From assembly GCA_963740355.1 (NCBI GenBank), contig CAVUDW010000003.1, forward strand, positions 768,001 through 832,000: 64,000 bases of DNA. The letters are read 5' to 3'. The position numbers and the translations under genes are program-made. The stretch comes from an uncultured Gemmatimonadaceae bacterium. GTDB lineage: Bacteria; Gemmatimonadota; Gemmatimonadetes; Gemmatimonadales; Gemmatimonadaceae. Positions 1 through 64,000 of the stretch are shown here, piece by piece; positions within the stretch are counted from its first letter, which is position 1, and the number at the start of each line of letters is the position of its first letter. Under the pieces are notes generated by a model. That model worked only from the letters and a program-made list of their open reading frames with translations. It made no database searches and was not told where the DNA came from.

Positions 1-269
1 TCCGGCAGCGCCTTGCTCGCACCCTTCACGACCGGATCGTACGGCCCGCCAGTCCACAACGTCTCTTCGTTGAGCTGGATGTGCTCCTCGCGTGTGCCAC
101 CGAAGACCATCGCGCCGAGCCGACCGTTACCGAGCGGCAATGCGCGATTCCATTCGGCGGCTGGCTGGCGGAACCAGACGGTGGGTGAGCCAGACTGCGC
201 GTGCGCGGACCGCGGAGTCGCGAGCATGAGGAGCACCAGTACCACGAGAAGTTCGTTCAGTCGCTTCAT
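1..269 (-). CDS. GH95 alpha-L-fucosidase-like glycoside hydrolase, N-terminal part (runs off window edge)
   Basis: Not in the ORF track. Manual translation from ATG 269: signal peptide, then VWFRQPAAEWNRALPLGNGRLGAMVFGG..EHIQLNEETLWTGGP, the typical GH95 N-terminal motif. Confidence 0.85.
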   Translation of the reverse strand, partial: MKRLNELLVVLVLLMLATPRSAHAQSGSPTVWFRQPAAEWNRALPLGNGRLGAMVFGGTREEHIQLNEETLWTGGPYDPVVKGASKALP

Positions 270-554
270 ACGATTGGTGTGGTGCCTCAACTGATTGGTC
301 TCAGGGAATCGCAACGCACAGCACAGGCGTCTCCGGCCGATGCACCTCACCCGCGGCGCCGCTGACCGCACGAGACGAACGTAAGACGTGCAGCACAGCT
401 CGCCATCGCGAGCACAGGCTGTGCGCCTGATCAGATAGTGGATCGGTTGAGGCTGACAAGCCGACGAACACACCAAGTGTTGCCGGAGTCAATCGCAGGC
501 TGCCAGCTTGCTGTCGCTGCCGGGTTCCCATGTCGCCTGCTTCAGGAGCACGAG

Positions 555-1541
555 ATGTCACTTCGCGTCAGCGTGTCGCTTGCCTGCACGCTCGCCTTCG
601 CCCTGCCACTCTCCGCACAGGTTCGTCAGGTCGCCGACCTCAACACGCGGCAGATCCGCGAGCTCGATCGTGCGCGTACGGTGGTAGTCCTGCAGGGCGG
701 CATGCTCGAGGAGCATGGGCCGTACCTGCCGGCCTTCACTGACGGCATCCTCAGCGCACGGCTGACCGACGAACTGGCCGCCGGGATAGCTCGCAGTCGG
801 CCGGGATGGACAGTGCTCGTCTTTCCACCCGTCTCAGTGGGCGCCAGCGGCTCGAACGAGATTGGACGGCAGTACTCCTTTCCTGGCACCTACGCCGTGA
901 GGCCGTCGACGCTCCGCGCGGCCTTCGTCGATCTGGCGAGCGAAGTCGGCGAACAGGGATTCCGATGGGTGTTCCTGGTGCATGTGCACGGATCACCACT
1001 GCACATCGGCGCACTGGATGACGCGGCAGACTTTTTTCACGACACGTACGGCGGCACGATGGTCAACCTCTGGGGACTGCTTCCAGTGCTCGGTGGATGG
1101 GGCGGCGCCATGGCGGGCATGTCGCCCGCAGAAAAGGCCGCCGACGGTTTGTCACTGCACGCCGGCATGGACGAACACAGCTTGATGCTGTACTTGCGCC
1201 CGGAACTCGTCGCGCGTGACTATCGCAGCGCAACGTCGGTTGCGGGTGTCAACTACGACTCCGCGTTTGCGGTCGCGCGCCGGCCAGGCTGGCCCGGCTA
1301 CCTCGGCGCACCGCAGCTTTCCACAGCCGCACTCGGCAAGACAATCTGGACCGCGTTTTCCGCCGCCACCGTGAAGACCGCGCTCGAAGTGCTCGACGGG
1401 AAGGATCCGCAGACCTACCCGCGATATCTCACCTACCTCAAGAAGTTGCCACTGTATCGCGAATGGATCGACTCGAGTACGACACGTGACTCGATTGCCG
1501 GCGCCAAACTTGGCAGCTGGCTCTCACGCCGACCGCGGTAG
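555..1541 (+). CDS. Creatininase (creatinine amidohydrolase) family protein with signal peptide
   Basis: GMLEEHGPYLP..TD, VHVHG and HAGMDE metal motifs; AGGAG upstream of ATG 555. Confidence 0.8.
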   Translation: MSLRVSVSLACTLAFALPLSAQVRQVADLNTRQIRELDRARTVVVLQGGMLEEHGPYLPAFTDGILSARLTDELAAGIARSRPGWTVLVFPPVSVGASGSNEIGRQYSFPGTYAVRPSTLRAAFVDLASEVGEQGFRWVFLVHVHGSPLHIGALDDAADFFHDTYGGTMVNLWGLLPVLGGWGGAMAGMSPAEKAADGLSLHAGMDEHSLMLYLRPELVARDYRSATSVAGVNYDSAFAVARRPGWPGYLGAPQLSTAALGKTIWTAFSAATVKTALEVLDGKDPQTYPRYLTYLKKLPLYREWIDSSTTRDSIAGAKLGSWLSRRPR

Positions 1542-1660
1542 GCGCATTACGCGACGCAACCGTCGCCGACCGATCGTTGACGGACCACTACTCGCAACTC
1601 AGCTTGAACCGACAGCCGCTGCCGCCATTCCGCCCGCCAACTGCCCCTGAGAGAGCATCC

Positions 1661-2299
1661 ATGCCCGCCGAAACCGACTTCATCAACAACCCGGTCGCCT
1701 TCATGCAGGAGAACATCCTGCGACCGGTGATCCACGGCTTCAAGGACTCGATCCAGAACTTCAAGTTCGAGAAGGACGAAGACATGATCGTCCGGAAGGG
1801 GAAGTTCCATTGGTACAACAAGAAGCTGAGCTTCTACAAAGTCGTGCGCGACGACGCTGGACCGATCCGCGCGTACGTTCTCGGCTTCAAGGAAAACGAG
1901 GCGGTGGGCTCGATCCTTGGCGTCGCGGCCGGCGATCCCCGTTTCATGTTCACCTACCGGATGGATGGCTGCAGCCTCGGATTTGCGCAGGCTTCACCGG
2001 CGGCGGCGGCGTATGTCTCGCATCACAATGACAAGACCGGCGGGAATGTCCCAGCCACCATTGCCGGTCAGGCCGTGAACTTTGCCGATGGCGCGGCGCC
2101 AGCACTCAACTTCGCGCACAAAGCCTCATACCAGACGGACTCGAAGGGAGATCTCAACGCCTTCTACAAGTCCACGACCGTCGGTGTCCGCGACGCGACC
2201 AACGTGTGGCGCTTCTACCTCCAGCAACGGAAATACCACGGGATGAACACGCCGGACAAGAACCTGAGCTTGAAGGATGTGATCCTGATCAATCCCTAG
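1661..2299 (+). CDS. Hypothetical protein, candidate CNF1/CheD-like Cys-His deamidase
   Basis: Coherent ORF with strong GC3 codon bias; FMFTYRMDGCS...VSHHN motif; the ORF itself is solid, the function is inferred. Confidence 0.6.
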   Translation: MPAETDFINNPVAFMQENILRPVIHGFKDSIQNFKFEKDEDMIVRKGKFHWYNKKLSFYKVVRDDAGPIRAYVLGFKENEAVGSILGVAAGDPRFMFTYRMDGCSLGFAQASPAAAAYVSHHNDKTGGNVPATIAGQAVNFADGAAPALNFAHKASYQTDSKGDLNAFYKSTTVGVRDATNVWRFYLQQRKYHGMNTPDKNLSLKDVILINP

Positions 2300-2328
2300 G
2301 GCGCCTGCGGTGATGAATCGTGATGCAA

Positions 2329-2366
2329 CGAAGGGGCGTTTCGGAATTTCCCGAAACGCCCCTTCG
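2329..2366. terminator. Bidirectional terminator-like hairpin between convergent genes
   Basis: Perfect 16-bp stem CGAAGGGGCGTTTCGG / CCGAAACGCCCCTTCG with 6-nt loop. Confidence 0.75.
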
Positions 2367-2392
2367 CCCAAACACCAACGATGCTGCGACGA

Positions 2393-4793
<2,401 letters not shown>

Positions 4794-4800
4794 TGCTGAA

Positions 4801-5688
4801 ATGGACACGACTCTTCTCCGCACGTTCGTCGAAACGGCAGATGCCGGCAGCCTCAGTCGCGCGGCACGACAACTGGCGCTCTCGCAGCCGTCGCTGACGG
4901 CGCAGATCCAGCGGCTCGAGCGGCACATGGGCGCGCCGCTGTTCGATCGGCATGGGCGGGGGGTGACCATGACGGACGCCGGCCGAGCGCTGTACCCGCG
5001 GGCGCGTCGCATTCTGGAGGATGTTCGAAGCACGGAGGACGCCGTGCGTCGCGAGGGAGCGGATGGCGCTGGCACGCTGAGCGTCGGGGCGATTCCGACG
5101 GTCGCGCCCTATGTGCTTCCAGCGGCCGTCCAGCGACTGCGCAGTCGGCATACCGCCATGCGCGTCGAAATCCGCGAGGACTACAGTGCCGTGCTTGCGA
5201 GGCTCTTGCTGGATGGTGCGCTCGACGTCGTGATCGCTGCACTGCCCTACGTGTTCGATCATCTCGACACGGAGCCGCTGGGCGAGGACAAGCTGATCGT
5301 CGCCGTCCCCGCGCAGCATACTGCGGCTCGTGCCGGGCGCATCACACTGGCGCAGCTGCATGACGCACCAGCGGTCACGCTCGATCCAGCGCACTGTCTC
5401 GGCGAACAGGTGGCGGGATTCTGCTCGAGTCGCGAGATCTCGCCGTCGGTCGTGTGCCGCAGCGCACAGCTGGCGACCGTCTTCGAACTGGTTGGCGCCG
5501 GCGTCGGCATCTCCATCGTGCCGGCGATGGCCGCGGCCCGGCACAACACACCGCAGTGTGCATACGTGCCACTGGTGGATCACACACTGCATCGGCAGAT
5601 CGTTGCCGTGTGGCGCCAGGGCGCCGCGAAGTCACCGCAGGCGCGAGCGTTCGTGGATTGCGTGCGTGAGGTCGTGCGCGGTCACTGA
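4801..5688 (+). CDS. oxyR: OxyR-type LysR regulator (H2O2 sensor)
   Basis: LysR HTH; LDPAHCLGEQVAGFC matches the OxyR C199-x8-C208 redox pair; IPTVAPYVLP; divergent from katG. Confidence 0.88.
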   Translation: MDTTLLRTFVETADAGSLSRAARQLALSQPSLTAQIQRLERHMGAPLFDRHGRGVTMTDAGRALYPRARRILEDVRSTEDAVRREGADGAGTLSVGAIPTVAPYVLPAAVQRLRSRHTAMRVEIREDYSAVLARLLLDGALDVVIAALPYVFDHLDTEPLGEDKLIVAVPAQHTAARAGRITLAQLHDAPAVTLDPAHCLGEQVAGFCSSREISPSVVCRSAQLATVFELVGAGVGISIVPAMAAARHNTPQCAYVPLVDHTLHRQIVAVWRQGAAKSPQARAFVDCVREVVRGH

Positions 5689-5704
5689 ATCGCGCGATGA
5701 CGCC

Positions 5705-6151
5705 TCAGGGAACCGACTTCTGCACCTGCAACTGCTGGAACACACCAAGCCGATCCACGACTTGCCAGTGTCCGCTCAGTCGATCGTCCGTCACACTGTA
5801 CACCGTTGCGCCAGACATCGTCACGCGCTGGCCTGTTGCAGGAAAACCCGGCAGATCCCCGCGATGTGTTGCGGCCCAATTCCAGGTCGTCACGATGGCA
5901 TCGCCATCTTCGACGAGGCGCAGGATCTGGAATTGCTGGTCAGGGAACGGCGCACGCGAAATTCGCAGGCGATCCTGGAATGCCGCGACGTCGAGCGTCT
6001 GCCCCTCCCACGGATCGCCCGGATCGTGAAAGATGGTATACGCCGACGCCAGATACCGCTGACAGGCAGCGGCGTCGCCCGCATTCCACACGTCGCGGAA
6101 GAAGTCGACGAGCAGTTGTTTCCGGGGCGAATCGATCGTCAACGCGGTCAT
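5705..6151 (-). CDS. SnoaL-like ester cyclase / NTF2-fold protein
   Basis: APFPDQQF..EDGD..THRGDLPGFPATG..HWQVVDRLG pattern. Confidence 0.85.
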   Translation of the reverse strand: MTALTIDSPRKQLLVDFFRDVWNAGDAAACQRYLASAYTIFHDPGDPWEGQTLDVAAFQDRLRISRAPFPDQQFQILRLVEDGDAIVTTWNWAATHRGDLPGFPATGQRVTMSGATVYSVTDDRLSGHWQVVDRLGVFQQLQVQKSVP

Positions 6152-6792
6152 GGATTGCTCGGGCTGGGATTCGCGTCGGGAAACGCGAGGCGCGCGGCAA
6201 AGACGCGGATGTCGTCTGGCCAGGTGCTGATGCTGGCGGAAAAGTGCGCTTCGTCACGACGATAAAGGGCGCGCGTCGCTTCCTCGAAATCGGGCAGGTC
6301 GCCCGCGATCGCATGCATGAAGTGATACGCGGCATCGCGCGAGGCCTGCGCGCGATCCTCGGCCGCGTGCGTCTTGCGCGCCTCTTCCACGAGGCGACGC
6401 AACGCGACCGAGGCACCACCAGGTTGCGTCGCCAGCCATGCCCAGTGTCGCGGCAGCAGCGTGACTTCGCGCGCGACGACACCGAGCCTCGGCCGCCCAC
6501 GCGCCCGCGGTGCGCCGTCGACCTTCTGCGGCGCGTCGGCCTGCGCTGCGTCAGCCGCATGCCGGCGAACGATCGCGTCGACATGAGCCAACATGTCGCT
6601 CTCGTCGCCCCGCATCTCGAGATCGATGACGCGTCCAGTTTCGTTGTCGAAGATCAGCACTGTCTCGTGTTGGGGTGCCGAGGTCTTGATCACACGCCAG
6701 ACGCGCTGCGCAACATCACGGAGCGCGCCCGTCGCCAGTTGCCGTTGCCCGAGGAATGCGGTGCACCGCATGTGGTGTGGTTCGCCGGTCAT
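6148..6792 (-). CDS. DUF2239 family protein (probable DNA-binding regulator)
   Basis: LIFDNETGRVIDL and RGRPRLGVVAREVTLLPRHWAWLATQPGGASVALRRLV; ATGA overlaps with both neighbours. Confidence 0.88.
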   Translation of the reverse strand: MTGEPHHMRCTAFLGQRQLATGALRDVAQRVWRVIKTSAPQHETVLIFDNETGRVIDLEMRGDESDMLAHVDAIVRRHAADAAQADAPQKVDGAPRARGRPRLGVVAREVTLLPRHWAWLATQPGGASVALRRLVEEARKTHAAEDRAQASRDAAYHFMHAIAGDLPDFEEATRALYRRDEAHFSASISTWPDDIRVFAARLAFPDANPSPSNP

Positions 6793-7154
6793 GCTCGCTC
6801 CAGCGTGGGCGCAGCGTAGTTGCCTGCCCCATTCGGTTGCATCCGCTCCCGCCACATCGATTCCAGCGCCTTGAGGTCGGCCGTCGGATCGAACGACGGC
6901 GAGTCTTCCGGCCATTCCAGTGTGTCGAGCACTTCGAACGCAAACGCCTCAGGGCCCAGCGTCGTCCAGTCCTGCTGCAGCCGACGGTTTGCGTGCCCGC
7001 CGAAACGGAGCGACGACTGTTCGCGGTTGAGAATTGCGTTCACATCGAGTGAACGGCCGATGAGCGTCTCGCCCGACTGGAGGTTCCGCACGCAGTACAC
7101 GCCCATGGGGCGGCGCGAATCCTTGTAGGCGCGTGCAACAGCTTTGCGGTCCAT
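6789..7154 (-). CDS. GIY-YIG nuclease-like small protein
   Basis: MGVYCVRN...LIG, LRFGGHANRRLQQDW..GPEAFAFEVLD. Confidence 0.8.
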   Translation of the reverse strand: MDRKAVARAYKDSRRPMGVYCVRNLQSGETLIGRSLDVNAILNREQSSLRFGGHANRRLQQDWTTLGPEAFAFEVLDTLEWPEDSPSFDPTADLKALESMWRERMQPNGAGNYAAPTLERA

Positions 7155-7184
7155 GCGTCGTCCAGGCTGGGTGGTGAAGCCTGT

Positions 7185-7228
7185 ATTTTATCCGGATATT
7201 AATGCCGTGTCAATATACCCGGGTAAAT
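7185..7228 (-). promoter_or_regulatory. sigma70 promoter with two palindromic operators
   Basis: Minus strand TTGACA(7213-7208)-N17-TAAAAT(7190-7185); palindromes TATCCGGATA 7189-7198 and TACCCGGGTA 7216-7225. Confidence 0.85.
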
Positions 7229-7385
7229 ACCTGCGCCAATCGGCGTGGCGGTCCAACGACGAAACCACGACTGACGACCTCGGCGCTCGCCAAACGCTCG
7301 GGCGTGACGCAGCTTGCCTCTCTTCGCCATCGGCAACGCGCGCCGGTGACCACCATGACACGCTCGCCCGCCAGGTGATCAGGTA

Positions 7386-8939
7386 ATGCGCTCCACACGA
7401 CTGCTCCCCTCACTCATCGCGCTTGGCGCGGTGATGACGCCCGCCGCGCTCACGGCGCAGGCCAGACCGACGGCCGCGTCACGCGACATTCCTGCCGCGA
7501 TGTCGACCATTCGCGAGGCCGACCTGAAGCGCGACCTCTTCGCGTTTGCATCGGACGGCATGCGTGGCCGCGAGGCCGGCACGGTCGATGAGATGCGCGC
7601 ATCGGTCTGGGTGGCCGAGCAGCTGCGCGCTATGGGTGTGAAGCCAGCCGGCCAGGACGGAAGCTTCTTCCAGTGGTGGAACATGCTCGTGACGCGTGTC
7701 TCCACCGTCTCCAGCAGCGCGACGATTGCCGGCAACACGCTGACCATGTGGAAGGACATCGTTCCGCTCGGGCAGAACATCGCTGACGCCAGCGGACCGA
7801 CGGTCTGGGTGGGTGACGGCAGCGACAGCACGATCGATGTGCGCGGCAAGATTGCCGTGATCCAGATGAATGCCCCGGCGGAAGGCACGGTACGCACCAC
7901 CACCAACACCTACGAAGTGCGGTACGCGCAGGCGGCGCTCACCGCCACCACGCGACGCCTGCAGAATCGCGGTGCATCGGCGATCATCATCGTCGCCGAC
8001 TCGATCAGCGACATCGCACTCGAGCCCCTCGGCATCATCCGGCAGCGGGGCTCGATGGATGTGATCGGCGGCGCGAATCGTTTTGCCGGGCAGGCACAAC
8101 CTGCCGCCGCCACGGCGCCGCGGCCACGCACGATTCCGACGCCGGCGTATCTCGTGCACCGCAGCATGGCGGCGACGCTGCGCAACGCGTCGGTGCCCGC
8201 AGAGTTGCACGTGAGCCTCGAGCGATTCGAGACGCCATCGTGCAACATCGTCGGCATCATCCGTGGCACCGATCCTAAGTTGCGCGACGAGTACGTGCTG
8301 TACAGCTCCCATCAGGACCACGACGGTGTGCGTTACATCGTCGGCAAGGACTCGGTGTGGGCCGGCGCCGATGACAACGGCAGCGTGAGCGTGGCAGTGC
8401 TGGCGGCGGCGCGCGCTTTCGTGCGGCAGCCGGCCAAGCGTTCGATCCTGATCGTGTTTCATGGCGCCGAGGAGCGTGGGTTGCTCGGCTCGCGCTATCA
8501 CGCCGCGCATCCGGTGGTGCCACTGTCGCAGATCGTGGCGGTCCTGAATGGCGACATGATCGGACGGAACAGCCCAGACTCAGCGAGCTTGCTCGGCATC
8601 CAGCCGCCGCATCGCAACTCGAGTGACCTGGTGGCGATGGCGCTGAAGGCCAACGATCTCACCGGCCGATTCATCCTCGATAGCCTGTGGGACCGGCCGA
8701 CGCATCCGGAAGGCTGGTATTTCCGCAGCGATCACGTTCCGTACGCGCGCCTTGGCGTCCCGTCGGTGGAGTACTCGACGAACCTGCATCCGGACTACCA
8801 CACGCCGCGCGACACACCGGAGAACATCAACTATCCGAAGCTCACGCGGATGACGCAGTGGATGTACCTGACCGGCTGGCTGGTGGCCAATGCTCCGACG
8901 CGACCGGCGATCGATCAAGGGTTCAAGCTGGAGCGCTGA
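7386..8939 (+). CDS. M28 family metallopeptidase, secreted
   Basis: Signal peptide; SHQDH, GADDNGS, AEERGLLGS, NGDMIGR, RSDH, DYH motifs. Confidence 0.93.
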   Translation: MRSTRLLPSLIALGAVMTPAALTAQARPTAASRDIPAAMSTIREADLKRDLFAFASDGMRGREAGTVDEMRASVWVAEQLRAMGVKPAGQDGSFFQWWNMLVTRVSTVSSSATIAGNTLTMWKDIVPLGQNIADASGPTVWVGDGSDSTIDVRGKIAVIQMNAPAEGTVRTTTNTYEVRYAQAALTATTRRLQNRGASAIIIVADSISDIALEPLGIIRQRGSMDVIGGANRFAGQAQPAAATAPRPRTIPTPAYLVHRSMAATLRNASVPAELHVSLERFETPSCNIVGIIRGTDPKLRDEYVLYSSHQDHDGVRYIVGKDSVWAGADDNGSVSVAVLAAARAFVRQPAKRSILIVFHGAEERGLLGSRYHAAHPVVPLSQIVAVLNGDMIGRNSPDSASLLGIQPPHRNSSDLVAMALKANDLTGRFILDSLWDRPTHPEGWYFRSDHVPYARLGVPSVEYSTNLHPDYHTPRDTPENINYPKLTRMTQWMYLTGWLVANAPTRPAIDQGFKLER

Positions 8940-8979
8940 CGACGTCGACGCCTGAGGATCGCTTTCGGTCCTCAGGCGC

Positions 8980-9957
8980 TCAATCGCGCTTCTGTACACT
9001 CTTGAAGAAGTCCCACATCACCTCGGTCGCGTTCATCGCCGTACTCGGAACGTCGCCCACTCGACTTCCTCGCGCCCCTCCCGGCCAGGCGTGTCCGTTG
9101 TCGCGCAGCTGCTGCAGTTCCACCCGGCGGCCAGCGGGACACTCGAATCGGGTGACGATCACGCCGTCGCGCGTTTCTTGACGGGGCGTCGTAGCACATC
9201 CATTCGCGCTCGCCCAATAGGTAGCCTGGTCGATCTGTGGTCGCATCGGTGTGCCGTCCCACTGACTGGCACCACGCCCCTGTGAGAGGCCGCCGTCTGG
9301 CGGTATCGACTTGTCGAGCAACCCATTGATCATCAGCGCCGACACCGCAGACGACGGCGTGCGCTCCGTTCCAAAAATGGCACCAACAACCGGCGCGATC
9401 GCCGCGATTCGTGGTGCGAGTTCGCGTCCGATGCGATGCGCCATCATGGCGCCGTTCGACATGCCGGTGACATAGATCCGCGAGGCGTCAACGGGGAATG
9501 TGCGAGACAGTTCGTCGAGCAGCGAGGAGATGAATCCCACGTCATCCACACGACGCTGCATCGCCGGCCCACAGCAGTGCTCCGCGTTCCAGGTCAGCAG
9601 TGGCACCCCATCGCGCGCGGCGGTGCCATCAGGATAGACGACAATGATCCGCTCGCGCTCGACGAGTCTCGTGAATCCAGTCATCTGTTCCGCGTTGGTG
9701 GCGTTCCCACCGCCTCCGTGGAGGACGAGCACCAGCGGCAGCGGAGCGCTGCCCTTGCTCACGCCGGCGGGCGCCCGCACCACGTAGCGTCGTGTCAGGC
9801 CATCGTGCACCAGCGTGCGGCGCGTGGCCGTATCGGCACTCGCCACGCGCCGCTGTACGAAGCGCTCTCGCCGCGCCTCGCGGCCGCTTGCGCAGGCGAA
9901 GATCAGCGCCAAAACCACTGCGGCGAGGAGCAACCTTTTCGTGGACGCCAAGGACAT
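8980..9957 (-). CDS. PHB-depolymerase/LpqC-like alpha/beta esterase
   Basis: LHGGGG, WNAEHCCG, DDVGF, GMSNG nucleophile, GHAWPG. Confidence 0.88.
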   Translation of the reverse strand: MSLASTKRLLLAAVVLALIFACASGREARRERFVQRRVASADTATRRTLVHDGLTRRYVVRAPAGVSKGSAPLPLVLVLHGGGGNATNAEQMTGFTRLVERERIIVVYPDGTAARDGVPLLTWNAEHCCGPAMQRRVDDVGFISSLLDELSRTFPVDASRIYVTGMSNGAMMAHRIGRELAPRIAAIAPVVGAIFGTERTPSSAVSALMINGLLDKSIPPDGGLSQGRGASQWDGTPMRPQIDQATYWASANGCATTPRQETRDGVIVTRFECPAGRRVELQQLRDNGHAWPGGARGSRVGDVPSTAMNATEVMWDFFKSVQKRD

Positions 9958-10114
9958 GACAAGTCTGACGTAGCGACTGGAAAGGTGTTAACCAACGCTC
10001 CCACGAAAGACACCGCCTGACGGCGCAATCTCCAACCGCGCAGGGAACAAGGAGGCCGCGACGTGGATTGCTGGAGTCCGTGGGCCGCGTTCGCACCCAA
10101 TCCTCGATCAACAC

Positions 10115-10792
10115 ATGCGCCGTATCGCACCCGCCCTCGGCCTTCTCGCGACGACCGCCAGCATCGCGATGGCTCAACCATCGATCGACCTGCTACGACT
10201 CAATCAGTCCGAACCGGGAGGTGCCCTCCCAATCGAGTGGCAGGTCCGTGCCGTACGTGGCCAGCGGTCCCCGACGTCGTTGATCATCGACTCGGCCGGC
10301 ATTCGCTATCTCCGGCTCAGTGGCACGTCGCGCGCGGCCTTCTTCGTGCGCCGGCTTGACACGCCACTGCGCCCGGGCGGGCTATTGGCGTGGCGCTGGC
10401 GCGTACCGCTGGCGCCGGTCGGAGCCCGAATGGACGCTGAAGAGACCGACGATGCTGCCTTGCGAGTCTTCGTGGTGTTCGCACGCCGCGGGATGTTCGA
10501 AACCACACCTCGCTCCCTGTTCTACACCGTGTCGGATGGTGAGCCGCGCTCGGTAGCACCGCAGGCGAGACGCCCGCCCATCGCCACGATTTCGTCCGGT
10601 AGGCCGGCGCTGACGAAAGACTGGCTGGTCATCGAAGCAGATCCATTCGCCGACTACCGGCGTTTGTGGAATGAGGAGGCGGGGCGAATCATCGCAATCG
10701 GTGTGATGCAGGATACCGACCAGACGAGAGCCGAAGCCATTGGCGACCTGATGGACCTTCAATGGAGAATGAAGAATGCCGCGCGCGACTGA
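10115..10792 (+). CDS. DUF3047-like secreted protein
   Basis: Signal peptide; LAWRWRV, DDAALRVFVVF, DYRRLW, IGVMQDTDQT. Confidence 0.75.
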   Translation: MRRIAPALGLLATTASIAMAQPSIDLLRLNQSEPGGALPIEWQVRAVRGQRSPTSLIIDSAGIRYLRLSGTSRAAFFVRRLDTPLRPGGLLAWRWRVPLAPVGARMDAEETDDAALRVFVVFARRGMFETTPRSLFYTVSDGEPRSVAPQARRPPIATISSGRPALTKDWLVIEADPFADYRRLWNEEAGRIIAIGVMQDTDQTRAEAIGDLMDLQWRMKNAARD

Positions 10793-11216
10793 GGTTCTTT
10801 TCGCCTGTGTGGTGCTGAGCGCGTGCAACGGCGCGGCCCCTCCGACCGCGCCCAATGCAGAACCTGTCGCGCCAGGCCTTCCTGCGCCAAGCGGGAGCGG
10901 TGCGTCAGGTCGATTCGTGAAGACTCGCTACGACGTGAGCGGTACAGCCACGCTCCGCATCACCAACGGTGTCGGCCAACTCGATCTATCCAGTGATTTT
11001 TCGGTGGCACAAACACCGGGACCATTTCTCTACATCAACTCGACCAACAATCCGAACACGGGCCAGCCACTGCGAATCGCCAGCCTGAAGGGGATTTCGG
11101 GCGCTCGATCGTACACTTTTGCCGTGCCGGCTGGTGTTCAATATTCGTGGGTGATCATCTGGTGCGACCCCTTCAACGTTCCCATGGCGGAGGCGTCCAT
11201 TGCGCCCGTCCCCTGA
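10776..11216 (+). CDS. DM13 domain lipoprotein
   Basis: LSAC lipobox; GP..YI, LKG.SG..Y, VIIWCDPFNV. Confidence 0.8.
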   Translation: MPRATEVLFACVVLSACNGAAPPTAPNAEPVAPGLPAPSGSGASGRFVKTRYDVSGTATLRITNGVGQLDLSSDFSVAQTPGPFLYINSTNNPNTGQPLRIASLKGISGARSYTFAVPAGVQYSWVIIWCDPFNVPMAEASIAPVP

Positions 11217-11227
11217 TCGGAGCGTGC

Positions 11228-12937
11228 TCAGTACCGCCAGCTGAGCGTATCCGCACCCGCCGGCACCCGCTTCCGGATCTGGTCCATCAGCCGCGGAATG
11301 AACATCTGGTGGTAGCGCAGTCGTGATTCTGCGTTCGGACGTGTCTGATCCCCATTCCAGCAATGCTCCGCACGACTGCCGTAGTCGAACTCGAAGGCGG
11401 GCGCTGGATCGCGCAGGGTGCTGAAGGTCTCCTGCGCGGAGTACACGGCATTCATGAGGTAGTAGTTGTCGCCGGTGCCAACGTAGAAGTGCAGCTTGCC
11501 AGTCAGCTTCGGGCCAAGCGTGGCCCAGTCGCGCCTGACGATGTTGGTGAGGTCGAAGTGCTCGCGCCAATACTCGGCCACGCTGCGGTCGATGTGACCG
11601 GTGGTGCGATCCCATATCGGCTTGGGATACCCATCGCTGCCGAGCGGTGAAAAGGTCGCCTGCCAGATGTCCCACTGCCCGCCAGAGCGTCCACGACTGG
11701 CGATGGTCATCTCGCCCTGCGCCAGCTCCTGCATCGTGGCAGTAGGGCGGCTGAGCCAATCCTGCATGCCGCTGCGTGGCACGCGACGGAAGCGGCTGTC
11801 CACGAAGTAGGCGTTCGTGTCCGAATAGATGTTGACGACCGTGTAGTGCTTGAAATCGATCGGATCGGGACAGGCCGCCCAGGCGCCGTTGAACTCGTCG
11901 GGATAAAACACCTGGCTGGCCATCGCTTCCCAGCCCCCGGTGCTTCCGCCGTAGGTGATGCGCGCATACCCCTGCCCGATGCCGCGATACTTCTTCTCGA
12001 TGTAGGGAATGAGCTCGCGCATGATGGCGTCGCCCCAGGGCCCCTGCGCCGCGCTGTTGACGGCGTAGCTGTCGTCGTAATATGGGGTGGGATGCTGGAT
12101 CTCGATCATCAGCACGCGCGGAAAGTTCGGGCCGGTCCAGTCCTTGTAGAACTGGTACGCGTACTCCTGCTGCATGCGGTTGTAGCCCGACATGCGGAAT
12201 CGGTCGCTGTAGTCAGGCTTCAGATTCGGATCGGGCGGCTCGGTGCGCCAGCCACCGATATCAGCGGGAAAATGACCGTGGTAGAGCGCCAGCGGGTATC
12301 GCGCGTCAGGATGTGTGTCGAACCCTTCAGGCAGCAGCACGTGAGCGCCGATGTACATGTCGGTGCCCCAGAACTTCGAGAGCAGTTCGCTCCGAATGCG
12401 CTCGTGACGCGCGTACTTGGTGTCGGTCGGCTGCGGAATCTCCGGAATCACCTGGTCGAGCGAGAGCGCGGCGACCGACTGCCCATTCCAGGTCACCCAG
12501 CGCGGCGTGCTGAACCGATTGCCTGGCTTGGTGGCCCAGTTCTGCCCTTCCCCCCGGTCCGGTGGCAATGAGACGGTGTGGCCGGTCGAGAGATGAAAGG
12601 TCTGGTACACATTCAGCACGGCCTGCATCCAGTACCGGCCCGGCGGTAGCGCACGCAGCGTCGTGAAAGGATTGCCGATCGCCTTGCCATCGACCACTCG
12701 CGGAGTGCCGCGCGCCCATGCCGTGACATCGGTGCCGAACATCGCCACCCCGCGCGCTCCGGCTTCCGTCTGGAACCGAGGTTCGCCGGTGGAGTCGGTG
12801 CTCACGATCAGCAGCAATCGGCCATCCACCGGTTTCGCTTCGCCATTGGCGAGCGTGACGCGGACCTGCGCGCCAGTGGCAGTCGTGCAGGCGAGGGCGG
12901 CCGCAGCCGTCAGGAGAAGCGAGCGAACCGTCGGCAT
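11228..12937 (-). CDS. Secreted alpha/beta hydrolase (putative esterase, Fes-like)
   Basis: Signal peptide from ATG 12937; IRSELLSKFWG, YAVNSA..GPWGD, GGSTGGW nucleophile, PDPIDF. Confidence 0.8.
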   Translation of the reverse strand: MPTVRSLLLTAAAALACTTATGAQVRVTLANGEAKPVDGRLLLIVSTDSTGEPRFQTEAGARGVAMFGTDVTAWARGTPRVVDGKAIGNPFTTLRALPPGRYWMQAVLNVYQTFHLSTGHTVSLPPDRGEGQNWATKPGNRFSTPRWVTWNGQSVAALSLDQVIPEIPQPTDTKYARHERIRSELLSKFWGTDMYIGAHVLLPEGFDTHPDARYPLALYHGHFPADIGGWRTEPPDPNLKPDYSDRFRMSGYNRMQQEYAYQFYKDWTGPNFPRVLMIEIQHPTPYYDDSYAVNSAAQGPWGDAIMRELIPYIEKKYRGIGQGYARITYGGSTGGWEAMASQVFYPDEFNGAWAACPDPIDFKHYTVVNIYSDTNAYFVDSRFRRVPRSGMQDWLSRPTATMQELAQGEMTIASRGRSGGQWDIWQATFSPLGSDGYPKPIWDRTTGHIDRSVAEYWREHFDLTNIVRRDWATLGPKLTGKLHFYVGTGDNYYLMNAVYSAQETFSTLRDPAPAFEFDYGSRAEHCWNGDQTRPNAESRLRYHQMFIPRLMDQIRKRVPAGADTLSWRY

Positions 12938-13047
12938 CGTGGATCCATGGGAGTGGGTGAGCCGGTGTGTGCGACTGAACTTGCCGTGCGGCGAGCGCAT
13001 CGCGCCAGAACGTGCCGGTGATCGGATCGAAGGCAATCTCAGCCAAA

Positions 13048-13079
13048 TTGACATCTGATGCGTGATGCACTAGCATCAC
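13048..13079 (+). promoter_or_regulatory. vapBC promoter and operator, leaderless
   Basis: TTGACA 13048-13053, N17, TAGCAT 13071-13076; inverted repeat GTGATGC-N4-GCATCAC 13062-13079; ATG 7 nt after the -10 with no SD. Confidence 0.8.
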
Positions 13080-13083
13080 CACT

Positions 13084-13326
13084 ATGCGCACCACTCTCGA
13101 CATCGACGATGACGTGCTGGCGGCAGCCAAGGAGCGAGCGCGTCGGGAGCAGAAGACGGCAGGCCAGGTCGTGTCGGAACTGCTTCGCTTGGCGCTCACC
13201 GCTCCCATGCCGCCGACGACGGCTCACGAGACGGCGCCGGTTTACGGATTCCGCCCGTTCGCGCGGCGTGGATCAATCGTGACCAACGAGCTGATTGACG
13301 AGCTGCGCAACGACGACGTCTACTAG
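13084..13326 (+). CDS. vapB: VapB-type antitoxin (ribbon-helix-helix)
   Basis: MRTTLDIDDDVLAAAKERA...VTNELIDELR; upstream of a PIN gene. Confidence 0.9.
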   Translation: MRTTLDIDDDVLAAAKERARREQKTAGQVVSELLRLALTAPMPPTTAHETAPVYGFRPFARRGSIVTNELIDELRNDDVY

Positions 13327-13335
13327 ACATCCTGG

Positions 13336-13764
13336 ATGCGCGCCCTGCTCGATGTGAACGTCCTGATCGCGCTGCTCGATGCCGATCACATTTCGCACCA
13401 AACCGCGGTGCAGTGGTTCGCTGTCAACGCACCGCAGGGGTGGGCGTCGTGCGCGATCACGCAGAACGGCTGCGTCCGAATCATGTCATCGCCGAACTAC
13501 CCGAATGCACGCAGCGTGCACGAAGTCACGTCCAGACTTCGCGAGGCCACGTCGGAGCGCGTTCACGAGTTCTGGCCCAGCGATATCACGCTGCTGGACG
13601 AGCGCCTGGTCGACTCTCGGCGCGTGCACAGTGCGCGGCAGCTCACGGATGTGTACCTGCTCGCGCTCGCCGTCGCGCATGCAGGGCGACTCGTCACCTT
13701 CCACCAGTCGATCGCGATTCAGGCGGTGACCGGTGCGTCGCCGGCGCACCTGCTCGTGCTGTAG
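13336..13764 (+). CDS. vapC: VapC PIN-domain toxin
   Basis: LLDVNVLIAL, ITQNG, QLTDVYLLALA, RLVTF(H). Confidence 0.92.
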   Translation: MRALLDVNVLIALLDADHISHQTAVQWFAVNAPQGWASCAITQNGCVRIMSSPNYPNARSVHEVTSRLREATSERVHEFWPSDITLLDERLVDSRRVHSARQLTDVYLLALAVAHAGRLVTFHQSIAIQAVTGASPAHLLVL

Positions 13765-13863
13765 GCGCGGCCCCGATGACGCCCCGCTGACGCGCCCTCG
13801 CATCCTCTGCTGCAGGAGCTGACGGACCCTCGGAACAGCTCCCGTCCCGCACCGGAGATTCTC

Positions 13864-14532
13864 ATGGGCCTGCACCTGAACTACGAACTGCGACTCGACG
13901 CCTCTACGCCCGAGGAGGTCGTGGTGGAGAAGCTGCGCCAACTGCAGGCATACGCGAGCAGCCTGCCGCTCGCCTCCGTCTCACCCTTCGTGTCTGAGGC
14001 GACGGCCGAGTCGGATGAAGAGCAGCGCTGGCTGGCGCGGCTGCAATGGTGGGCCGGTATTGTGGCGACGCCGACCGAGGATGACGAATTCCCGCTGCAG
14101 GGCGAGGAATTCAGTGTGCAGGGATTCTGGGTGAATCCTGGCGAGGGCAGCGAACCCGCCTCATTCGCCTTGCAGCGCCGCTATGACGTCTCGGGTGTGC
14201 TCGCCGACTGGTACTGGTGCTGCTACTGCAAGACGCAGTACGCCTCCACTGTCAGCGACGAACATTTCGTCACCGTGCACACGGCACTGGTTCGGGTGCT
14301 GGACGAAGCCGTGCGGCTCGGGATCCAGGCCGACGTGGTCGACGAAGCGTCCTACTGGGAGACGCGCGACGAAGCGCGTCTCCTCAGCGAAGTGCAGACC
14401 ATGAACCGCCTCGTCGCGCGCATCGCCGGCAAGTTGAGCGATGCGATTGGAAATGGGCACGACGTGCGGGCGTCGATCTTCGAGCATCCGCAGTTCGAAC
14501 ACCTCGAGATGGATCAGGACGACGAGGTGTGA
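13864..14532 (+). CDS. Hypothetical acidic protein (CKTQYAS / VVDEASYWE motifs)
   Basis: GGAG before ATG; coherent 222-aa ORF. Confidence 0.7.
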   Translation: MGLHLNYELRLDASTPEEVVVEKLRQLQAYASSLPLASVSPFVSEATAESDEEQRWLARLQWWAGIVATPTEDDEFPLQGEEFSVQGFWVNPGEGSEPASFALQRRYDVSGVLADWYWCCYCKTQYASTVSDEHFVTVHTALVRVLDEAVRLGIQADVVDEASYWETRDEARLLSEVQTMNRLVARIAGKLSDAIGNGHDVRASIFEHPQFEHLEMDQDDEV

Positions 14533-14544
14533 CGGCGAGAGAGC

Positions 14545-15129
14545 TTACGGCCTCGCCGCCGGACGCGGCAGCGCGGTCGGTGGCAGGATGTTGTTCAGAC
14601 GCATGTAGTTCGAGATCTGGCTGTAGTGATCGGCCATGTCCAGCGCATGCCCAAGCACCATGCTCGCGCGCGCCTGTGTGCGGGTGTTGCCGTTGAACGT
14701 CATCGTGACCTGGTCGCCGAGCTTCGCATCATCCAGCTGGGCAAAGGCGGCTTCGCAGAATGCCAGCGACGCCTTCAACTTCGACAGGAGGCGCTCACGC
14801 GGCCAGGTGGCCTTCACCGAATCGGCGGTCGTGCCATCCTCTGGTGGGACGGTCGCCTTCATGTCACCGAAATTGTTGCAGAAGAAATAGTTGTCACTCG
14901 CCAGATGCTGGGCGATGTACCCGACTGTCAGCTGTGCCGGCGTCGGACGATAGGTGAACTTCGATTCCGGAATCGAGTCGAAGGCCTGCGCCAGATTCCG
15001 CTGCAGCGTCATCGTGCGGGTGCGGAAGACTGCGGTGATCGGGTTGGTGGCGGCACCTGCCGGAGCGGGTTGCGCAGCGAGGCCGATCGGAAGCGCGAGG
15101 GCGAGAATTGCGGCATACACGGGCTTCAT
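14545..15129 (-). CDS. DinB family protein, secreted
   Basis: Signal peptide; FTYRPTP..HLA; DHYSQISNYMRLNNILPP. Confidence 0.85.
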   Translation of the reverse strand: MKPVYAAILALALPIGLAAQPAPAGAATNPITAVFRTRTMTLQRNLAQAFDSIPESKFTYRPTPAQLTVGYIAQHLASDNYFFCNNFGDMKATVPPEDGTTADSVKATWPRERLLSKLKASLAFCEAAFAQLDDAKLGDQVTMTFNGNTRTQARASMVLGHALDMADHYSQISNYMRLNNILPPTALPRPAARP

Positions 15130-15263
15130 CTGTCGATCCCCTGATTGAAATGGTTCAGTCGCGAACTGGAAAGGTCATGACATGCAGGGCGCGGCGCCAT
15201 CGGTTGCCGATCCGCCGTCGGACGGCCGAACGACTTCGCCTCTGCTGCAGCTCCACTGCCCCG

Positions 15264-16472
15264 CTACTGCACCACGATCGGAACGGTCCACCGGAACGTC
15301 CCCCACTCCATCACCAGCCCGCCACGCTTCGGACCGCCTGGCACGACGGAGATGGTGAACTTGTCCACCGTATCGCTGACTGTTTCTGATGACATCTTCG
15401 TCGTACCGATATCCTTTGCACTCGAGTACTCCGTGCCCCACTGGCCCGATTGACCATTGATGATCAGGTCGACGCCGGTCGTGTGCGGAACGGTCCAGAG
15501 TGTGTAGGTCCCGGGCTGCAGCGCGATGCCGCCCACGGTGACGGCGGCGGACGTCGTGAACTGGGTGGCTGCGTTGGCACCGGTTCGCCACACCCGATCG
15601 TAATTGATGACATTGCCGAGCAGTGTGCGTCCGCGAAGACGCGGCCGTCCATAGTCGATGGCGAAGGATGTGGTGCCGATCGTTGCGCGGACGGTGTCGC
15701 GAACGCTGAGCTGTGCAGCCCCCGCGCGTTGTTCTGCCGCTGCCAGTTGCGTGCCGATTGCCGCCACATCGGGTGGTTCGGTGGTCCGTCGAACCGAGAC
15801 CTTGTAGGTCGAGCGCATGCCTGAATAGGTGAGCAGTCGGGCGGCGCTGTCGACCGTGACGTCGCCGCTGCCTGAGAGCCAGTCGTGACGAAGTACCACG
15901 GAGTCGCCACCGGCTGGAATCACCCAGCCGGAATGCAGCACGAAGTTCGGGCCGATGTCGCGATCGGGGTAGAACTGGCGGAACGGCATGCTGTCGCGCG
16001 CGGACTTGCCCGCCGCACGTGAACGTTTGAGTGACGAGGCAATTTCCAGCTCGATCACGCTGTATTGCATCGAGATGTGCGGCACCGTCAGCGCGCCGCC
16101 CGTCTTGAAGTCACGATGTGTGACGCCGCTGCTGTCCGTGATCGAGACTTTCACCGAGTCATTCGTGAAATCGGCCACCACCCGGCGATTGCGTTCTGCC
16201 GGCGTCTTTCCACTCGGTGTGCGCACATCCATCACCATCTTCGTCAGTCGGCCGTCGTCACCGAGCGTGATTTCGGTGTGCCGCGCACGAACGAGCGGAA
16301 ATCGGTCGACCTCGTCGCTGATCAGCGAGTGAGGCGTACGCGTGACGCTTTCGACTGACACCGTGTCGTTGCCAAGCAGCGCCACGAAACCGTACTTCTC
16401 TTCCGGGCCGTCGGACTTGCAGGCAGAGAGGGCAACTGCCGTCGCGCTGAACAGCAGGAATGAGTGCTTCAT
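15264..16472 (-). CDS. DUF2911 domain lipoprotein
   Basis: LSAC lipobox; C-terminal IDYGRPRLRGR..VWRTGANAAT..GTYTLWTVP..QWG. Confidence 0.85.
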   Translation of the reverse strand: MKHSFLLFSATAVALSACKSDGPEEKYGFVALLGNDTVSVESVTRTPHSLISDEVDRFPLVRARHTEITLGDDGRLTKMVMDVRTPSGKTPAERNRRVVADFTNDSVKVSITDSSGVTHRDFKTGGALTVPHISMQYSVIELEIASSLKRSRAAGKSARDSMPFRQFYPDRDIGPNFVLHSGWVIPAGGDSVVLRHDWLSGSGDVTVDSAARLLTYSGMRSTYKVSVRRTTEPPDVAAIGTQLAAAEQRAGAAQLSVRDTVRATIGTTSFAIDYGRPRLRGRTLLGNVINYDRVWRTGANAATQFTTSAAVTVGGIALQPGTYTLWTVPHTTGVDLIINGQSGQWGTEYSSAKDIGTTKMSSETVSDTVDKFTISVVPGGPKRGGLVMEWGTFRWTVPIVVQ

Positions 16473-16595
16473 TGGCCGGCCTGTGGACGAGGAAGACTGC
16501 GGAGCGTGCACCTACACTGGAACCAGGCACCGGTTCAATGGTTGCCAGACGCGACGGAGCGACGCGACGCCGTCCCTTGCCACGAATATCTGCCG

Positions 16596-18518
16596 CTACG
16601 GCAGGACGAACACGTCGAGCCGTGTCTTTCGGATACGGTCGCGATAGACTCGAATTTCAGCGGACCGAAAGTCTGCTGGCTTGGCCTCGAAGATGTTCGG
16701 CACCCACGTTTGCGGGTTACGATCGACCAGCGGGAACCACGAGCTCTGGATCAGCACCATGATGCGGTGCCCGCACTTGAACCGGTGGTTCACATCCGGC
16801 ATCTCGAAACGGATCGAATCCACCACTCCGGGGCGAAACGGGATCGGGCGCGCAAAGGACCTTCGGAATCGCGCGCGAAACGTCTCGCCGCGAATCAGGA
16901 TCTCCGCCCCGGGCGCCGCCCCTGTGATCGTGGAGGCAGAATCGGCGTCTGGCTGCACATCGATCAGCTTCACCATGAAGTCTGCGTCGGTGCCGCTGGT
17001 GGACACGTACAGGACGGGTGACACCGGTCCGGCCAGCACGACGTCGGTCGTCAGGACGTCACTGACGTACGTCAACACATCTGGGCGGCGCGACGCGTAG
17101 CGCTGGTCGCTCACCACCCAATCACCTGGCGCGCCTTCCGCGTCGACACGATCCACGGTCGGCACCGGGTGCGCGGGGTCGCTGATGTAGCTGTCGTAGC
17201 CGCGCACACCCAAGGCCAGAGGCGCCGTGAAGCTCAGTCCACCGTTGGGCTGCATGAAGAGCGATCGCCGCTCCGCCTCGCGCGGTGGGAAGCTGTCGTA
17301 GCGTCGCCACTCGTTGCTGCCGGTCTCGAATGCAGTGACGTTCGGCAGACCAGTCTCCGGACCGCCCTTCAGGTGCTGCCGGAAAAAGGGAAACTCGACC
17401 GAGTCGCGGTAGTACGGTCCCGATGGTGCACCGAACTGCAACTTCCCAACGGTGTTCGCGTCGCCCCTCGACCAGCCGCCATGATCCCACGGTCCCACGA
17501 CCAATCGCGTGTCGGTTGCCGGGGCACGCTTGCGCAGCGCTCGCCAGACTTTGAACGGGCCTTGCAGATCTTCCGCGTCGAACCAGCCGCCTACGACGAG
17601 CGTCGGCACTCGAATCCCGCCGACGTGCTGTGAGATGTCGCGCACACGGTTGTACTCATCGTACGTCGGATGTGCAGCCGACGCATAGAACAGCCAGCCT
17701 GAGTCGGCATTGATCAGTCGACGAGCGGCAGCACCGATCGGCCCCGCCTTCAGCATCGCAGCATACGCGTCGGGCCCGAGGTCCAGAGCGCGAAAGGTCT
17801 CGGGGCCCGGCCTCGCCCCGAGCGGACGCGCCAAACCGGACAGTCCGGCGAAGTTCGCCCAGAGCATGAACGCGCCATTGTGATAGGCATCGTCGCCGAG
17901 CCAGATGTCGGTGATCGGGGCCTGCGGCGAGCAGGCGACGACCGCTGGAGGCGCATCGATGCAACTGGCCGTCGTGTAGAACCCCGGCCAGGAGATGCCG
18001 TAAATGCCGACGCGGCCGTTGTTCGGTGTCACATTCGCGAGCAGCCAGGCCACCGTGTCCGATGCATCGCTGCTTTCATCGACCTCTTGCCCGCGTTTCG
18101 TCGCGCGATGGGGCGTCATCATCGTCAGCTGCCCCTCCGACATCCACGAGCCGCGGACATCCTGGATCACGAAGATGAAGCCGTCACGCGCGAATCGCGG
18201 ATTCCCGCTTGGACCAAGCGCTCGTCGGTAGGTCGAGTCGCCGTAGGGCGCAGCGCTGAACGGCGTCCGCGTGAGCAGGAATGGATAGCGTCGGCCGGCG
18301 GTGTCGCGCGGGATGTAGATGCTCGTGAACAGTCGCACGCCGTCGCGCATCGGAATCCGCGCTTCCACCTTCCGATAGTTCGTGCGCAGCCAGTCCGCAT
18401 CGACCGGCTGGGCATGCATGGCCGCCGTCGCGATGCACCAGGATGCGCACATCGTGACGAGCCGGTTCACCCATCGCCACCCGCTGGCCGCTGTCACGCA
18501 GGCGTGATCACTCACCAT
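16596..18518 (-). CDS. CocE/NonD family hydrolase (alpha-amino acid ester hydrolase-like, S15)
   Basis: IPMRDGVRL, QDVRG..SEG, GISWPG, GGWFDAED, GPWDHG; start codon uncertain. Confidence 0.9.
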   Translation of the reverse strand: MVSDHACVTAASGWRWVNRLVTMCASWCIATAAMHAQPVDADWLRTNYRKVEARIPMRDGVRLFTSIYIPRDTAGRRYPFLLTRTPFSAAPYGDSTYRRALGPSGNPRFARDGFIFVIQDVRGSWMSEGQLTMMTPHRATKRGQEVDESSDASDTVAWLLANVTPNNGRVGIYGISWPGFYTTASCIDAPPAVVACSPQAPITDIWLGDDAYHNGAFMLWANFAGLSGLARPLGARPGPETFRALDLGPDAYAAMLKAGPIGAAARRLINADSGWLFYASAAHPTYDEYNRVRDISQHVGGIRVPTLVVGGWFDAEDLQGPFKVWRALRKRAPATDTRLVVGPWDHGGWSRGDANTVGKLQFGAPSGPYYRDSVEFPFFRQHLKGGPETGLPNVTAFETGSNEWRRYDSFPPREAERRSLFMQPNGGLSFTAPLALGVRGYDSYISDPAHPVPTVDRVDAEGAPGDWVVSDQRYASRRPDVLTYVSDVLTTDVVLAGPVSPVLYVSTSGTDADFMVKLIDVQPDADSASTITGAAPGAEILIRGETFRARFRRSFARPIPFRPGVVDSIRFEMPDVNHRFKCGHRIMVLIQSSWFPLVDRNPQTWVPNIFEAKPADFRSAEIRVYRDRIRKTRLDVFVLP

Positions 18519-18793
18519 TGGCACGCAAGACTCCTCGCAGGGTTAGCGCCGGTCGAAGGCATTCGGGCACGGTCGGGGCCACGTCCGGGCCCCCACGTCG
18601 CGCACAGTATTGTCCGATGCGCGGCCTCACGCCAACGGGCTGAGTCCGACGGGTGCGCGAATGGGGATATTCGCGCCAGCGGATCGGTGAGCCGTTTGCC
18701 GGAGACGGCCGGCCGAAGGCACCGACTGCTAGAATTCAGCGCATGCCTGATGAGTCTTCAGTCTTGCGCCGCGTCCATCCTTCGGAGCATCCC

Positions 18794-20074
18794 GTGCGAA
18801 CTCTCGTTTCCGCCGCAGTCCTCTGTGCTGCCGCGGGTTGCAGCAAGGCGACACCCGCAACGACGACCGGCGCCACAGCCGCGTCGTCATACCTCTACGT
18901 CTGGTCCGGAGACTCCGCCGGTACGTCGAGCGACTTCCTCGGCGTGATCGATGCCGACACCGCCTCGCCGCAGTACGGCCGTGTCGTCGCGTCAGTTCCG
19001 ACTGGAGTGGCTGGCACACACCCGCACCATACGGAAGCGGTCCTGTCGGCGTCTGGTCACCTGTTGGCGAACGGATTCGGTGCCGGTCGCAGCTGGCTGT
19101 TCGACCTGACCGCGCCACGCGCACCGAAGATCCTCACGACCTTCGGGGACCGCGATGGTTTCAGCCATCCGCATACGTATCTCCGCCTGAGCAACGGGCA
19201 TGTGCTGGCGACATTTCAGTACACCGCTGACTCCACCGCGCAGGCACCAGAGCATGCGGCGATGGCTGTCGGGATGAAGCGAGCGAGGGTGGTGCGGAAG
19301 ACGGGCGGGTTGGTCGAGATGGATGAACGCGGCACGGTGATTCGCAGCGCGAGCGCGACTGACCCTGCGATCGCGGACAAGGAGATCTTCCCATACAGCG
19401 TGCTCGAACTGAAGCCGATCGATCGCGCGGTGTCGACGACGACCGACATGGATGAATCGAACACCAGGTCAACGGCCGAGTGGGTGCAGTTCTGGCGCCT
19501 GTCCGACCTCAAGCTCCTGCGCAGCATCGCGCTTCCGGCCGGTCCGCGCGGCGACGAGCACAAGCTCACCGGAGAGCCGTTCCTGCTTCCCGACGGCAAG
19601 AGTGTCTACATCCAGACCTTCAGTTGCGGCCTGTACCTCGTGAAGAACATCGAGGGCGACAAACCGACCGCCACCTTCGTCAAGGGATTCCCGGGGATGG
19701 ATTGTGGCGTGCCTGTGCTGACGAGTCACTACTACCTGCAGACGGTGCCGTCCACACATTCACTGATCGCGCTCGATATCGCCGATCCGGAACATCCGCG
19801 TGAAGTGTCGTCGGTGTCGTTCGGCGATGGCGAGGAGCCGCACTGGTTGTCGATCGATCACACGGGGCGCAGGCTGGTGCTGAATTCGGGCGGCGCCGGT
19901 TCGAGCAATCGGCTCTGGGTGATCAACTTCGACCCGACGACCGGCGCGCTCGCGATCGATACGCGCTTCCGCGACGCAGGCAGTGCGCAAGCCGGAGTCA
20001 GCATGTCGAAGCAAGCCTGGCCGCATGGGTTCAAGGGAGTGGCAGTGCCGCACGGCACGGTGTTCTCGCGCTGA
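18794..20074 (+). CDS. Selenium-binding protein (SBP56)-like beta-propeller lipoprotein
   Basis: GTG start with GGAG; AAGC lipobox; DFLGVID...SPQYG, HPHH, PHT, EPHWL, PHG.VF. Confidence 0.7.
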   Translation: MRTLVSAAVLCAAAGCSKATPATTTGATAASSYLYVWSGDSAGTSSDFLGVIDADTASPQYGRVVASVPTGVAGTHPHHTEAVLSASGHLLANGFGAGRSWLFDLTAPRAPKILTTFGDRDGFSHPHTYLRLSNGHVLATFQYTADSTAQAPEHAAMAVGMKRARVVRKTGGLVEMDERGTVIRSASATDPAIADKEIFPYSVLELKPIDRAVSTTTDMDESNTRSTAEWVQFWRLSDLKLLRSIALPAGPRGDEHKLTGEPFLLPDGKSVYIQTFSCGLYLVKNIEGDKPTATFVKGFPGMDCGVPVLTSHYYLQTVPSTHSLIALDIADPEHPREVSSVSFGDGEEPHWLSIDHTGRRLVLNSGGAGSSNRLWVINFDPTTGALAIDTRFRDAGSAQAGVSMSKQAWPHGFKGVAVPHGTVFSR

Positions 20075-21534
20075 TGTCGGCCGAGCCGTCCGGTACCACG
20101 AAGTCATCACCGATGATTCCATTCTCGCCTGCTCCCGGCAAAGGCGAGCTACCGGCGCGGTTTCCCAGCCCGTTCGATCGGTCGGCAGTGCATCCACTCG
20201 CGCAACGCGCCGCGCTCGACATCATGGCCTTGCTGCGAAGCGATGCGGCGCGTGAGTGGTCTCTCGAGGCTGAAGGCGGCGGCAAGATGTTCGGCGCGCT
20301 GGTGGTCGAATCACGCGATGGCGTGGTCGGCTACCTGCGGGGCTTTTCCGGCATGGTGAACGGTCAGTGGGAGATCGATGGCTGGGTGCCGCCGAGCTTC
20401 GACAGCGGCGAGCGCGACGCCATCTGGATACCAGGCGAAGCAGAGATGCTGGCGTTGAGTGCGCGGCGCGTGGCATTGCTCACGGCACCGGCGAGCGACA
20501 TCGCGTCGGATGAACTCCTGATGCTGGATCTGGAACGCGCAGTACGGTCGCGCGAACTGTTGCCGCAGATTCAGGAGACCTACCGCTTCACGAATGCGCT
20601 GGGCGAGGTGCGCGGGGTGCGGGAACTCTTTGCACCGGCGCTCCCGCCGGGCGGTGCCGGTGACTGCGCGGCGCCAAAGCTGCTGGCGGAGGCGTATCGC
20701 CAGGGGCTGCGTCCCCTTGCGTTGGCCGAGTTCTGGTGGGGGGCGCCGCCGCGCACCGGCGATCGTCGCGCGGGCTCTTTCTATCCGGCGTGCCGAGGCA
20801 AGTGTGCACCGATTCTCGCCCACATGCTGCAAGGGCTTCCGGCCGATGAAACGCCGCTGTTCGGAGCCGACTTCATTGATGCGTCCGAGCCGGCGGTGGT
20901 GTTCGAGGACGAGTGGATCGTGATCGTCAACAAGCCGTGCGGTCTGCTCTCGGTGCCCGGGCGCAGTGGGTTGCTGCGCGACTCGGTGGCGACGAGGCTG
21001 CGCGCGCGATATCCCGACGCGACAGGCCCTCTGGTGGTGCATCGGCTGGACCTCGACACGTCAGGGCTGATGCTGATCGCGAAGGACACCACGACCTACG
21101 CCGCGTTGCAGCGACAGTTCGCACTGCGCGAGATCACCAAGCGCTACATCGCCTGGCTTGACGGCGATGTCCGTGGCGAGCGTGGCGTGATCGAATTGCC
21201 GTTGCGCGTCGACGTCGACGATCGACCACGGCAGATCCACGATCCTGAACATGGCAAGTCCGCGGTGACGAGATGGGAAGTGCTCTCGCGCGTTGACGGC
21301 CGCACCCAGGTCGCCTTGCACCCGCACACGGGCCGCACCCATCAGCTGCGTGTCCACGCGTCGCATCCACTCGGCCTTGATGCGCCGATCGTCGGTGATC
21401 GGCTGTACGGCCGCGCGGCGCCAGCGGAGGGCGAGAGGTTGATGTTGCACGCAGAGTCGCTGGAGTTCGTGCACCCGGTGACGGCGGAGCGAATCCAGGT
21501 CACGCAGCCGTCTGGACTCTTCTCCGCGAGTTGA
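20074..21534 (+). CDS. RluA family pseudouridine synthase with large N-terminal domain
   Basis: NKPCGLLSVPG, HRLDLDTSG, TGRTHQLRVH, IVGDRLYG, LHA. Confidence 0.93.
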   Translation: MSAEPSGTTKSSPMIPFSPAPGKGELPARFPSPFDRSAVHPLAQRAALDIMALLRSDAAREWSLEAEGGGKMFGALVVESRDGVVGYLRGFSGMVNGQWEIDGWVPPSFDSGERDAIWIPGEAEMLALSARRVALLTAPASDIASDELLMLDLERAVRSRELLPQIQETYRFTNALGEVRGVRELFAPALPPGGAGDCAAPKLLAEAYRQGLRPLALAEFWWGAPPRTGDRRAGSFYPACRGKCAPILAHMLQGLPADETPLFGADFIDASEPAVVFEDEWIVIVNKPCGLLSVPGRSGLLRDSVATRLRARYPDATGPLVVHRLDLDTSGLMLIAKDTTTYAALQRQFALREITKRYIAWLDGDVRGERGVIELPLRVDVDDRPRQIHDPEHGKSAVTRWEVLSRVDGRTQVALHPHTGRTHQLRVHASHPLGLDAPIVGDRLYGRAAPAEGERLMLHAESLEFVHPVTAERIQVTQPSGLFSAS

Positions 21535-21644
21535 CGGATGCATCAGCAACCGGCAGCGCAATTGCGAGAGTTTTAAGCTCGCATTGCGTGAATTCGATGT
21601 TGCGGAGCCTCGTAGCGTGAGGCAAGCGGCAGTACGATTTCGCC

Positions 21645-21845
21645 ATGAAAGTCCGCGAGATGATGCGCCTTCTGCGGGAGGATGGCTGGATACTTGTCAG
21701 GACTCGTGGCAGCCACCGGCAGTTCCGGCATCCGGTCAAGCCGGGGCTGGTCACACTCGCGGGCTCTGGCCGCATGGACCTAGCGGTAGGTACCTTACGG
21801 AGCATCCTGAAACAAGCTGACCTCAGGCCACAGGTCGAGGATTGA
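21645..21845 (+). CDS. hicA: HicA mRNA interferase toxin
   Basis: LREDGW...RGSHRQFRHP.KPGLVT...GTLRSILKQA. Confidence 0.93.
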   Translation: MKVREMMRLLREDGWILVRTRGSHRQFRHPVKPGLVTLAGSGRMDLAVGTLRSILKQADLRPQVED

Positions 21846-21848
21846 ATT

Positions 21849-22064
21849 ATGCACCGATATCTCGTCGTGATTGAACCGACCGCCGTCGGCTACTCCGCCT
21901 ACTCGCCGGACCTGCCAGGCTGCGCCGCGACTGGCACAACACAGGTTGAGATCGAGCAGGCGATGCGCGACGCCATCAAGTTTCATCTCGACGGTCTTCG
22001 CGTCGAGGGGCTACCGATTCCCCCCGGCGGCACCTCTGCGCGCTACATCGAAGTAGCGGCCTGA
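21849..22064 (+). CDS. hicB: HicB antitoxin (short, no DNA-binding domain)
   Basis: YSAYSPDLPGCAATG.T...AIKFHLDGL...PIP; GAGG upstream. Confidence 0.92.
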   Translation: MHRYLVVIEPTAVGYSAYSPDLPGCAATGTTQVEIEQAMRDAIKFHLDGLRVEGLPIPPGGTSARYIEVAA

Positions 22065-22082
22065 GACGTCGCCCGCGCGCCC

Positions 22083-22811
22083 CTACCCCGCGCGACGCAG
22101 CTGTTCGCGCTTGACCGCCGCATGCACATCGGCGGTCACCCAGGCGCTGCCGAACAGTGCCAGCTTGTCCAGCTCTTCCTTCGTGATACCACCGATCTCG
22201 CCGCGGTAGGCCGCCTTGATTGCGTTCATGCGATTTTGCGATGCGACGAGCTGGGGATGCGTCGCGATCGCCAGTGCGTGCACGCCCTCACGTTCTGCGA
22301 GGTGAGCCGCAACGCGCGCAGTGTGCAACGTGTGCACCTCGTGCACATTGGCCGTCGCCGGCAGGTATTCCGCAGAAATCAAGGCCGGGAGTGCGATGGC
22401 GGCAGCGCTGGCAGCGTTGCTGGTCACGACGAACGACCCGTCGCTGAACTCCGTCTCCATGTCCACCACCTTGCCCGGCAACTTGCGGAACAACCAGAGA
22501 AACAGGCGCAGGCCGAGCTTCTTGATGCGCGGATGGTAGAGCGCGGCCATCACGGTCCCGTCTTTCGAGAGCAGGCAACGAATCATCACCGGCATCAACA
22601 CACCGTTCGGCGTGTTGGTGATCGTCCTGTCCTCGACCGTCGCGACAGTGCGGAACCCGTTGCTCTCGAGTTGCCGGGCGGTGCGGGTGTAGAACCCCTG
22701 GTCGAGATGACCGAAACGCTTCGGATCGGCCGGCACGTACTCGTGTGCCGGTTGATACGTGGCCTCGATCATGGCCAGGATGTTGTGCGCAGCCTGCTCG
22801 GTTGGTTCCAT
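22083..22811 (-). CDS. Hypothetical protein
   Basis: Coherent ORF with GC3 bias filling the gap between hicB and the DUF2306 gene. Confidence 0.65.
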   Translation of the reverse strand: MEPTEQAAHNILAMIEATYQPAHEYVPADPKRFGHLDQGFYTRTARQLESNGFRTVATVEDRTITNTPNGVLMPVMIRCLLSKDGTVMAALYHPRIKKLGLRLFLWLFRKLPGKVVDMETEFSDGSFVVTSNAASAAAIALPALISAEYLPATANVHEVHTLHTARVAAHLAEREGVHALAIATHPQLVASQNRMNAIKAAYRGEIGGITKEELDKLALFGSAWVTADVHAAVKREQLRRAG

Positions 22812-22936
22812 GGCTCTGACGGGGCAGCGAGGGGAGGACATCGCCTGGACGGGCGCTGATCACCCGTTTACCGACGCGCGATGCTCGAGGCTGGTAACAC
22901 CGCACCGGAGCATGTCGCGAATCAGCGCCCCCGGCG

Positions 22937-23839
22937 TCACCGCATCCGCGGCAACCACATCCCCATGGCGGCGGCGAATATGCCCGCCGCGGTGCCGCAG
23001 GTGAGGATCGCTAGCCCGGCTGCCACCATCAGCCGTCCCCGCACCTCCCCGCGCTCCTGCGCCCAGAGGTACGCCTCGAGCACCGCCAGCGGGATCAGCG
23101 ACTCTGCGAACGCGAGCGCCGTAAGAAGTGGCCCCTGAAAGGTCTGCGGGTCGAAGCCGACGGGACGCCGGTGAATCAGCAACCACAACATCAGTCCCAC
23201 CCGAAAGAACCACACCCCGCTGGCGACGAGGAAGAGTCGCAGCGCCCAGCGGCGATGCGCCGCGAACCGCCGCTGCCTGGCGGCGCGCCAGGCCAGCACC
23301 GCGAAGGTCATCATCAAGCTGGCGTTCAAGGTCGACGCGAGGTGCTGCCCAGTGTTGCCGACCGTGCCACGAAACCAGACGAGATACAGACCGCCAAGGC
23401 TGATCAGCAGCGCAGCCACGATATACGCGCGACCTGTGACACGGTGCAGCGCAGGCCATCGCTGCCGTACCATGGGCAGCAGTTGCATGGCGCCTGCAAG
23501 GATGATCACGAGCGCCAGCATCAGGTGCGTGATGACCGTGGCGTTGCCGATCGTGTCGCCCCGGATATAGCCCTTCGGCATCACGGTGCTGAGCACCGTC
23601 GGGTCACCACGCAGGGCGCCGCCGCCATACAGCCAGGTGATATACGCCGCGAAGAAGAGCTGCCCTGCTACTGCGACCACGAACCAGCCCGTCGCCGCCC
23701 AGCGCAGTGGGACGCGCCCACGTCCCGACGCCGCTGGCCCGCGGTCTGCCGCGCTGCCTTTCGCCATCGACGCTTCTCGACGCACTGGATCAGCAGGGCT
23801 GACCTGCAACTGCGCATTCGTGGATGGTATCACCGCCAT
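22937..23839 (-). CDS. DUF2306-type membrane protein
   Basis: Multiple TM segments; LHRVTGRAY and HRRWALRLF motifs. Confidence 0.8.
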   Translation of the reverse strand: MAVIPSTNAQLQVSPADPVRREASMAKGSAADRGPAASGRGRVPLRWAATGWFVVAVAGQLFFAAYITWLYGGGALRGDPTVLSTVMPKGYIRGDTIGNATVITHLMLALVIILAGAMQLLPMVRQRWPALHRVTGRAYIVAALLISLGGLYLVWFRGTVGNTGQHLASTLNASLMMTFAVLAWRAARQRRFAAHRRWALRLFLVASGVWFFRVGLMLWLLIHRRPVGFDPQTFQGPLLTALAFAESLIPLAVLEAYLWAQERGEVRGRLMVAAGLAILTCGTAAGIFAAAMGMWLPRMR

Positions 23840-24004
23840 GTGCTCGCTCGCTGAAACCGCGGTGACCCACCGCCGTAGATGATGCAGATGTCGGCTGCGA
23901 TCCCTGACCGACTGCGATGCTTCGATCCTACGATTCCCGGGTGGTGCCAACCATGACTGCACAGATCAGAATCATGATCCCACGTGACATGGCGAGCTCT
24001 TGGC

Positions 24005-25024
24005 ATGAGTGAACCGACCATCGGCGCAGGGTACGCCGTTGGCCTGCTGGCCTATGCCGCCGACGCTGGCGCGGATCGAACCCTGTTGCTCGAGCAGGCC
24101 GACATTCATGAGCGGGCGCTCGAGGATCATTTCAATCGCGTCCCACTCTCGCGATACATCGCGCTCGTGCGATCAGCAGCGGCGATGTGCGAAGATGCCG
24201 AGTTTGCGCTGCACTTCGGGCTGTCGTCGAACTGCGCCGACCTGTCGATCATCGCAATGATCGGGAGCGCGTGCGAGACAGTGCTGGAGGCACTCGCACA
24301 GCTGAACCGATACGGCAGGCTGGCCGTCGACATCGGTGGCATACGCGGCGACGAACACTACCGGCTGGAGCACGATCGCCAGGGTGTCTGGCTGGTCGAT
24401 GACCGACAACACCACGGCCTCTGTCCGGAGTTGAACATTGCGACGCTGGTCCGCATGGCGTCGAACATCCAGAAGGGGTTCGGCGCGAGCTATGTGCGCG
24501 AAGTGCGGTTCAGTTGTGCGGCACTTGGCAACGCCTCCGAGTACGAGGCACGGCTCGGGGTTCGCGTGCAGTTCGGTCGCGAGCAGAATGCAATCCTGCT
24601 CGATCCGGCGTGGATGTCACAGCGGATCGGACGCGCCCCTCGCTACACCTTCGGCGTACTGACCGCGCACGCGGACGCGCTGATGCGTGACCTCGAACAG
24701 TCTCGCACCACACGCGGTCGAGTCGATGCCGCATTGCTGCCGATGCTCCACACCGGTGAGGTGAGCATGGACCGGGTCGCGCAACAGCTGGCGATGAGTC
24801 GCGCCACGCTCTATCGCTCGCTGAAGGCGGAGGGTGCGACATTCGAGCAGGTGCTCGATGGCGTGCGGCATCGCATGGCGCTGCACCACCTGGCGCAGCC
24901 GCGGGCGACCGTCAATCAGGCATCGCACCTGCTTGGATTCTCGGACCCAGCGGCGTTCTCGCGAGCCTTCAAGCGATGGACCGGCCACAGTCCACGCGCC
25001 TCCGTGCAGGCTGCCGCAGGCTGA
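24005..25024 (+). CDS. AraC family transcriptional regulator (OruR/ArgR-like ligand domain)
   Basis: C-terminal LAMSRATLYRSL and LLGFSDPAAFSRAFKRWTG.SP; divergent from the DUF2306 gene. Confidence 0.92.
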   Translation: MSEPTIGAGYAVGLLAYAADAGADRTLLLEQADIHERALEDHFNRVPLSRYIALVRSAAAMCEDAEFALHFGLSSNCADLSIIAMIGSACETVLEALAQLNRYGRLAVDIGGIRGDEHYRLEHDRQGVWLVDDRQHHGLCPELNIATLVRMASNIQKGFGASYVREVRFSCAALGNASEYEARLGVRVQFGREQNAILLDPAWMSQRIGRAPRYTFGVLTAHADALMRDLEQSRTTRGRVDAALLPMLHTGEVSMDRVAQQLAMSRATLYRSLKAEGATFEQVLDGVRHRMALHHLAQPRATVNQASHLLGFSDPAAFSRAFKRWTGHSPRASVQAAAG

Positions 25025-25052
25025 ACAGACAGCATGCGGCCAGCTCGGCCGC

Positions 25053-26765
25053 TCAGGGCATCCGCTGATACACGACGCGACCGCCAACGACGGTCGTCTG
25101 CACCTTCATCGCGGCCAGTTGCGCCTGCGTGGCCTGAAACGGATCGCGGTCGAGCAGGATGAAGTCAGCCAGCTTCCCAGGCGTGATAGACCCTTCGCGA
25201 GTCTGACGTCCGCCTGCCACTGCCGCGCCCATCGTGTATGCCGCGATGGCCGTCGCCACATCGAGGCGTTCACTCGGCACGAAGCCCTGCACCGGCAATC
25301 CCTTTTCTGTCTGCCGATTGACGGCCACCTGCACGCCGGGCCAGGGATTCAGGGTCACCACCGGCCAGTCGCTACCGAATGCGATCCCGCCGCCACCACT
25401 CGCGATCTGTTTCCACACCCACGCGCGGCCCGAGCGCGCCGGCCCGATGGCCATGGTCCACGCGCCCTCGCCCTCGGTGCCCTCCGGATAGGCGTGCAAC
25501 GGCTGCATGCTCGCAATCACACCGTCACGCCCGAACCGCGCCACATCGGCCGTATCGATGGTCTCGATATGCTCGATGCGCTGGATCCGCTCGCGTGGTC
25601 CATTCGCCAGGCGTGCCGCTGCATAGGCATCGAGCACCGTGCGAACGCCGCGATCGCCGATGGCGTGGGTCATGACACGAACGCCCTTCGCGTCGAGCTC
25701 CGTGACTGCCTGCGTGAAGGCGTCCACTGGCCAGAACAGAGTGCCTGTGGTGGTCGAATCGGTCGTATAGGGCGCCAGCATGGCAGCGGTGTGCGACTCG
25801 ATCACACCATCGATCATCAGCTTCGCGAGATTTGCCGAGACCCAATCTCCGTGATAGCGCTGCCGCGCACTGTCGATCTTCGCCATCAACGCAGGCGGCA
25901 TCACCGGCGGGTCGACAAAGACTCCAACATCGAATCGCACCGGCAGTGCTCCAGCCACACGGAGTGAGTCCAGCAGCGGCAGCAGCTCGAAGTCGCCGTG
26001 CGCACTGTGCACCCGCGTCACGCCAAGGCTGCTCGCGTATTTCAGGCCGATCAACAGTGCATTGCGGTTCTCGGCCGCAGTCGGCGCTGCAATGAGCTTG
26101 CCGACCAGCTGCGACGCGCGCTCCTTCAGCGCGCCAGTGGCCTCACCATCGGCGCCGCGGACGATGATGCCGTTGGGTGGATTCGGCGTCTCACGTGTGA
26201 TTCCAGCCAGCGCCAGCGCCTTGCTGTTCACCCAGCTGGTGTGACCATCGTAGGCGCTCAGCTGCACTGGTCGATCTGGAAAGAGATCGTCCAGGTCACG
26301 CTTGCTCGGCATGCCGTCACCACCGATCATGCCGTACGTCCAGCCGCGGCCGAGGACCCAGCCCGTGCCAGGGTTCTTCGCCTTCCACGCTGCCAGTTGC
26401 GCACGCAGGTCAGCCATGTTCTTTGCATCGCCCAGCGCCACGCGAGCAAGCGCCAGGGAACCCATGATGAAGTGCACGTGGGTATCGGTGAAGCCCGGCA
26501 GCAACGTCCGGCCGCGGGCATCGATCACACGGGTGCGTCGACCGATGCGGGTGCGGATCTCCGCATCAGTCCCCACCGCCACGATCGTGTCGCCGGCAAT
26601 GGCTAGCGCCTCGGCACGCGGGTGCGCCGGATCGACCGTCCAGATGGCCGCGTGCAGGACGACCAGGTCAGCGGGAGCAACACTCGTCGCAACGCGCTGC
26701 GCCTGCGCGCGAGCGGTGACGAGGAGGGCGACGCTGGCGAGCGTGACGAGGAGGCGTGATTGCAT
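25053..26765 (-). CDS. Amidohydrolase 3 (YtcJ-like), secreted
   Basis: PGFTDTHVH, DGH, KLMIDG, HAIGDRG, RIEHIE, FGSDWPV, GKLADF. Confidence 0.92.
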   Translation of the reverse strand: MQSRLLVTLASVALLVTARAQAQRVATSVAPADLVVLHAAIWTVDPAHPRAEALAIAGDTIVAVGTDAEIRTRIGRRTRVIDARGRTLLPGFTDTHVHFIMGSLALARVALGDAKNMADLRAQLAAWKAKNPGTGWVLGRGWTYGMIGGDGMPSKRDLDDLFPDRPVQLSAYDGHTSWVNSKALALAGITRETPNPPNGIIVRGADGEATGALKERASQLVGKLIAAPTAAENRNALLIGLKYASSLGVTRVHSAHGDFELLPLLDSLRVAGALPVRFDVGVFVDPPVMPPALMAKIDSARQRYHGDWVSANLAKLMIDGVIESHTAAMLAPYTTDSTTTGTLFWPVDAFTQAVTELDAKGVRVMTHAIGDRGVRTVLDAYAAARLANGPRERIQRIEHIETIDTADVARFGRDGVIASMQPLHAYPEGTEGEGAWTMAIGPARSGRAWVWKQIASGGGGIAFGSDWPVVTLNPWPGVQVAVNRQTEKGLPVQGFVPSERLDVATAIAAYTMGAAVAGGRQTREGSITPGKLADFILLDRDPFQATQAQLAAMKVQTTVVGGRVVYQRMP

Positions 26766-26830
26766 CACAGGTACATACAACGAGCGCGCCGTCCGGTCGA
26801 GTGGGCGGCGCGCTCGGACCACGCCGACGG

Positions 26831-27217
26831 TCAGACCGACTGCACGCGCTTGCCCAACGGTGCGAACGACACCGCCGCGAGGCGGAAGTGCGCAAAACCG
26901 AAAGGAATACCGAAGATCGTGACGCAGTACGCGATGCCGGCCAGCACGTGCGAAATCCAGAGCCAGATGCCGGCGAAAATCACCCACAACACGTTGGCCA
27001 GCTCGGTGCCCGCAATCTGGCTTCCGCCGAGGTCGCGCACATCCACCAGTGTCCGACCGAAGGGCCAGGCGGCAAAACCGGCAATGCGGAACGCCGCAAC
27101 CGCGAATGGCAGGCCGACGACGGTGATCGCCAGCAGGCACCCCAGAAACATCCAGGCGAGACCGGCGAAGAACCCACCGCCGATGACGAACCAGAGGAGA
27201 TTGAGGATCAGGGTCAT
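26831..27217 (-). CDS. yccF: YccF domain inner membrane protein
   Basis: Duplicated NLLW..GG...ITVVGLPF / NVLW..GIW...TIFGIPFG..PLG. Confidence 0.9.
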   Translation of the reverse strand: MTLILNLLWFVIGGGFFAGLAWMFLGCLLAITVVGLPFAVAAFRIAGFAAWPFGRTLVDVRDLGGSQIAGTELANVLWVIFAGIWLWISHVLAGIAYCVTIFGIPFGFAHFRLAAVSFAPLGKRVQSV

Positions 27218-27363
27218 GTCGAGGTCGAGGTGTTGCGAGAAGTCAGCGTGCGAGGTCCAGCTGTCTTCATCGTACGCACGTACGCCCCGTTTGATTCACC
27301 CGGCCCGCTAGGCGCACGCCTGCGGCGTTCGCCACTGGAACCAGTTCGCGAAGACTGGCGCGC

Positions 27364-28338
27364 CTACTTCGTCCAGATCCCGATCGTGCCGCAGGGGTTC
27401 GAAACCCCCATCGTAAGATCGGCCGGCACGCCGGCAATGCCGTTGTAGACCTCGATGCCCGCCAGATCGAGCGTGTTCACCATGTCGTCCAGCGCCATGC
27501 CACTGAGCTGCGGCGCAGGAAATCCGTTGATGAAGAGTCCCATCACGCAGCCGCCGCGACCGATGATCATGCTCGATCCGTTCGCGTCCCGACGCACCTG
27601 GACGCCGGCAATGCTGCGGAACAGGTCCGTCGGCTGCGCGGGATGCCGCTCGTAGATGGCCTTGTCGGTGAGGATGGTGCCCCAGCCCGACGGTCGCTCG
27701 GCGCGGCGGAGGAACGCGCGCATGCGCACCGGATACCGTGTGGCGCGCACAACGACGAGGCCAAGATTCTGGCCTGCAAACTGTCGCATCACGATCCGGG
27801 TACGGGTGGACGTGGTGTCACTGAGGTTGATGGTGAGAAACGTCGGTGAATAACCGACCTTTCGTGCCCGCACGAGATGCATGCGGGGCGGCAGGTTGCG
27901 GATGGTGAACCGACCAAGGGTGTCCGACTGGCTCTCGAGCAGCGCGGTCATGACCTCGATACTCGCTGCGCGTACAGGCCGGCCAGCGGAGTCGACGACC
28001 GTGCCATGCAGCGTCCGCGGATCGGTCTTGTCGAGCAACAGCTGTACCTCGACGTCTGGCGCGGTGTCAGCAGCCGACGTGACGTTCGCCTCGATTTCGC
28101 CGAGCAACAGGCCATCGCGTTCGAAACGAACGCGGATTCGACCGGCTGGCATCGGGGCAAGGCGAAAGTTGCCCGCCGAGTCTGACAACGTCTTCACGCG
28201 TCCGCTCGACACCTCGACGCGTGGAAGCGCGCGTCCGGTGGAGTCGCGAACGGTGCCACGCAGCTCGGGCATCGCCTGACCGGACAGCGCAGCGGCAAAG
28301 AGGGAGAGCAGGCCAAGGGCAACAAGGGCATTCCGCAT
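27364..28338 (-). CDS. Two carboxypeptidase-regulatory-like domains plus TonB plug-like C-terminus, no barrel
   Basis: Signal peptide; two GTV.DS.GR repeats; DLFRSIAGV, FING, IEVY, CGTIGIWTK. Confidence 0.75.
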   Translation of the reverse strand: MRNALVALGLLSLFAAALSGQAMPELRGTVRDSTGRALPRVEVSSGRVKTLSDSAGNFRLAPMPAGRIRVRFERDGLLLGEIEANVTSAADTAPDVEVQLLLDKTDPRTLHGTVVDSAGRPVRAASIEVMTALLESQSDTLGRFTIRNLPPRMHLVRARKVGYSPTFLTINLSDTTSTRTRIVMRQFAGQNLGLVVVRATRYPVRMRAFLRRAERPSGWGTILTDKAIYERHPAQPTDLFRSIAGVQVRRDANGSSMIIGRGGCVMGLFINGFPAPQLSGMALDDMVNTLDLAGIEVYNGIAGVPADLTMGVSNPCGTIGIWTK

Positions 28339-28398
28339 CGATCCACTCCGAAACCGGCTGGTGACGCGGTAAAGCTAGCGGCCTGCGCGTCGGGCGGA

Positions 28399-29778
28399 TC
28401 AGTCGCCTCGCGGCGTGGCGTCGATGGCGCGATCCGTGCGCGTCTGGTTCGCCATCGGACGATGCGCAGCCCACCAGACGGCGATGCCGATCACCAGTGT
28501 GCTGAGTCCGGCCACCGATTCCAGCGGCCGCTCGGTCAGCAACGTGCCGAGCGCCCAGAGGCTGAGCGCGGTGTAGACGAGCGGCGTGAGCGGATACCCC
28601 CACGCCCGGTATGGTCGGTGTGTGCCGCGCATCGTCCACCGCAGCCGCACCATGCCCAGCACGGTGAGTAGCGACATCAGGTTGAGCGTGAAGCCGGTAT
28701 ACAGCATCACCTGCTCGAAGGAGTTGGTGAGCATCAGCGCCACGATCAACACCAGTTGGACGATGATGGCATTTCGCGGCACGCCGTTCTCGGCACGTGT
28801 GCCAAGGAATTTCCAGCGCGGCAGGTCCGCCGCAACTGCCTGTGTCACGCGCGAGCCGCCAAGCACCATCGCACTGATGGTCGCAACCAATACGGTCGCA
28901 ATCGTGGCACTCATCACCACCGATCCGGTGCGACCGAACATCGCCGCCGCTGACAATGCGCCAACTTCGACATGCCCTGATAACGTCGCGAGGGGCACGG
29001 TGCGGAGGAAACTCCAGTTGAGTCCAACGAACAAGGCCGTCACGAGGCCAGTGCCGAGCACCAGCGCTCGTGGGATGGTCCGTTGCGGCTCCGCGATCTC
29101 GCCGGCGATGTACCCTGCCGCATTCCAGCCGGTGAACGCGTACGACACGTACACCAGCGACACCGCGAATGGCGCCGACACGATCTCGCGCCAGGCAGCC
29201 ACGTCGAGCGACATCGATGTCGAGACTGGATTCCGGAACCGAAGTGCGGCCGCGATGAAGGCAAGGATCAACACCAGTTGTGTTGTCGTGATTGCGACCT
29301 GAAATCGCTTCGCCGCGTGCAAGCCAGCGAGGTGAACGACCGCCACCAGTCCCACCACCAACAGCGAAGCCGCCAACGATGGCAGGGGGACGATGGCCGA
29401 GACGTAGCGGCCAAAGGCTATGCCGGCGAGCGCTATCGGCGCTGCGAACCCGGCAGTCATGGAGACCCATCCACCGAGAAACCCTGCCATCGGATGCCAC
29501 GACCGTGCTAGATACACGTACTCGCCGCCGCAGTGCGGAAACATCGTTCCCAATTCGGCATAGGCGAGCGCACCACACAATGCGATGATGCCGCCGACCG
29601 CCCACAACGACAGCAGCGCGCCCCCCGTGTGCAGCACCGTGGCCTGGAATCCCAGTGCCGTGAAGACCCCGGTACCGATCATGTTGGCCACCAGCACCGA
29701 CGTCGACGCCGCGGTGCCGTAATGGCGCAACCGGTCATCCGACACAGCCATCGGGACCTCGGACTGCGGAGCGACCAT
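28399..29778 (-). CDS. APC family amino acid permease
   Basis: NMIGTGVF, YAELG..FP..GGEY, YAFTGWN, EI.EPQRTIPR, RPYRAWGYP. Confidence 0.92.
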   Translation of the reverse strand: MVAPQSEVPMAVSDDRLRHYGTAASTSVLVANMIGTGVFTALGFQATVLHTGGALLSLWAVGGIIALCGALAYAELGTMFPHCGGEYVYLARSWHPMAGFLGGWVSMTAGFAAPIALAGIAFGRYVSAIVPLPSLAASLLVVGLVAVVHLAGLHAAKRFQVAITTTQLVLILAFIAAALRFRNPVSTSMSLDVAAWREIVSAPFAVSLVYVSYAFTGWNAAGYIAGEIAEPQRTIPRALVLGTGLVTALFVGLNWSFLRTVPLATLSGHVEVGALSAAAMFGRTGSVVMSATIATVLVATISAMVLGGSRVTQAVAADLPRWKFLGTRAENGVPRNAIIVQLVLIVALMLTNSFEQVMLYTGFTLNLMSLLTVLGMVRLRWTMRGTHRPYRAWGYPLTPLVYTALSLWALGTLLTERPLESVAGLSTLVIGIAVWWAAHRPMANQTRTDRAIDATPRGD

Positions 29779-29876
29779 GGTGGCTGGAGAGGGTCAGTGA
29801 AGACGCAAACCACGAGGTGGGTCAGACGCGTCGCAATAGCACTCCGTGCGACTCGTCACACTGCGGCCAGATACGA

Positions 29877-29910
29877 CACGGGGCCCGGCGCGATGTCCGG
29901 ACCCCGAGTG
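29877..29910 (-). terminator. Hairpin after TonB receptor gene (terminator or mRNA stabiliser)
   Basis: Minus-strand stem CGGGGUCCGG / CCGGGCCCCG including a G-U pair; weak U tail. Confidence 0.45.
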
Positions 29911-29927
29911 GTACTTACGGCAGCCAG

Positions 29928-32708
29928 CTAGCGATTGAGCTGGATTTCCGAGCGCACGTAGAAGAAGCGCCCGTTGTAGCCGAACGGCGACGCACCAGGC
30001 CAGATGAAGGTGCCGTTGTTCGTGTTGGCAGACACCCGCGTCTGGTCGGGATAGACGTTGAAGAGGTTGCGTGCGCCAAGGGAGAGGTTGATGGCCTCGA
30101 AGCGGTATCCGATTTCGGTATCGAAGATGAACTTCTGGCCGAATGGCTCCAGCCCATCGAGACTGCCATCGATGAAGCGACCGTAGTCGGACACGCGACC
30201 AAGGGCATGCCAGCGACCGACGGAATAGTTGGTCGTGAACGAGGACCGGCGATCCGGGCGATTCTTCTCGATCGCATTGATCGTCACGATATCGAGCGCA
30301 CTGGTGTAGCTCGACCCCTTGCCCACGAGAATGGCCGGCAACCCGTCGATGCGCGTGATCTTGTTCTTGGTGTAATTCAGCGACAGGGTGAAATCGAGGT
30401 TGCCCCGCAGCGCCTGCATGCGATAGTTGCCGACGACGTCGATACCATCGGTCTTGGTGTCGAGGGCGTTGGTTGGGAACTGCACACCGGCGATGGTGGT
30501 GAGCCCAGAATCAGCGAGGATCTGCGCGATGACCGGGTCCGACGACCCATCGAACGTCGCGCCGAGCAGGATGCGATCGTTGATCTTGATGTGGTACACG
30601 TCGACGTTGAAGTTCAGGTTGTTCGTCGGCGAATACGCAAAGCCACCGCTGAGGTTGACCGAAGTCTCTTCCTTCAGCGGCTTGGCACCGAAGATCTTCG
30701 AGGCGCGATTGGTGACGGGGAAGTTGCCGATTTCAACCAGCACACCATTCTGGATCGCCGTGGTGGTGTGACTGTACCAGCTCTGCTGCAGGCCTGGCGC
30801 CCGGAAACCGGTGCTCGCCGCACCACGCAGGATGAACTTCTTGCTCGGCTCGTAGCGGATGGCGGCCTTACCGGTGACCGCACTGCCGAAGTCGCTGTAG
30901 TTCTCGAAGCGCGCGGCGCCGTTGATCAGCACCCGGTCGGTCAGGTTCGTCTCCAGATCGACGTAGCCACCGAAGTTCGTGCGATCATTCTTGCTGGCGT
31001 CTGTCGGCGCAAAGCCCTGGAACACCGACGACCCGCCCTGCGCCACACTGGAACTGTCGCGCGTGAGGTGGTAGCCGTTGATCCACGAGGCGCGTTCACC
31101 GGCGACCACTTCGTACTGCTCGCGACGGAATGCCGCACCGAATGCCACGTTCACGGGCTTCGGCATGCCAAGGTTGACCTGGTTCGAGAAGTTCAGGCCG
31201 ACGTTGAACTCACCGCGCTTGAGTGCGCCGGCATCGAACTGCGTCTGGTTCGGAATCCCTGGGTCGTCACTGGTGCCGAGGCGCCCATCAGGTCCCGGCG
31301 CAGTCGGCGTCGAGAGGCTCGGGCCGAGTGACGAGTTGAGCGTATTGCGCAGGTTGAACTGGAAGCTGTTGTAGCCGTAGTTGCTGGTGAGATCGGTGGC
31401 CCAGCCGCCGAGCATGGTGCGGATGCCGCCGGCCGCCGAGTAATCGATCACGCTCGGCCGGAATTCCGGGAGGAAGCCGAGTGGATAGATCTGTGGCCAG
31501 TTGCGCGAGTTCTGCGGCTTGCGGAAGAAGCCATTGCCGGTGCCATCACGATCGGAGTAGCCGCCGAACGCAAAGAACTCGGTGCTGCCCGATGCGTTGA
31601 GCGGGATGCGCAGATTGGCAAAGGTGTGAATGTCGCGTTCGATGCCGTCGCCCCAGTGCACGTTCGGCTGCGGCACACCGGTGCGCTTCTGGACCACGCG
31701 GCAATCCTGCACCACGTCGGAGACGCCATTGAGGTCGGGGAAGCTGCCGTCAGGGCAGGCGCGGTTGGTCGCATCGCGGTTCAGGTACTGCCCGAAGAGG
31801 CTGAGCGAGCCGCGACCGCCGAGCTTGAAGCCGACACCGCCGTTGACGTCCGTGGTGAGGCCATCGTTCTCATAGCCCTTGCCCGGGCGGTACTGTCCGA
31901 CGCTGGTGTTCACGAACGGGTTGAACTGTCCTTCCTTGAGCACGAGGTTCACCACGCCGGCGATGGCATCGGACCCGTACTGCGTGGATGCGCCATCGCG
32001 CAGCACTTCGATGCGCTCGACTGCGCTCGAGGGGAAGGCGTTCAGGTCGACGCCGCTCGATCCCGGCGCCGAACCGTTGGAGAAGACATTCAGCAGCGCT
32101 GTCGTGTGCCGCCGTTGCCCATTGATCAAGACCAGCGAGTGGTCCGGTGACAATCCGCGCAAGGTGAACGGGCGCACGATTTCCGTGGCGTCCGTGACAG
32201 CCTGCTTGGGGAAGTTCACCGACGGCGAGAGGTTGGCGAGAATCTGCGTCGTCTCCGTCGATCCGGACCGCCGCAGTTCTTCCACGGTGTACACGTCAAC
32301 CGGTACCGCCAGCTCTTCTGCGGCGGCGTGTCGGGCACGTGATCCGACCAGCGTGCGCACCGGTGCCAGCGTATACGCCGAGCGCTTCAACCGGACATCG
32401 AGCTCGGTGACTCCTGTCGACGACACGTTCACCGAGAGAGACTCCGGTGCAAAGCCGAGTGCACGGACGCGAATCGTGCGGCGCCCAACCGGCAGTCCGG
32501 GCAATGCGTATCGCCCACGCGATGTCGACGTCGTTCGAACGCCACTGCCATCAACCGTGAACTGCGCACCGACGATGACCGCACCGGTGCTGTCCGACAC
32601 GCGCCCCTGCACTGTGCCCGTCTGCGCGGCGAGCGGTCTCGCCGTTGCCGCGAGGATGAGCACAACCGCTGCTCCCGCACCCAACATTCGACTGAAAGAC
32701 GCTCGCAT
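29928..32708 (-). CDS. TonB-dependent receptor
   Basis: Signal peptide, LRGLSPD..LVLINGQRRH, ERIEVLRDGASTQYGSDAIAGVVN, STGFRAP, C-terminal SPFGYNGRFFY. Confidence 0.95.
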   Translation of the reverse strand: MRASFSRMLGAGAAVVLILAATARPLAAQTGTVQGRVSDSTGAVIVGAQFTVDGSGVRTTSTSRGRYALPGLPVGRRTIRVRALGFAPESLSVNVSSTGVTELDVRLKRSAYTLAPVRTLVGSRARHAAAEELAVPVDVYTVEELRRSGSTETTQILANLSPSVNFPKQAVTDATEIVRPFTLRGLSPDHSLVLINGQRRHTTALLNVFSNGSAPGSSGVDLNAFPSSAVERIEVLRDGASTQYGSDAIAGVVNLVLKEGQFNPFVNTSVGQYRPGKGYENDGLTTDVNGGVGFKLGGRGSLSLFGQYLNRDATNRACPDGSFPDLNGVSDVVQDCRVVQKRTGVPQPNVHWGDGIERDIHTFANLRIPLNASGSTEFFAFGGYSDRDGTGNGFFRKPQNSRNWPQIYPLGFLPEFRPSVIDYSAAGGIRTMLGGWATDLTSNYGYNSFQFNLRNTLNSSLGPSLSTPTAPGPDGRLGTSDDPGIPNQTQFDAGALKRGEFNVGLNFSNQVNLGMPKPVNVAFGAAFRREQYEVVAGERASWINGYHLTRDSSSVAQGGSSVFQGFAPTDASKNDRTNFGGYVDLETNLTDRVLINGAARFENYSDFGSAVTGKAAIRYEPSKKFILRGAASTGFRAPGLQQSWYSHTTTAIQNGVLVEIGNFPVTNRASKIFGAKPLKEETSVNLSGGFAYSPTNNLNFNVDVYHIKINDRILLGATFDGSSDPVIAQILADSGLTTIAGVQFPTNALDTKTDGIDVVGNYRMQALRGNLDFTLSLNYTKNKITRIDGLPAILVGKGSSYTSALDIVTINAIEKNRPDRRSSFTTNYSVGRWHALGRVSDYGRFIDGSLDGLEPFGQKFIFDTEIGYRFEAINLSLGARNLFNVYPDQTRVSANTNNGTFIWPGASPFGYNGRFFYVRSEIQLNR

Positions 32709-33055
32709 CCCTGCCCCCATGCTGTCCAGGTGAACGTGCCCTACATACGCGACTGCCAGCGTCGTACAGTCGCGACCTGCAAAAACCGACAGCACCTGAG
32801 TGACGCGACCGACACACGTTGTGCCGCGCTGAGCAACTCGGTGGATGACATATCAACTGGAGGGTGACGTCATCATGGAGCGTTCTGGGCCATCGCGCAA
32901 CCGTTACACGCGAGGTGACAGATGACTGATGAGTTTGCTAGCAATCGGCGCCGATTACTTCTCGCACCGTGCTCGCTATGTTGCGAAGCTGCGGGTACCC
33001 GGGCGACTTATTCGCTCCGCGAGACCATTTGATTTTGCGGTCCCAACATCGATTT

Positions 33056-34285
33056 CTACGCGCTTTGACGTTGCTCCGTCGAGCGCTCGCTGGCACTTGC
33101 ACTGCCGCCCGTTGGATCCTCGGGCTCCTCTCCGCCACTACCCACGCACTGACCGCGACCAGTACGCTTCGCCAGCAACAAGCGTTGATCGGCCAGCGTC
33201 ACCAGTGACTTCGGTGCGGGGGCCATGGCGTCGTCAGGGATGCCCGACACACCGGCGCTGAAGTTGAGCCGCACGATCTCGCCACGCCCGATCACGATCG
33301 AGGTCGCCGCCACTTCCTGCCGCAGCACCTCGATGCGAGCGAGCGCGATGGCGCAGGTGGTGCCGGGCATGAGCACGACGAACTCCTCGCCGCCGTACCG
33401 CGCCACGATGTCGGTGCGACGCATGGCTCCCGCCAGCAACTCCGCCACCTGTCGCAGCGCACGATCACCAACCTCGTGCCCATGCTCATCGTTGATGCGC
33501 TTGAAGTGATCGATGTCGATCAGGGCCAACGCCAGCGGGCGATTCTCGCGCGCCGCGACATCCAGCGCCGTCACCAACACCCGATCGAAATGCCCCCGGT
33601 TGAACAGGCCGGTGAGACGATCACGCGAGGCCAGATAAAGCAACTGCTGCGCACGCCGCACGATCGCGACCGATAGGATCGTGGCCACGCCGAGGAGGAG
33701 CATGCGCGTGGCGAGATCGACGATCGAGTACGGCCCAGCGGCGTTGATGTACGACGGATCGTGGAGATTGAACTTCGTCGCGGCGTACAACCAGAGGCTG
33801 CCGAATTCCGCGAGGGTCAGGGCGCCGATGACGATGCAGATCCTGGCGTCATAGCGCAGGCTGGTGGCCACGATCGCGAGGAAATACATCTCGAACGTGA
33901 CCGTCGAGTTGAGCGCGATCATCGGCGACGCGACAATCAGGAAGCTGAGCAGCGCGAGGCTGACCATCGACACGTCGAAGGCACTCGAGGCGAAGCTCAC
34001 CCAGGGGCGCCAGCGACCGCCACGCAGCATCCACCAGATCCCAACCGAGACACACGCGGCGACGACCGTGACCGTGAAGCCGGTGCGATGCATCGCCATC
34101 CACGGGTAGTGCAGCACGTTCCAGGTCGGTGCGATGAGCAGCAATGCCATCGCCACCATGCGAACGCGAGCCACGACGTATTCGCCCTCGACACCTGCCG
34201 CAGCGAGGGCAGCGTCTGGCTGCGCCCACAGCGAGGGTGCCTCAGCGTCTTCCGTCACGCTGTTGAGCGAATTCAAGATGGCCAT
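33056..34285 (-). CDS. Membrane-bound diguanylate cyclase
   Basis: N-terminal TM helices; DRLTGLFNR, DIDHFKRIND, RRTD I-site, GGEEF. Confidence 0.93.
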   Translation of the reverse strand: MAILNSLNSVTEDAEAPSLWAQPDAALAAAGVEGEYVVARVRMVAMALLLIAPTWNVLHYPWMAMHRTGFTVTVVAACVSVGIWWMLRGGRWRPWVSFASSAFDVSMVSLALLSFLIVASPMIALNSTVTFEMYFLAIVATSLRYDARICIVIGALTLAEFGSLWLYAATKFNLHDPSYINAAGPYSIVDLATRMLLLGVATILSVAIVRRAQQLLYLASRDRLTGLFNRGHFDRVLVTALDVAARENRPLALALIDIDHFKRINDEHGHEVGDRALRQVAELLAGAMRRTDIVARYGGEEFVVLMPGTTCAIALARIEVLRQEVAATSIVIGRGEIVRLNFSAGVSGIPDDAMAPAPKSLVTLADQRLLLAKRTGRGQCVGSGGEEPEDPTGGSASASERSTEQRQSA

Positions 34286-34469
34286 GGACTGAGGGCGAGC
34301 GGAGGCGACCTGCGAGGGCTGGGCCGGGCGTGGCGTCAGGCCCCGGTTAAAACCTGACGCGCAACCCTCGCAATAAACTACGCCGCCCACGGATCCCTGC
34401 GCTCGCGTGACCGACGCGTGACACGCGTTGCCGTACCGTGCGTGACATGCGGGCACGTCGAGCGCGTCG

Positions 34470-35939
34470 TCATCGTGCGGCCCCCGACGGGCAGAGCGGT
34501 GCGCCGGACGCCACCCATTCAGCCATCCGCACCTGCGGCAGGTCGCGACTGCGCCAGTCACCGAACCCTGCGCCTTCGTCGCTGGCGCGCTGGCGCCAAT
34601 GCCAGTGCATGCCGGCGAAGAGCGTGCTGCACTCGGATTGGCTGATCCGCGCCGCGGATTCACGCAGTGCGGGCAGCGCGTCGGCCGAGAGCCGGCTGTG
34701 ATACATCGCATCGAAGGCATGGCCGGCCTCGGCGCGAGCGACGTTGACTCGCACCACGATCGCCTCAGGGTTGGCGAGGTTGAGCAGCGCGACCCACACC
34801 ACTGTATTCAGCACCGTCACCGGCGCGAAGAACGATGCACGGCCACGCAGTGTGGTGGCCGCGAAGGTACAGATGGTCGCCAGGACCCACACGATGGCCG
34901 CGCTCGCAAGACTGCGATCGATCGTGAGGCCGAATTCGCTCACGTAGAGCCAGATCCGGGTCGCCGACGAGGCCAGGAGTGTAGCAACGAGTCCGAGCAA
35001 CGCGCCCGCCACCAGTCGGTAGTGGCGACGCTCGCGCGCATCGTCATCACTCATCAGCCACTCAGCCAGCACCAGCGTGCCGATCACCACGCCTGCGGCC
35101 AGGATCAACTGGAAGAATCCGTCTCGTGCATACGTCGCCACCGACAATCCTTCCGTCTCCCGCAGGAACGCCGCGCCACCGAACACGACGCGTGCCTGTG
35201 TGACCACGAAGAGCACCAGAAGCGCCAGGAGCGAGTAGAGCGCCACCGCCACGCTGAGAAACGAGAGGCCCGGTGTGCGAAGCTCGGGAAGCGACGCACC
35301 CATCGCGCTGCCGACACCGGCGCGCAACCATCCCGCCGCCAGCCACGCCAGCAGCAGCGCGATGACGACATGCGACAACCCATCGGCGAAGACCGTCGTC
35401 ATGATCTGGCTCATGACCCCTTCGAACACCTTGTCCGACGCCGCCAGCAGCGCAGTCACGATCAGCAGGGGAGGTGCGGCGAGCACCGCGCCGATGGTCA
35501 GCGCGCGTGCACTGCCTTTTCGTTGCGCGAGGGCCTCGCGTTCGCCGATCCCTTCCTCGAACACACGCGCCGCCCCGCCGATGGTGTTGAAGACGGCGAG
35601 AATGCCGACACGCGCCGACTCCACCATCGTAAGATCGGAAAGGCTTCTGCCTGTGCCATGCCAGATCGTGAGTGCGCCCATACAGATCACCGAGAGCATA
35701 TCGATGGCGTAGAGCATCGGCGAATCACGCCAGGCCAGCCCCATCGCGGCCAACGCCACACCACCGAGCATCAAGGTGCGCTCGGTATCGGGTCGAACAC
35801 CGAGCACGAACACCGAGGTCACGAGCCCGAACATCCAGAGCGCGAAGCCGAATCGCCACATGCCACCGCGCAACAACAGGTCACCGGACACGCCCACCAG
35901 CGTCGCGGCCGTCAGGATCCTCCACGCGCGAGTGTGCAT
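34470..35939 (-). CDS. DUF4153/DUF4173 family membrane protein
   Basis: LLAASDKVF, YARDGFFQL, RIWLY..FGLT.DR, NPEAIVVRVN, LSADA. Confidence 0.85.
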   Translation of the reverse strand: MHTRAWRILTAATLVGVSGDLLLRGGMWRFGFALWMFGLVTSVFVLGVRPDTERTLMLGGVALAAMGLAWRDSPMLYAIDMLSVICMGALTIWHGTGRSLSDLTMVESARVGILAVFNTIGGAARVFEEGIGEREALAQRKGSARALTIGAVLAAPPLLIVTALLAASDKVFEGVMSQIMTTVFADGLSHVVIALLLAWLAAGWLRAGVGSAMGASLPELRTPGLSFLSVAVALYSLLALLVLFVVTQARVVFGGAAFLRETEGLSVATYARDGFFQLILAAGVVIGTLVLAEWLMSDDDARERRHYRLVAGALLGLVATLLASSATRIWLYVSEFGLTIDRSLASAAIVWVLATICTFAATTLRGRASFFAPVTVLNTVVWVALLNLANPEAIVVRVNVARAEAGHAFDAMYHSRLSADALPALRESAARISQSECSTLFAGMHWHWRQRASDEGAGFGDWRSRDLPQVRMAEWVASGAPLCPSGAAR

Positions 35940-36619
35940 CAGGCGCTCGCCCGGTGTGAGAGGCTGCCGAACCGACGATCGCGGCGGGCAAAGTCAGCGA
36001 ACACCTCGTCGAGGGTGGCGGGGGTGATGTCGGGCCAGAGCACGTCGATGAACGACAGTTCGGCGTACGCACATTCCCAGAGCAGGAAGTCAGAGAGCCG
36101 GCGTTCACCGCCGGTTCGCAGGAGCAGATCGACCGGCGGCAGCAACTCGGCGGCGTCGGCGGTGGCGGGTGCGGCGCCCGGCGTCGTGCCGGCGCGTGCG
36201 ATGGCATCACGACTCGAATAGTCGATGGCGACGCGGAGGTGCATCGCGCGACCATTGGCCGTGGCGGTTTCGGCATCGCGAATGGCGCTGCGCAGCGCGA
36301 TCGGCAGTCGCGTGCGGCGACCGATCACGGTGACACGAACGCCGGCGCGTGCGAGCGCAGCGGACTGCGACCGGAAGTGCGAGGTGAAGAGCGTGAGCAG
36401 CGTGTTCACCTCCGCTGTCGGTCGGCGCCAGTTGTCGCTGCTGAACGCATACAGCGTGAGTTGCTCGATGCCGGTGCGGGCGCAGTGTTCGACGACGTCG
36501 CGCATGGCGCGCGCGCCGGCGAGGTGTCCGATGGAGCGCCGGTGTCCGCGTTGTTCGGCCCAGCGTCCGTTGCCGTCCATGATGACGGCGAAGTGTTGTG
36601 GCAGAGCACTTTGTTTCAT
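35939..36619 (-). CDS. uppS: cis-prenyltransferase (undecaprenyl diphosphate synthase paralogue)
   Basis: IMDGNGRWA, GH, YAFSSDNWRRP..EV, DLLLRTGGERRLSDFLLWECAYAE, RRFG. Confidence 0.93.
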   Translation of the reverse strand: MKQSALPQHFAVIMDGNGRWAEQRGHRRSIGHLAGARAMRDVVEHCARTGIEQLTLYAFSSDNWRRPTAEVNTLLTLFTSHFRSQSAALARAGVRVTVIGRRTRLPIALRSAIRDAETATANGRAMHLRVAIDYSSRDAIARAGTTPGAAPATADAAELLPPVDLLLRTGGERRLSDFLLWECAYAELSFIDVLWPDITPATLDEVFADFARRDRRFGSLSHRASA

Positions 36620-36627
36620 AAAGTCTG
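36605..36627. promoter_or_regulatory. Operator-like palindrome overlapping the uppS start codon
   Basis: AGCACTTTG-TTTCA-TAAAGTCTG, same core as 37825-37847. Confidence 0.6.
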
Positions 36628-36756
36628 TCTCCCAAAAAAGGACGCCGGCGGGCGTCGCGTGAAAACCTGCAAAATTTCTGCCCTGACTTCCGCACCATCT
36701 CGTTCCCTGCACCGTCGATCGCACCTCGCCATCATCCGAGCGCGTATCGGCTGCGC

Positions 36757-37152
36757 TCAGCCCTTTTCTCCGACGCGGCGAATCAGCGCTTCCATGTGCG
36801 ACAGGTATCGCTCCAGCGCGTCCCGCCCCGTGGCCGTCAATCGATATTCCGTGCGCGGGATGCGCCCGTCGTAGCCCTTCGTGCAGGTGACGTAGTGCGC
36901 TTCTTCCAGCTTGCGCGCGTGCACCGAGAGGTTGCCGTCGGAGGTCTCGAGCAGCGCCTTCAACTCGTTGAACGTCAGCACCGCATGCACCGCGAGGGCA
37001 CTGACGATGGCGAGTCGGATGCGCTCATGAATGAGGCGATCGAGCGCCAGCGGCGAACTGACATCGCCGGCCACAGACGCGAGTGCCGTGGGAAGTTCAG
37101 CCGGTGGCGTCACGGCACCCTTCTTCGCGGCAGCCGAGGCGCGCTTAGCCAC
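36757..37152 (-). CDS. Winged-helix transcriptional regulator (HTH_34, ArsR/MarR-like)
   Basis: LDRLIHERIRLAIVSAL..FNELK..SDGNLSVHARKLEEA..PRTEYRLT; GTG with GGAGG, overlapping the upstream stop. Confidence 0.9.
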   Translation of the reverse strand: MAKRASAAAKKGAVTPPAELPTALASVAGDVSSPLALDRLIHERIRLAIVSALAVHAVLTFNELKALLETSDGNLSVHARKLEEAHYVTCTKGYDGRIPRTEYRLTATGRDALERYLSHMEALIRRVGEKG

Positions 37153-37789
37153 CGTGCCTCCGTGCAATCCAGATCCCGAATGCGATTTGCCATGCGCCAA
37201 ACCCCAGGGCGAGCAGGACATTGCCTGAGATGCGTGTCGTGAGCAGCGCCAGCGTGCCCATCGCCATCAACCCCGCACCCATCATTGGCACGGCGCGCAC
37301 CGAGAAGGCACCGGCGGTGGTGACGGCTACGCCGTAGAGCAGCAACCAGAGGCCCGGCAGCACGCGCGGCACCGGTGCGGCGTCGAGCCACAGGCTGGCC
37401 GGGTCGACCAGCGCATAGGTCATCACCGCACCGGCCAGCATCGCGGGCCAGAAGCCGAAGAGGAATTTCCGCGCCGGCACACTCATCACGGGGGCGCCAG
37501 TGACGCGCACCCGACGGCGCATCTTCTGCCACATGGCCAGGCCACCGATGATGACGGCGAGGCAAGCTTCGGCCATCCAGACACCGAACCAGCGGCCGGC
37601 GCTGGGTTGCAGCGACGCGTAGCGAGCGGCCGCGATGGCAGTCAGGCCGATGCCCACCAGTCCCCAGCCTGGCACATCCGTAAAGGACGACGCTCCTTCC
37701 ATCGTGCGACGGATGAAGGACAGGTCCTGAATCGCACGGTCGTGCAGCGCCGGCGGATCGGACGGGGGTTGGCGTACCGGGGAGGCCAT
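37145..37789 (-). CDS. Membrane protein (DLSFIRRTME family), probable sensor or anti-repressor partner
   Basis: About 6 TM segments; overlaps the wHTH gene; role inferred from context. Confidence 0.75.
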   Translation of the reverse strand: MASPVRQPPSDPPALHDRAIQDLSFIRRTMEGASSFTDVPGWGLVGIGLTAIAAARYASLQPSAGRWFGVWMAEACLAVIIGGLAMWQKMRRRVRVTGAPVMSVPARKFLFGFWPAMLAGAVMTYALVDPASLWLDAAPVPRVLPGLWLLLYGVAVTTAGAFSVRAVPMMGAGLMAMGTLALLTTRISGNVLLALGFGAWQIAFGIWIARRHGG

Positions 37790-37819
37790 GGGTGAATGGA
37801 TACGCGATGGTTTCCGGGC

Positions 37820-37847
37820 TGTCAAGTACTTTGTGCTGCAAAGCACT
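37820..37847 (-). promoter_or_regulatory. -35 box and palindromic operator upstream of the membrane protein-wHTH-uppS-DUF4153 operon
   Basis: AGTACTTTG-N5-CAAAGCACT (8/9 symmetric) abutting minus-strand TTGACA at 37825-37820. Confidence 0.75.
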
Positions 37848-38098
37848 GGGATCCCCGCCTGCAGCCTCGACGGTTGCATCCGAGGCCCGGGCTGATATAC
37901 CATCATGCGTCCGTCGCCTGCGAGAGCATGTCGTCGGAACAGCTGTCCGGTCACGGGACAGCTTCGCGCACCTTGGCCTGCACGAGTCGCCGACAGACTC
38001 GCGCACTGTCCCATCCAGATCCCCCGCCACTCCCACCGACTCGTCGCGGACACCGGGATCACAGGACGCGTTCATACTCCACCCAGGGAGAATTGGTC

Positions 38099-41000
38099 AT
38101 GCCTCAACACTGGCGCCACACGGTGGCGCTCGCGGTGCTGTTCGCGACCGCCGCTCCGCAATTGCGCGCCCAGCAAAGTGCTGGCGGTACCGTCGTCGTA
38201 CGCGTCACCGGCGCCGCCGACCAGCGGCCGATCGAGTCTGCCCGGGTCTTTCTCGTCGGTACCAACTTCGCGAGCCAGACGTCACCCGACGGGCGCGTGA
38301 CCTTCCGCGCCGTGCCGGCCAACAGCTACACGGTGCGAGTCCTGCGCGTCGGCTACGCCGAGCAGACGAAGCGCGTTGCCGTCGCCGTCGGAAGCACCAG
38401 CAACGTTGACGTGGCGATGAGCGCAGCCGCCGTGAACCTCGCCACCGTCGTCACCACGGCGACCGGTGAGCAGCGTCGCGTCGAAATTGGCAATGCGACG
38501 GCGAACATCGACGTCGCGAGCGTGGTCGAGTCATCGCCAGTGGGGAACCTGAACGACCTGCTCAACTCGCGGGCCCCTGGTGTCACCGTGACCAGTGGCA
38601 CGCAGACCGGGACGGGCGCCCGCATTCGTATTCGCGGCAGCAATTCAGTCAGCCTCTCGAATGAACCGATCTGGATCATCGATGGCATCCGCATGACAAG
38701 CACCAACGCCAACTTTTCCACCGCCACTGGCAATGGTGCGGGCGCGAACACGGGCGGCAACAACGCCAGCCGTATCGGCGACCTCAATCCCGACGAGATC
38801 GAGAGCATCGAGATCGTGAAGGGCCCGTCGGCCGCGACACTCTACGGCACCGACGCAGCCAACGGCGTCATCCTCGTGAAGACGAAGCGCGGTCGCGCCG
38901 GTGCAGCGCGCTGGTCGATCTATGGAGAAGCGGGATCCGTGCGGGATCGCAACAACTACCCCACCGCGTACAGTCTCTGGGGAAAGCGACCGGGCGAAAC
39001 CGTCTCGTCGCGCGCGTTCTGCAACCTGCAGCGCGTTGGCACCGGTGAGTGCATCGCCGACTCGACCAGTGCCCTCAACATCTTCAACGAAAAGGACCTC
39101 ACGCCGCTGGCCACGGGCAACCGTCGGCAGACGGGCCTGCAGGTCTCCGGTGGCAGCGAGGCGGTCCGGTACTTCGTCGCCGCGGAAGATGAGAATGAAA
39201 TCGGCGTCTTGTCGCTCCCACAATTCGAGCGCCAGCGCTTCGACTCGGCGGGAATCCCGCTGCGGAGTTGGGTGGACCGGCCGAACCAGATGAACCGCCG
39301 CTCCTTGCGGGCGAACGTGAATGCGACCGTGAGCCCGAAGCTGGAGCTCGCGTTCTCGAGCAACTTCATCAATATCGCGCAGCGCTATTCACTCGAGTCC
39401 AACTCGACCGCCGGCCTTGGTTCGCAGGTCTTCGGTGGACCCGGCACGCGCGCGAACGGCACCGTCGCCGGGCTGGGCACGCCACTGAACGGCTACCGCG
39501 CGTGGACACCAGGCTACTCGTGGCAGGAGCAGACGGCGCAAGACGTCAATCGATTCATCTGGTCCACGCAGGCGAACTGGCGTCCGTTCACATGGCTGAC
39601 CAACAATGCCACGGTCGGCAACGACTACTCCTCGATCAGTGACGACAACCTCCTGTATCGCGGTGAAGGGCCACCACTGACGGCCACGACGCGTCTTGGC
39701 TCGCGCGGCATCAACCGGAACAGCACCTACAACCTCACCTTCGACTTTGGATCGACGGCGCAGTACAAGCTGTTCGGGCTGAGCATGAAGTCGACCGCTG
39801 GCGCCCAGTACATTGGCTTCCGCGCCTCAATCGCGAGCACCGGATCCACCCAGTTGGCGCCGGCATCACAGAACGTCTCGTCGGGCACGTCGCCCGTCGT
39901 GAACGAATTCACCACGATCACGAAGACGTTCGGCGCCTTCTATGAACAGTCGATCTCGATCAACGATCGCCTCTTCCTGACCGCGGCCGTGCGTAGTGAT
40001 CAGAACTCGGCGTTCGGCACGAACTTCCAGAGCATCGTGTATCCGAAGGCGTCGGTGTCGTACCTGATCTCCGACGAAGAGTGGTTCAAGTCACCGGCGT
40101 GGCTGAATTCCCTCCGGCTCCGGTACGCGTACGGGCAGTCGGGCGTGCAGCCGGGACCGAACGACGCGCTGCTCTACTTCGGCGCCGGGACGACGAACAT
40201 TCAAGCGGCCGACCAGCCCACGCTGGTGCAGGCCGCCCTCGGCAATGCCAACCTGAAGCCCGAGCGTTCCGCCGAGAACGAGGCGGGCTTCGAGGCACAG
40301 ATGTTCGGCAGTCGGCTGAGCCTCGATGCCACGTACTACAGCAAGGTCACGAAGGACGCGTTGATCAGCGCGATCCTGCCTCCCTCGTACGGCTCCGTCG
40401 TCTCGCAGTTCCGCAACCTGGGTTCGGTGAAGAACTCCGGCTGGGAACTCGGCATCACGGCGCAACTGGTGAACAAGTCGTACTTCGGGTGGGACATGAA
40501 TGTGTCCGCATCCGGCAATGCCAATGTCGTGGCCTCACTTGGCGACACGCCTCCGCAGATCGGCACCACCAACCGGACTGTCGCCGGATACCCGATCGCG
40601 GGCTATTGGGCGGCACCGATCACAGGCTGGAAGGACAAGAACGGCGACGGCTTCCTCACGTACTTCGCCGACACGGCACGCAATGAAGTCTTCGTTGCCG
40701 ACTCGGTGGTCTTTCGCGGGTATGCGACGCCGCGATACAACACCACGATCACCAACGGATTCGAGTTCCTCAATCACAAGCTGCGGCTGACCTCCTTGTG
40801 GGACATCCGCAAGGGCAACTTGTGGTACAACAACACGGACCGGATTCGATGCACCCGTCCGAACTGCAGTGGGCGCAACAACCTGGACGCGGAGTTGGTC
40901 GACCAGGCGACCAACATCGCCGCCAACGAAGCGCCGCAACGCACGCTCGATGGCTTTCTGCAGGACGGTGGATTTGTGAGGCTTCGCGAGGCCTCACTGG

Positions 41001-41215
41001 AATACACCTTCTCGCCGGCGCTGGCCGCACGGCTGCTGAAGGCCCGCTCCCTCTCGGTGGTCCTTTCTGGCCGGAACCTGCGTCTCTGGACAAAATATCG
41101 CGGCGTTGATCCGGAGTCGGGCTTCAACACCACCAGCGGCACGGACGCTCCGTCAGAGTTCCAGACGATCGCACCGCCCAGCTACTTCATCTTCCGTTTC
41201 AACCTCGGCTACTAG
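38099..41215 (+). CDS. SusC/RagA family TonB-dependent receptor
   Basis: IRIRG..S, [51 protein letters not shown].G. Confidence 0.96.
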   Translation: [1038 protein letters not shown]

Positions 41216-41227
41216 GAGCCACGACCC

Positions 41228-42616
41228 ATGTCATCACTTCGCTTGACGGGGCGGCATCCTTCGCGCCTGCCGATTGCAGCCGCCTTCGCGATCGCCCTGT
41301 CGTTGTCCGGCTGCCAGGGGGTGAACGACCGTTTGCTTGGCGTCACCGACCCCGACATCATCATTCCCAGCAACGTCAATTCTGCAGAAGCAGCCACGGC
41401 GCTGTCATACGGCACGATCAGTACGTTCCGCAACATCACGGGCGCCGCAGAAAGCAGCTGGTTGTTTGGCGGCCTGCTGACCGACGAGTGGTCCACCAGC
41501 TCGACATTCATCGAGAATGACGAGACTGACCAGCGCCGGGTGCGGGAGTTCAACGGGTCCGTGACCACGATGCTGCGCAACCTGTATCGCGTTCGCACGC
41601 GTGCCAATGCAGCACTGGCCGCGATGCAACAGTACAACCCGACCGCGCGGGCATTGATTGCCGAGTTGTACCTCGCCCGTGGCTACGCAGAGTTGCAACT
41701 GGCGTCGGACTTCTGCAATGGAATTCCGATCGGCAACACCACGACGCTGCCACCCGAGAATGGCGCGCCGCTGAGCAACCAGGCCGTCTTCCTGCTGGCA
41801 GCCGCGTCCCTCGACTCGGCACTGACGTTTGCGAGCGGCACCGATGCGCAAAGCGTCTTGATCAACCGGGCGTCGCGCGTGGCACGCGCACGCGTCGCGC
41901 TCGGGTTGGCGGACTTCTCCGGTGCTGCAACCTTCGTTGCCGGTGTCCCGACGGCCTTCGCGTATCAGCACACCTTTTCGCTAACGACCGGTACGAACAC
42001 GCTTTGGGGACAGGGACTCAGCGCGCGGCGGTACAGTGTCGGAGACAGCATCGAAGGCAACGCGAGAAACATCCGCGTCACCAATGCGATTCCGTTCGCC
42101 TCGTCGCGCGACACGCGCCTGCCAGTGACGATTCCATTGACAGGTGCGATCAATGGCCAGGATGGACAGACGTATGCGCGTACGACTGCCATGTGGGGAC
42201 AACTCACGTCGGTCGATGTCGCGAACGGCGTGGATGCGCGACTGATCGAAGCCGAAGTGGCACTGAAGGGTGGCAACACCTCGCTGTGGCTTTCGACACT
42301 CAATGCCTTGCGCGCCGCACCACCGAAACTCGGCGACATCCAGTCTGCCGCGTTGCCTGCCCTGGTCGATCCGGGAACCGCGGAGGCACGATTGACGCTG
42401 CTGTTCCGCGAGAAAGCCTTCTGGACGTTCAGCCGCGGCCAGCGGCTCGGTGACATGCGACGGTTACTCCGCCAGTACGGCCGCACGGAGGCCAACACCT
42501 TTCCGCAAGGCGTACACTACAAGGGAGGCAACTACGGCACCGACGTCAACCTCCCGGTGGTGACGGACGAACGAAACAATCCAAACTTCAAGGGCTGCAC
42601 TGATCGCCTGCCGTGA
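41228..42616 (+). CDS. SusD/RagB family lipoprotein
   Basis: LSGC lipobox; directly after susC; LIEAEVAL, REKAFW..GQRLGDMRR, P...E.NNPN. Confidence 0.88.
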   Translation: MSSLRLTGRHPSRLPIAAAFAIALSLSGCQGVNDRLLGVTDPDIIIPSNVNSAEAATALSYGTISTFRNITGAAESSWLFGGLLTDEWSTSSTFIENDETDQRRVREFNGSVTTMLRNLYRVRTRANAALAAMQQYNPTARALIAELYLARGYAELQLASDFCNGIPIGNTTTLPPENGAPLSNQAVFLLAAASLDSALTFASGTDAQSVLINRASRVARARVALGLADFSGAATFVAGVPTAFAYQHTFSLTTGTNTLWGQGLSARRYSVGDSIEGNARNIRVTNAIPFASSRDTRLPVTIPLTGAINGQDGQTYARTTAMWGQLTSVDVANGVDARLIEAEVALKGGNTSLWLSTLNALRAAPPKLGDIQSAALPALVDPGTAEARLTLLFREKAFWTFSRGQRLGDMRRLLRQYGRTEANTFPQGVHYKGGNYGTDVNLPVVTDERNNPNFKGCTDRLP

Positions 42617-42662
42617 GAGGATCGCTCAGCCATCTTGCAGACACGTGAAGGGTGAGATTCTC

Positions 42663-42694
42663 GAAGCCCCGGCGCCGATTGGCGCCGGGGCTTC
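42663..42694. terminator. Terminator-like hairpin between convergent susD and EAL genes
   Basis: Perfect 14-bp stem GAAGCCCCGGCGCC-GATT-GGCGCCGGGGCTTC. Confidence 0.75.
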
Positions 42695-42748
42695 ATGGCA
42701 TTCGCCAGTCTGAGCACACCGCGACGGGAACGCACAGCCACTTCGGTC

Positions 42749-45139
42749 CTACGCCGCCACCGACGCTTCCTCGAGATCGTCGATATCCAGCGCCCGCCAC
42801 GACGACAGGAAGCCCACCACCTCGTCCGCAGGCAGCGGCCGGCTGACGAGGAACCCCTGAAAGGCGGAACACCCGCGCTCCGACAACATCGCGGCCTCGA
42901 TCTCGTGCTCCACGCCCTCCGCAATCGTGCGCATGCGCAACGCACGCGCCATCGCGAGGATGGTCTCGACCAGCACCTGCGCCTCGCCATCGCGCGACAG
43001 GTCGCGCACGAAGCTGCGATCGATCTTGAGGGTGTCGAAGGGGAACCGCCGCAAGTAGCCAAGGGCGGAATAGCCCGTGCCGAAATCATCGAGCGCGGTG
43101 CGGAAACCAAGCGACCGCAGCTCGCGCAACGCACCGACTGCCGCATCCGCATCGTCGATCAGCGCCGACTCCGTGACTTCCAGTTCGACTCGCCCCGGGC
43201 GCAACAGGTGCGCCGCCGACGCGACTCGCGCCACGAACCCATCCGCCGTCAACTGCGTGGCAGACACGTTGATCGACACCGTCACGCGGCCTGGCCAGTT
43301 CGCAGCCTCGTCGCAGGCGGTCTGCAGCACCCAATCACCGATGTCATGCATCAGGCCGGCCGCTTCGGCGATCGGCACGAATTCCGTCGGCGACACGTCC
43401 CCATGCTCGGCGTTATTCCATCGGAGCAACGCCTCGAAACCGCAGACGCTCTGGTCAACCGCGGCGATCTGCGGCTGGTATTCGAGACGGAATTCGCCGC
43501 GATCCAGTGCGCCGTGCAGCGCCTGCGCCAACGCCAGTCGGCGCCGACTGGTATCGGCCAGCGACGAGTGGAAGAAGCAGTAGCGATTGCCCCCCGCCTG
43601 CTTCGCAGAGTAGAGAGCGAGGTCGGCGTGATTGAGCAGTGTGTCGACGTCACTGCCATCGGCCGGAGCCAGCGCCACACCAATGCTCGCTCGCAGGAAC
43701 TCCGTCTGCCCCAGCACATCGCACGGTTCGTCGAGCGCCTGCAGCACGCGGTCGAGGAGCGCGCTGACTTCTTCCTCATTGGCGCTGCCACGCAGGACCA
43801 TCGCGAACTCGTCGCCACCGAGGCGAGCCACCGTGTCGGTGCGGCGCGCGACGGAGAGCAGCCGCTGCCCAAAGGTCGCCAGCAAGCGGTCGCCCGCCGC
43901 GTGACCTCGACTGTCGTTGATGCGCTTGAAGTCGTCGAGGTCGAAACAGATCACGGCCATCGGCTGCACGACCGTTCCCTGCACCAGCGACTGCAGCAGC
44001 TCACGGAACTGGTGTCGGTTGACGAGGCCCGTCAGGCTGTCGTTGTTGGCCAGCCAACTGAGGCGACGATACGCCATCTGCCGGTCAGTGATGTCGGTCG
44101 CGACACCGCGCCAGCCTGTGACCACTCCACCTTCACCCAGCAGCGGGCGCGCACTGAGCGCCCACCAGGTACGAACATTCCCCGCGGCCAGCGAGACGTG
44201 GATGTCGCGGAACGCACGCTGTTCGTCGAGGCTCGACTGCAGCGCGGCCCACTGCATCATGCTCGCATCGTCATCTGGCAGGCAGCGCTGCAGCACCGTC
44301 CACGCGTGCACACGTGCGAGCTTCGATGCCGGAACACCAAGCACCTGCGTCAGGCGGGGCGACACATGCACGAACCGCCCGCGCGCATCGAGCTCCCACA
44401 GCAGGTCGCTGGCGTGATCCTCGAAATCCTTCAGCAACAGCCCGATCACTTCGTTCTGCCGCTCCGCACACGCCTCGGCCACCAGGCGTGCACCGATCGT
44501 CTTCGCCATCGTCCACACACTGTAGATGACGATGCCGCAGTAGGCCAGCAGCACGAATGCAAACGCGTGCGCGAATTCGAGACTCGAATTCCAGAGCGCC
44601 AGCACAGAGCCGAGTCCGATGGCGAGCACCCATGACGACGCGGCGACCGGTACACTGGAGAGGGCGAACCCACCAGCGCAGATCATCCCGGTCACGACCA
44701 GGCCGAGGTAGAACTGGGACGCCAGATCAAGCTCCGGGTAGAGCACGGCCGGCAACGTCCCCCACGCAGCCCCGAGCACACCCGCTTGCACGGCCGCGTG
44801 CCGCAGTGCTCGTCGCGAGGCGGCGCTTCGCTCCCGGCGCCGACGACTCTGGAACCAGCCGCGCAGCCCGACGCCGGCCATCAGCGCAATGCTTACCGAC
44901 CAGATGAGCAGTACCGTGTGACTGGCGTGCGCCCAGAGCGAGATGTCGATGATGATCGCGTTGAGCACATTGATCACCATCGCCAGCGGTGTGAGCCGCA
45001 GCAGCGCCTCCAGCTGGCGGGCCCGGAAGCGTCTCGCGTCCGATTCTTCGGCATCGTAGGCGCTGAAAAAGTGCCGCAGCCGCCCCAATGTCCGGGCAGC
45101 CGCGGTATGCAGCGGTGAGCGATGTCGAGGCTGGGGCAT
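42749..45139 (-). CDS. Membrane PAS-GGDEF-EAL c-di-GMP enzyme
   Basis: TM region, PAS (WELDARG..GWRGVATDIT), GGDEF, EALLRW, DDFGTGYS, KIDRSF, AEGVE; start uncertain. Confidence 0.93.
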   Translation of the reverse strand: MPQPRHRSPLHTAAARTLGRLRHFFSAYDAEESDARRFRARQLEALLRLTPLAMVINVLNAIIIDISLWAHASHTVLLIWSVSIALMAGVGLRGWFQSRRRRERSAASRRALRHAAVQAGVLGAAWGTLPAVLYPELDLASQFYLGLVVTGMICAGGFALSSVPVAASSWVLAIGLGSVLALWNSSLEFAHAFAFVLLAYCGIVIYSVWTMAKTIGARLVAEACAERQNEVIGLLLKDFEDHASDLLWELDARGRFVHVSPRLTQVLGVPASKLARVHAWTVLQRCLPDDDASMMQWAALQSSLDEQRAFRDIHVSLAAGNVRTWWALSARPLLGEGGVVTGWRGVATDITDRQMAYRRLSWLANNDSLTGLVNRHQFRELLQSLVQGTVVQPMAVICFDLDDFKRINDSRGHAAGDRLLATFGQRLLSVARRTDTVARLGGDEFAMVLRGSANEEEVSALLDRVLQALDEPCDVLGQTEFLRASIGVALAPADGSDVDTLLNHADLALYSAKQAGGNRYCFFHSSLADTSRRRLALAQALHGALDRGEFRLEYQPQIAAVDQSVCGFEALLRWNNAEHGDVSPTEFVPIAEAAGLMHDIGDWVLQTACDEAANWPGRVTVSINVSATQLTADGFVARVASAAHLLRPGRVELEVTESALIDDADAAVGALRELRSLGFRTALDDFGTGYSALGYLRRFPFDTLKIDRSFVRDLSRDGEAQVLVETILAMARALRMRTIAEGVEHEIEAAMLSERGCSAFQGFLVSRPLPADEVVGFLSSWRALDIDDLEEASVAA

Positions 45140-45447
45140 TCCGGGCGGCGAACGGTGGGAGTGGGTGGGACGATGCTGGTTCGAGAGCCGGGACCTGGGT
45201 GGCAGCTCCGAACTGGCATCCTCCTCCCCGCGAGACGACGGCATGGGCATGCTGGCAACCCCAGCCGTACCACTTGCAGCCACAGGAATGATCAGACGAG
45301 CTCGTGCAATGAGGATCGGCTCATCTCCGCCGATCTTGAGACCTCCACATCCTTGAAAACATTGCCTCGGGCGGCGAACGGGTGCATGGTGCCACAACCT
45401 TCGGCCGTCCCTCGCGGGCGACCGCTCCGACCCACTGCGCACCCCAG

Positions 45448-46455
45448 ATGCCGCCACGCCTCGCCAGCCTCGCCGTCGCCCTGATCCTGACCAGCGCCAG
45501 CGCCTTCGCCCAGCCTGCCCGCTCTGGCAACCCGATCCTGCCGGGGTGGTATGCGGACCCAGAGGTGCACGTCTTCGAGGGGCAGTACTGGATCTTCCCG
45601 ACCTACTCGGCGCCGTACGCGGAGCAGACGTTCATGGACGCGTTCTCGTCCCGCGACCTGGTGACCTGGACGAAACACGCACACGTGCTCGACACGGCCA
45701 ACGTGTCGTGGGCCCGTCGCGCGATGTGGGCACCGTCAATCGTGAAGAAGGGCGAGTGGTACTACCTGTTCTTTGGCGCGAACGACATCCAGAGCGACGC
45801 GGAGAAGGGCGGCATCGGTGTGGCGCGCTCGAAATCACCCGCCGGCCCGTTCGTCGACGTGTTGGGCAAGCCGCTGATCGATGCCTTCCACAATGGCGCA
45901 CAGCCCATCGACCAGATGGTCTTCCAGGATGTCGACGGGTCGTACTACATCGTCTACGGCGGCTGGCGGCACTGCAACATCGCCAGATTGAACGATGACT
46001 TCACTGCCATCGTGCCATTCCCTGACGGCACCAAGTACAAGGAGATCACGCCTGCCGGATATGTGGAGGGGGCGTACATGCTGGTGAAGGATGGCAAGTA
46101 CTACTTCATGTGGTCGGAAGGCGGTTGGACAGGGCCTGACTACGCGGTGGCATACGCCGTCGGCACCTCGCCGTTCGGACCCTTCGAGCGCGTCGGGAAG
46201 ATTCTCCAGCAGGATCCGGCGGTGGCCACTGGTGCTGGCCATCATTCGGTGCTGCATGTTCCAGGCTCAGCGAACTGGTACATGGTCTACCATCGTCGGC
46301 CGCTCAACGAAACGGACCGCAATCACCGTGTCGTGAGCATCGACGAGATGCGCTTCGATGCGCAGGGACACATCCAGCCGGTGGTGATCACGACGACGGG
46401 TGTGACACGCGACCCGATTCGCACTCGCCCGACACAGACACGCAACGTTCCATGA
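45448..46455 (+). CDS. GH43 glycoside hydrolase, secreted
   Basis: NPILPGWYADP, WAP, QPID, VEG, GHHS. Confidence 0.92.
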   Translation: MPPRLASLAVALILTSASAFAQPARSGNPILPGWYADPEVHVFEGQYWIFPTYSAPYAEQTFMDAFSSRDLVTWTKHAHVLDTANVSWARRAMWAPSIVKKGEWYYLFFGANDIQSDAEKGGIGVARSKSPAGPFVDVLGKPLIDAFHNGAQPIDQMVFQDVDGSYYIVYGGWRHCNIARLNDDFTAIVPFPDGTKYKEITPAGYVEGAYMLVKDGKYYFMWSEGGWTGPDYAVAYAVGTSPFGPFERVGKILQQDPAVATGAGHHSVLHVPGSANWYMVYHRRPLNETDRNHRVVSIDEMRFDAQGHIQPVVITTTGVTRDPIRTRPTQTRNVP

Positions 46456-47792
46456 CTCCCCCTGCGACACTCCGCTCCATGACATCCTGCCGCATCCTGC
46501 TGGCGTCACTCGCCCTCCCGCTGACACTCGGTGCGCAAGCGGCGCTCACACGTCCCGAAGCCGCGATGCGCGCCGAGATCGAGAAACGACGGGAAGATCA
46601 GGTCGCATACCTGGAGCGGCTGGTGAACATCCCCAGCGGCACGCTGAACGTGGCGGGTGTGCGCGAGGTTGGCCGCGTGATCGGTGCAACGCTCGATTCA
46701 CTCGGCTTCCGCTCGACCTGGGTCGAGGTGCCGGCCGAGATGAAGCGCGCCGGGCATCTCGTCGCCACCCACACCGGCAAGCCGGGCTCTCCGCGAGTGC
46801 TGGTGATCGGGCATCTCGACACCGTCTTCGAAGGCGCCAACCAGCGGTTCGAGCGCGTCGACACGATTGCGAAGGGCGCAGGCTCGAACGACATGAAAGG
46901 CGGCGATGTGATCATCATCTACGCCTTGAAGGCGATGCAGGCCGCAGGCACCCTGAAGGACCTCAACGTCACGGTGGTGATGACCGGTGACGAGGAGTAT
47001 CCGGGTGACCCGCTCTCGGCGGCGCGTGCCGCGCTGGTCGATGCGGCGAAGCAGTCCGACATCGCGCTGGCATTCGAAGGGGGCTCGCGGACACAGGCCA
47101 CCATCGGCCGACGCTCGGCGAGCGGCTGGACCCTGAAGGTGACTGGGCAGCAGGGCCATTCCTCTGGCGTGTTCCGCAGCGGCTACGGCGCGATCTACGA
47201 GGCCGCGCGCATCCTCGATGAATTTCGCCGCGAGTTGGCGAGCGAGGAGAACCTGACCTTCAACCCTGGCACGATCGCCGGCGGCTCGAACGTCGCCTAC
47301 GACACGCTCACGCAGAGCGGCACCACCGCCAGCAAGACGAACATCATCGCACCGATCACCTGGGTACAGGGCGACCTTCGCGCGATGAATCCGGAGCAGA
47401 TCGTGCGCGCGCAAACGAAGATGCGCGAAATCGTCGCCCGCAACCTGAAAGGCACCACCGCCGAGATCACGTTCAGCGACGGATATCCGCCGATGGCCGT
47501 GACTGCGGGCGGCGAGAAGTTGCTCGGTATCTACAGCGGTGTCAGCGAGGCGTTGGGCTACGGGGCACTGACTGCCAGCGACCCCGCGCGCCGCGGCGCT
47601 GGTGACCTCAGTTTCGTGGCACCATACATCGATGGCGTGGAAGGGCTGGGTGCTCTCGGACTTGGATCCCATTCGCCGAACGAATCCGTCAGTCTTCCCG
47701 CCCTCACGATGCAGACGGAGCGCGCGGCACTGATGCTGTACCGGCTGTCGAGGGAAAAGGCGGACGCAGTGCGGCGTCGGCCACGGATGTAA
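46452..47792 (+). CDS. M20 family peptidase (carboxypeptidase G2-like)
   Basis: GHLDTV, DMKGG, GDEE, FEG, GHSS, HSPNE. Confidence 0.92.
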   Translation: MTPPATLRSMTSCRILLASLALPLTLGAQAALTRPEAAMRAEIEKRREDQVAYLERLVNIPSGTLNVAGVREVGRVIGATLDSLGFRSTWVEVPAEMKRAGHLVATHTGKPGSPRVLVIGHLDTVFEGANQRFERVDTIAKGAGSNDMKGGDVIIIYALKAMQAAGTLKDLNVTVVMTGDEEYPGDPLSAARAALVDAAKQSDIALAFEGGSRTQATIGRRSASGWTLKVTGQQGHSSGVFRSGYGAIYEAARILDEFRRELASEENLTFNPGTIAGGSNVAYDTLTQSGTTASKTNIIAPITWVQGDLRAMNPEQIVRAQTKMREIVARNLKGTTAEITFSDGYPPMAVTAGGEKLLGIYSGVSEALGYGALTASDPARRGAGDLSFVAPYIDGVEGLGALGLGSHSPNESVSLPALTMQTERAALMLYRLSREKADAVRRRPRM

Positions 47793-47867
47793 CGCGAGCG
47801 TCCGGCTGTGTCGCCACGGCGCCGCCACCGATAGACTACACGCACGACTTCCCACCAGCCGACTTCG

Positions 47868-49121
47868 ATGCACAAACGCGACTTCCTCCGCTCCCTTGGC
47901 GCCACCACGATCGCCGCTCTCGTCGGGCCGCGCCTCTGGGCGCAGTACGAGCCGCTGGCGCCGACCGAGCTGGCTGGGGCGGAGGACTTCTGGCTGGCGC
48001 TGCGTGCCAAGTACCGGCTCAAGCCTGACTACATCAATCTCGAGCACGGCTACTACTCGATGCAGTCGACCGAGGTGCTGGAGGCGTTCATTCGCAACGT
48101 GCGCGAGGTGAACTACCAGGCGTCGTACTACATGCGCACCGTGCAGGGCACGAACAAGGACGCGGCGCGCAGCAAGTTGGCCGCGATTGCCGGCTGCTCC
48201 GTTGAGGAGCTGATCATCACGCGCAACACCACCGAGTCACTCGACACGGTGATCAGCGGCTACGACTGGCGGCCGGGCGATGAAGCGGTGATGGCGAGCC
48301 AGGACTACGGCGCGATGCTCGACCAGTTCGCGCTGCAGGCCAAGCGCTACGGCATGATGAATCGCATCGTCTCGATTCCGAATGAGCCGAAGTCGGATGA
48401 CGAGATCGTGCAGTTGTATGCGAACGCCATCACGCCGAAGACACGACTGCTGCTGATCAGCCACCTCGTGAACATCACGGGACAGGTGCTGCCGGTGCGG
48501 AAGGTGGTCGACATGGCGCACGCGAAGGGCGTGGCGGTGGCGGTGGATGGCGCACACGCATTTGCGCACCTCGATTTCAGGATCCCGGATCTTGGCGCGG
48601 ACTATTACGCGGCCAGCCTGCACAAGTGGCTGGGTGTGCCACTGGGCGCCGGCATCCTCTACGTGAAGCAGGATCGCATCGCCGGGCTGTGGCCGATGTT
48701 CGGCGACATGGGTTTTGCCGACACCGACATCCGGAAGCTGAATCACACCGGGACGCACCCGGTGCACACCGATCTCTCGATCCAGAATGCGATCACCTTC
48801 CACGAGAGCATCGGCGTCGCGCGCAAGGAAGCCCGCATGCGCTACCTGCAGCAGTACTGGACGACGAAGGTGCGTGGGACGAAGAACGTGGTCGTGAACA
48901 CGCCCGCGGAGCCGCAGCGGGCTGCAGGCATTGCCAATGTCGGCATCACGAACATGGCACCGGGTGCCATGACGAAGATCCTGCTCGACAAGTACAAGAT
49001 CTGGACCGTCGCCATCGACCGTGAAAACGTGCGCGGGGCACGTATCACGCCGCACCTCTACACCACGACGGCGGAGCTCGACGTGCTGGTGCGCGCGCTG
49101 AAAGAACTCGCGAGCACCTGA
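47868..49121 (+). CDS. Class V PLP enzyme (isopenicillin N epimerase/NifS-like) with Tat-like signal
   Basis: KRDFL N-terminus; NTTE, VDGAH, SLHKWL. Confidence 0.88.
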   Translation: MHKRDFLRSLGATTIAALVGPRLWAQYEPLAPTELAGAEDFWLALRAKYRLKPDYINLEHGYYSMQSTEVLEAFIRNVREVNYQASYYMRTVQGTNKDAARSKLAAIAGCSVEELIITRNTTESLDTVISGYDWRPGDEAVMASQDYGAMLDQFALQAKRYGMMNRIVSIPNEPKSDDEIVQLYANAITPKTRLLLISHLVNITGQVLPVRKVVDMAHAKGVAVAVDGAHAFAHLDFRIPDLGADYYAASLHKWLGVPLGAGILYVKQDRIAGLWPMFGDMGFADTDIRKLNHTGTHPVHTDLSIQNAITFHESIGVARKEARMRYLQQYWTTKVRGTKNVVVNTPAEPQRAAGIANVGITNMAPGAMTKILLDKYKIWTVAIDRENVRGARITPHLYTTTAELDVLVRALKELAST

Positions 49122-49125
49122 GCCG

Positions 49126-49914
49126 GTGGAGGAGACGCCGGTAGCGGTCTGGGTTCCAACGCGGCTGCAGCGCAGCTATCGCTTCCTCAACCGCCTCGTG
49201 GGCGACCGCCGCTCGCAGACTGCGAATCGCCGGCTGGGTGGCATCCTTGCCTTCATCGCCGGCGCCATCAACGCTGGTGGCTTCCTGGCGGTGGGTCGCT
49301 ACACATCACATGTCAGCGGGGTGGTCTCGGCCATCGCGGATGATGTCGCAGTTGGCAGCGTCGCACTCGCACTGGCGGGCGTGGTGAGCGTGGTGACGTT
49401 CATCAGCGGCGCGGCATGCACGGCGATCCTCATCAACTGGGCACGCCGCCGAAACCTGCACAGCGTCTACGCCTTGCCATTGCTCGTCGAAGCGGCGCTC
49501 CTGCTGCTCTTCGGGCTGGCGGGCGCCGGGCTCAAGTCATTCGCACACCTGCTCGTGCCGTCGACGGTCCTCCTGCTGTTCTTCATGATGGGATTGCAGA
49601 ATGCGATCATCACGAAGATGTCCGGTGCCGAGATCCGCACGACGCACATGACCGGCATTGCCACCGATCTTGGCATCGAGCTGGGGAAGTATTTCTACTG
49701 GAATGGCAACGACTCCCCGCTCGACAAACGCTACGTGCGTGCGAATCGCGACCGCCTGGCGGTGCACGCGATGATCCTGACGCTGTTCCTCGTTGGCGGT
49801 ATCGCAGGCGCGCTGGCGTTCAAGTCGGTGGGATACGCCGCCACCATTCCAATTGCGCTGCTGTTGATCGTCCTCGCGCTGCCATCGACACTGGCGGATT
49901 TCGACTGGCACTGA
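49126..49914 (+). CDS. YoaK/DUF1275 family membrane protein
   Basis: AGAINA, TSHVSG, MGLQNA, RTTHMTG..TD. Confidence 0.9.
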   Translation: MEETPVAVWVPTRLQRSYRFLNRLVGDRRSQTANRRLGGILAFIAGAINAGGFLAVGRYTSHVSGVVSAIADDVAVGSVALALAGVVSVVTFISGAACTAILINWARRRNLHSVYALPLLVEAALLLLFGLAGAGLKSFAHLLVPSTVLLLFFMMGLQNAIITKMSGAEIRTTHMTGIATDLGIELGKYFYWNGNDSPLDKRYVRANRDRLAVHAMILTLFLVGGIAGALAFKSVGYAATIPIALLLIVLALPSTLADFDWH

Positions 49915-49929
49915 GGCGCCGCCCGACGC

Positions 49930-50883
49930 TCAGCGCGGGAGTGCCAGCAGCCCCATTGGCACGCGGCGCCAACCGGGCCAGCGCTGAAGCTTGCCCGTAG
50001 CGTCACGCAGCTGCATCTGCGCGCTGATCCCGCCATCGAGCATCACGGCGCGATTACAACCGAGGGCTCCCATCAGCGCCGCCATCTCTGGCGTGGTCAG
50101 GCCAAATGGGACGGCGCCCAGCGTTGGCCCGAAGACATCGAAGCGTGTCATCACCAGCAGCACCGTGCCATCGCGGAGTGTGCCGATGGCGAGGCGGGCA
50201 TCTCGATGCGTCAGGTCCACACCGCCATTGGCGGTCCGTAGCTGCACCGGCACCGCACCATCGGCCTCGAGCAGTGTCGGAAAACTCTGGAAGGCACTGT
50301 GTACCCCGCGCGTGCGATCGGCGGCGGCGAGCGTGGATGGCGGCTGAAGTCGCACTGCACCACTGGTGTCGAAGACCACCGCCGTGGAGAGCGGCCCAAC
50401 GCCAGGTGGTCGAAATTCGCGACCCTGCATCACCACCCATCCCCACGGCAGTGTGCCGAGCAGCGTCACGTCGAACTGGCCGGCGTTGACGGCGAGGATC
50501 GCCCGCGCACCGACGTCCTCGGTGCGCCAACGCGCAGTGCGAGTGACGTAGCCGTTGACGTCACGCGATTGCCGGAAGGCGGTGTCGAGTGCGAACCGCA
50601 CCCTCGCGGGATCGATGCGCACGATGATACCTCGTGTGCGCCACGCCTCACCATCGCCTCGCAACGGGATCTCGGCAAAGGTGATCCCCGCCTGCGCGCG
50701 TTTCCACTGCAATGCCGCCAGCAGTGCGGCGTCGGGCCCCATCCACCGCACAGGCGCGGCCGAGTCGGGGCGCCAGAGGCCGCGCCAGCCATCGCGCCCT
50801 GCAACAGCAAGCGGCGCCTTCTGGGCGCCGCTTGCTGTACTCGCCAACACGCTCGCGGCGCAGAGCACTGCCCGCAGGCGCAT
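49930..50883 (-). CDS. Phosphodiester glycosidase (NAGPA/DUF2233) family protein
   Basis: Signal peptide; VNAGQF, RDARLAIG, GLT..EMA, AVMLDGGISAQ. Confidence 0.8.
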   Translation of the reverse strand: MRLRAVLCAASVLASTASGAQKAPLAVAGRDGWRGLWRPDSAAPVRWMGPDAALLAALQWKRAQAGITFAEIPLRGDGEAWRTRGIIVRIDPARVRFALDTAFRQSRDVNGYVTRTARWRTEDVGARAILAVNAGQFDVTLLGTLPWGWVVMQGREFRPPGVGPLSTAVVFDTSGAVRLQPPSTLAAADRTRGVHSAFQSFPTLLEADGAVPVQLRTANGGVDLTHRDARLAIGTLRDGTVLLVMTRFDVFGPTLGAVPFGLTTPEMAALMGALGCNRAVMLDGGISAQMQLRDATGKLQRWPGWRRVPMGLLALPR

Positions 50884-50888
50884 GACGA

Positions 50889-51824
50889 TCACTCGCTGCC
50901 GTTGAACGCCTTCCGCAGCGTACCGCGCTGGGCGACGAGCAGGTTGTACTCGGACCGCGAGAAGGTGACCGTGATGGGTGCATCCTTTCGCATGCCAGTG
51001 AGCCATGACGCAATACGCTCCCAGAACATCCGGGCTTGCACATCCGTCATGCCGACCGCGGCACCACTCACGCCACCAGAACTTCCGAGCAAGCCGTTCG
51101 CGGCGCGGCTCACACTGTCGGCGCGTGCACGGAGCAACTCCGTCCGCACCATGCTGGCTGGCTTGCGCGGACGAGCGCCGCACTTGCTGACCGCTGCGCG
51201 ATCGATCGATGCGCTGTCGGTCACCGCCCCGCCCATCGCACGCGCCATCTTCTCCTGCGCTCGCAGGATGGCTGCCTGATCGTTGGCGCGCTGTGCGGCC
51301 GCCATCTCCTGCATGATCGCCATCATCGCCTTCACCTTCGGGTCATTCTGCGCCGCCATCGGATTGGCCTGCATCTTGGCCGACATTTCGCTGGCCGCGC
51401 GCTCATTCTGCTGGTCAAGGGCATTGCTGACGTCGGACCGACAGCGATCATAGGTCTGATCGGCTTGCTCGTACGCGGAGCGCTCACGTTCGTTCTCCGA
51501 CTTGGTCGCCGAATCGCTGATGGCATTGGCTTGCGCCTGCATGGCCTCGTACCGCTGCCGGTTGGAGGCGCGCTGCGACTTCAGCTGCTCCATGGCGGCG
51601 GTGTACCGGTCCAGACGCTCGGCGGTGATCTCCAGCGTCGTTTGGTCGAAGGTGGGATCGATCAGCATGGCGACCTGCGCCTTGTCGTCCACCTTCTGTT
51701 CGACACGACGTTCGGCGGCGCGCCGAAGTGCGCCAAGCTGTGCCTGCGCCGGAACGGCTGCCAGGGTCAGCAGGCCGAGGACGAGGGGTGCGATGCTCCG
51801 ACGGGAAAGCGGCAACGCCGACAT
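50889..51824 (-). CDS. Hypothetical secreted helical protein
   Basis: Signal peptide ending AQAQ; Ala/Gln/Met-rich helices; GGAG upstream. Confidence 0.75.
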   Translation of the reverse strand: MSALPLSRRSIAPLVLGLLTLAAVPAQAQLGALRRAAERRVEQKVDDKAQVAMLIDPTFDQTTLEITAERLDRYTAAMEQLKSQRASNRQRYEAMQAQANAISDSATKSENERERSAYEQADQTYDRCRSDVSNALDQQNERAASEMSAKMQANPMAAQNDPKVKAMMAIMQEMAAAQRANDQAAILRAQEKMARAMGGAVTDSASIDRAAVSKCGARPRKPASMVRTELLRARADSVSRAANGLLGSSGGVSGAAVGMTDVQARMFWERIASWLTGMRKDAPITVTFSRSEYNLLVAQRGTLRKAFNGSE

Positions 51825-52031
51825 GTGTGGCTCCAGGGCGAAAGGTCGACACCGGCGAGGCCGGAAGTTCATGCGGTAGCAGGGGGCGCCGCCCGAGAGC
51901 GACAGCAGCCCGAGGAAGTAACGCCGGGACTGGGATGATCATCTCACCCCGGCCGATGCCGCACATGGGGAAAATGACCCCTGAACGCCGGTGTGTGAAC
52001 AAGCTGTGCCGCTACGCCGCCCGGGCGGGCG

Positions 52032-52841
52032 TCAGGCCACCGGGCGCAGCATCGTGCTCGCCAGCTCCTTCACGATCTTGGCCGCCACCATCGCGGTCAT
52101 GCCCGTGGGATCGCGACGCGGATTGAACTCGACCACATCCGCGCCGACGATCGGCGAGCGAATACCCTGAATCATGCCGAGGACCTCGCGGACCGTGAGC
52201 CCGCCTGGCTCCCAATGACTCACCCCCGGCGCAAAGGCTGGGTCGAGTCCGTCGATGTCGACCGAGATGTAGACCGGCCCTTCGATCACGGGCCGCAGGC
52301 CGGCTGCCCAGGCACGCATGTCGATGATCTCGACGCCAAACCGATCCGCCTGCTCACGCTGATGTCCTGAAAGTGTGCGGATCCCGACCTGCACCAGACG
52401 ACAGGCAAGCCCTTCTTCCATGATCCGCGCAAATGGGCAGGCATGCGAATACCGATCGCCTTCGAACTCATCGTAGAGGTCTGCGTGGGCGTCGATATGC
52501 AGGATGGTCGGCTGCCGATAGGTGCGGTTCACGGCGCGCAGAATGGGATAGGTCACGGAGTGATCACCGCCGAGTGCGATGATGCGCACGTCGGTGGTCA
52601 TCAGTGCCGCGACCCCCTGCTCGATCGCCATCCGAGCGCTGGAATCCGCCGCCAGCACAAGGTCACCGGCATCGCGCAGGGCACCAGGCTCGGCGAGGTT
52701 CCGCAGCTCCTCGGACCAGTGATTCGCCGAGTCGGAATGCAGTGCGTCTCGGATCAAGGCGGGCGCCTCGGCTGGACCGCGCAGGAACGAGGAACTGGCG
52801 TCGTAGGGCAGGCCAAGCAGGCACGGTGGCAGGACGGTCAT
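52032..52841 (-). CDS. speB: Agmatinase (ureohydrolase family)
   Basis: GGDHS, DAHAD, SHACP, SVDIDGLDPAFAPG, VEFNP. Confidence 0.88.
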   Translation of the reverse strand: MTVLPPCLLGLPYDASSSFLRGPAEAPALIRDALHSDSANHWSEELRNLAEPGALRDAGDLVLAADSSARMAIEQGVAALMTTDVRIIALGGDHSVTYPILRAVNRTYRQPTILHIDAHADLYDEFEGDRYSHACPFARIMEEGLACRLVQVGIRTLSGHQREQADRFGVEIIDMRAWAAGLRPVIEGPVYISVDIDGLDPAFAPGVSHWEPGGLTVREVLGMIQGIRSPIVGADVVEFNPRRDPTGMTAMVAAKIVKELASTMLRPVA

Positions 52842-52970
52842 CGAGAGGCTCGCGGGCTACTGGGACCAAAGAACGGCATTCAAACACAAGGTATCGCCCT
52901 TCACGAAATGATCGCGCGCGCCGTCTACCGAGGGTAGACTCCAAGCATCCCACAGCAGGTGTGTTCATCG

Positions 52971-54319
52971 ATGACAGTTGCCGCACCAGGTGTGCCCCCG
53001 GGCCCGAAAAACCGCTTTCCGGGCGACATGATTCTTCGCATGTCGCGCCAACGGATCGAGCTCCTGCGCACGATGGCCGCGCAATACGGTGACGTGTCGG
53101 AGTTGCAGCTGGGCAAGCAACGCATCGTGCTGCTCACCAATCCAGACGACATTCGCGACGTGCTGGTGACCAACCAGCGCAATTTCCGGAAGGGGCAGGC
53201 GCTGGAGCGGGCCAAGGTGCTGGTCGGCGAAGGGCTGCTGACATCGGAGGGCGAACACCACCTGCGGCAGCGCCGCCTGGTGCAACCCGCCTTCCATCGT
53301 GCACGCATCGCCGCCTACGCTGGTGCGATGACGGGTGCCGCCATGTCGCGCCAGGTATCCTGGCATGATGGGGCAACATTCGATGCCAATCGCGAGATGA
53401 TGCACGTGACGCTCGCGATCGTGGCATCGACGCTCTTCGGTGCCGATGTCGGTGCCGAGAGCAGTGAGATCGGCAATGCACTGGACGATGTCTTCGAGGC
53501 ATTCACGATCGGCTACGGTCCGCTCACGCCACTGCTCGACATCCTGCCAACGCCGCGTCGTCGCCGATTTGCGGCGGGCAAGAAACGCGTCGATGCCACC
53601 ATCGATCGCATCATCGCCGAGCGCCGAAAGAGTGGTCAGGACACGGGTGACCTCCTGTCCATGCTGCTGCACGCCACCGACACCGAGGGCGATGGCACCG
53701 GCATGTCGGACCAGCAACTTCGCGACGAGGCCATCACCCTGTTCATCGCCGGGCATGAGACCACCGCCAACGCACTGACCTGGACCTGGCTCCTGCTGGC
53801 CAGGAATCCCGCGGCGGAGCGCACCTTGCACGAGGAGATCGATCGTGTCGTCGGCGACCGGATGCCGACGATGGACGACCTCGCGCAGCTGCCATTCACG
53901 CGCGGCGTGATCGCGGAATCGATGCGGCTCTATCCGCCAGCGTACATCGTGGGACGGCGGTCGCTCGACACCTACAGCGTCGGGGGATACGACTTCCCTG
54001 CCGGCACGCTCTTTCTCTCGCCGCAGTTCCTCGTCCACCGCGATCCGCGGTGGTGGCCCGACGCGGAGGCGTTCAAGCCCGAACGCTGGCTCGACGCCGA
54101 GGCGACGGCCGCGCGCCCGAAGATGGCCTACTTCCCGTTCGGTGCCGGCACACGCATCTGCGTTGGCGAGCAGTTCGCGTGGATGGAAGCGATGCTCGTC
54201 CTCGTCACGCTCGCACGACGCTGGCGGCTGCGTGTCGACGGCCCTGATCCTGAGCTGGAACCGATCATCACGTTGCGCCCGAAAGGTGGTTGCCAGCGCG
54301 ACTGGAGACGCGGCCCTAG
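52971..54319 (+). CDS. Cytochrome P450; 3' end apparently frameshifted (as written it runs to 54485)
   Basis: AGHETT, ESMR, PERW, FGAGTRICVG; adding one base near 54289 gives ITLRPKGGLPARLETRP* ending at 54319. Confidence 0.9.
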
Positions 54320-54362
54320 GCCGTCGTCGACGCCGGGAGCGCGCGTCTGGCAGCCATCGCGC

Positions 54363-55787
54363 CTACTGAATCCAGACGTTCGCCTGCCCCAGCAAACGTG
54401 CACGCACGACGAACGCACTTTCGCTGGTGCTGACACTTTCCACCTGAAAGCTGGTGATGCTGCCGCCGAGGATCACGCCGGGTGACACGGTGCGATTCAG
54501 CAATTGCAGCATCTGGGTGCGCACCGAGTCGAGCTGTGCACCAAGCGGCACCCGACCGCCCATCGTCGCCTTGCGAATCGCGCGGCCGATCAATGGCGCG
54601 GCAAGCGTGGCCTTCATCCGTGACATCGCGCCACGACTTTCGAGGTTCCAGTCGAGGTCATCGAGTCGCAGCTCGCGAGAGGTGGGATCCCAGCGCAACC
54701 GCGACATCAATGTCAGCCGGCCACGGAGCGAGCCGCTGACATCGAGCACGATGCGGACGCTGTCGCCGCTCGCCTGCACGTGCACGCTGTCCACGCGTTC
54801 ACTGGTATTCGCCGTTTCGGCCACGAGCAGTTCCGTGGCGCGGCGATTCACCTCTGCAAACGGCAGTTCGACGGAGACAGGTACCACGAATCCGCCGGGA
54901 CTCGTGCCGAGGCTCAGCACCGGCAGCGGCCTGTCGATCGTGGGCGGCTTGGCTCCGGCGATCACCCGTGGACGCGCGTACACCACGATCGCCGTCCTGA
55001 AGCTTGGCCCCACGCCGCTCAGCGGTACCACCCGAATCGCTTCCGGGTCGAGCACCAGCCAGAGGGTGTTGAGCGTGTCGAGTGGTGTGGGCTCGAGAAA
55101 GCTTCGCCAGATGGAATCCGCCAGCGGCCGAAGATCCGCGGCTGCCGGAAGCGCGGTATCGACCTGCGCCGAAAAGTCCTTCAGCTGGCCGTCGATCATC
55201 GATTGCAGCGCTGGTGTGGCATCGACCAGCAGCGCCGTCACTCGGCAGGGATCGAGTAGCGTGGCGGCGAGGGCCGTCTCGCGTGAACCGATCTTCCAGT
55301 CGCGACGCCAATAGAGATTGGTGGCGAGGGAGAGCGTGGCGCGACGGGGCGTCTCCGCACCATAACCGCAGCTGGCGATCCCGGCCCCCGGCACGCCGAC
55401 TCTCGCACGATATCGCAGCGTGGTGTTGATGCTGAAGCGCTCACCGGTCGCGGACAGCGCCAGCGGATCGCGGGTGTAGACGTACTGGTGGCAGACCAGG
55501 CGCGCGACGCTCTTGCAGGCGGCGTCGGCGAGCGAATCACGCACCGGGAACAGCGAGTCGAGCGCCGGCGCCAGGGCACGCAGCACATACGTGACCTGCA
55601 CCGGGATCACAGCGAGCTCAGCTTGCGGCTGGCTTGCCTTGACGACACCGGAGACGGCGGCTGGGAGCTGCGGCACTGTCGTGGCCACTGGTGTCGGCGC
55701 CGGCGCCACCGTGGCCGGCGTGCTGCCGGCACATCCGCCCAGCAAGACGGCAGCCGAGGCGAGGCCAATCCATCGCGGGGCGCTCAT
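54363..55787 (-). CDS. DUF4403-like lipoprotein
   Basis: LGGC lipobox; YVYTRDP, ASCG, WLVLDPE; beta-rich. Confidence 0.7.
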   Translation of the reverse strand: MSAPRWIGLASAAVLLGGCAGSTPATVAPAPTPVATTVPQLPAAVSGVVKASQPQAELAVIPVQVTYVLRALAPALDSLFPVRDSLADAACKSVARLVCHQYVYTRDPLALSATGERFSINTTLRYRARVGVPGAGIASCGYGAETPRRATLSLATNLYWRRDWKIGSRETALAATLLDPCRVTALLVDATPALQSMIDGQLKDFSAQVDTALPAAADLRPLADSIWRSFLEPTPLDTLNTLWLVLDPEAIRVVPLSGVGPSFRTAIVVYARPRVIAGAKPPTIDRPLPVLSLGTSPGGFVVPVSVELPFAEVNRRATELLVAETANTSERVDSVHVQASGDSVRIVLDVSGSLRGRLTLMSRLRWDPTSRELRLDDLDWNLESRGAMSRMKATLAAPLIGRAIRKATMGGRVPLGAQLDSVRTQMLQLLNRTVSPGVILGGSITSFQVESVSTSESAFVVRARLLGQANVWIQ

Positions 55788-56002
55788 GCCTTCCGCAAAA
55801 ACTCGGTCTTGAGGACGAGGCCCTTCACCTTCTCGTGGTTTGCCTCGATCTCCCCGTCACTGCCGTTGAGGCGGATGTTCTTGATCGTGGTGCCGCGCTT
55901 GAGGGTCACGGACGAGCCCTTGACCTTCAAGTCCTTGATCACGAGCACCGTGTCACCATCGGCGAGCGGGTTGCCATTGCTGTCACGGACAACGATGTCC
56001 AT
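55784..56002 (-). CDS. PhnA/YjdM C-terminal domain protein (no zinc ribbon)
   Basis: RDSNGNPLADGDTV.VIKDLKVKGSS..KRGT.IKNIRL...LKTEFLRK. Confidence 0.9.
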   Translation of the reverse strand: MDIVVRDSNGNPLADGDTVLVIKDLKVKGSSVTLKRGTTIKNIRLNGSDGEIEANHEKVKGLVLKTEFLRKA

Positions 56003-56128
56003 TCTCGAATTCCTGGTCTGTGCGGAAGTATTCAGCGGCGCTCAGAGGCCGTGAGGCACGGCGCCGACACCCGGAGAATACCCGGGTCGGCTAGCTTCCG
56101 GTATGAGCGATTACCTGCAGGACCGCCG

Positions 56129-56644
56129 ATGAGGATCGTGGGCGGCAAGTACAAGGGCCGCGACCTCACGTCGCCGAATGACTTCCGCGTGCGGCCCACA
56201 GCGGAGCGGGTGCGATCGTTGCTGCTCGATCAGCTGAAGCCCGATCTCGACGGCGCACGCATCCTCGACCTCTTTGCCGGCACCGGCGCACTGGGCCTCG
56301 AGGCGATTTCGCGTGGCGCCAAGTACGCCGACTTCGTCGAGACACGTCCGAGCAGCCTGCACGCGCTGAAGGCCAACATCGGCCTGCTGCGGGTGTCGCA
56401 GAAGTGTCGCGTCTACAAGAAGGATGCGGTGCAGTTCGCCGAGGCCCAGACCGAGCAGCGCTGGGACATCGCCTTCGCCGACCCGCCGTACGACTCGAAG
56501 ATGCTCGACCGAGTCGTCGCGGCCTGGCAGGCGACGAAGTTCTCCCGTGTGCTGGCCTGCGAGCACACCCGCGATCACGCCATCCCACTCGGCGACTACC
56601 GCACTGCAATCGAAGACACCGCGATCACGATCTACCGCGCCTGA
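56129..56644 (+). CDS. rsmD: RsmD family RNA methyltransferase
   Basis: MRIVGGKYKGR, RPT, LDLFAGTGALGLEAISRGA, FADPPY. Confidence 0.92.
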   Translation: MRIVGGKYKGRDLTSPNDFRVRPTAERVRSLLLDQLKPDLDGARILDLFAGTGALGLEAISRGAKYADFVETRPSSLHALKANIGLLRVSQKCRVYKKDAVQFAEAQTEQRWDIAFADPPYDSKMLDRVVAAWQATKFSRVLACEHTRDHAIPLGDYRTAIEDTAITIYRA

Positions 56645-56689
56645 GGGCGTTTACTTGATTCTCCTGCCGACGCGTAAGCGGGGCGCTTT

Positions 56690-56887
56690 CACTGCAAAAC
56701 GCAGAGACGCGGAGACGCAGAGGGTTCTACGCGCGCCGGCAGCCTCCGCGAATTGCGCAATGCGAGAAAGCCTTGGGTACTGCATTTACGGTTGCAGTTC
56801 CCAAGGCTTTCTAGATTGCAGGTTGGCACCGTCGGCACGTCTCGCAGTAAAACTCTCTGCGTCTCCGCGTCTCTGCGTTTAGCAGTG
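56690..56887. repeat. ~200-bp palindromic intergenic element (MITE/REP-like)
   Basis: 37-bp terminal inverted repeats (2 mismatches) with a 9-nt ACGC(A/G)GAG(A) period, plus an inner 20-bp hairpin 56765-56812. Confidence 0.85.
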
Positions 56888-56900
56888 GCAGTTCAGCAGT

Positions 56901-58118
56901 TTACGCCATCTTGGCCTGCAGGCGACGATCGATGGCGTCGAGGAAGTCCTCGGTGGAGAGGTACGGCGAATTCTTGCTGATGAGGATCGCAAGGTCCTTC
57001 GTCATCTCGCCGGATTCGACCGCTTCGATGCAGACGGCCTCCAGCGCGTTCGCGAAGTCGACCAGCGCCGGTGTGCCATCGAGCTTGCCGCGATGGGCGA
57101 GGCCGCGCGTCCAGGCGAAGATCGATGCGATCGGGTTGGTTGACGTCTTGTTGCCCTTCTGGTGTTCGCGGAAGTGGCGCGTGACGGTGCCGTGGGCCGC
57201 TTCGGCTTCCATCGTCTTGCCATCGGGCGTCATCAGCACGCTGGTCATCAGGCCCAGTGACCCGAAGCCCTGCGCCACGATGTCCGACTGCACGTCGCCG
57301 TCGTAGTTCTTGCAGGCCCAGACGTAGCCACCTTCCCACTTCAGTGCAGCCGCCACCATGTCGTCGATCAGGCGATGCTCATAGGTGATGCCCTTGGCGT
57401 CGAAGTCGGCCTTGAACTCTTCCTCGAACACCTTCTCGAAGATGTCCTTGAATGCCCCGTCGTACGCCTTGAGGATCGTGTTCTTGGTGCTGAGGTACAC
57501 CGGGTAGCTGCGCTGCAGGCCGTAGGTGAGGCTGGCGCGGGCGAAGTCACGGATCGAATCGTTGTAGTTGTACATGCCCATCGCCACGCCGCCGTCGGCA
57601 CCGTACTTGGCGACTTCGAACTGTGTCGGGCCGCTGCCGTCTGCCGGCGTCCAGGTCATCGTGACCGTGCCAGCGCCCGGTACCTTGAAGTCGGTCGCCT
57701 TGTACTGGTCGCCATGGGCGTGACGGCCGACCACGATCGGCTTGGTCCATCCCGGCACGAGGCGCGGGATGTTCTGCATGATGATCGGTTCGCGGAAGAT
57801 CACACCACCGAGGATGTTGCGGATCGTCCCGTTGGGGCTCTTCCACATCTTCTTCAGGTTGAACTCCTTCACCCGCGCCTCGTCCGGCGTGATCGTCGCG
57901 CACTTCACCGCCACCCCGTACTTCTTGGTGGCTTCCGCCGAGTCGATCGTGACCTGATCGTTGGTGGCATCGCGATGCTCGATGCCGAGGTCGTAGTAGT
58001 CGAGCTGAATGTCCAGGTAGGGGAGAATCAGCTTGTCCTTGATGAACTGCCAGATGATGCGGGTCATCTCGTCGCCGTCCATCTCGACGACCGGGTTTAC
58101 CACCTTGATCTTGGCCAT
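56901..58118 (-). CDS. icd: NADP-dependent isocitrate dehydrogenase (eukaryote-like subfamily)
   Basis: [56 protein letters not shown]. Confidence 0.98.
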
Positions 58119-58268
58119 GACGCTTTCCTGAGCGTGAGTCGGGCACACCACGCGGCGCGCGGCGGCAGAAGTTCTGGGGGCGGATTCTAGTGGGATGTAA
58201 CGGTGATGCCAATTGTCGGGCCCGCTAGAACGCGACGCGCGCAAGTCAGATCTCTCGACATGAGCAGA

Positions 58269-58438
58269 CGTTGCGCTTCACCAACGCCTCGCCTGTGACG
58301 CACTCCGTGAGCTCCGTGGCCTCCCGCTCACATGCTGTTGACGATCGCCGACGATCCCGGACGTCTGTCACTGCGGTAGATCGTAAACAGCGGTGGGGAG
58401 GGAGCGCATGGAGCTCACGGAGTGCGTCGAGGGCAACG
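58269..58438. repeat. Long hairpin element or candidate structured ncRNA
   Basis: 22-bp inverted repeat 58297-58318/58407-58428 (1 mismatch) and 13-bp inner one 58334-58346/58379-58391. Confidence 0.7.
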
Positions 58439-58766
58439 ACTCGTGCTGCGCGCGGATTGTCACGTGACAAGTGCCTGCGCCCGCTCAGTCGTGTTGCGCG
58501 CCGCTTCGCTCGAGACGCAGCACGCAATCTTCAGAGAAGTGTCCTAATTGCGTCACGACGTTTGACGGTGCGGTAACGAGCCTGCGACAACACGCGCCGA
58601 AGGTGAAACATCGCGACGAGTGGGGCGTCGGCGCGCACATGTTGGGTACACGCAGCGCAGGCCCGTCGGGACGGGTGTGCGCGAGATGCGATGAAGGTCA
58701 GCTGCGTTGCACTGGATCGGCAGCAACGCGCCTTCCCGTCCCCACCGTTTCGCTCGAGACTCCCCG

Positions 58767-60188
58767 ATGAAGCAGATCGCAGCAGTGTTCACCGCTGGCG
58801 TCGTCGCACTGGCATCAGCCCAGGCGCAGACTGTCAGCAACGCGACGTTCACCAATGGCATCACCGTCGCCGCCAACACCCTCGACCAGTCAACCGGTTC
58901 GGCGTTCGATCGCCGCGTCGGCATGTTTTCTGGTCTGTTCTACGATCCGCTGCGTGGCGAATGGTGGGGCGTGTCGGATCGTGGCCCGGGCGGCGGCACT
59001 CTGCCGTACGAAACCCGCGTGCAACGCTTCACGATCGATGTCGACAAGTCCACCGGACGAATCAGCAATTTCCAGATTCAGGCCACCATCAAGTTCACCA
59101 GCGGTGGTGTTGCGCTCAATGGACTGGCACCGAACCCCGTCTCGACGCTTGGCAAGTCGTTCGATCCGGAAGGCGTCGCCATCAACCCGCTGAATGGCAA
59201 CATCCTGATCTCCGACGAATACGGTCCGTCACTGATCGAGTTCAATCGGAGTGGCGTGGAAGTCCGTCGCTTCACTCCGCCGGCGAACATCATCCCGCGC
59301 AATGCCGTCAGCGGCACACCGAACTTCGCCGATGACGTGGGCAACACTGCCGGTCGCGTGACGAACCGTGGGTTCGAAGGCCTCGCGATCAGCCCCGACG
59401 GCAAGTACGCCTACGCCACGCTGCAGAGCGCGATGTATGACGAGGGTGGCAGTAGCGGCCAGTTCACCCGGATCGTGAAGTTCGACATGGCCACCGGCGA
59501 AGCGGTGGGCCAGTTCGCCTACAAGTTCGAGACGACGGGTGCAGGACGCGGCGTGTCGGAACTGGTGGCACTCGGCAGTGACAAGTTCCTCATCCTCGAG
59601 CGCAACAACCGAGGCGTGGGCATCGGCGCGACCCTCGCGACGGCCGACAAGAGCATCTTCCAGATCGACCTCGCTGGTGCGACCGACATCTCGAACATCT
59701 CGATCACCAACGGCGTCCTGCCGGCCGGAGTGGTGGCCGTGGGCAAGAGCGCCAAGATCATCGACCTCGACGCGAACACGTTGACGGCACTGGGCAACCG
59801 CTCCCCCGAGAAGTGGGAAGGCATCGCCATCGGTCCTCGTCTCGACAACGGGCAGTACCTGATCCTGGCTGGCTCGGACAACGACTACAGCGTGACGCAG
59901 AACGCGCAGGGTGCGCAACTCGATGTCTGGCTCAATTTCCTCGATGCCGATCCGTACGCGACATCGATTCAGTGCCCGCTCGGCCTCACCACGGGCTGTA
60001 TCCGGACCAACGGTGGTGCAGCGGTCGAACTGACGAGCGCCTACGCCCAGCTTCCCGGCGTGCTGCACGCCTACTCGGCCGACATCAATGGCTACGTCAG
60101 TGTCGTCCCCGAGCCGACCACCATCTCGTTGATGGTCCTCGGACTCGGCATCCTCGGCCTGTCCGCACGTCGTCGCAAGCACTCGTAA
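58767..60188 (+). CDS. Phytase-like esterase family protein with PEP-CTERM sorting tail
   Basis: SDRGP, DPEG, SDEYGP, NRGFEGLA, KWEG, SDNDY; C-terminal VPEPTT-TM-RRRK. Confidence 0.9.
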   Translation: MKQIAAVFTAGVVALASAQAQTVSNATFTNGITVAANTLDQSTGSAFDRRVGMFSGLFYDPLRGEWWGVSDRGPGGGTLPYETRVQRFTIDVDKSTGRISNFQIQATIKFTSGGVALNGLAPNPVSTLGKSFDPEGVAINPLNGNILISDEYGPSLIEFNRSGVEVRRFTPPANIIPRNAVSGTPNFADDVGNTAGRVTNRGFEGLAISPDGKYAYATLQSAMYDEGGSSGQFTRIVKFDMATGEAVGQFAYKFETTGAGRGVSELVALGSDKFLILERNNRGVGIGATLATADKSIFQIDLAGATDISNISITNGVLPAGVVAVGKSAKIIDLDANTLTALGNRSPEKWEGIAIGPRLDNGQYLILAGSDNDYSVTQNAQGAQLDVWLNFLDADPYATSIQCPLGLTTGCIRTNGGAAVELTSAYAQLPGVLHAYSADINGYVSVVPEPTTISLMVLGLGILGLSARRRKHS

Positions 60189-60210
60189 GCACTCGGTCAA
60201 CAGCAAACAG

Positions 60211-60376
60211 CAACAGCCCTGACGCAAAACTGCATCGGGGTAAGGCAACAGCCGCAAAACTGAACAGCCGCAAAACCGATCTGGCAAGTCAGTTTGTCAG
60301 TGGCAGTTTTGCGGCTGTCGCAGTTCCCTGCGGCTTCTGCAGTTTCGCTTCTTTCAGTTTTGCGTCAAGGCAGTTG
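60211..60376. repeat. Palindromic intergenic element with GCAAAACTG-type subrepeats
   Basis: 22-bp inverted ends (2 mismatches); ACAGCCGCAAAAC(T/C)G at 60248 and 60264, inverse copy at 60304-60318. Confidence 0.8.
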
Positions 60377-60394
60377 CGTGAAGAACTCAGAGCT

Positions 60395-61165
60395 CTACCA
60401 GGTTGGTCGAGTACTGATGCCGCCGTCGACGAGGATGTCGGCGCCGGTGATCCAGCGTGCAGCGGACGACGCGAGGAAGAGCACGGCATCGGCGACGTCC
60501 TCGGGCTGGCCGAGACGCTCCAGTGGCGCGGCGCTCGTCCATCGGGCGACGCCAGGGGGCCAGTCCTCGGCGAGGCCGGGGCGATCGATGAGGCCCGGCG
60601 AGACCGAGTTCACGCGAATGCCGTGTTGGCCGTACTCCAGTGCGGCGGCGCGCGTGAACATCAACTGGCCCGCCTTCGATGTCGCGTAGTGCCCGTGGCC
60701 TGACGCCGGCGAGTGCCCTTCGATCGAGACGATGTTGACGATCGCGCCCGTCACGCCGCGCGCAATCATTGCGGCCGCGGCGATCCGCGTGGTGAGGAAG
60801 ATGCCCGTGATGTTGGTGGCCAGCATCGCCTGAAACGCTGACAGTGGCATGTCGGCCAGGCTCTGCACGCCTTGATCGGCAGCGTTGTTGACGACGATGT
60901 CCACCGGGCCGAGCGTGTTCGCTATGGAGGCGAACATCGCTTCGCAGTCCGCCTCGCTGGCGATGTCGGCCCCGATGCTCATCGCGAGGCCGCCGGTGGC
61001 AGCAATCCGTTCCACCGTGGCCGCGGCTGAATCGGCATTGCTGTTGTAGTGCACTGCCACCTTCGCGCCGGCCTCGCTCATGCGCTGCGCGATGACACGA
61101 CCAATCCCGCCGGACGCCCCCGTCACCAAAACCACCTTGCCCGTGAGGTCGAGCAGGTCTTTCAC
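60395..61165 (-). CDS. Short-chain dehydrogenase/reductase (FabG-like)
   Basis: TGASGGIG, VNNA, S..YATSK, IRVN.VSPG, ITG..I.VDGG. Confidence 0.93.
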   Translation of the reverse strand: MKDLLDLTGKVVLVTGASGGIGRVIAQRMSEAGAKVAVHYNSNADSAAATVERIAATGGLAMSIGADIASEADCEAMFASIANTLGPVDIVVNNAADQGVQSLADMPLSAFQAMLATNITGIFLTTRIAAAAMIARGVTGAIVNIVSIEGHSPASGHGHYATSKAGQLMFTRAAALEYGQHGIRVNSVSPGLIDRPGLAEDWPPGVARWTSAAPLERLGQPEDVADAVLFLASSAARWITGADILVDGGISTRPTW

Positions 61166-61209
61166 CTTCGGAATGTGCAGTCATCGCGATCGTCGATATC
61201 GGCGGTGGG

Positions 61210-63455
61210 CTACTTGCCCGGATGGTACGTCCGCTCGGTATGTCCCTCGAGCTGCGAACGATAGAAGTACACATCGCGCAGGTCACCCGCGGCGTAGCGC
61301 GCGGCCTGATCGTTGAAGTGCTTCGAACCAGGATTGCCATTCACGCCACCGGCGGTGACCGCCTTGGCACGCACGCTGTCGCCAAACTCCACCACCGCCA
61401 CGAAGCTGTTGCCGTTCGTACCGTACCACTTCTTGGTGCCCGTGATACGGCCGCGCGCCGAACGAGGCGAGCGAGCCCCAGCGGGACGATGTGAATGGCA
61501 CCGCGATGCTTGGCGCCACGTCGCTGAACGGCTGCACGATGTCACCCGTGCGACGCTGGAAGCGATTGATGTCGCCCCAGAACGTCTTCCAGCTGCCGAA
61601 GTTGGCGACGAGTGTATCTGATGCGGCAGCCAGCGCCTGCAGCTTGGCGGCCGGTGTGGTCTTCTTCGCCATGTAGTCGTACACCGACATGTCTTCGCTT
61701 TCTGCATCGGCGCGGGACAGGCGCCACATCTCCTCGCCCCAGAACACGGCCAGCGTGGTTGCCACCGAGTTTTCGGCCCATCGATAGTCCCAGGTGCGCA
61801 ACTGCGAGACCTGCTCGCCCAACTTGGCACGGAGAGGGTCGGTCATTGCGATGTTGTCGTACGCCTTGACCAGCGTCGGGATCAGGTCGGCAAAGGCCGG
61901 CAGGTAGCTGTCGTAGGCCGCATCACGGAGCGTCTCGAGCGTGAAGTCCTTGCGGGCGCTGAGCACGCGCATGGCGTGGATGCCGCGCGGATTCTCCGGA
62001 TAGGTCTCCATGTACTTCGGATAGTGCGGACTGCTTCGGGCTGGCCGCGCCTGCAACCGAGAACGGCCAGTTGTTCGTGTTCTGGATCCAGCCCGTCGAC
62101 GGATTCAGCACGTTCGGGCTGGCGTCGAGCGAGGTGATGCCGCGATACGTGGTTGCCGTGTCGCTGCCATCAACCGGCTTGTTCCAGTCGAACTTCGGGT
62201 TGCGAATCGGGACATGGTTGGCGTGGAAGTACGCGATGTTCCCTTCCGCGTCGGCAAAGATCGTGTTGTTCGACGAGTTCGTGTGCAACTCCATCGTGGC
62301 GCGGAACTCCTTGTAGTTCTTCGCCTTGGTGCGCGTCCAGGACTGCGTGAGGGCCTTCACCGGTTCCTGCATCAGCGCGACGCTGATCCACTTGCCGTCG
62401 GCCTGTCGCACCACCGGCCCATGTTCGGTGCGGTAGACGATGAAGTCACGCGTCGTCATGCCTGACTGGCCCTTGTACGCCACCGTGATCTTCGTGGCCT
62501 TGACCGGGACTTCCTTGCCAGCCACGACATAGGCGTAGCCATTGCCACTCTTCCGCACTTCCTCGGCATACTCGTCGATCACGTCGGCGCCGCTGGAGGT
62601 GTGCATCCAGCCCGCCTTGTCGTTGAAGCCCTGGTAGATGAAGAACTGTCCCCAGGTCGCGGCACCGTACGCGTTCAATCCCTCTTCGCTCACCATCTGC
62701 GCTTCTTCGCGGAAGAAGAACGAGGTGTGCGGATTGATCAGCAGCAGGGCGTGCTTGTTGGCGGTGTTCTGCGGTGCGACGGCGAATCCGTTCGAACCCG
62801 TCGGCTCCTTGGCTGGCGAGAAGCGTTCGGCGCGGAGCGGACTCTCGCCCACGGGAATCTGGCCGCCGATCGCCGGCGGCAGGTCGTAGAACGCCTGCAG
62901 CTCCTTCAACGAGACATCCTCGATGTCGCCGCCGATGCTCCCTTCGCTGAAGGTCAGTGCCATCCACGGCTCGAACTTCGTGAGCACCTTCGCCTTCGTT
63001 TCCGGGTGCATGTGCAGGTAGTAGTTCAGGCCATCGGCCCACGCCGTCGCCAGTGTCTGGAGCCACGGCGGGCTGGCAGCGAACTGCTTCTGCATCTCCA
63101 CCGGATCGATGAAGAGCTTCATGCGCAGGTCGCGCCAGATGGCGGCCTCGCCCTCGGCCTCGGCCAGTCGGCCCATCGCATTGAGGTAGTTGACCTCGAT
63201 GCGATTGAAGTCATCCTCGGCCTGCGCGTAGATCATGCCGAAGACCGCATCGGCGTCGGTCTTGCCGTAGATGTGCGGAATGCCCCAGTCGTCGCGGATG
63301 ATCGTGACACGCGCAGCCTGCTGCTCCCACCGGGCGACATCCGCACCGGCTGTCGTGGTATCGCTGCCGGCATTGCCGCCTGAGGCGGCCGGTTTGCCGG
63401 AGCAGCCGGCAGCCAGCAACAGGACGAGCGTGGGGAGCACCAGGGACGTTCGCAT
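61210..63455 (-). pseudogene. Penicillin acylase/AHL acylase family Ntn-hydrolase lipoprotein, split by two +1 frameshifts (possibly sequencing errors)
   Basis: AAGC lipobox; RDDWGIPHI, YAQAED, GSNGFA nucleophile, NPH; homology continues across three frames with breaks near 62026 and 61443. Confidence 0.85.
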
Positions 63456-63602
63456 ACAGGCCTCGGAAAGATCAGGCAAAAAGATCGGGGGAATACCAGC
63501 GATGATGCTCGCCCAACGGCCGCCGTTCTGCAACCGGTGGCGCCAGAGGGCACGGCACGGCACGTTTCGACCAGCGAGACTCACCATCAGCCCCCGCAAT
63601 CG

Positions 63603-64000
63603 ATGCAGCGTTCCACGTTCGCGTTCCGCCGCCACCGTCGTTCCGGCCTTGCCGCCGCGATTCTAGCGCTTGGTCTTGCCAGCGCCGCGCCAGCTGGCGC
63701 GCAAATTCCGCAGGCGGAGTACGGCGCGCGGCGCGACTCGCTGGCGGCCAAGCTTGGCGACGGTGTCCTGGTCGCATTCGGCGGCCGTACGCCGGTCTCC
63801 GACTTCGGGCCGTTCTTCCAGCTCGCCGACTTCCGGTACCTGACGAACTACAACGAGCCGGATGCAGCGCTGGTGATGGTGATCAAGGGCGGCAAGGCCC
63901 GATCGACGCTCTTCATCACGCCCGCTGGCGCCCGACAGGCGTTCTACTACGGCAAGCGACCTGACTCGCTCACCGTGGAGCAGACGCTGGGTATGCATGC
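63603..64000 (+). CDS. Xaa-Pro aminopeptidase (aminopeptidase P) N-terminal part, secreted; runs off window edge
   Basis: Manual translation: signal peptide, then EYGARRDSL..F.Q..DFRYLTNYNEPDAALV...LF. Confidence 0.8.
   Translation, partial: MQRSTFAFRRHRRSGLAAAILALGLASAAPAGAQIPQAEYGARRDSLAAKLGDGVLVAFGGRTPVSDFGPFFQLADFRYLTNYNEPDAALVMVIKGGKARSTLFITPAGARQAFYYGKRPDSLTVEQTLGMH

Follow-up and report, generated by a model that had tools for sequence, protein, structure and literature searches.

In the 64-kb window (the whole stretch of DNA analysed here), we found a four-gene operon that probably encodes an HTH_34 autorepressor together with a membrane partner, in the manner of SdpR/SdpI. One operator (O1) would block initiation of transcription and a second one (O2) the read-through into the downstream genes, and lipid carrier synthesis would be tied to polysaccharide. 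The four genes are co-oriented on the minus strand and code for a protein with six transmembrane segments (6-TM protein; memb), an HTH_34 winged-helix regulator (wHTH), a second UppS (uppS2) and a DUF4153 protein (Table 1). The wHTH gene starts with GTG and shares its first 8 nt with the 3' end of memb, and a 1-nt overlap joins the uppS2 and DUF4153 genes, coupling translation of DUF4153 to that of uppS2. The initial annotation had described two coupled gene pairs with two palindromes; these overlaps and the location of the two sites confirmed this layout.

Table 1 Features of the operon in the window.
Feature	Position	Strand	Description
memb, 6-TM protein	37145..37789	-	214 aa, without named family
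wHTH regulator	36757..37152	-	HTH_34 (PF13601), GTG start
uppS2, accessory cis-prenyltransferase	35939..36619	-	226 aa, PF01255 / TIGR00055
DUF4153/DUF4173 polytopic membrane protein	34470..35939	-	489 aa, PF13687
Operator O1 (site 1)	37825..37847	.	AGTGCTTTG-N5-CAAAGTACT (minus-strand reading); AGTACTTTGTGCTGCAAAGCACT on the plus strand; centre ~47 nt 5' of the memb start codon
-35 hexamer TTGACA (perfect)	37820..37825	-	Shares 1 nt with the end of O1
-10-like hexamer TATCCA	37797..37802	-	17-nt spacer; 7 nt before the memb ATG
Terminator-like GC hairpin (36656-36641) and T6 run (36639-36634)	36634..36656	-	9 nt before the O2 core
uppS2 Shine-Dalgarno GGGAG	36629..36633	-	Assigned from the sequence
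Operator O2	36605..36627	.	CAGACTTTA-N5-CAAAGTGCT (minus-strand reading); spans the uppS2 ATG (36619-36617)

Proteins encoded by the operon

The regulator matched HTH_34 with 91.5 bits (PF13601, cut-off 27) over residues 45-124, covering the entire 80-position profile. Its scores against the ArsR/SmtB model NF033788 (25.2 bits, cut-off 55) and the PadR family PF03551 (21 bits, cut-off 27) were below the respective cut-offs, and Pfam HTH_5 was matched marginally (23.4 bits, cut-off 22). Its basic N-terminal tail shows little conservation. The sole relative of solved structure detected by sequence was PH1061 of Pyrococcus horikoshii (PDB 1ub9; E = 3.7e-5, residues 40-124), a winged-helix protein which is listed as hypothetical by its depositors and for which our search returned neither an operator nor a partner. 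For memb, no Pfam-A or NCBIfam family was found at E up to 0.01, and the ESM Atlas returned unnamed clusters only. The AF2 model of memb (pLDDT 90.6) consists of an N-terminal helix and six long helices, the cytoplasmic N-terminal helix being conserved at about residues 15-32, and a fold search with it retrieved generic six-helix bundles only (best Z 8.8, rmsd 3.9, 142 aligned). The protein is widespread: of the 151 genomes sampled from the phylum, 102 carry it, and the genome contigs searched contain at least 594 loci with it. The 8-nt overlap between memb and the wHTH gene is kept in 55 of 61 loci, and this conserved translational coupling makes it plausible that the 6-TM protein controls the wHTH.

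UppS2 scored 225 bits against PF01255 and 226 bits against TIGR00055 (cut-off 110), and aligned with E. coli UPPS (IspU) at 1.5e-51 including the motifs DGNGRW and RTGGE(R/H)R(L/I)S. The presumption that this copy is accessory was borne out by a search for a separate uppS: a higher-scoring gene lies between frr and cdsA, after pyrH (G000:C4:87737-88399), i.e. in a pyrH-frr-uppS-cdsA cluster. UppS2 is 40% identical to this housekeeping enzyme, is shorter by about 15 residues in the region following residue 141 in comparisons with the housekeeping and E. coli proteins, and scored 283 against its best NCBIfam model, NF011412, which is below the cut-off of 334. The product of the fourth gene was assigned to PF13687 with 202.8 bits (cut-off 27); its relatives are named DUF4173 in the sources. 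The E. coli member of the DUF4153 family is YhgE, the gene of which does not adjoin ispU, unlike the uppS2-DUF4153 pair described here. Searching PDB with the DUF4153 model (pLDDT 85) using Foldseek retrieved no structure at E up to 0.001, and a wide VIA-align search gave generic helical matches only (best Z 9.9, rmsd 14.8, 154 aligned). A WaaL-like fold (Z 7.6, rmsd 6.8, 138 aligned) was within this noise and was discarded. In the literature, nothing relevant to DUF4153 was found by title and abstract, and no functional study of E. coli YhgE by title among the matches listed.

Conservation of the palindromic sites

In order to assess the specificity of the palindrome, we searched for ACTTTGN5CAAAGT with at most one mismatch and obtained exactly two sites in the window, one in each leader region of the single operon, and the same two in the 5.45-Mb genome. 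Since the reversed control pattern gave one match at the same mismatch limit, the number of sites by itself is not special; chance does not account for their placement, one in each leader of the same operon, together with their conservation across phyla. In relatives from Gemmatimonadota, Acidobacteriota and other groups, O1 was present with up to three mismatches in 126 of 134 loci, and O2, positioned downstream of the wHTH gene, in 89 of 132; these and the other conservation counts include related genomes, which are not independent samples. The bases flanking O1 are not conserved among relatives. Directly 3' of the palindrome, a third half-site (RCTTTG) was recognized, which at O1 coincides with the -35 hexamer and at O2 in the window is degenerate (CTCTGC).

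Across 201 genomes, 57 perfect sites were found versus 6 for the reversed control pattern. Perfect sites occurred in 28 of 61 module-positive genomes and in none of 16 module-negative genomes. Within family f7, all five genomes with perfect sites carry memb, and a perfect site is missing from the five genomes without memb, four of which have no wHTH match either. The initial annotation had proposed the palindrome as an operator of the wHTH, to be checked by the presence of the motif upstream of orthologous loci, and the results agree with this proposal, as the site is found at the own promoter of the wHTH operon in nearly all relatives and in module-positive genomes only.

Target genes in this genome and in relatives

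The wider regulon that had been envisaged for this genome did not materialize, as O1 and O2 were the only good matches in the genome-wide motif scan. Sites with two mismatches were rejected as further targets because they are either intragenic or associated with unrelated genes (Big_5, HTH/Fic). Within 400 nt of the Poly_export, Wzz and Bac_transf genes of this genome, no operator was found, the best candidates having 4-5 mismatches. Of these genes, Poly_export is located behind tRNA genes at 300 nt from the end of a contig.

In relatives, the cargo genes following O2 code for UppS, DUF4153, CreD-like proteins and geranylgeranyl-reductase-like FAD enzymes. The commonest of them is uppS2, which follows in 28/30 and 52/80 loci in two samples. 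Kinship between DUF4153 and the CreD-like cargo protein was considered and dropped, as hhalign detected no relation (probability 0.2%). Twelve genomes contain a total of 21 remote perfect sites, five before Poly_export, one before Wzz and three before DUF4153 genes, while 12 of the 21 adjoin unrelated or unnamed genes. Genus g20 is devoid of uppS2 and DUF4153 and has operator sites at Bac_transf, Wzz-kinase and Poly_export genes. As far as such gene neighbourhoods can tell, the additional targets in relatives (Wza-like, Wzz, WbaP-like, DUF4153) point to surface-polysaccharide production. The envelope-stress role ascribed to the circuit in the initial annotation was not upheld: nothing links the circuit to it, and the targets in relatives are genes for polysaccharide export and transfer and for DUF4153. 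A literature search on exopolysaccharide regulators in Gemmatimonadetes gave nothing relevant among the matches listed.

The same targets bear on the possibility, equivalent to the envelope-stress reading, that the circuit is a lipid-carrier homeostat akin to SigM and its membrane anti-sigma factor, in which the 6-TM protein would sense low undecaprenyl phosphate or envelope damage and raise carrier synthesis. The prevalence of uppS2 among the cargo genes would fit such a function, and PMC11081497 describes a pathway of this kind and predicts analogues elsewhere. We nevertheless consider it unlikely, since the operator in relatives appears to govern the carrier-consuming WbaP-like, Wzz and Wza-like genes, the induction of which along with uppS would be counter-productive at times of carrier scarcity, and since the targets seen include no genes for the cell wall or for carrier recycling.

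The promoter at O1

O1 adjoins the -35 hexamer in all cases. A perfect TTGACA accompanies 84 of the 126 O1 sites, with five of the six bases matching at 29 more, and is followed at a spacer of 16-18 nt by (T)AnnnT in 105 of 126. The -10-like hexamer is separated from the start codon by 5-8 nt in 86 of 103 cases, and a Shine-Dalgarno (SD)-like word was found at merely 5 of the 126 sites. In 110 of the 121 loci having a start-codon candidate, 53-57 nt separate this codon from O1. This arrangement, i.e. hexamers 16-18 nt apart, a start codon 5-8 nt further on and no SD, implies that the memb-wHTH mRNA would be leaderless and driven by a near-consensus sigma-70 promoter. A consensus promoter scan missed the promoter in the window because the last base of its -10 hexamer is A rather than T.

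Such a promoter, being close to consensus, would need no activator. We therefore regard it as quite unlikely that the wHTH is an activator which recruits RNA polymerase from O1 (centre at about -47) and uses O2 for anti-termination or DNA looping, even if the palindrome lies upstream of the -35 hexamer and not over the -10 hexamer or the start site, and several remote sites are likewise found just 5' of -35-like hexamers. Activator-dependent promoters are usually poor, whereas here the -35 consensus is combined with an optimal spacer. Moreover, O2 covers a start codon within the transcription unit, a position typical of repression, and the third half-site overlaps the -35 hexamer at O1, so that a bound regulator would occlude the latter. 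The position of the O1 centre near -47 would suit an activator too.

Who binds the palindrome is suggested by the regulator itself, the recognition region of which (DGNLSVHARKLE) is nearly invariant, like the operator. That another transcription factor binds there, with the neighbouring wHTH as a bystander, is conceivable insofar as the wHTH is assigned as binder by deduction, and yet very improbable: O1 is always at the promoter of the wHTH operon, site and module co-occur across genomes, and recognition region and operator are both nearly invariant.

The T-tract preceding O2

In the window, a GC-rich hairpin followed by a T-run, as in an intrinsic terminator, precedes O2. A T-tract (at least 6 T in 7 nt) was found at 68 of 89 O2 sites compared to 1 of 126 O1 sites, and the gap between T-tract and O2 is 7-9 nt in 65 of the 68, most often 8 nt; the window has 9 nt. 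In many loci, the T-tract is preceded by only a weak hairpin or by none (mean z -0.7; z < -1 in 43% of 68). The suggestion that the first uppS codons double as operator holds for 65 of 89 loci, in which the start codon is inside O2 in more than one register (+5 relative to O2 in 53 loci, +8 in 8). In 24 loci, O2 is located upstream of an SD-led gene, and the gap to the T-tract is the same in both arrangements.

A second promoter at O2, with the third half-site as a -35-like element, was considered and rejected: the acidobacterial loci have no properly spaced -10 hexamer, the genes in question have an SD there, and in the window the ATG lies within O2. Since the interval from the T-tract to the uppS2 ATG is too short to accommodate a promoter, uppS2 and DUF4153 would be transcribed only by read-through from the promoter at O1. 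That O2 acts instead as an RNA hairpin hiding the uppS2 start codon, i.e. as wHTH-independent translational control, is hardly credible despite the palindrome being transcribed and containing an AUG, because the stem would have just five A/U-rich pairs with the sixth broken by the start codon, specific bases rather than pairing are conserved, the identical sequence occurs outside the mRNA at O1 (5' of the -35 hexamer) and in other promoter regions, the start codon is outside O2 in the 24 loci mentioned, and no Rfam family matched at E up to 1 across 34300-38200.

Proposed mechanism and comparison with known systems

Taken together, we favour autorepression with a membrane partner, in which the wHTH would bind ACTTTG-N5-CAAAGT plus the 3' half-site and thereby repress its own four-gene operon. 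With the regulator bound at O2, RNA polymerase would be halted on the U-tract and transcription terminated there, giving a roadblock-assisted attenuator that would keep the cargo genes silent but leave basal synthesis of memb and wHTH in place. The signal is likely received by the 6-TM protein, which may detach the regulator from DNA in the way that SdpI acts on SdpR. UppS2 would then provide additional polyprenyl-phosphate carrier, and DUF4153 a membrane function, for an inducible surface-polysaccharide programme. A bolder version, which we put forward with little confidence, is that the 6-TM protein directly senses the carrier pool or carrier-linked sugar intermediates and gates the HTH_34 repressor, that the U-tract stall represents a new kind of attenuator, that carrier synthesis is matched to exopolysaccharide output in this way across Gemmatimonadota and Acidobacteriota, and that DUF4153/YhgE is a new component in the handling of carrier lipid or polysaccharide.

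With these results, operator, promoter layout and target set are defined for the HTH_34 (PF13601) and memb families, for which no study was found in the literature searched. Gemmatimonadota and Acidobacteriota are phyla of high abundance in soil for which, to our knowledge, hardly any genetics exists. In addition, the orphan membrane families DUF4153/YhgE and CreD-like are linked to polyprenyl-lipid and polysaccharide genes, which makes their function testable.

Roadblock repression is exerted by LacI, CodY, CcpA and PurR bound inside transcription units. The operator described here is similarly located inside a transcription unit, 3' of the only available promoter; in contrast to what is known of those systems, a T-tract accompanies it at a fixed distance, a spacing that would put the stalled polymerase on a U-rich hybrid. 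The fixed pairing suggests a simple and portable design, in which termination depends on a DNA-bound protein.

In B. subtilis, the ArsR-type autorepressor SdpR is sequestered by SdpI, a membrane protein with six transmembrane segments encoded in the same operon (PMC2910880). As in that account, a small winged-helix protein, predicted to be an autorepressor, and a six-helix membrane protein share one operon with an operator at its own promoter, the occupancy of which we infer from conservation. The system differs from the SdpR/SdpI pair so described in that the gene for the membrane protein comes first and overlaps the next one by 8 nt, the regulator belongs to HTH_34 and does not resemble SdpR, memb matches neither SdpI nor any Pfam family, the operon contains no toxin gene, a second operator with a T-tract precedes the cargo, and the cargo consists of lipid-carrier and polysaccharide genes. 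SigM of B. subtilis forms a complex with its membrane-bound anti-sigma factor, which acts as a homeostat of undecaprenyl-phosphate use (PMC11081497). Common to both is a transcription factor that is held at the membrane, as proposed here, and linked to the supply of lipid carrier; in distinction from SigM as portrayed there, the present system has no sigma or anti-sigma factor, and its targets in relatives include carrier-consuming polysaccharide genes. The circuit may belong to the "analogous homeostatic pathways" of the lipid carrier which that article predicts.

Gene content and surroundings of the operon

The four genes of the operon lie in a genome of 5.45 Mb with 65% G+C. The gene pairs overlap by 8 nt (memb/wHTH) and 1 nt (uppS2/DUF4153), and the memb and wHTH genes are translationally coupled in 55 of 61 loci. 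The 8-nt overlap, GTGGCTAA, sets both the C-terminus of memb (…RRHGG) and the N-terminus of wHTH (MAK…) in almost all loci. Memb gave no family in Pfam or NCBIfam, its N-terminal helix, at about residues 15-32, is the most conserved soluble part, and fold searches recognised no solved fold for either memb or the DUF4153 protein. The only DUF4153 protein of E. coli K-12 is YhgE (NC_000913 3530715-3532439), annotated as a putative transport protein, whose gene is flanked by hslO and pck and is not near ispU; none of the matches listed in a literature search was a functional study of YhgE. The initial annotation had taken the uppS of the operon for a probable accessory copy, and this held, since a higher-scoring uppS, 40% identical to uppS2, was found in the same genome between frr and cdsA, after pyrH.

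Coordinates and properties of the features of the operon and its surroundings
Feature	Position	Strand	Length	Evidence
Operon (four genes)	34470-37847	minus		
memb		minus	214 aa	AF2 model, pLDDT 90.6: N-terminal helix and six long helices
wHTH		minus	131 aa	winged-helix HTH_34, PF13601, 91.5 bits
uppS2		minus	226 aa	cis-prenyltransferase, PF01255 225 bits; TIGR00055 226 bits (cut-off 110)
DUF4153 gene		minus	489 aa	DUF4153, 203 bits
O1	37825-37847			palindrome before memb
O2	36605-36627			palindrome over the uppS2 ATG
memb/wHTH overlap	37145-37152		8 nt	
Gene downstream of DUF4153	33056-34290	minus		C-terminal GGDEF-type domain
Long flanking ORF	29928-32795	minus		
Long flanking ORF	~38100-41215	plus		

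The gene downstream of DUF4153 is likely a diguanylate cyclase, judging from a GGEEF motif read in its translation; enzymes of this kind are frequently linked to the control of polysaccharides and biofilms. No GGDEF-type ORF was recognised after DUF4153 in a genus relative (L071). By eye, the two long ORFs flanking the locus are putative TonB-dependent outer-membrane receptors.

Conservation of the two operators

Both palindromes were found where the initial annotation had placed them, and neither the window nor the whole genome has any other match to ACTTTG-N5-CAAAGT with at most one mismatch. This count is unremarkable, because the reversed control pattern also yields one match in this genome; what is remarkable about O1 and O2 is their placement and conservation. 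Of 151 genomes sampled across the phylum, 102 carry memb; wHTH was present in 55 of 61 relatives, and the species-genome collection held at least 594 loci, the best 80 of which include Acidobacteriota (Pyrinomonadaceae, Blastocatellia, Bryobacterales, Terriglobia) and one Eisenbacteria genome. The gene next after memb was wHTH in every locus examined, followed by uppS in 28 of 30 loci in one sample and in 52 of 80 in another (the best 80 of at least 594). In a pooled set of 138 distinct loci out of 145, the motif recurred at orthologous loci as the initial annotation had anticipated: with at most three mismatches, O1 was found in 126 of 134 testable loci, its flanks not being conserved, and O2, searched for in the 230 nt that follow wHTH, in 89 of 132 loci. 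As a random control for O2, 68 of 690 windows of 245 nt from the same loci reached that score, a number that can include real sites.

In order to assess which protein recognises the palindrome, we compared its occurrence with that of the module. O1 is found at the promoter of the wHTH operon everywhere, and the recognition region of wHTH is nearly invariant, as is the operator. Perfect palindromes numbered 57 in 38 of 201 genomes, compared to 6 for the reversed pattern. Among genomes covered by both the memb survey and the palindrome scan, a perfect site occurred in none of 16 memb-negative and in 28 of 61 memb-positive genomes (the unpublished genome G102, without a site, is counted among the 61), in a hand count in which kin are not independent. 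Within one family (f7), memb is present in each of the five genomes that have perfect sites and adjoins the site in three, and five memb-less genomes have no perfect site, four of them also lacking a wHTH match. From these sequence comparisons, we infer that wHTH binds the palindrome. In one locus (L061, genome G180), the wHTH frame seems disrupted in the recognition region, O2 is missing and only a fragment of uppS is left; the module may be decaying here.

Promoter at O1

Two bases, AC, separate the O1 core from a -35 hexamer, which reads TTGACA without mismatch at 84 of 126 O1 sites and matches at five of six bases at a further 29. Of the 126 sites, 105 have a -10-like hexamer after a spacer of 16-18 nt, and the distance from -10 to the start codon is 5-8 nt in 86 of 103. 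The start codon lies 53-57 nt from the palindrome in 110 of 121 sites, and an SD-like word was seen at 5 sites. This layout is the one predicted for a leaderless mRNA from a strong promoter. The promoter in the window escaped a simple consensus scan because its -10 is TATCCA, with A as last base.

Position of O2 and the preceding T-tract

At O2, a start codon of a long frame stands at +5 of the palindrome in 53 of 89 sites and at +8 in 8; the start codon thus changes register across loci and the palindrome stays put. In another 24 sites, mostly from Acidobacteriota, about 30-40 nt separate the palindrome from a gene that has an SD, and O2 is not followed by a -10 in these. Upstream of O2, 68 of the 89 sites have a T-tract (at least six T in 7 nt), which occurs in both layouts and is 7-9 nt away from O2 in 65 of the 68; such a tract was seen at 1 of 126 O1 sites and at none among the matches listed for remote perfect sites. 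A GC hairpin precedes the tract in the window; across loci it is less strong (mean z -0.7). O2 carries RCTTTG as a third half-site immediately 3' of the palindrome, and the corresponding bases at O1, ACTTGAC, form the -35. In the window, the T-tract is separated from the uppS ATG by 9 nt of SD region and 5 nt of operator, where no promoter fits, and it follows from the sequence that transcription of uppS2 and DUF4153 depends on read-through from P1, the promoter at O1.

Genes behind the operators

The initial annotation had proposed a regulon; the genome scan found no further credible operator beyond the operon in this genome. For the Wza-like Poly_export gene of this genome (G000:C1:1-360), the contig end is about 300 nt from the gene start and tRNA genes lie immediately before it, which accounts for the upstream region having no operator. 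Among relatives, the cargo after O2 differs: uppS, DUF4153, CreD-like membrane proteins, MgtC/DUF4010, lycopene-cyclase- or geranylgeranyl-reductase-like FAD enzymes, B12 radical-SAM enzymes and unnamed proteins of about 228 aa; no ispH was seen among these genes. In five loci from Pyrinomonadaceae and Blastocatellia (L123, L127, L143, L145 and L148), the cargo is a geranylgeranyl-reductase-like FAD enzyme plus a CreD-like membrane protein, a pair that hints at modified (saturated) polyprenyl lipids.

One genus (g20) has a single uppS and no DUF4153, and its extra perfect sites lie between or before genes for Bac_transf (sugar-phosphate transferase), Wzz/GNVR-kinase and Poly_export proteins; others precede a K+ channel and unnamed genes. 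Other remote perfect sites examined numbered 21 in 12 genomes, one site at a contig end having been left out: five before Poly_export, one before Wzz, three before DUF4153 (one with a 500-nt gap resembling a frameshift), two before ABC transporters, one before an N-acetyltransferase and the rest by unrelated or unnamed genes. What recurs among these predicted targets is polyprenyl-phosphate-dependent polysaccharide assembly and export together with carrier synthesis. Tandem operators, 18 nt start to start, stand before a Poly_export gene in G084 (L175:2002-2036). In G016, a genus relative, the operon is followed at a distance of about 4 kb by a third, perfect palindrome (L171:2282, equal to L072:6105), which stands next to ORFs without a Pfam family.

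Proposed mechanism and related systems

We propose that memb receives the signal and that wHTH acts as autorepressor of its operon, since an activator is not needed at a consensus promoter and the -35 is overlain by the third half-site. At O2, bound wHTH would be a roadblock, with polymerase stalled on the U-tract, a geometry based on how far polymerase normally extends in front of its active site. The co-regulation with carrier-consuming genes argues for a circuit in which supply follows demand rather than for a scarcity response. The closest known mechanism to the memb/wHTH circuit is SdpR/SdpI (PMC2910880), and the closest functional concept is the SigM pathway of B. subtilis (PMC11081497).
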